Below are positions 1-19,952 of a stretch of 19,952 nucleotides of DNA, piece by piece. The DNA lies in the NCBI GenBank assembly GCA_018985225.1, contig JADGIF010000102.1, positions 1-19,952 on the forward strand, read 5' to 3'. Both the position numbers and the translations under genes were made by a program. This DNA is from Amoeboradix gromovi X-113. Lineage: Eukaryota > Fungi > Sanchytriomycota. The notes beneath the pieces were generated by a model that worked only from the letters and a program-made list of their open reading frames with translations, was not told the DNA's origin and did not search any database. Position 1 is the stretch's first letter. Each line of letters starts with the position of its first letter.

Positions 1-12
1 AAATTAATAAAG

Positions 13-71
13 CTGAAATAATGTTCCAAGTTGTTACAGAAAGTTAGTCTAGTTTTTATATTTGATGTCCC
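13..71 (-). repeat. Left-end TIR (42-71) plus subterminal sequence of a family A Fanzor-like element that runs off the window to the left
   Basis: AGTTAGTCTAGTTTTTATATTTGATGTCCC at 42-71 matches 11267-11295 except for one T. Similarity continues inward: CTGAAATAA..CAGAA vs TTGAAATAA..CAGAA at ~11238-11266. Confidence 0.85.
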
Positions 72-271
72 ATTTGTTTTGTGAATGGAATTTCACCTTA
101 TCACAGTTCTGGTTTCCCAGAAAAAGTAACAACACTAATTGATCCGCTACAGTAATTTCTCACACTTGCACTAGAATATGGCCGGATTCAATAAGAATCC
201 GTGTATTCTAAGTACATGTCCTTACTGCAGTACTCTCAACCTACCTCCAAACAAAAATTGACTATTGAAAA

Positions 272-830
272 ATGAAAGTGGAGCTACTTCATCTAATCCA
301 TGGTTGGCCAAATATGGAACGCTTCCGTAAAAATCAGTCAATCGAGTTGCTCTTCGTTGAAAGTCCTGATTTCTGTGAAATCGAGAATTTCCACAAAGAA
401 ACTAACAGTGCTAGTAAATCCGTTGCAGTATTGTTTCACTACCCTGAGGCCTGATTGAATAAGGATGCAGATACTTGATGTATATATTCCTTGCTGCCAT
501 ATGGTCCTCTATCTATTTGGTATTCCTAAGGTTGCCACAGCTTGTACATGCATTACAGGTATCAAGATATCGCATTGTTGCACATGTGGTAAGAAATCAC
601 ATACGAATTATTAAACAATTGGTTTACAGGTTTGTTAATGACCTCTTCTAGGCATTGAAAGACATTTTATTGTTTCATGTTTGGACTAGTTCCTCAACGT
701 TCATGAATGTATGCTACAAATATTATTTATTTCTTTAGATTTGACATATTCAGGATTGCGTCCATTGGTTCCATTAACCATATATGAAAATGAATAACAT
801 CGAATATTTAAACAATTGGAAAAATCTGGA
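272..830 (+). pseudogene. Decayed family A ORF fragment (putative N-terminal/middle part of the Fanzor-like gene)
   Basis: 463-488 matches 10669-10694 at 25/26 nt; 378-390 equals the reverse complement of 3948-3960. Translates as IENFHKETNSAS...IE*GCRYLMYIFLAAIWS with stops and frameshifts. Ends approximate. Confidence 0.55.
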
Positions 831-943
831 AAAGTCACGCAATTATATAGATACAAACTCTCGATAAATAATTTATTCTACAAAACTCAAGAACTGTCCC
901 TAATGGCCACAAAACTGATTGGTAGGAGCAAAAGTCTGTAACC

Positions 944-1810
944 ATGAAGATTATAGATGGCAAAAAAATTGCATCTACAATACTAGACTCTCTAAAATCG
1001 CATGTACATAATTCCAAACCTACTTTAGCCATAATTCATGTTGGAAATCGCGCTGATTCCGCCTCTTACATTAAAATGAAGCAGAACGCTGCTAAGAAGA
1101 TTGGATTTGAATGCCAGATACATTGCTATGAAGAAACGATAGATCAAAGCCATTTATTAAGCCATATTGAAGCTTTTAATAACGATGAATCAATACATGG
1201 AATTATTGTACAGCTTCCTCTCCCAAAGGCATTTAGTGCCATTGAAGTCCTAAATGCTGTCAATATATTCAAAGACGTCGATGGTCTTCATCGCGAGAAC
1301 ATTGGTCGTCTATCTAGTAGAATGGACACTCCACTTTTTATACCTTGCACTGCAAGAGGTATTTTACATTTAGTAAAATCAACAGAAGTTGAACTAAAAG
1401 GTTGCCATTGTGTGATAGTAGGTATAAGTGATTTGGTAGGTAGGCCAGTAGGACAGTTGCTATTAAGAGAGGGTTGCACAGTTACTTTTTGTCATTCAAA
1501 AACCAAACAACTACCATCATTTATAAATATGGCCGACATTTTAATAGTAGCTATTGGGTCACCAGAATTTATTCGTGGAGAATGGATCAAAGATAATGCA
1601 GTGGTTATTGATGTAGGATGCAATGCAGTGGATGGTAGCGATTCTTTCAAGCTAGTTGGTGATATTAACTATGAGTCAGCTTGTAGGAAGGCTTCTTTTA
1701 TTACACCAGTTCCTGGAGGAGTAGGTCCTATGACAGTAGCCATGTTGATGAAAAATTTGTCTGAATCTGAACAACGTAAAAGTGAGGCTCTGAAATTAAA
1801 AAATAAATAG
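944..1810 (+). CDS. folD: Methylenetetrahydrofolate dehydrogenase/cyclohydrolase (FolD-type, stand-alone)
   Basis: Motifs IIDGKKIA, HGIIVQLPLP, KDVDG, PCTARG, VIDVG, ITPVPGGVGPMTVAMLMKN; 288 aa. Confidence 0.95.
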   Translation: MKIIDGKKIASTILDSLKSHVHNSKPTLAIIHVGNRADSASYIKMKQNAAKKIGFECQIHCYEETIDQSHLLSHIEAFNNDESIHGIIVQLPLPKAFSAIEVLNAVNIFKDVDGLHRENIGRLSSRMDTPLFIPCTARGILHLVKSTEVELKGCHCVIVGISDLVGRPVGQLLLREGCTVTFCHSKTKQLPSFINMADILIVAIGSPEFIRGEWIKDNAVVIDVGCNAVDGSDSFKLVGDINYESACRKASFITPVPGGVGPMTVAMLMKNLSESEQRKSEALKLKNK

Positions 1811-2041
1811 ATTACCTGTTTTTTTAATTCAGTTGTTCGCAACTACGCAGATTCAATCTCAGAAAGCTAGAGATTTTTGTGAATACTGGCTCATTTCTTT
1901 AGCGAATGTTTAAAAAGATTAGTTAACTCGAAAAAAAGTCCATATTTTATCGCATATGCCCCAGGTGAAAGTTAGTTGCTACCCATTACTCCTTTACGCT
2001 AGCCAGGTAGTTCAACATCACTTGTTAAATTTTCTAAGAGT

Positions 2042-2180
2042 TAAGTTTCTTTAGCATGTACTCACATCTCGATCTGCCATTAAATCACAGTGGACAAAGT
2101 GGTGTGGCCTTGGACTTCTGCAAGTGTTCAACTGCCTTTACCCCCAGTCTACTTCACATAGATCATATCCAACTTGTTTC
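2042..2180 (-). pseudogene. TnpB/Fanzor-like C-terminal relic (family C)
   Basis: Minus strand reads ETSWI*SM*SRLGVK...LCP/(frameshift)CDLMADRDVSTC*, matching the TSxxCxxC...CxxC..ADRDxN zinc-ribbon/RuvC-III pattern. Confidence 0.7.
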
Positions 2181-2195
2181 AACCGAACTTTAGTT

Positions 2196-2471
2196 ATGAT
2201 GAACGATCTAGTTGACTTAGAACAGAAACTCCTACTAGACTTAACCCAGATTAATTCTGAGATTCTAGACGTTAAACACGATTATTATAAATCTAAAAAA
2301 AACATGAACAAAAAACTTGAAGAATCGTTGATTGGAATTCTTGAAGCCAAAACAACATCTCTCAAAGGGTGTGAAGCAGAAGAAATGGAGGGAATGATAG
2401 AGAAGTTGAAGTCGCAGACTTATACAAACCAGGACATGGAGGTTATAAAATCTTTTATTAATAAGATTTAG
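2196..2471 (+). CDS. Small hypothetical protein (91 aa, likely coiled-coil)
   Basis: First ATG at 2196 in the 2124 frame; E/K/L-rich; overlaps the ATP12 3' end by 14 nt, like other convergent pairs here. Confidence 0.55.
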   Translation: MMNDLVDLEQKLLLDLTQINSEILDVKHDYYKSKKNMNKKLEESLIGILEAKTTSLKGCEAEEMEGMIEKLKSQTYTNQDMEVIKSFINKI

Positions 2472-3183
2472 TAAAGGAATTCAAAAATAATTTAACACCG
2501 TTCATTTCTCTTACCACATACTCTTCATCTACATCATGGTTATCTTCGACTTCTCCAAACCATTCTATTTGTGCGATAGTTTCCAAGCGAGCCAAAGTCG
2601 CTGCTTTTGCAGGTTCAATCATTCCTTTGCACAAGGACAACCCGATCAATAGACTTTTAGCTGTTAGAGCACTTCTCTCTATCGCAGCTAGTTCGTATTC
2701 GTTGGCTTCGGAAAGGATCTTCTCAATCGCGTCAGCATCTTTCATATTTGATTGTAAAAAAAGAGTGTTAGTGGTTGGTAGCTTTAAATTAAACTTCTTT
2801 CTTAGCGCGATAAGCAACGGATTTGCATGGATTTCCTGCAGATCCTTTAGATTGCTGGGAAACTCGCTAGTAAAGCATAGCGCATCATTTTTAAAAAAAT
2901 CAAGAAGCTGCTTTGTGCATTCATTTTTAGAGTTTATGACTTTTAGATCTAATGCTCTTGAGTAGAGTTGAGATAAAGGAAGTCTTGAAGGCTTTAGTTC
3001 TTTCAACATATTCCATTCCACTAATAGTGATTGAGCAAAATCCTCGGCATGAAAAGGCACTAATATCTCACGATTATTAATCTTCAAAGGCCTATCTTTT
3101 GCTAGGATTTGAAAACCTTTTTGGCTTTTGAAAATCTTCATATTTTTAAGTAACTGTAAGCCAGTAGAAGCCATTGAAGTCAT
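2458..3183 (-). CDS. ATP12: Mitochondrial F1-ATPase assembly chaperone Atp12
   Basis: Motifs DRPLK, EWN..., LPLSQLYSRALD, AKSLLIGL, LARLETIAQIEWFGEVEDNHDVD. Confidence 0.9.
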   Translation of the reverse strand: MTSMASTGLQLLKNMKIFKSQKGFQILAKDRPLKINNREILVPFHAEDFAQSLLVEWNMLKELKPSRLPLSQLYSRALDLKVINSKNECTKQLLDFFKNDALCFTSEFPSNLKDLQEIHANPLLIALRKKFNLKLPTTNTLFLQSNMKDADAIEKILSEANEYELAAIERSALTAKSLLIGLSLCKGMIEPAKAATLARLETIAQIEWFGEVEDNHDVDEEYVVREMNGVKLFLNSFTKSY

Positions 3184-3185
3184 AT

Positions 3186-3260
3186 TCTATGAAAACTACA
3201 CTCAAGGGGTAATGGGGGACAATGGCAGATCTGGATTTTAACTGAGCAAATTATTTATTA
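3186..3260 (+). pseudogene. Short TnpB/Fanzor-like C-terminal relic (family C)
   Basis: Reads SMKTTLKG*WGTMADLDFN*ANYL; ATGGCAGATC is shared with the 2042-2180 relic; resembles ADRDxNAAxNI. Confidence 0.5.
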
Positions 3261-3351
3261 TAATTTCATAACTATTATCACTTCAATAGACCTACAATAT
3301 ATAATTTTTTAAATGCACAAAAAATCCATACTCTTTTCATCCATAACAATT

Positions 3352-3990
3352 GGGACACCAAATATAAAAACTAGACCAAGTCGTTTTTAAAGTAGGTGCT
3401 CCATAAGGAGGAAATACCATTATTAATAAAAGCTCTTCTTTCAAACCAATTTTCTTTCATTAATGTCATTCTTCTCTTTAAAATAAGACAAGATGACCCA
3501 CTATCTCTTTCAAATATACAAGGTCTCTGAGTGTTTAAGCAAAAGGCGCATTATCTTAGACGATACTCTTTATCTGTTCCATTTTCTAATGTTTCCAAGC
3601 TACCACTGCGAGAATATCTCATATCAACATGCATCTGCAAGCGATATAGAATAACTCTTCTACACTCACAAATAGTCTAAAATGGAGGTTCTCGTCAAAA
3701 TAAACGCAAAACTTTAGTGAACACAATGATGCATTTACCTAATCAAACTTTTGCATAGTGCAGCACTCCTAAGAAATCAACTTGAAAGTATAAACGTTTA
3801 TAAACTGTTATTTTCAAATAGATAGAGACCATATTGCATCAAGAAACACATACTTGCAATATTGACCCTTTTCAATACCAAAGCAAGATAGTAAGGAGTG
3901 AGCAAAGCATTGTAGCGGTGAGACTGGCCTTGTTGGTGTCTCTTTACAAATTCTCGATTTTTAGTAAACCATGACTTTAAATAAGGAGAT
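3352..3990 (-). mobile_element. Decayed family A Fanzor-like element with right-end TIR (3352-3376), C-terminal zinc-ribbon/RuvC region and an upstream fragment
   Basis: Minus strand reads CVYFDE../TICEC...ENGTDKEYRLR*CAFCLNTQRPCIFERDSGSSCLILKRR. 3352-3587 is collinear with 10845-11076, including an exact 34-nt run (3554-3587 = 11043-11076). Confidence 0.8.
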
Positions 3991-3998
3991 AAATTAGT

Positions 3999-4610
3999 TT
4001 ACTCTTTGCTAACATCCTCATTTTTTACTTCCCTTTGCCTCCTTTGGGGGATCGATTTATTTAAAAATTCCCAGTTCCCAGTATTATAAAACTGCAAAAG
4101 AATTTCTACTACTTGGTTTACAGTCAAAACAGATGACATAGATAGATTAACATTTTCGTTTAGAGGAAGTCTAGCTGTTCGCATTCCTAAGCTATTAGCC
4201 TTTTCTAAGCACAAATTTTTGTGCCTGTTTTTGTCTACAATTCCGCCCACAACATATGTTGTGCTCAAGTCTAAACTCTCAAGAGTTTCGGTCGCGTCAG
4301 CAGTGAGATAAACCACATTTTCTAACACCTCTTCAATGGGCTGCTTGTACAGTTCAATGTATTTTATATTCCACATTTTTGCGTCTCGAGTTTTTAGCAT
4401 CTTCCATGATTTTGGAGAACATCCCATCACTAGTAATTTGCACGGATTCTTTAGCTTCCTGTTATAGGAATAGCAGTAACGAACCTGATCAATTAGGGAT
4501 TTAAGTTCCTTGTGGCTCATGTACTTGTCAAAATCAAGGTCAATACAAATTTCCAACGCATTGGAATCAATTTCACCCATGAAGTCTCCTAATTTTTTCA
4601 GTGCCTCCAT
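3999..4610 (-). CDS. TRM10: tRNA m1G9 methyltransferase Trm10
   Basis: Motifs ICIDLDFDKYM, QVRYCYSYNR, VYLTADA, YVVGGIVDKNRHK, TARLPL, VLTVNQVVEIL. Confidence 0.95.
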   Translation of the reverse strand: MEALKKLGDFMGEIDSNALEICIDLDFDKYMSHKELKSLIDQVRYCYSYNRKLKNPCKLLVMGCSPKSWKMLKTRDAKMWNIKYIELYKQPIEEVLENVVYLTADATETLESLDLSTTYVVGGIVDKNRHKNLCLEKANSLGMRTARLPLNENVNLSMSSVLTVNQVVEILLQFYNTGNWEFLNKSIPQRRQREVKNEDVSKE

Positions 4611-4743
4611 TGAGTTCGAAGATACAATAAATGAAGGCGATTCGAAAGCCAGGACATTTGGAGTTATAGACTACGCTTTTGCTGAAAAAAGTAATATTTC
4701 TGATTCTTTTGCGCCTAGGATAGATGCGATGATCCAAAAGAAT

Positions 4744-4925
4744 TCAGAGTTCACATATCTCAAGTATAGACAACTTTAGTAGATACCATTTGAACATGTT
4801 CTTTCCTAGATCGATATATCTATAGTCTTGTGACCGCAATGATAGCATTTCAACTAGCGAAAATTACACTTTCTCTTGTGTTATGGCCACATTTAAAGCA
4901 TGTAGCAGTGAAATAGGACTTATTC
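4744..4925 (-). pseudogene. TnpB/Fanzor-like C-terminal relic (family B, intronless copy)
   Basis: Minus strand, with frameshifts: NKSYFTATCFKCGH...FR*LKCYHCGH/DYRYIDLGKNMFKWYL; DNA paralog of 13290-13405. Confidence 0.8.
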
Positions 4926-5068
4926 AATCTGGCTGTGTGATTTGGTGGCATGTGTTATTGAACGATAGAATTAGTGTGGCCGTAATAAATGTTTTTTCAG
5001 CGTATATCCCAAACTGCTCCATTTTACGTTCTTTCTTGGTGAAATTAGGCCAAACCTCGGCTTTTACC

Positions 5069-5998
5069 ATGATTCACGTTGGAATATTACAAATCTTGGT
5101 TTCTTCTCTGTGTTTATCTGTTATGTCCTTTGTTATTAAAGACTTACATAATATTTCATCTTCCAACTTATTGTATCATAGAGCTATCATACAAATTATT
5201 TTATGTCTGTTATTTTCTTTGATCATCAGAGTGAATCCAATAGGTGAGAAGAATATGTTTAAGCTATTACACTTACGAGGAATTGTTGGCGGAATAGCCG
5301 TATTACTCTATTTTGCTACTCTTAAAGAGATTCCTGTCAGTACCGCAACTGCGCTATTTATGACTACTCCATTGTACACAATATTTCTCGCTAGAATGTT
5401 TCTCCAAGACAAGATCACATACTCCAAATCTTTAGCAGTATTTCTTGTATTACTGGGAACTGTATTAATCGCACACCCTAGTTCTTGGACCGATAAGCAA
5501 TCTGATTTAATTGGGTCCATTTTTGCAATATCAGAAGCAATGGTAGCTGCAATAGCGGTAACTATAATTAAAATTATTGGTAACCGAGCTCATTATGTTC
5601 AGCTTGTGTTCTATTTAAGCGTCTATATGCTCATCATGGGATTAGGCCTTAGTATTGTTGAAGGGTTTGTCCCAATTTTTGACGTCCGTGTAATAATAAT
5701 AGGATTCCTAGCAACTGCAGGACAACTACTGATGAATGCAGGACTTCAAAAGGTGACCGCAGTTGTCGGAATGACAGTAAGGTGTTCAGAGGTTCTGTTT
5801 GCGTTTATTATCGGTATATTTGTTGGCGAAGATATAACCAACCAGTCCATTTACGGGTCTGTTTTGATCATATTAGGGAGTTATTTAGTTGGAAGAAAAA
5901 GCAAATCTGACCCAGAATTCACGAGAGTAAAATCTGAGACCAACGACGAGGAAGCTCAAGTTTTAAAGAGAAAGAGCTTCAGTAGCGATGATAAATAA
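5069..5998 (+). CDS. EamA/DMT-family (SLC35G-like) membrane transporter
   Basis: About 10 hydrophobic segments; motifs LRGIVG, IPVSTATALFMTTPLYTIFLARMFLQDK, GQLLMNAGLQ. Start moved to ATG 5069 because the upstream extension overlaps a Fanzor relic. Confidence 0.9.
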   Translation: MIHVGILQILVSSLCLSVMSFVIKDLHNISSSNLLYHRAIIQIILCLLFSLIIRVNPIGEKNMFKLLHLRGIVGGIAVLLYFATLKEIPVSTATALFMTTPLYTIFLARMFLQDKITYSKSLAVFLVLLGTVLIAHPSSWTDKQSDLIGSIFAISEAMVAAIAVTIIKIIGNRAHYVQLVFYLSVYMLIMGLGLSIVEGFVPIFDVRVIIIGFLATAGQLLMNAGLQKVTAVVGMTVRCSEVLFAFIIGIFVGEDITNQSIYGSVLIILGSYLVGRKSKSDPEFTRVKSETNDEEAQVLKRKSFSSDDK

Positions 5999-6003
5999 AT
6001 TTA

Positions 6004-7972
6004 CTATTCGCTATGCACGTGGGTATGCTCTTTTATATTAGTGTGTTCTTTCAAATTTACATGCTCTGTTGCTGACTCATCTAGCGCCGAAATCGAGTTA
6101 TTGACCGAATGGAGTGGATCCAATAAATCATGAAGGGATGTCAGTGGATTTTCGTCTTTATGAATGACGTAATGTTCTTTGTTTTGTTCTTTATGCTGTT
6201 CATCGCTCAAATCAGATTTTAACTGAACGTGCTGCTTGGAGTAGTCGTCCAAATACTTGTTTATATTGTCCCCTAATCTCCTCATCTTATTGTTTCCAGA
6301 TAAGTCTTCAACACTAGAACTTGGCAAAAGTGTTGTATTTGTTCTTGATGGGACTGGAGGTGCCACTGGAGGCAATGCTTGTGGTGCAGGGGTAGTAAAA
6401 CTCTCTTTTGTCGAGACTATAGTTTTTTGTACTTTCCTGGCAATCAAACCCAAATTAGAACCAACGCCAAGTTTCGCGAATCTACTTTGCGATATTTCTT
6501 TTTCTAGTGGTGCTTTTTCTTCAGTTGTTGCAGGCTCGTGTTCTTCCTTAGGCACTTCTTTTGCAACATCTTTTGGAACTTCTTTCAAATGTATTTCAGA
6601 TGGCTCGGATCCGAACATTTCTGTAATTATATTATTTACTTCCGGTGATCTTACTATGTCTTGCTGAATAGGCTGATCCGGTTCATTCTTCTTATCGATA
6701 CTTGGAGTTGAAGAGTGATGGCGAATTTGTTGAGATACGGAAGTTGCTACATTGAGGTCATCTGCTCTAGGTATTGAGCTCGGGGCAACCGAATATGCGA
6801 CACTCTTTCTTCGTGCTAAATCAGTTTTTGGTGAATTTAATTTTTCCAAAATCTCTGGAGTCGCTGGAGAGTCGAACACTAGGTCTAGTGGGAACACGTT
6901 TCGATATTCCATCTTTGGAAGAACCATTGATTCTCGAAATACTTCTCTACATTAAATAAAAATACAAAATTCGTTTTTCTAATAATGAGCCAAGCAGCCC
7001 AATTTTAACTTGCCGGTTGGATACCCTGGGTTCGACTGATACCTCAAATATTGTATCGCTATAAAACCCGTAGTAAAAGTGATTAATTGGTAATTGTGGG
7101 AATTTTATTAACAACTTACCTGCAAGTTTCTTCAGAGTGAAGTTAAAACTAACATTCAGCAAGAATCCAGAGTTATGCGAAACATCATTAGATTCCTTGG
7201 TAGATGTTGGATTGGTGAAATAATTAAATCCTGGAACTTTCAAGTTGACTGTGATATCTAAAATCATAGACAATCCAGAGTACTCAAATTGACCATCGAT
7301 TAATATAGTACCATCTTCCTCTAGTCCAATTACCTTTAGCTCTTGGAATTTGGGTGGGTCTGCATATTCCAAATGGGTGATCTTAATATTTTGAAAATAA
7401 TCAGATTTCATTCGAGAATTGAATTTATCACTCAAATATGACAACTGCCTTTCTTTAAAAGTTTTAGAGGTTGTGTAGGCTATAAACTGACGCGCAACTA
7501 GTAAGTTGAAGATTGTATCCTTATTTTCAAATGTAGGATCGATCATCGAAGTGTGCGCAAAACATTTCAAGAACAACTTTTGCGACTGAGAGTTTTTGTA
7601 TTGGTTAGATCTTTCAATTAATGCCATGTACCAGCACCAAAGTTCTTCCTGGTTTAAGAATTTTAGAGATATTAATTCGGAAGATTGAATAATCAGCATA
7701 TCTGTATGATAATATATATGGGCATTTGATATATCTATGGACCTGTGCATAGATGTCATGATCAAAATACTCTTGTGCAACTGGACAGTACATGGTGAGT
7801 TGTTTACAAAACAGCTACAAGTGAGTATATTCAGCAGAACCTGGTTATTTACTTCATTTGAGGTCAATAAACGATCGTTTTTTTGTTTTGGCAAGTTGTA
7901 TATATAATAAATAGGTACTAAATACGCAATCAATATACCAATTAATATTCCCAGAAGTAGAGACGAAATCAT
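6004..7972 (-). CDS. NVJ2: Nvj2/TEX2-like SMP-domain membrane-contact-site protein; 2 exons (7972-6966, 6946-6004), 649 aa
   Basis: N-terminal TM, PH-like region (EELWCWYMAL) and SMP motifs (FNLLVARQF, LKKLAGKLLIKFPQLPINHFYYGF). Splicing gives LEKRILEVFRESMVLPKM, the expected end of the SMP domain. Confidence 0.8.
6947..6965 (-). other. 19-nt spliceosomal intron GTATTTTTATTTAATGTAG
   Basis: GT-AG; removal joins ORFs 6947-7972 and 6004-6927 in frame. Confidence 0.88.
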
Positions 7973-8003
7973 ATGGTTTCAAGATGAAAAATTTTAAATT
8001 AAT

Positions 8004-8786
8004 CTATAATGATTTACTAATGAATTTGTACACCTCAGTTGCTTCTGGAATGTGAGACCTCGCTAACAAATATGGTTTTAATATGTTTTTGAATTCCTCA
8101 TCTAAATTAATAACTAAAATACCTATCCAGTATTGAAATTTAGGCGTAAATACGACTTTAGATATACAAGAAACTACCACAGTATCATTGGGTTGTTCAT
8201 TTTGGCACCACAAGTACAGTATTTGTTTTATAAATGGGAATGGCATTTTATTTGATTCTAAATTTTGTATTAACTGGTCGGCGAGCTGCAAAGAACAAGG
8301 CGTCCATTTGTTAAGTATGTATAAGTTGGTATTCAGGGATTGTGAATAATCGAACAACCTTTGTTCCTTGTCTTTATCCAGATGCACGCGGTCAGGTGTG
8401 TACATCATTTCAAATTCCTTAATTTTCTCTATAGTGGACAATGTTTCTTGTGAGTACTCTTTTTTCTTGAATTTCATAGAGTGCCCCATTATATCCTTTG
8501 TCGAAAGAGATAAATAATCCTTTGTTGTCAGAGTATGAAGAAGATAATGTATAGTTCCATTATTTTCATACTTTTTCTGTAATAATTGATCAAAAAACGG
8601 AATAAAAGGATGGTCATTTATATAGCTAACAAATATAAACACTATAGCATTAACCGCAAATGAAATTTGGCTAAAATCAAGACTTTTGGCCAGATTCATG
8701 CACTTTCTAAATTTCTCCTCGTTATTGAACATTAAAGACATATCATGAATAGTTTTGAATGATATGTTGTTGGCTCTCAGTTCCAT
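8004..8786 (-). CDS. Hypothetical protein, possibly a divergent CNOT11 (CCR4-NOT subunit)
   Basis: 260-aa ORF; HPFIPFFDQLL and C-terminal SCIS...SHIPEATEVYKFI loosely resemble CNOT11 motifs. Confidence 0.5.
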   Translation of the reverse strand: MELRANNISFKTIHDMSLMFNNEEKFRKCMNLAKSLDFSQISFAVNAIVFIFVSYINDHPFIPFFDQLLQKKYENNGTIHYLLHTLTTKDYLSLSTKDIMGHSMKFKKKEYSQETLSTIEKIKEFEMMYTPDRVHLDKDKEQRLFDYSQSLNTNLYILNKWTPCSLQLADQLIQNLESNKMPFPFIKQILYLWCQNEQPNDTVVVSCISKVVFTPKFQYWIGILVINLDEEFKNILKPYLLARSHIPEATEVYKFISKSL

Positions 8787-8980
8787 TAATAAAAATTACA
8801 ACACGCGGGTAACAAGGAGGAAAAAGATAAATAATATTTACTGTTTTAACCACAAGAGCAGAGGGATGGTACCCAAGAAGCAGCTAATGGTAAAGACATA
8901 AAGTTGTAGCACTTTTATCTAGCACTTGATGGGATATCAGACAATAAACTTTTCACGGAATCCGTAAGTGTTTCATTTTG

Positions 8981-10169
8981 ATGACTTGGTATATCGTCGA
9001 AGCCAGTCGAACAGCTTTCGGTACATTTGGCGGATCTTTAAAGCATCTCTCAGCTACTGATCTAGCCGTTAGTTCCTGCTCTAAGAAGATTAAAGATTAC
9101 TCCAAGTATATTGATAGTTGCATTTATGGAAATGTTCAACAGACAAGTGCAGATGCGCCCTATTTATCAAGACATTTGGCGTTAAGAGTTACAAACAACA
9201 TTGAAGTACCGGCGGTCACAGTAAACCGCCTTTGTGGATCTGGAATTCAGTCCGTAATTCAAGCTTGTCATGAGATTTCTGCAAAAGAATCTCACTTGGT
9301 GTTGGCGGGCGGTACAGAGTCTATGTCCCAAGCTCCATTTTCTGTACGCGGAATTCGTTTTGGCACACAGTTAGGCCAGAATCATGTTTACGAAGATACG
9401 TTATGGACCGCACTGACTGATTCTTATTCTAAAACTCCAATGGCAATTACTGCAGAGAATTTAGCTGAGAAGTACGACATCACTAGAGAAGCTTGCGATG
9501 AGTATTCCTTGTGTTCTCAGCAGAGATGGAAATCAGCCAACGATCGTGGTATATTTAAAAAAGAAATTGTGCCAATCACCATCAAATCAAGAAAAGGTGA
9601 TATCGAGTTTGCACAAGATGAGCACCCAAGACCGTCTACTTCTTTAGAAACGCTTTCTAAGTTAAAACCGGTATTTAAAAAGAATGGGGTAGTGACTGCT
9701 GCAGGAAGTAGTGGCATAGGAGATGGTATAAGTTTCTAACATAGGAGCAGCGTCTGTGCTAGTTGCATCAGAGAAAATGGTTCAAGAACTTGGATTAAAA
9801 CCATTGGCAAAAATTGTGAGTTGGAGCACTGTAGGAGTTGAACCTAAATTAATGGGATTTGGGCCTGCTAAAGCTATTCCAGTTGCGCTAGAACGAGCAA
9901 ATCTTAAACTGGATCAGATTGATTTAATTGAAGTAAATGAAGCCTTTGCAAGTCAATACTTGACAATTGAAAAGGTACTGAAACTTGATCGAGCTAAGAC
10001 AAATACGTGCGGTGGAGCAATTGCTCTGGCTCATCCGTTAGGTGCGTCTGGCGGTAGAATTATTGGCTTTCTTAGTCATCAAATTGCAGCCGGAAATGCT
10101 AAATTTGGACTAGCCAGTGCTTGTATTGGAGGTGGACAAGGTATCGCAATAGTACTCTCTTCTGTGTAG
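8981..10169 (+). CDS. 3-ketoacyl-CoA thiolase (ACAA2-like); 2 exons (8981-9725, 9745-10169), 389 aa
   Basis: Motifs TVNRLCGSG, GGTESMS, DEHPRP, spliced SGIGDGAASVLVAS, NEAFA, GGAIALAHPLGASG, SACIGGGQG. Confidence 0.95.
9726..9744 (+). other. 19-nt spliceosomal intron GTATAAGTTTCTAACATAG
   Basis: GT-AG with CTAAC branch motif; removal restores the conserved thiolase DGAA motif in frame. Confidence 0.93.
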
Positions 10170-10242
10170 TAAAAATGCTTTCTTTGCCTAATTTTTGTTT
10201 CTTCGGATCACACCAGCATGACCTTGACCTAATACGCGCATC

Positions 10243-10740
10243 ATGATCTTTATGAAACCAATTAGTTTAGTAATTCTAGCGCTGGTTAGAAGCCAAGATG
10301 TTGATAGTTATAATTTGGAAGAAAATAATTTTACCGAATCATATAGAGATCCTACAGTACCTATGTCCGTGAATTTACAATATAACAGCTGCAAAAATTT
10401 GTTGGTTTTTATATATCCAATAATTTATAGCACTCTGGTTTGAGAATAATAGTAAATTACATTAACTCGTCAACTTTTTGGACTTGCGAATTCAGCCGCA
10501 GTTGCAACTCTTTAAGGATTCAGTAACAACAGATATGTAACTGATGTTCCTCGAAAAAAGTGATGAATTCCTAGAAAGGCAAGAAGTTCCACAGAGAAAC
10601 AGGCAATTCTAGTTGCTGCGTTGCAGTGGTTCCTCACACATCCAGAATCCTGGCGCAGGGTTGAATATGGATGCATATACTTGATGTATATATTTATTGT
10701 TGAATCACATAGTCATATTGTTGCAAATAATGTCTAGTCT
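10243..10740 (+). pseudogene. Decayed family A ORF fragment (paralog of 272-830 and ~3800-3970)
   Basis: Reads LMFLEKSDEF/KFHRETGNSSCCVAV/HPESWRRVEYGCIYLMYIF with frameshifts; 10669-10694 matches 463-488. Left boundary uncertain. Confidence 0.55.
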
Positions 10741-10844
10741 TTATACTTGGTTTCTGAGCTGTCGCAGAGTGTGATCTTTAAATCTAATTTTATCGTTGGC
10801 ATTTTTCCGTAAGAATATTAGTGTTTTACGTTATAGAGGCGGAT

Positions 10845-11295
10845 GGGACACCAAATATAAAAACTAGACTAACTGGTTTTAAAGGTGCACCATACGGAGG
10901 ATATGCTATCATTAATAAAAGATCTTCTATTATACCAATTTTCTTTCATTACTTTCAATCCCCTCTTCAAAATAAAACTAGAAGACCCTGCATCTCGTTC
11001 AAATATATGAGGTCTTTGAGCATCTAAGCAAAAGGTGCATTTTCTTAGACGATACTCTTTATCTGTTCCATTTTCTTTTTCTTCTTACTACCTTTCGTAT
11101 AACTTATTTTTTGTATTCTTTTCTTCTTATTAGTCATTGTTTCTAAGATTTTGATGGATGAAAAGCTTTGATACTAAAATAATTTACTTGAACCAGTCAG
11201 ATTAGTTTAATTTAATTTACTATCGGTTAATACACACTTGAAATAACGATTCAAACTATTTCAGAAAGTTAGTCTAGTTTTATATTTGATGTCCC
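10845..11295 (-). mobile_element. 451-bp non-autonomous TIR element, internally deleted, derived from a Fanzor-like transposon (family A)
   Basis: TIRs at 10845-10874 and 11267-11295 (1 mismatch, 1 indel). ATG 11137 gives MTNKKKRIQKISYTKGSKKKKK, joined out of frame to KEYRLRKCTFCLDAQRPHIFERDAGSSSFILKRGL...* (stop inside the TIR). Flanks are GAT/AAT. Confidence 0.85.
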
Positions 11296-11324
11296 AATTG
11301 TTTATTTTTGGAAACCTCCACTTG

Positions 11325-12341
11325 ATGGTCTACGGAAAAGTGCTTATCGCAGGCGGTTATTTAATCCTTGATCCTGCCTATTCCGGTATAGTCCTAAGAG
11401 CTAATGCCCAAATAATTTGTGAAATAAAATCATCAGACCAAATCAAAATTGTTACAGAATTTGGCAATTATCCAGAAAGAGAAAACTTGTTCATCTCTGC
11501 ATGCTTATTTGTTTCTCAGATATATTTTGATAGCAATGATATCAAATGCCTTAACTTTGAAATCAATGTGGTTGCAGATCCTGTTTTCTATTTAAATGGC
11601 AAAATTGGAATTGGAAGTTCTTCCGCCTTTTGCACTAGTCTAATTCATGCAATATTGAAGTTCCACAATATTTCAGATGATGCTACTCTCTTCAAAATTG
11701 CTTCATTATCTCATTTTATGGCTCAAGGTAAAATTGGAAGCGGATTTGATATATGTGCTGCTGTTTTCGGTTCCTGTATATATAGGAAGCCGCTTGTCTT
11801 AGATAAACTTGTCGCCATAGATACCTGCAGTGTCAAAGATGCTTTGTCTGCTACTTGGGATATTGATATTACAACTATCACATGGCCTTCAGAATGGTTT
11901 GTTAAAATGTTTGCTTTCTCAAAAGGGCAACCCACAATAGTAAATGCCGGCAACTACTTAGAGTGGAGATCGTCTCAGAAGGGATGTATATCTGAACTTG
12001 ATGCCATCGAATTCACTACAAAACAGATTTCGACATCTATTGACCTCAAGGACCATGTAATGCTGAAATCAGCATTTGTTAATTTGGTCGATCAGTACCA
12101 TCAATTAGGCATCGACTGTAACATAGATATCATACCTCGGCAATGTCGGCTATTTTTCGAGAACGCATTTAAGCTGGACACTTGTATTGGTGGTATGTGT
12201 CCAGGCGCAGGAGGAAACGATGCAATTTTTGCTATAACCACTTGCGAAAATGACGACAAGTTGATTAAAATGGCTAAAGACTACGGATTTGACTTAATAA
12301 ATGTTAGTGTTTATTATTTAGGCGCTTTATCAACCGGTTGA
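11325..12341 (+). CDS. ERG8: Phosphomevalonate kinase (ERG8-type GHMP kinase)
   Basis: Motifs GKVLIAGGYLIL, KIGIGSSSA, AQGKIGSGFD, PGAGGNDAIF; alternative in-frame ATG at 11289. Confidence 0.93.
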   Translation: MVYGKVLIAGGYLILDPAYSGIVLRANAQIICEIKSSDQIKIVTEFGNYPERENLFISACLFVSQIYFDSNDIKCLNFEINVVADPVFYLNGKIGIGSSSAFCTSLIHAILKFHNISDDATLFKIASLSHFMAQGKIGSGFDICAAVFGSCIYRKPLVLDKLVAIDTCSVKDALSATWDIDITTITWPSEWFVKMFAFSKGQPTIVNAGNYLEWRSSQKGCISELDAIEFTTKQISTSIDLKDHVMLKSAFVNLVDQYHQLGIDCNIDIIPRQCRLFFENAFKLDTCIGGMCPGAGGNDAIFAITTCENDDKLIKMAKDYGFDLINVSVYYLGALSTG

Positions 12342-13000
12342 AAGAAAGAGTCCATTGTCTTTTGATTGGAATTCGGTGCAGCTTTCTTAGTTATCAGTTC
12401 TGGTCCATCATTTTTAATGCTTCCGACTTCTTTTCTTACAGCATATATTTTCAGTTCATTTTCTGACGGATGTACTAAGTCTTTAACATCTTCCCATTTA
12501 CCATTCAGCCATCTGTGAACGTCTTGTTCGCTGATAATAAGAGGCATCCTATGGTGGAATTTTCTGATTTGAGAATTCGCGCTAGTTGTAATGATAGTAA
12601 ATGTGAAAATCTCTTGTTCACCTTCTTTCATTTTATGGCAAAGGCCTGCCAAGTAAATAATTTTTGAATCATCTTTTGAAGTGAAGTAGTTGGGCTCCCT
12701 TTTAGTCCATTCATAAAACCCATTAATGGGAACACAACATCTTTTTTTTAGCATACCTTTATAGAGTTTGGAGCTTTCCAGCTTATCGTCTCTGGCGTTA
12801 AACGTTGAGTATTGTTTAAGAACCCCCCATCGATAGATATCCAGCTGAAGAATATGATCTTTTTCAAGCAAAACTGGCATTAATCTCATTGGCGGGTTGT
12901 TATATGAAGGCCGATATGATTCAATGTTATTAAATTGCTTTGCCCCCGTAATATTTTGTAATTCCTCTGGATTTAAGAAGAGAGCAGTTCTACCACACAT
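12314..13000 (-). CDS. HMCES: SRAP/HMCES abasic-site processing protein
   Basis: N-terminal MCGR, FNAR, RCCVPINGFYEW, HHRMPLI. Confidence 0.95.
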   Translation of the reverse strand: MCGRTALFLNPEELQNITGAKQFNNIESYRPSYNNPPMRLMPVLLEKDHILQLDIYRWGVLKQYSTFNARDDKLESSKLYKGMLKKRCCVPINGFYEWTKREPNYFTSKDDSKIIYLAGLCHKMKEGEQEIFTFTIITTSANSQIRKFHHRMPLIISEQDVHRWLNGKWEDVKDLVHPSENELKIYAVRKEVGSIKNDGPELITKKAAPNSNQKTMDSFFQPVDKAPK

Positions 13001-13287
13001 AAAGACGTTTTAAAATTTAGAGACGTACAATTCTTGATGCTCGCATGCAATGCGCAGCACTAGTTTAATCAATTCATGGCTCGGAGACATACCAGATTTT
13101 GTAACGAGTAATTTTTTTAGTTTTCTATTTGTCTTACCTCAAGGGAAGTTGAAATACAAAAAAGTCTAAGGTCGGCACTATTCTGAAAGAACGCCTCAAG
13201 AGACAGAGATGTCCCAGAGCTAATCAACTTCTCCTTGGGCGATGATCGCCTGTGTTAAATGTGAAGAATTCAAAAATCATGAAGATT

Positions 13288-13610
13288 TCAAACCCCACAC
13301 TTCTCAAGTGTAGACAACTTGGGGAGATACCATTTGAGCATGTTCTTGCCTACATTATTTTGAAGTACCTGGATTGATGTCTCTATGGTCTTGGTGACCG
13401 CATTGCTGACAATTGACGCAACGATTGCAGCTAGTACAAGTGTTGGACACATCATATTGTTTTTGAATGGTCGCAACTCTAATGAACTTTGAGTTCTTTT
13501 CATTTCGCATATTCTGATGCGATAAAATTGCTCCAAGTCGTAGATCTGCAAAGTGTTGATTGGTGACAAAATACCATTACCAATAAAAAGAAGTCCTATG
13601 ATATTGAGAG
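13288..13610 (-). pseudogene. TnpB/Fanzor-like relic (family B) with a 19-nt intron
   Basis: Reads LLFIGNG.../IQKQYDVSNTCTSCNRCVNCQQCGHQDHRDINP^GKNMLKWYLPKLSTLEKCGV*, i.e. a RuvC-II-like strand, SxxCxxC, CxxCG and RDxN..KNM. Confidence 0.85.
13350..13368 (-). other. 19-nt spliceosomal intron GTACTTCAAAATAATGTAG within the Fanzor relic
   Basis: Same length and consensus as the two host introns; removal restores RDINPGKNM; the paralog lacks exactly 19 nt at ~4806. Confidence 0.85.
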
Positions 13611-13875
13611 TTTATATTTTGTCTTTTTCACTTTCACGCCAACGGTAGTTTGGAATCCCTGCTTTACGTTCTAAAATCAGTAATAAACTAAATCTCTATT
13701 TTTTACCAAGTGTTAATGCTTTTAAACTCTTCTGAGAACTAATTTGGCCTTTCTGCTGCTTAGAACCTCGGAATTGGTATTGTAAAACGCTTTTTCCACC
13801 CTATCCTACAAAAGTACATCACGTACCACTACTTACTTTCCCAAATACCGCTTTTGTGAGCTGCGTCCAGTTTTT

Positions 13876-14049
13876 CTAAGTTTCTGGTGTTGATGATGCC
13901 AAGAGCGGGTGCAATTGTGATATATATTTCAAGTACATTTTTACTGCTGCCCTATGTAATACATCTGCTTTTACGTTACAGCTTGTGCAAGTAAATCTCT
14001 CCAATTTGGTTTTCTTCCGAGTACTAGTCATTGTGCACGCTTAACTAGG
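13876..14049 (-). pseudogene. Further TnpB/Fanzor-like C-terminal relic with degenerate RuvC-III
   Basis: Reads S*ACTMT...ERFTCTSCNVKADVLHRAAVKMYLKY; same spacing as CxxCGxxxHRDxNAAxNM. Confidence 0.55.
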
Positions 14050-14341
14050 AAATACTAATTACATTCCACCAATTTCTCATCATTGTAAACTATGTAAAGC
14101 CACTTTCCTGGAAACGAGAGGCCTCAAATTATCTCTGTAAACAGCATTGTGTATCTCTTAATAATCTCTTGAGATTACGCATATTATTTCTGGGACAATT
14201 TGTAACCATTGCCATTAAGAAAATTATTACCGCGATTTTCATTTAACTGGAAAATTAGATTAAGAAAGATCACTGGAATAACAATAGTTGTCTTATTAAG
14301 AAAATGATTTGTTCAATTAGAATGAAGACCTGTCATCATCC

Positions 14342-14377
14342 GCTTTTACCCCAGTCTACTTTTCATTGAGCATGTCC
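14342..14377 (-). repeat. Family C relic fragment overlapping the RPC1 start codon
   Basis: 30/37 aligned columns identical to 2134-2170; antisense reads TCSMKSRLG. Confidence 0.65.
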
Positions 14378-17300
14378 CATATTTCTGGAATCGTAAAGCC
14401 CAAATCTTATCCATTGCTCCGAGACAATACGCCTAGGACTGTTGACAAGGTTGAGTTTGGCATCTTCAGTAAATCTGATATTGATCGTATTTCTCATATT
14501 GAGGTATTAAGTAGTGATTTGTATAACTATACAACCACCAAAGAAGCGGTTCCATATGGTCCTCTAGATAGGAGGCTAGGTTGCGCTGAAAAGAATGCAC
14601 TATGCGAGACCTGTAATAAGAAGATGGAGGAATGTGTAGGTCATTTTGGAGTTATAAAATTATCTTTACCTATATTTCATTATGGGTTTTTTAAAGGCAC
14701 TCTAGCTATTTTGCAGTGTATCTGCAAGGGCTGCAGTAGAGTCATGATAGATGAACAGTCCAAAAAACGCTATTTGAGGCGATACAGAACAGTGGACTTA
14801 GAAATGACAACGAAAATGAAGATATTTAAAGATATTCAGTCCAAATGCAAGAAAGTAAGTATTTGCATGTACTGCAATTACGTTAATGGTACGGTTAAAA
14901 AGATTGGAGCTATGAAAATTGTCCATGTCAAATTTTCTAAGGTCCCAAATAGCGATACCTCTATGGATGAATACATTGGAGAAATGAGCAGTGTCTTACA
15001 TGTTAACGAGTCTCTTAAGTCTTACATCACTAAGTGCGAGGAAGATGTCAACCCACTATTAACTTATCGCCTATTTGAAAAGATGAGCGATGATGACACT
15101 GAATTAATGGGTCTTAATCCAAAAGTATCCAGACCAGAAAACTTGGTTTTAACGTTTTTTCCTGTTCCACCTAATCAGACTAGACCTTCAGTGGCACAAG
15201 ATGATAAAACTAGCAACGAAGATGACCTGACCATAAAGTTAAAAGAAATGATCATGATTAACTCTGTCATTCGTGTAGCTATTATAGAAGGACAACCCAT
15301 TAACAAGATTATGGACCAGTGGGATACTTTGCAGACTGCTGCCGCCCTGTTTATTAATGCAGAACTGCCTGGTTTTAACGCTGCTAACTCTTCGCTAAGA
15401 AAGCCTGCTCGTGGTATTGTTCAACGACTCAAGGGTAAACAAGGTAGATTTAGAAACAATTTGTGCGGGAAAAGAGTTGATTTTAGCGGCAGGACTGTCA
15501 TTAGTCCTGATCCAAACATGAGAATAGATCAACTAGCTGTTCCTAAGCTAATAGCTATGAATCTAACGTTTCCTGAACGAGTGGATAACCAAAATATTAA
15601 CAAGCTAAGAAAGCTAATTAGGAATGGTCCTAACCATCATCCCGGTGCTTCTTATGTAACTAGTGGCAAATTAAAGATTTCCTTGAAATACGGTGATCGC
15701 CAGAAGGCTGCTGATGGATTAAAGATTAATGATATTGTAGAGAGACACCTAATGGATGACGATGTTGCTTTGTTCAATAGGCAGCCTTCTCTACATAGAG
15801 TTTCTATGATGGCTCATAAAATTGTGGTTTTACCGTGGAGAACTTTACGATTTAATGAATGTGTCTGCTCTCCTTATAATGCTGATTTTGATGGTGATGA
15901 AATGAATATACATGTACCACAAACATTAGAAGCCAAAGCAGAAGCGCTGTTGTTGATGGGTGTACAACATAACTTGTGTACACCGAAAAATGGAGAAAAC
16001 TTGATAGCAGCTACCCAAGACTTTATCACTTGCTCTTATTTATTAAGTCAAAAGGATGTGTTTTTTAGCAAACCTGAAATATCTCAAATATGCGGATATA
16101 TGGATTGCAATTTAATACAAATTGATTTACCAAAACCAGCTATAATAAAGCCAGTTAGGTTATGGACAGGCAAACAGATATTCTCAATTCTTTTAAGACC
16201 CAGTCATTCATCGAATGTGCTAGTCAACTTAGAATGTAAAACCAAGTCTTACACAAAGTGCAACCCCAAAGAACTATGCCCACAGGATGGGTGGCTTATT
16301 ATATATAATTCTACAGTTGTCTGTGGTGTTTTTGATAAGAATGTGGTTGGAGATGGAAATAAGGATTCTATATTTTATGTTATTTTGAGAGATTTTGGAG
16401 CTAACCAAGCAGCCGAATGTATGAACAGATTAAGCAAATTATCAGCTAGATATATGGGAGAAAGAGGATTTAGTATAGGAATCAATGATGTTTGGGCTGA
16501 TGTGGCTTTACAACAGCAAAAACACGATCTGGTTGAACAGGGATATTCAAAGTGTAGGTTGAAAATTGAGGAGTACAAAGACAACAAGTTAGATACACAG
16601 GCAGGTTGCTCAGAGGAAGAAACCTTAGAAAATGTGTTGAGTGGTATACTCTCCAACATTAGAGAAGAAGCAGGTCAATTATGTCTAAACGAGCTCAACC
16701 GATACAATTCACCAATTATTATGAGTAGATGCGGCTCAAAGGGATCCAAGTTAAATGTAGCACAAATGGTGAGCTGCGTAGGACAGCAGATTGTTAACGG
16801 AAAGAGAATTCCCGATAGTTTTGATTCAAGACCCTTGCCGCATTTCCCTCGTAACGATAAGTCACCACCATCCAAAGGATTTGTTCGTAACAGTTTCTTC
16901 AGCGGTTTATCACCTAGTGAGTTTATATTTCATGCCGCAAGTGGTAGAGAAGGATTAGTTGACACAGCAGTTAAAACTGCTACTACAGGATATTTGGCTA
17001 GAAGGCTAATGAAAACTATGGAAGATTTGTGCGTGGGATACGATTATACTGTCCGGACTCCGATTGGTAATATAATACAGTTTCAATATGGTGATGACAA
17101 AATGGATCCACTCTCAATGGAGGGAGATGGCAAGCCGGTAGAATTTCATCGCAATTTGCTAAACGTGCTTCACGACCCCAATCTTAAGTCCAATCCGTTG
17201 TCAAGTAATCAAATATATCAGTTAGCAGTCCAAGAGACATCGAGTGCTTATTGGGCGAAGAATTGCGATATGATGTTTATTACCGATTTGCTCGGTTTCA

Positions 17301-18454
17301 TTAAAGAACATATATGTGACAAGATAAGTAGCATATACAGGTGCACAGAAACAGAACTTATTGCGTTTCTCAAGATATGTTTTACAAAATATGTTAAATC
17401 AAAAATAGAACCTGGAACTGCCTGCGGTGCCATTGGCGCCCAAGGACTAAGTGAGCCTGGTACTCAAATGACCTTGAAAACTTTCCATTTTGCAGGCATA
17501 GCAACTATGAGTATTACTTTGGGAGTTCCGCGACTAAATGAAATAATCAATGCTAGCAAGTCTATCAGCACACCGATTATAAAAGCGGCTCTAGTTAGCA
17601 ACAAAAGTGAAGTATCGGCTAGAATAGTAAAAGGCAGAATCGAAAAGACACTGTTGAGTGAGATTTGCAACTACATTGAAGAGGTCTATAAACCAGGAGA
17701 ATGTTTTATTGAAATGCAGGTAGATATTGATACCATAAATAAACTTCAGCTAGAGATAACAGCTAATGATCTGGTAAGATTCTTGGTGCAGTCCAAGCTA
17801 AAGTTATCTCAGGATCAAATAAATATCTACAAAAACAAGTTAAGGATATATACACGAAAGGACGGTCTCGATACAAGCTACCATTTAAAAGAATTGAAAA
17901 GGAAGATTGGAAATATATGCATAAGTGGTCTACCTGATATAAACAGAGCAGTAATATCCGAAAACGGGGACAAATTAGAATTGTTAGTCGAAGGAAACGG
18001 TTTCCAACAAGTAATGAATATAGACGGAATAGTGGGAACAGAAACAACATGTAATAATATAATAGAAGTTGGAAAGGTACTGGGAATAGAAGCAGCGAGA
18101 AGCACAATAATAAAAGAGATACAGTACACGCTCGGGCAACATGGATTGAGTGTAGATCCTAGGCATGTCATGCTGCTCGGAGATGTGATGTGCAGTAAAG
18201 GGGAGGTGCTTGGCGTGACCAGATTTGGATTGGGAAAGATGAAAGACTCTGCTTTGATGTTGGCGAGTTTTGAGAAAACGGATGAACAACTGATAAACGC
18301 ATCATTATTTAGTAAGTGTGACTCCACTAAGGGAGTGAGTGAAGCCGTGGTGTTAGGAAAGCCAGCAACGATAGGAACAGGAATGTTTAACATACTGAGA
18401 GACGTTAAGCCCAAAAAAGTCAAAGCCAGCACAAAGTTTTTATTCGAAGACTAG
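14372..18454 (+). CDS. RPC1: RNA polymerase III largest subunit
   Basis: Motifs CVGHFG, QRLKGKQGRFR, GKRVDFSGRTVISPDP, FNRQPSLH, YNADFDGDEMN, TQMTLKTFHFAG, SFEKT; no CTD heptads; intronless. Confidence 0.97.
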   Translation: MSHISGIVKPKSYPLLRDNTPRTVDKVEFGIFSKSDIDRISHIEVLSSDLYNYTTTKEAVPYGPLDRRLGCAEKNALCETCNKKMEECVGHFGVIKLSLPIFHYGFFKGTLAILQCICKGCSRVMIDEQSKKRYLRRYRTVDLEMTTKMKIFKDIQSKCKKVSICMYCNYVNGTVKKIGAMKIVHVKFSKVPNSDTSMDEYIGEMSSVLHVNESLKSYITKCEEDVNPLLTYRLFEKMSDDDTELMGLNPKVSRPENLVLTFFPVPPNQTRPSVAQDDKTSNEDDLTIKLKEMIMINSVIRVAIIEGQPINKIMDQWDTLQTAAALFINAELPGFNAANSSLRKPARGIVQRLKGKQGRFRNNLCGKRVDFSGRTVISPDPNMRIDQLAVPKLIAMNLTFPERVDNQNINKLRKLIRNGPNHHPGASYVTSGKLKISLKYGDRQKAADGLKINDIVERHLMDDDVALFNRQPSLHRVSMMAHKIVVLPWRTLRFNECVCSPYNADFDGDEMNIHVPQTLEAKAEALLLMGVQHNLCTPKNGENLIAATQDFITCSYLLSQKDVFFSKPEISQICGYMDCNLIQIDLPKPAIIKPVRLWTGKQIFSILLRPSHSSNVLVNLECKTKSYTKCNPKELCPQDGWLIIYNSTVVCGVFDKNVVGDGNKDSIFYVILRDFGANQAAECMNRLSKLSARYMGERGFSIGINDVWADVALQQQKHDLVEQGYSKCRLKIEEYKDNKLDTQAGCSEEETLENVLSGILSNIREEAGQLCLNELNRYNSPIIMSRCGSKGSKLNVAQMVSCVGQQIVNGKRIPDSFDSRPLPHFPRNDKSPPSKGFVRNSFFSGLSPSEFIFHAASGREGLVDTAVKTATTGYLARRLMKTMEDLCVGYDYTVRTPIGNIIQFQYGDDKMDPLSMEGDGKPVEFHRNLLNVLHDPNLKSNPLSSNQIYQLAVQETSSAYWAKNCDMMFITDLLGFIKEHICDKISSIYRCTETELIAFLKICFTKYVKSKIEPGTACGAIGAQGLSEPGTQMTLKTFHFAGIATMSITLGVPRLNEIINASKSISTPIIKAALVSNKSEVSARIVKGRIEKTLLSEICNYIEEVYKPGECFIEMQVDIDTINKLQLEITANDLVRFLVQSKLKLSQDQINIYKNKLRIYTRKDGLDTSYHLKELKRKIGNICISGLPDINRAVISENGDKLELLVEGNGFQQVMNIDGIVGTETTCNNIIEVGKVLGIEAARSTIIKEIQYTLGQHGLSVDPRHVMLLGDVMCSKGEVLGVTRFGLGKMKDSALMLASFEKTDEQLINASLFSKCDSTKGVSEAVVLGKPATIGTGMFNILRDVKPKKVKASTKFLFED

Positions 18455-19005
18455 GATTTATTAAATAAATGAAATTTGAAGTACTTCAGTTCTTTTATGC
18501 TTTCAATTATGTCGTCCAATGCTCGATGCTTATTGACTTTGGTAATACTGGGCAAATTAATCCATTCAAGTGCCAAGGTTTTAATAGTTGATATGTCGAT
18601 TATACGATAATGCAATAGCTTGGAAATATTTGGCATGAATTCCATGATGAAATATTTATCCATATAGACAGAATTCCCACAAAGATATTTAGTGCCACAA
18701 TATTTTTGTAAAATAGCTACAACATCATTTTCGACCTGCAATTCTGTTATACTGGAAATTTGTGACTGTTCAGTCAGTCCACCAGCACCTTTGAATTGTT
18801 CAGCACACCATGCAGTCATTTTAGAAAGAACATAATCATCTTGGTGTATAACGGCGGTGTATCTTTCTAACTCGTTTAATTCAGTATCAGTTACTATCAT
18901 GGCAAACTCAATAATTCTATGTTCCTTCACATTCAATCCTGTCATTTCTAAATCTATGAAAACTAAGATGGAAGTCTCCCGCATGAAATTCCTTGCAAAC
19001 TCCAT
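18451..19005 (-). CDS. REX2: Oligoribonuclease (Orn/REX2)
   Basis: Motifs IDLEMTGL, LCGNSVYMD, HYRIIDISTIK, HRALDDIIESIKEL. Confidence 0.95.
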   Translation of the reverse strand: MEFARNFMRETSILVFIDLEMTGLNVKEHRIIEFAMIVTDTELNELERYTAVIHQDDYVLSKMTAWCAEQFKGAGGLTEQSQISSITELQVENDVVAILQKYCGTKYLCGNSVYMDKYFIMEFMPNISKLLHYRIIDISTIKTLALEWINLPSITKVNKHRALDDIIESIKELKYFKFHLFNKS

Positions 19006-19081
19006 TGTGAAGAAATTCAGAAATTTAAAAGGTCCAAAGCTAGAGGAAATTGATTAATTATGTCTTGACTCGTTTATTCAG

Positions 19082-19828
19082 TTACTCTTTTCTTTTCATT
19101 GCCTCCAAAATATGGTTTATTACTTTATCAACTCCAACTTGGTCTTTAAGGTTTGTTATGACAACCGGGCCATTATCTCTCATTTGGAGCGCATCATTAA
19201 ACATCGTGTCTAGATTGCATTGTACGTACTCTGCAATATCGCATTTGTTAATAACTAGTAGGTCAGATTCACAAACACCAGGACCGCCCTTACGTGGTAT
19301 TTTATCACCACCGCTAGTGTCTATTACATATATAATGTAGTCTGCTAGTTGTCTGCTGAAACTAGCAGCTAAATTGTCACCGCCACTCTCTATCAGCAAT
19401 AAGTTGAGCTTAAACAAGCGGCTTAATTCTTCTGCTGCGTTCAGATTCATGGTTATATCTTCTCTAATAGCCGCATGCGGACAGCTTCCTGTTTGCACAG
19501 CTACGATACGACCGGCTGGCAGTGCTAAATTTTTTTGCAAAAATTCGCCATCTTCTTTGGTGAAAATATCATTTGTAATAACTGCCATCTCCAGACGATC
19601 CTTCAAATTTTGACACAGTCTTAGTGCCAATGCGGTTTTACCTGACCCCACTGGACCTGCTATTCCAACAGTAAACGCTCTATCTTTGAAATCACGATCA
19701 AGAGGTTTAGCTCGAGTACTAAATTCACCTCGAGTAAGAGGGTCATGGCGATGTCCGTGTGAATGAGAACCGACATCGTGGCTGTGTGAATGCTCATGAG
19801 ATTTGGAGGTTGTAAAAGGGACTTGCAT
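19082..19828 (-). CDS. ureG: Urease accessory GTPase UreG with His-rich N-terminus
   Basis: Motifs GPVGSGKT, TNDIFTKED, CPHAAIREDI, ESGGDNL, GDKIPRKGGPG; His-rich leader as in eukaryotic UreG. Confidence 0.96.
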   Translation of the reverse strand: MQVPFTTSKSHEHSHSHDVGSHSHGHRHDPLTRGEFSTRAKPLDRDFKDRAFTVGIAGPVGSGKTALALRLCQNLKDRLEMAVITNDIFTKEDGEFLQKNLALPAGRIVAVQTGSCPHAAIREDITMNLNAAEELSRLFKLNLLLIESGGDNLAASFSRQLADYIIYVIDTSGGDKIPRKGGPGVCESDLLVINKCDIAEYVQCNLDTMFNDALQMRDNGPVVITNLKDQVGVDKVINHILEAMKRKE

Positions 19829-19859
19829 GTTTTACGGATTTAACAATATTCAAAAATAT

Positions 19860-19952
19860 TTATTGAACTTTAAGTTTGTCATATCCGCAATCATACATGA
19901 CCTGCACGATAAATATCTTCTCATCAGGGTCATAATAATTGAACACTTTCTC
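19860..19952 (-). CDS. Possible 3' end of a gene running in from the right edge
   Basis: Open frame EKVFNYYDPDEKIFIVQVMYDCGYDKLKVQ* from the window edge, ending 31 nt before the ureG ATG. Confidence 0.4.
   Translation of the reverse strand, partial: EKVFNYYDPDEKIFIVQVMYDCGYDKLKVQ

Follow-up and report, generated by a model that had tools for sequence, protein, structure and literature searches.

The ghost mechanism has already been established in bacteria and proposed for Fanzors. Bacterial PATEs and non-autonomous IS200/IS605 elements are gene-less but keep their ends and the omegaRNA, with TnpA and TnpB supplied in trans (10.1101/2023.03.14.532601). The 24 Mb of Spizellomyces punctatus contain 19 full genes as against 134 ghosts; its Spu-1 elements encode Fanzor1 between TIRs without an internal transposase, and the ghosts are short copies that have lost the gene while retaining both TIRs along with the 3' end, with conserved bases outside the left TIR (PMC10432273, PMC3627910). 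Fanzor1-carrying Sola2 elements of dictyostelids have TIRs and AT-rich ANNT flanks (PMC3627910). The IS607-Fanzor2 elements of mimivirus (ApmFz2), Naegleria (NlovFz2) and Mercenaria (MmeFz2) combine a TnpA overlapping the Fanzor2 5' end, a DPG motif, a shifted Glu and a fixed end dinucleotide with the lack of TIRs and TSDs, and a CCG TAM was measured for NlovFz2 (PMC10530073, 10.1101/2023.08.09.552727).

The type of system described here is already known from ghost loci and PATEs; what sets the present case apart is an unusual density and two oddities, an intron and the start of RPC1. Amoeboradix gromovi is a very small fungus parasitic on algae, and its small nuclear genome of 10.5 Mb is a eukaryotic example of densely packed omegaRNA ghost elements, which fall into four independent families (A to D). 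No literature linking Fanzor to this species was found in the library searched. The architecture of its short copies (mini elements) matches that of SpuFz1 ghosts (PMC10432273) and PATEs (10.1101/2023.03.14.532601), and the likeness to each system extends to the structural features listed above (for PATEs, with a predicted omegaRNA and putative helpers in trans), to an AATT duplication around a relative of family B (L095) as in Sola2, and, with IS607-Fanzor2, to TAMs of the NNG type, for which CAG is predicted in A and CCG in C. Compared with Spu-1, A. gromovi holds hundreds or more B copies without a full-length B gene on one contig; these copies keep C-terminal codons and end in GGGAC/ANNT (Sola-like) instead of TA, and the B protein clade has no HMMER match to the solved Fanzor1s. 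In contrast to dictyostelid Sola2, the TIRs are about 30 bp and paired TSDs were not recovered in the fungal copies. Unlike known IS607-Fanzor2 elements, those of A. gromovi show massive non-autonomous amplification in a nuclear fungal genome, AG or CG cores in place of GG, and, in one lineage, a predicted spliceosomal intron of 19 nt within RuvC-III, while they differ from PATEs in being eukaryotic and in a putative serine recombinase or DDE-type mobiliser instead of Y1.

The window, by which we mean the whole analysed stretch of 19,952 nt (~20 kb), contains 13 relic pieces (Table 1). Since a whole-protein Fanzor2 HMM is too weak on short relics, nhmmer DNA profiles built from copies outside the window were used; the same profiles gave zero matches in the reversed window. 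Relics occur in all six spacers longer than 300 bp and cover 2562 of 5548 intergenic bases (at least 46%), which bears out the extraordinary density claimed in the initial annotation. Its assignment of the pieces to the TnpB/Fanzor C-terminus likewise holds (E 6e-14 to 1e-125 for several), as does its count of several subfamilies. Intact relatives carry RuvC-I, RuvC-II and RuvC-III, which that annotation had expected to be lacking if the pieces belonged to a zinc-finger family unrelated to TnpB, and such a family was rejected. Bacterial contamination was also rejected, as the relics sit between fungal genes with host-type introns and contigs from reads agree with the unique parts at every position. 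Genome-wide, families A and B each number hundreds or more copies and C about 100-200, estimates from which summed contig depth was left out; a first look gave 560 PF07282 candidates, at least 1000 candidates for B and 176 for C.

Table 1. Fanzor-derived pieces and associated features in the window
Feature	Position	Strand	Evidence
Family B left end, TIR start GGGAC at 71; element exits contig	10-71	-	nhmmer E 2e-15
Old A-like piece: RuvC-III codons and 3' end	114-259	-	nhmmer E 1e-16, translation
Family A mini element (IS607-Fanzor2 derivative), decayed, internally disturbed; right end 350	350-886	-	nhmmer
Old family D mini element	1940-2171	-	nhmmer E 4e-13 (match 1940-2138)
Heavily decayed D-type end	3177-3315	+	67% over 139 nt to 14240-14374; weak
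Family B 3' half, right TIR ends at 3352, left end missing	3352-3600	-	nhmmer E 4e-84
A-like sister subfamily, 3' part, about 70% to A	3718-3987	+	nhmmer E 8e-34
Family C sister subfamily, 3' part, without intron; right end 4712	4712-4897	-	nhmmer E 2e-26
Family A 3' fragment	10548-10702	-	nhmmer
Complete 451-bp family B element	10845-11295	-	nhmmer E 1e-125
Complete 400-bp family C element (IS607-Fanzor2 derivative)	13247-13646	-	nhmmer E 1e-58 (13246-13501+)
19-nt host-type spliceosomal intron (predicted) in family C RuvC-III motif	13350-13368	-	
Old A-like Zn-ribbon piece, 65-68% to A	13910-14076	-	nhmmer E 6e-14
Family D end, TIR terminus 14378, contains RPC1 ATG	14240-14378	-	sequence comparison

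The profiles bore out the proposed Fanzor/TnpB origin through matches at 3352-3600 and 10845-11295 (B), at 4712-4897 and at least 13246-13501 (C), and at 13910-14076 (A-like). Other proposed stretches needed trimming. The one drawn as 3352-3720 is secure up to 3600 and less certain beyond; 272-830 is family A at 351-550 and 708-886, the two matches inside the mini element; 10243-10740 is family A only in the fragment 10548-10702, and a comparison with 240 kb of DNA from elsewhere in the genome gave no paralog for 10243-10547. Within 2042-2180, the decayed CxxC..DRDV motif at 2042-2110 stands and is common to two further loci (L045 and L036), but the 'VDWG' reading in 2136-2171 is D TIR; the D element there consists of a degenerate left TIR (~2130-2171), a deletion, this CxxC/RuvC-III remnant and the 3' region. 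The stretch 3186-3260, which the profile missed, belongs to a decayed D-type end with at most a trace of RuvC-III codons, and this end overlaps the first ATG (3183, minus) of the ATP12 ORF. The A-like pieces 114-259 and 3718-3987 and the B left ends at 10-71 and 11266-11295 go beyond the initial annotation.

Twenty-six copies of family A, 566-620 bp long, have their ends in common and a mean identity of 86%. The left flank reads RCAG in 18-22 of 22 copies and the right end is GAG; read from these junctions, A inserts via a shared dinucleotide AG after RC, with neither TIR nor TSD. The RuvC-II Glu lies just before the zinc finger and RD after it (NESFTSQTC..DRD); the RuvC-I DPG is deleted from the mini copies but present in a longer A parent on contig C385, beside which no TnpA was seen. 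Private mutations in A are neutral after insertion: pN/pS is 0.89 for singletons and 0.26 for all substitutions, the copies having been picked by Pfam score, which biases the ratio downward.

Family C is the youngest of the families, its complete window element being up to 95% identical to other copies. Junctions observed in only 2-5 copies, plus common alignment starts, suggest insertion via a shared dinucleotide CG after AC; a TIR was sought in C and none was found. A predicted 19-nt host-type intron interrupts RuvC-III of this element, while the sister piece at 4712-4897 does without it. The motif RDINPG appears once the intron is removed.

DNA matching C relics adjoins an IS607-type resolvase (PF00239) on C689, C420, C392 and C459, and 12 such resolvase loci were counted in the genome. 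On C542 and C459 the PF00239 serine recombinase TnpA lies beside a Fanzor2. The Fanzor2 on C542 is an intact 671-aa ORF with RuvC-I DPG and EEFTSQTC..DRD (shifted Glu, RD), matched best in the PDB by mimivirus Fanzor2 (9b0l, E 2e-13), whereas its TnpA has a stop in the HTH. Its identity to the A tail is no more than about 50-57%, so it is not the direct parent of A; it belongs to a different subfamily from the relics and has a different 3' end. Intact Fanzors had been predicted elsewhere in the genome, and this ORF is one, but they are rare (one clear case, a few candidates) rather than abundant. Further frames that may encode nucleases were located by coordinates on C459 (603 codons of Fanzor2 broken by one TAA, with TnpA at 10329-10730), C363 (1568-2113, in a frame of 693 codons), C1184 (5144-5614, in a frame of 748 codons) and C1157 (436 open codons reaching the contig edge).

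Families B and D are TIR elements, both with Sola-like GGGAC..GTCCC repeats of about 30 bp, and B TIR pairs lie 280-460 bp apart. The complete window B element runs from the left TIR through a deletion to an open Fanzor1-like Zn ribbon/RuvC-III tail (10872-11084) and a right TIR with terminal hairpin. The left flank is ACAWWT, with C at -5 in 25 of 28 copies against G at +5 in 9 of 28 (P 2e-5); the motif is partly palindromic. Both flanks read ANNT, and the two sides match in 4 of 28 copies where shuffled pairs give 1.6 (P about 0.07); TSD lengths from 1 to 10 bp all went without support in B. A nested-insertion test turned up no empty site that was clean, and in two copies A sequence lay on the right side alone. 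No full-length B gene was found on one A. gromovi contig. A metagenome contig holds L094, an intact 2071-bp TIR element with a 642-aa ORF (DPG, shifted Glu, C4, RD), whose right TIR equals that of B at 31 of 31 nt. Its relative L095 is neighboured by dUTPase, TFIIB and SMC genes of giant-virus type. B, L094 and L095 all retain the terminal hairpin. When aligned with the window B tail, the 600-aa-class proteins of L094, L095, P0129, P0132 and P0133 show DPG, the shifted Glu, a C4 zinc finger and RD, and P0129 is matched by the B half at 3352-3600 (tblastn). Viral contigs searched with the B TIR and B proteins returned nothing or chance 18-mers, and HMMER gave no match of the B protein clade in the PDB. 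A low-confidence model of a B-type protein (pLDDT 48) had SpuFz/PpFz as its top six Foldseek rows (E 0.013-0.6) and GtFz as its top VIA row (Z 8.0), and a structure atlas gave TM 0.70 to NCLDV DUF8286/TNB clusters. B probably carried a divergent, Fanzor1-like protein.

The only usable ATG of RPC1, an RNA polymerase III subunit (14372-14374, plus), lies inside a family D TIR. An upstream exon supplying the start was rejected, there being no 19/20-nt host-type intron nearby. The stretch 14342-14377, earlier taken for a coding relic, is actually this TIR, which has 15 further genome matches.

We consider it very probable that the four families are non-autonomous internal-deletion derivatives of Fanzor-carrying elements, now dead copies. 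Fixed ends, shared deletions, copy numbers, neutral decay, longer parents and one-sided flank motifs are all observed for the mini elements. On this reading A and C descend from IS607-type elements with a serine recombinase TnpA and Fanzor2, and the minis were presumably moved in trans by the transposase of the full element. The 3' coding tail may have survived in each family through its overlap with the right end and with the omegaRNA scaffold. As proposed earlier, 3' ends are retained, but in complete copies both ends are present and not the 3' end alone. For as long as an intact Fanzor was available, the omegaRNA of each copy could have consisted of this scaffold and the copy's own right flank as guide, directing cleavage of the empty site beside the TAM; repair templated by the filled allele would restore or spread the copy. 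Such cut-and-copy retention probably accounts for the high load of this genome, which is under compaction pressure.

A spread as plain MITEs, driven by transposase only, with the Fanzor tail hitchhiking beside the right end and neither Fanzor nor omegaRNA playing a part, seems doubtful. Transposition needs both ends anyway, a partly palindromic B flank motif is what a transposase dimer would give, and folding signals are weak (z about -2 for A and the viral ends, none for the window B and C copies, and only 1-2 compensatory pairs). Yet the 3' coding tail survives in every one of four independent families and the 5' part of the gene in none of them, the left (TAM) side has the stronger flank motifs, and divergence within A is lowest over the last 60-150 nt (5-6% versus 9-10%). 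It is improbable, though conceivable, that the ghosts have in addition become part of the working of this compact genome. The intron in RuvC-III would then let splicing separate the nuclease mRNA from the overlapping omegaRNA, the essential RPC1 would take its start codon, and perhaps its promoter as well, from the TIR, and most flanks would have been shuffled by Fanzor cutting together with recombination among copies, a history that would account for the lack of TSD pairing.

The initial annotation had pictured a graveyard of genes; on that view numerous complete Fanzor genes would each have inserted separately and then decayed where they lay, beginning at the 5' end. Old one-ended window fragments (114-259, 13910-14076, 10548-10702) and longer broken copies are in keeping with this, but the deletion junction and the two ends are identical across dozens of copies, which fall into discrete length classes of about 300/450, 400 and 590 bp, and we regard it as highly unlikely; the elements were amplified after internal deletion, with fixed left and right ends. 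We give least credence to a domesticated library of guides (or promoters) kept by the host to serve a surviving Fanzor in defence or regulation, which the one intact Fanzor2 ORF beside a broken TnpA, the more conserved A 3' ends and the RPC1 start within a TIR might recall, since the copies decay neutrally, the guides would be the host's own flanks (fitting self-maintenance, not defence) and the surviving Fanzor2 is of another subfamily with another 3' end.

The many flanks offer TAM predictions at no cost (RCAG for A, ACCG for C and WAC before ANNT for B). Candidate nucleases are the 671-aa A. gromovi Fanzor2 and the divergent Fanzor1-like proteins of 642 aa, for which an intact TIR element is available, and a near-identical TIR is common to the fungus and to metagenome or giant-virus-like DNA.

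Four families of internally deleted, Fanzor-derived transposons (A to D) very likely multiplied and then decayed in this genome. The window is a complete contig (C55) of an assembly of 10.55 Mb in 1319 contigs, the published A. gromovi single-cell assembly having 10.5 Mb and 36% GC (PMC8371127), and its genes are ordinary fungal housekeeping ones (FolD, ATP12, TRM10, EamA, thiolase, phosphomevalonate kinase, SRAP, RPC1 and others). Nhmmer-type DNA profiles, trained exclusively on copies from outside the window, matched each of the six spacers exceeding 300 bp; the reversed window used as control gave zero matches. The matches cover at least 2562 of the 5548 intergenic bases, and 13 relic pieces were counted, including a weaker one from BLAST at 3177-3315. 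Most of the coordinates at which the initial annotation had placed Fanzor relics were borne out by the profiles, while three were corrected: 14342-14377, read as a coding-relic paralog, is TIR instead; 10243-10547, taken for a paralog of other relics, has none in 240 kb of other DNA from the genome; and in the motif reported at 2042-2180 the upstream half is translated TIR, whereas a CxxC..DRDV remnant does lie inward of the TIR.

Fanzor-derived features in the window and on other contigs (C-numbers) of the same assembly
Feature	Position	Remark
A-like piece	114-259	overlooked in the initial annotation
A-like piece	3718-3987	overlooked in the initial annotation
Complete B TIR element	10845-11295	
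Complete 400-bp C element	13247-13646	up to 95% identity with other copies
19-nt insertion with host intron signals, inside the RuvC-III motif of C	13350-13368	
Older sister of C	4712-4897	60 candidates in the genome
D TIR (GGGACATGCTC..), sister of the B TIR	14378	decayed at 2171 and about 3177
Candidate intact or near-intact Fanzor frames	C459:10329-11946, C363:1568-2113, C1184:5144-5614, C1157:99-1229	coordinates only

A genome search with PF07282 yielded 560 first-look candidates; of the 30 that were fetched, nearly all belonged to family A. Twenty-six of its copies (566-620 bp, mean identity 86%) have both ends in common and an identical junction joining a 150-nt left end to the final ~145 codons. 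The left flank reads RCAG (C 22/22, A 18/22, G 22/22), the right end terminates in GAG, and neither TIR nor TSD was found in these copies, as expected of IS607, whose recombination takes place at a shared dinucleotide (10.1101/2023.08.09.552727). A broken, longer parent of A on C385 retains the RuvC-I DPG motif. Private single-copy substitutions showed a neutral pN/pS of 0.89 compared with 0.26 for all substitutions pooled, in a sample chosen by Pfam score, a bias that can only reduce the ratios; the A copies are thus dead, yet derived from several once-coding templates.

Family C, with 176 first-look candidates sharing boundaries, is likewise assigned to IS607-Fanzor2, since DNA like that of its sister adjoins IS607 resolvase matches on C459, C689 and C420. 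The junctions at the few flanks available (left ACCG, right end GGCG) predict from sequence a CCG-type TAM, resembling the one measured for NlovFz2 (PMC10432273). Spliceosomal introns of the host follow GTA..TAAY.YAG with a fixed branch position, peak at 19 nt (n=13) and 20 nt (n=7) against 1-4 for each other length, and join long frames, e.g. at 9726-9744 (+) and 6947-6965 (-) of the window. To our knowledge they are among the shortest in any fungus, and the text of the A. gromovi genome paper does not discuss them. Taking the 19-nt insertion out of C regains RDINPGKNMLKW. It is present in 38 of 39 pattern matches genome-wide, among which no spliced version occurs; a diverged copy (L017) carries a 20-nt insertion whose ends are the same but whose interior differs, and the sister subfamily lacks the 19-nt insertion. 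Fanzors are already known to gain introns (PMC10530073). This one probably lies in a stretch overlapping the putative omegaRNA, and we found no description in the literature of so short an intron in such a stretch of a Fanzor.

Family B returned at least 1000 candidates, and 28 further complete copies fall chiefly into two size classes (~300 and ~450 bp). Its tail aligns with intact proteins of 585-642 aa bearing DPG, a shifted Glu, a C4 finger and RD, and its grouping with Fanzor1 is likely but weak. An intact TIR element of 2071 bp, L094, comes from a metagenome; it has an ORF of 642 aa and no transposase, and its right TIR is identical to that of B at 31/31 nt. Its 71% identical relative L095 has AATT at both flanks and, as neighbours, genes typical of giant viruses (dUTPase, TFIIB and SMC-like). 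The stop codon lies inside the TIR in all three of B, L094 and L095, and the TIR supplies the 3' arm of the terminal hairpin, so that any putative omegaRNA would overlap the ORF end. The B flanks, sampled from loci L032-L060, read WWACAWWT on the left and AWWTRT on the right, the left being far stricter (P 2e-5), which would be compatible with a TAM. ANNT on the left and right of the same copy agrees in 4/28, with 1.6 expected by shuffling. Insertion was either blunt in a 12-bp palindrome or of Sola type, the 4-bp TSD having been lost where unrelated flanks were joined by assembly or recombination; B and C interrupt the read contigs, which thus give no choice between the two. Two copies (L014, L056) have family-A sequence on the right side only, from nearly the same A position, and two on different contigs (L038, L047) share a right flank, reflecting a region that is duplicated or allelic in the assembly. 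On two virus-like metagenome contigs (L081, L084), B-clade Fanzor genes without TIRs, possibly fixed viral genes, are followed by a U-box gene.

An intact Fanzor elsewhere in the genome, as the initial annotation had expected, is present on C542, where an uninterrupted 671-aa Fanzor2 ORF carries PF12323 and PF07282. The protein is identical to EukProt EP00835 P004065, and its best PDB match is mimivirus Fanzor2 (E 2e-13). The overlapping IS607 TnpA has a TAG stop in its HTH (L061, 2767-3488), and a 19-nt intron-like sequence directly precedes both starts. The genome holds 12 resolvase loci, and long open frames related to the B clade occur on C363, C1184 and C1157. On C99, at a locus of higher GC (L024:274-1170), lies an open frame of 299 codons, an internally deleted Fanzor1 of the typical kind with matches to PpFz1, GtFz1 and SpuFz1 (E 2e-15 to 3e-9), which is a fifth Fanzor lineage in the genome.

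Fanzor-derived mini elements are a system of an already known kind. By analogy with IS605/IS607 (10.1101/2023.03.14.532601; 10.1101/2023.08.09.552727) and the SpuFz ghosts (PMC10432273), the minis would be mobilised in trans, and Fanzor, with guides from the right flank of each copy, would cut empty sites so that the copy is retained. On this analogy, Fanzor activity probably added to the relic load.

The D TIR occurs at 15 additional places in the genome. The CxxC..DRDV remnant inward of the TIR at 2171 is related to loci L045 and L036, and remnant and TIR together mark 1940-2171 as an old mini element of this fourth family. The D TIR ending at 14378 holds the ATG of RPC1 at 14372. Residues 18-21 of RPC1 correspond in the alignment to residue 7 of the yeast protein and residue 12 of the human one, the next Met lies deep in the conserved clamp region, an in-frame stop precedes the ATG, and no host-type intron able to supply another start was found near the gene; the D TIR therefore gives the essential gene RPC1 its only AUG, barring a non-AUG start. 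An ATC at 14390 is close to the expected ancestral start position. Element ends also lie ~30 bp or less from the phosphomevalonate kinase start (11295-11325) and ~12 bp from the TRM10 stop (3987-3999), and these elements may be a promoter or terminator source. ATP12 has a comparable, much weaker overlap with a D-type end, alternative Mets being present, and an unannotated ORF of about 90-115 codons (2124-2471, +) starts at the decayed D TIR and overlaps the ATP12 end.
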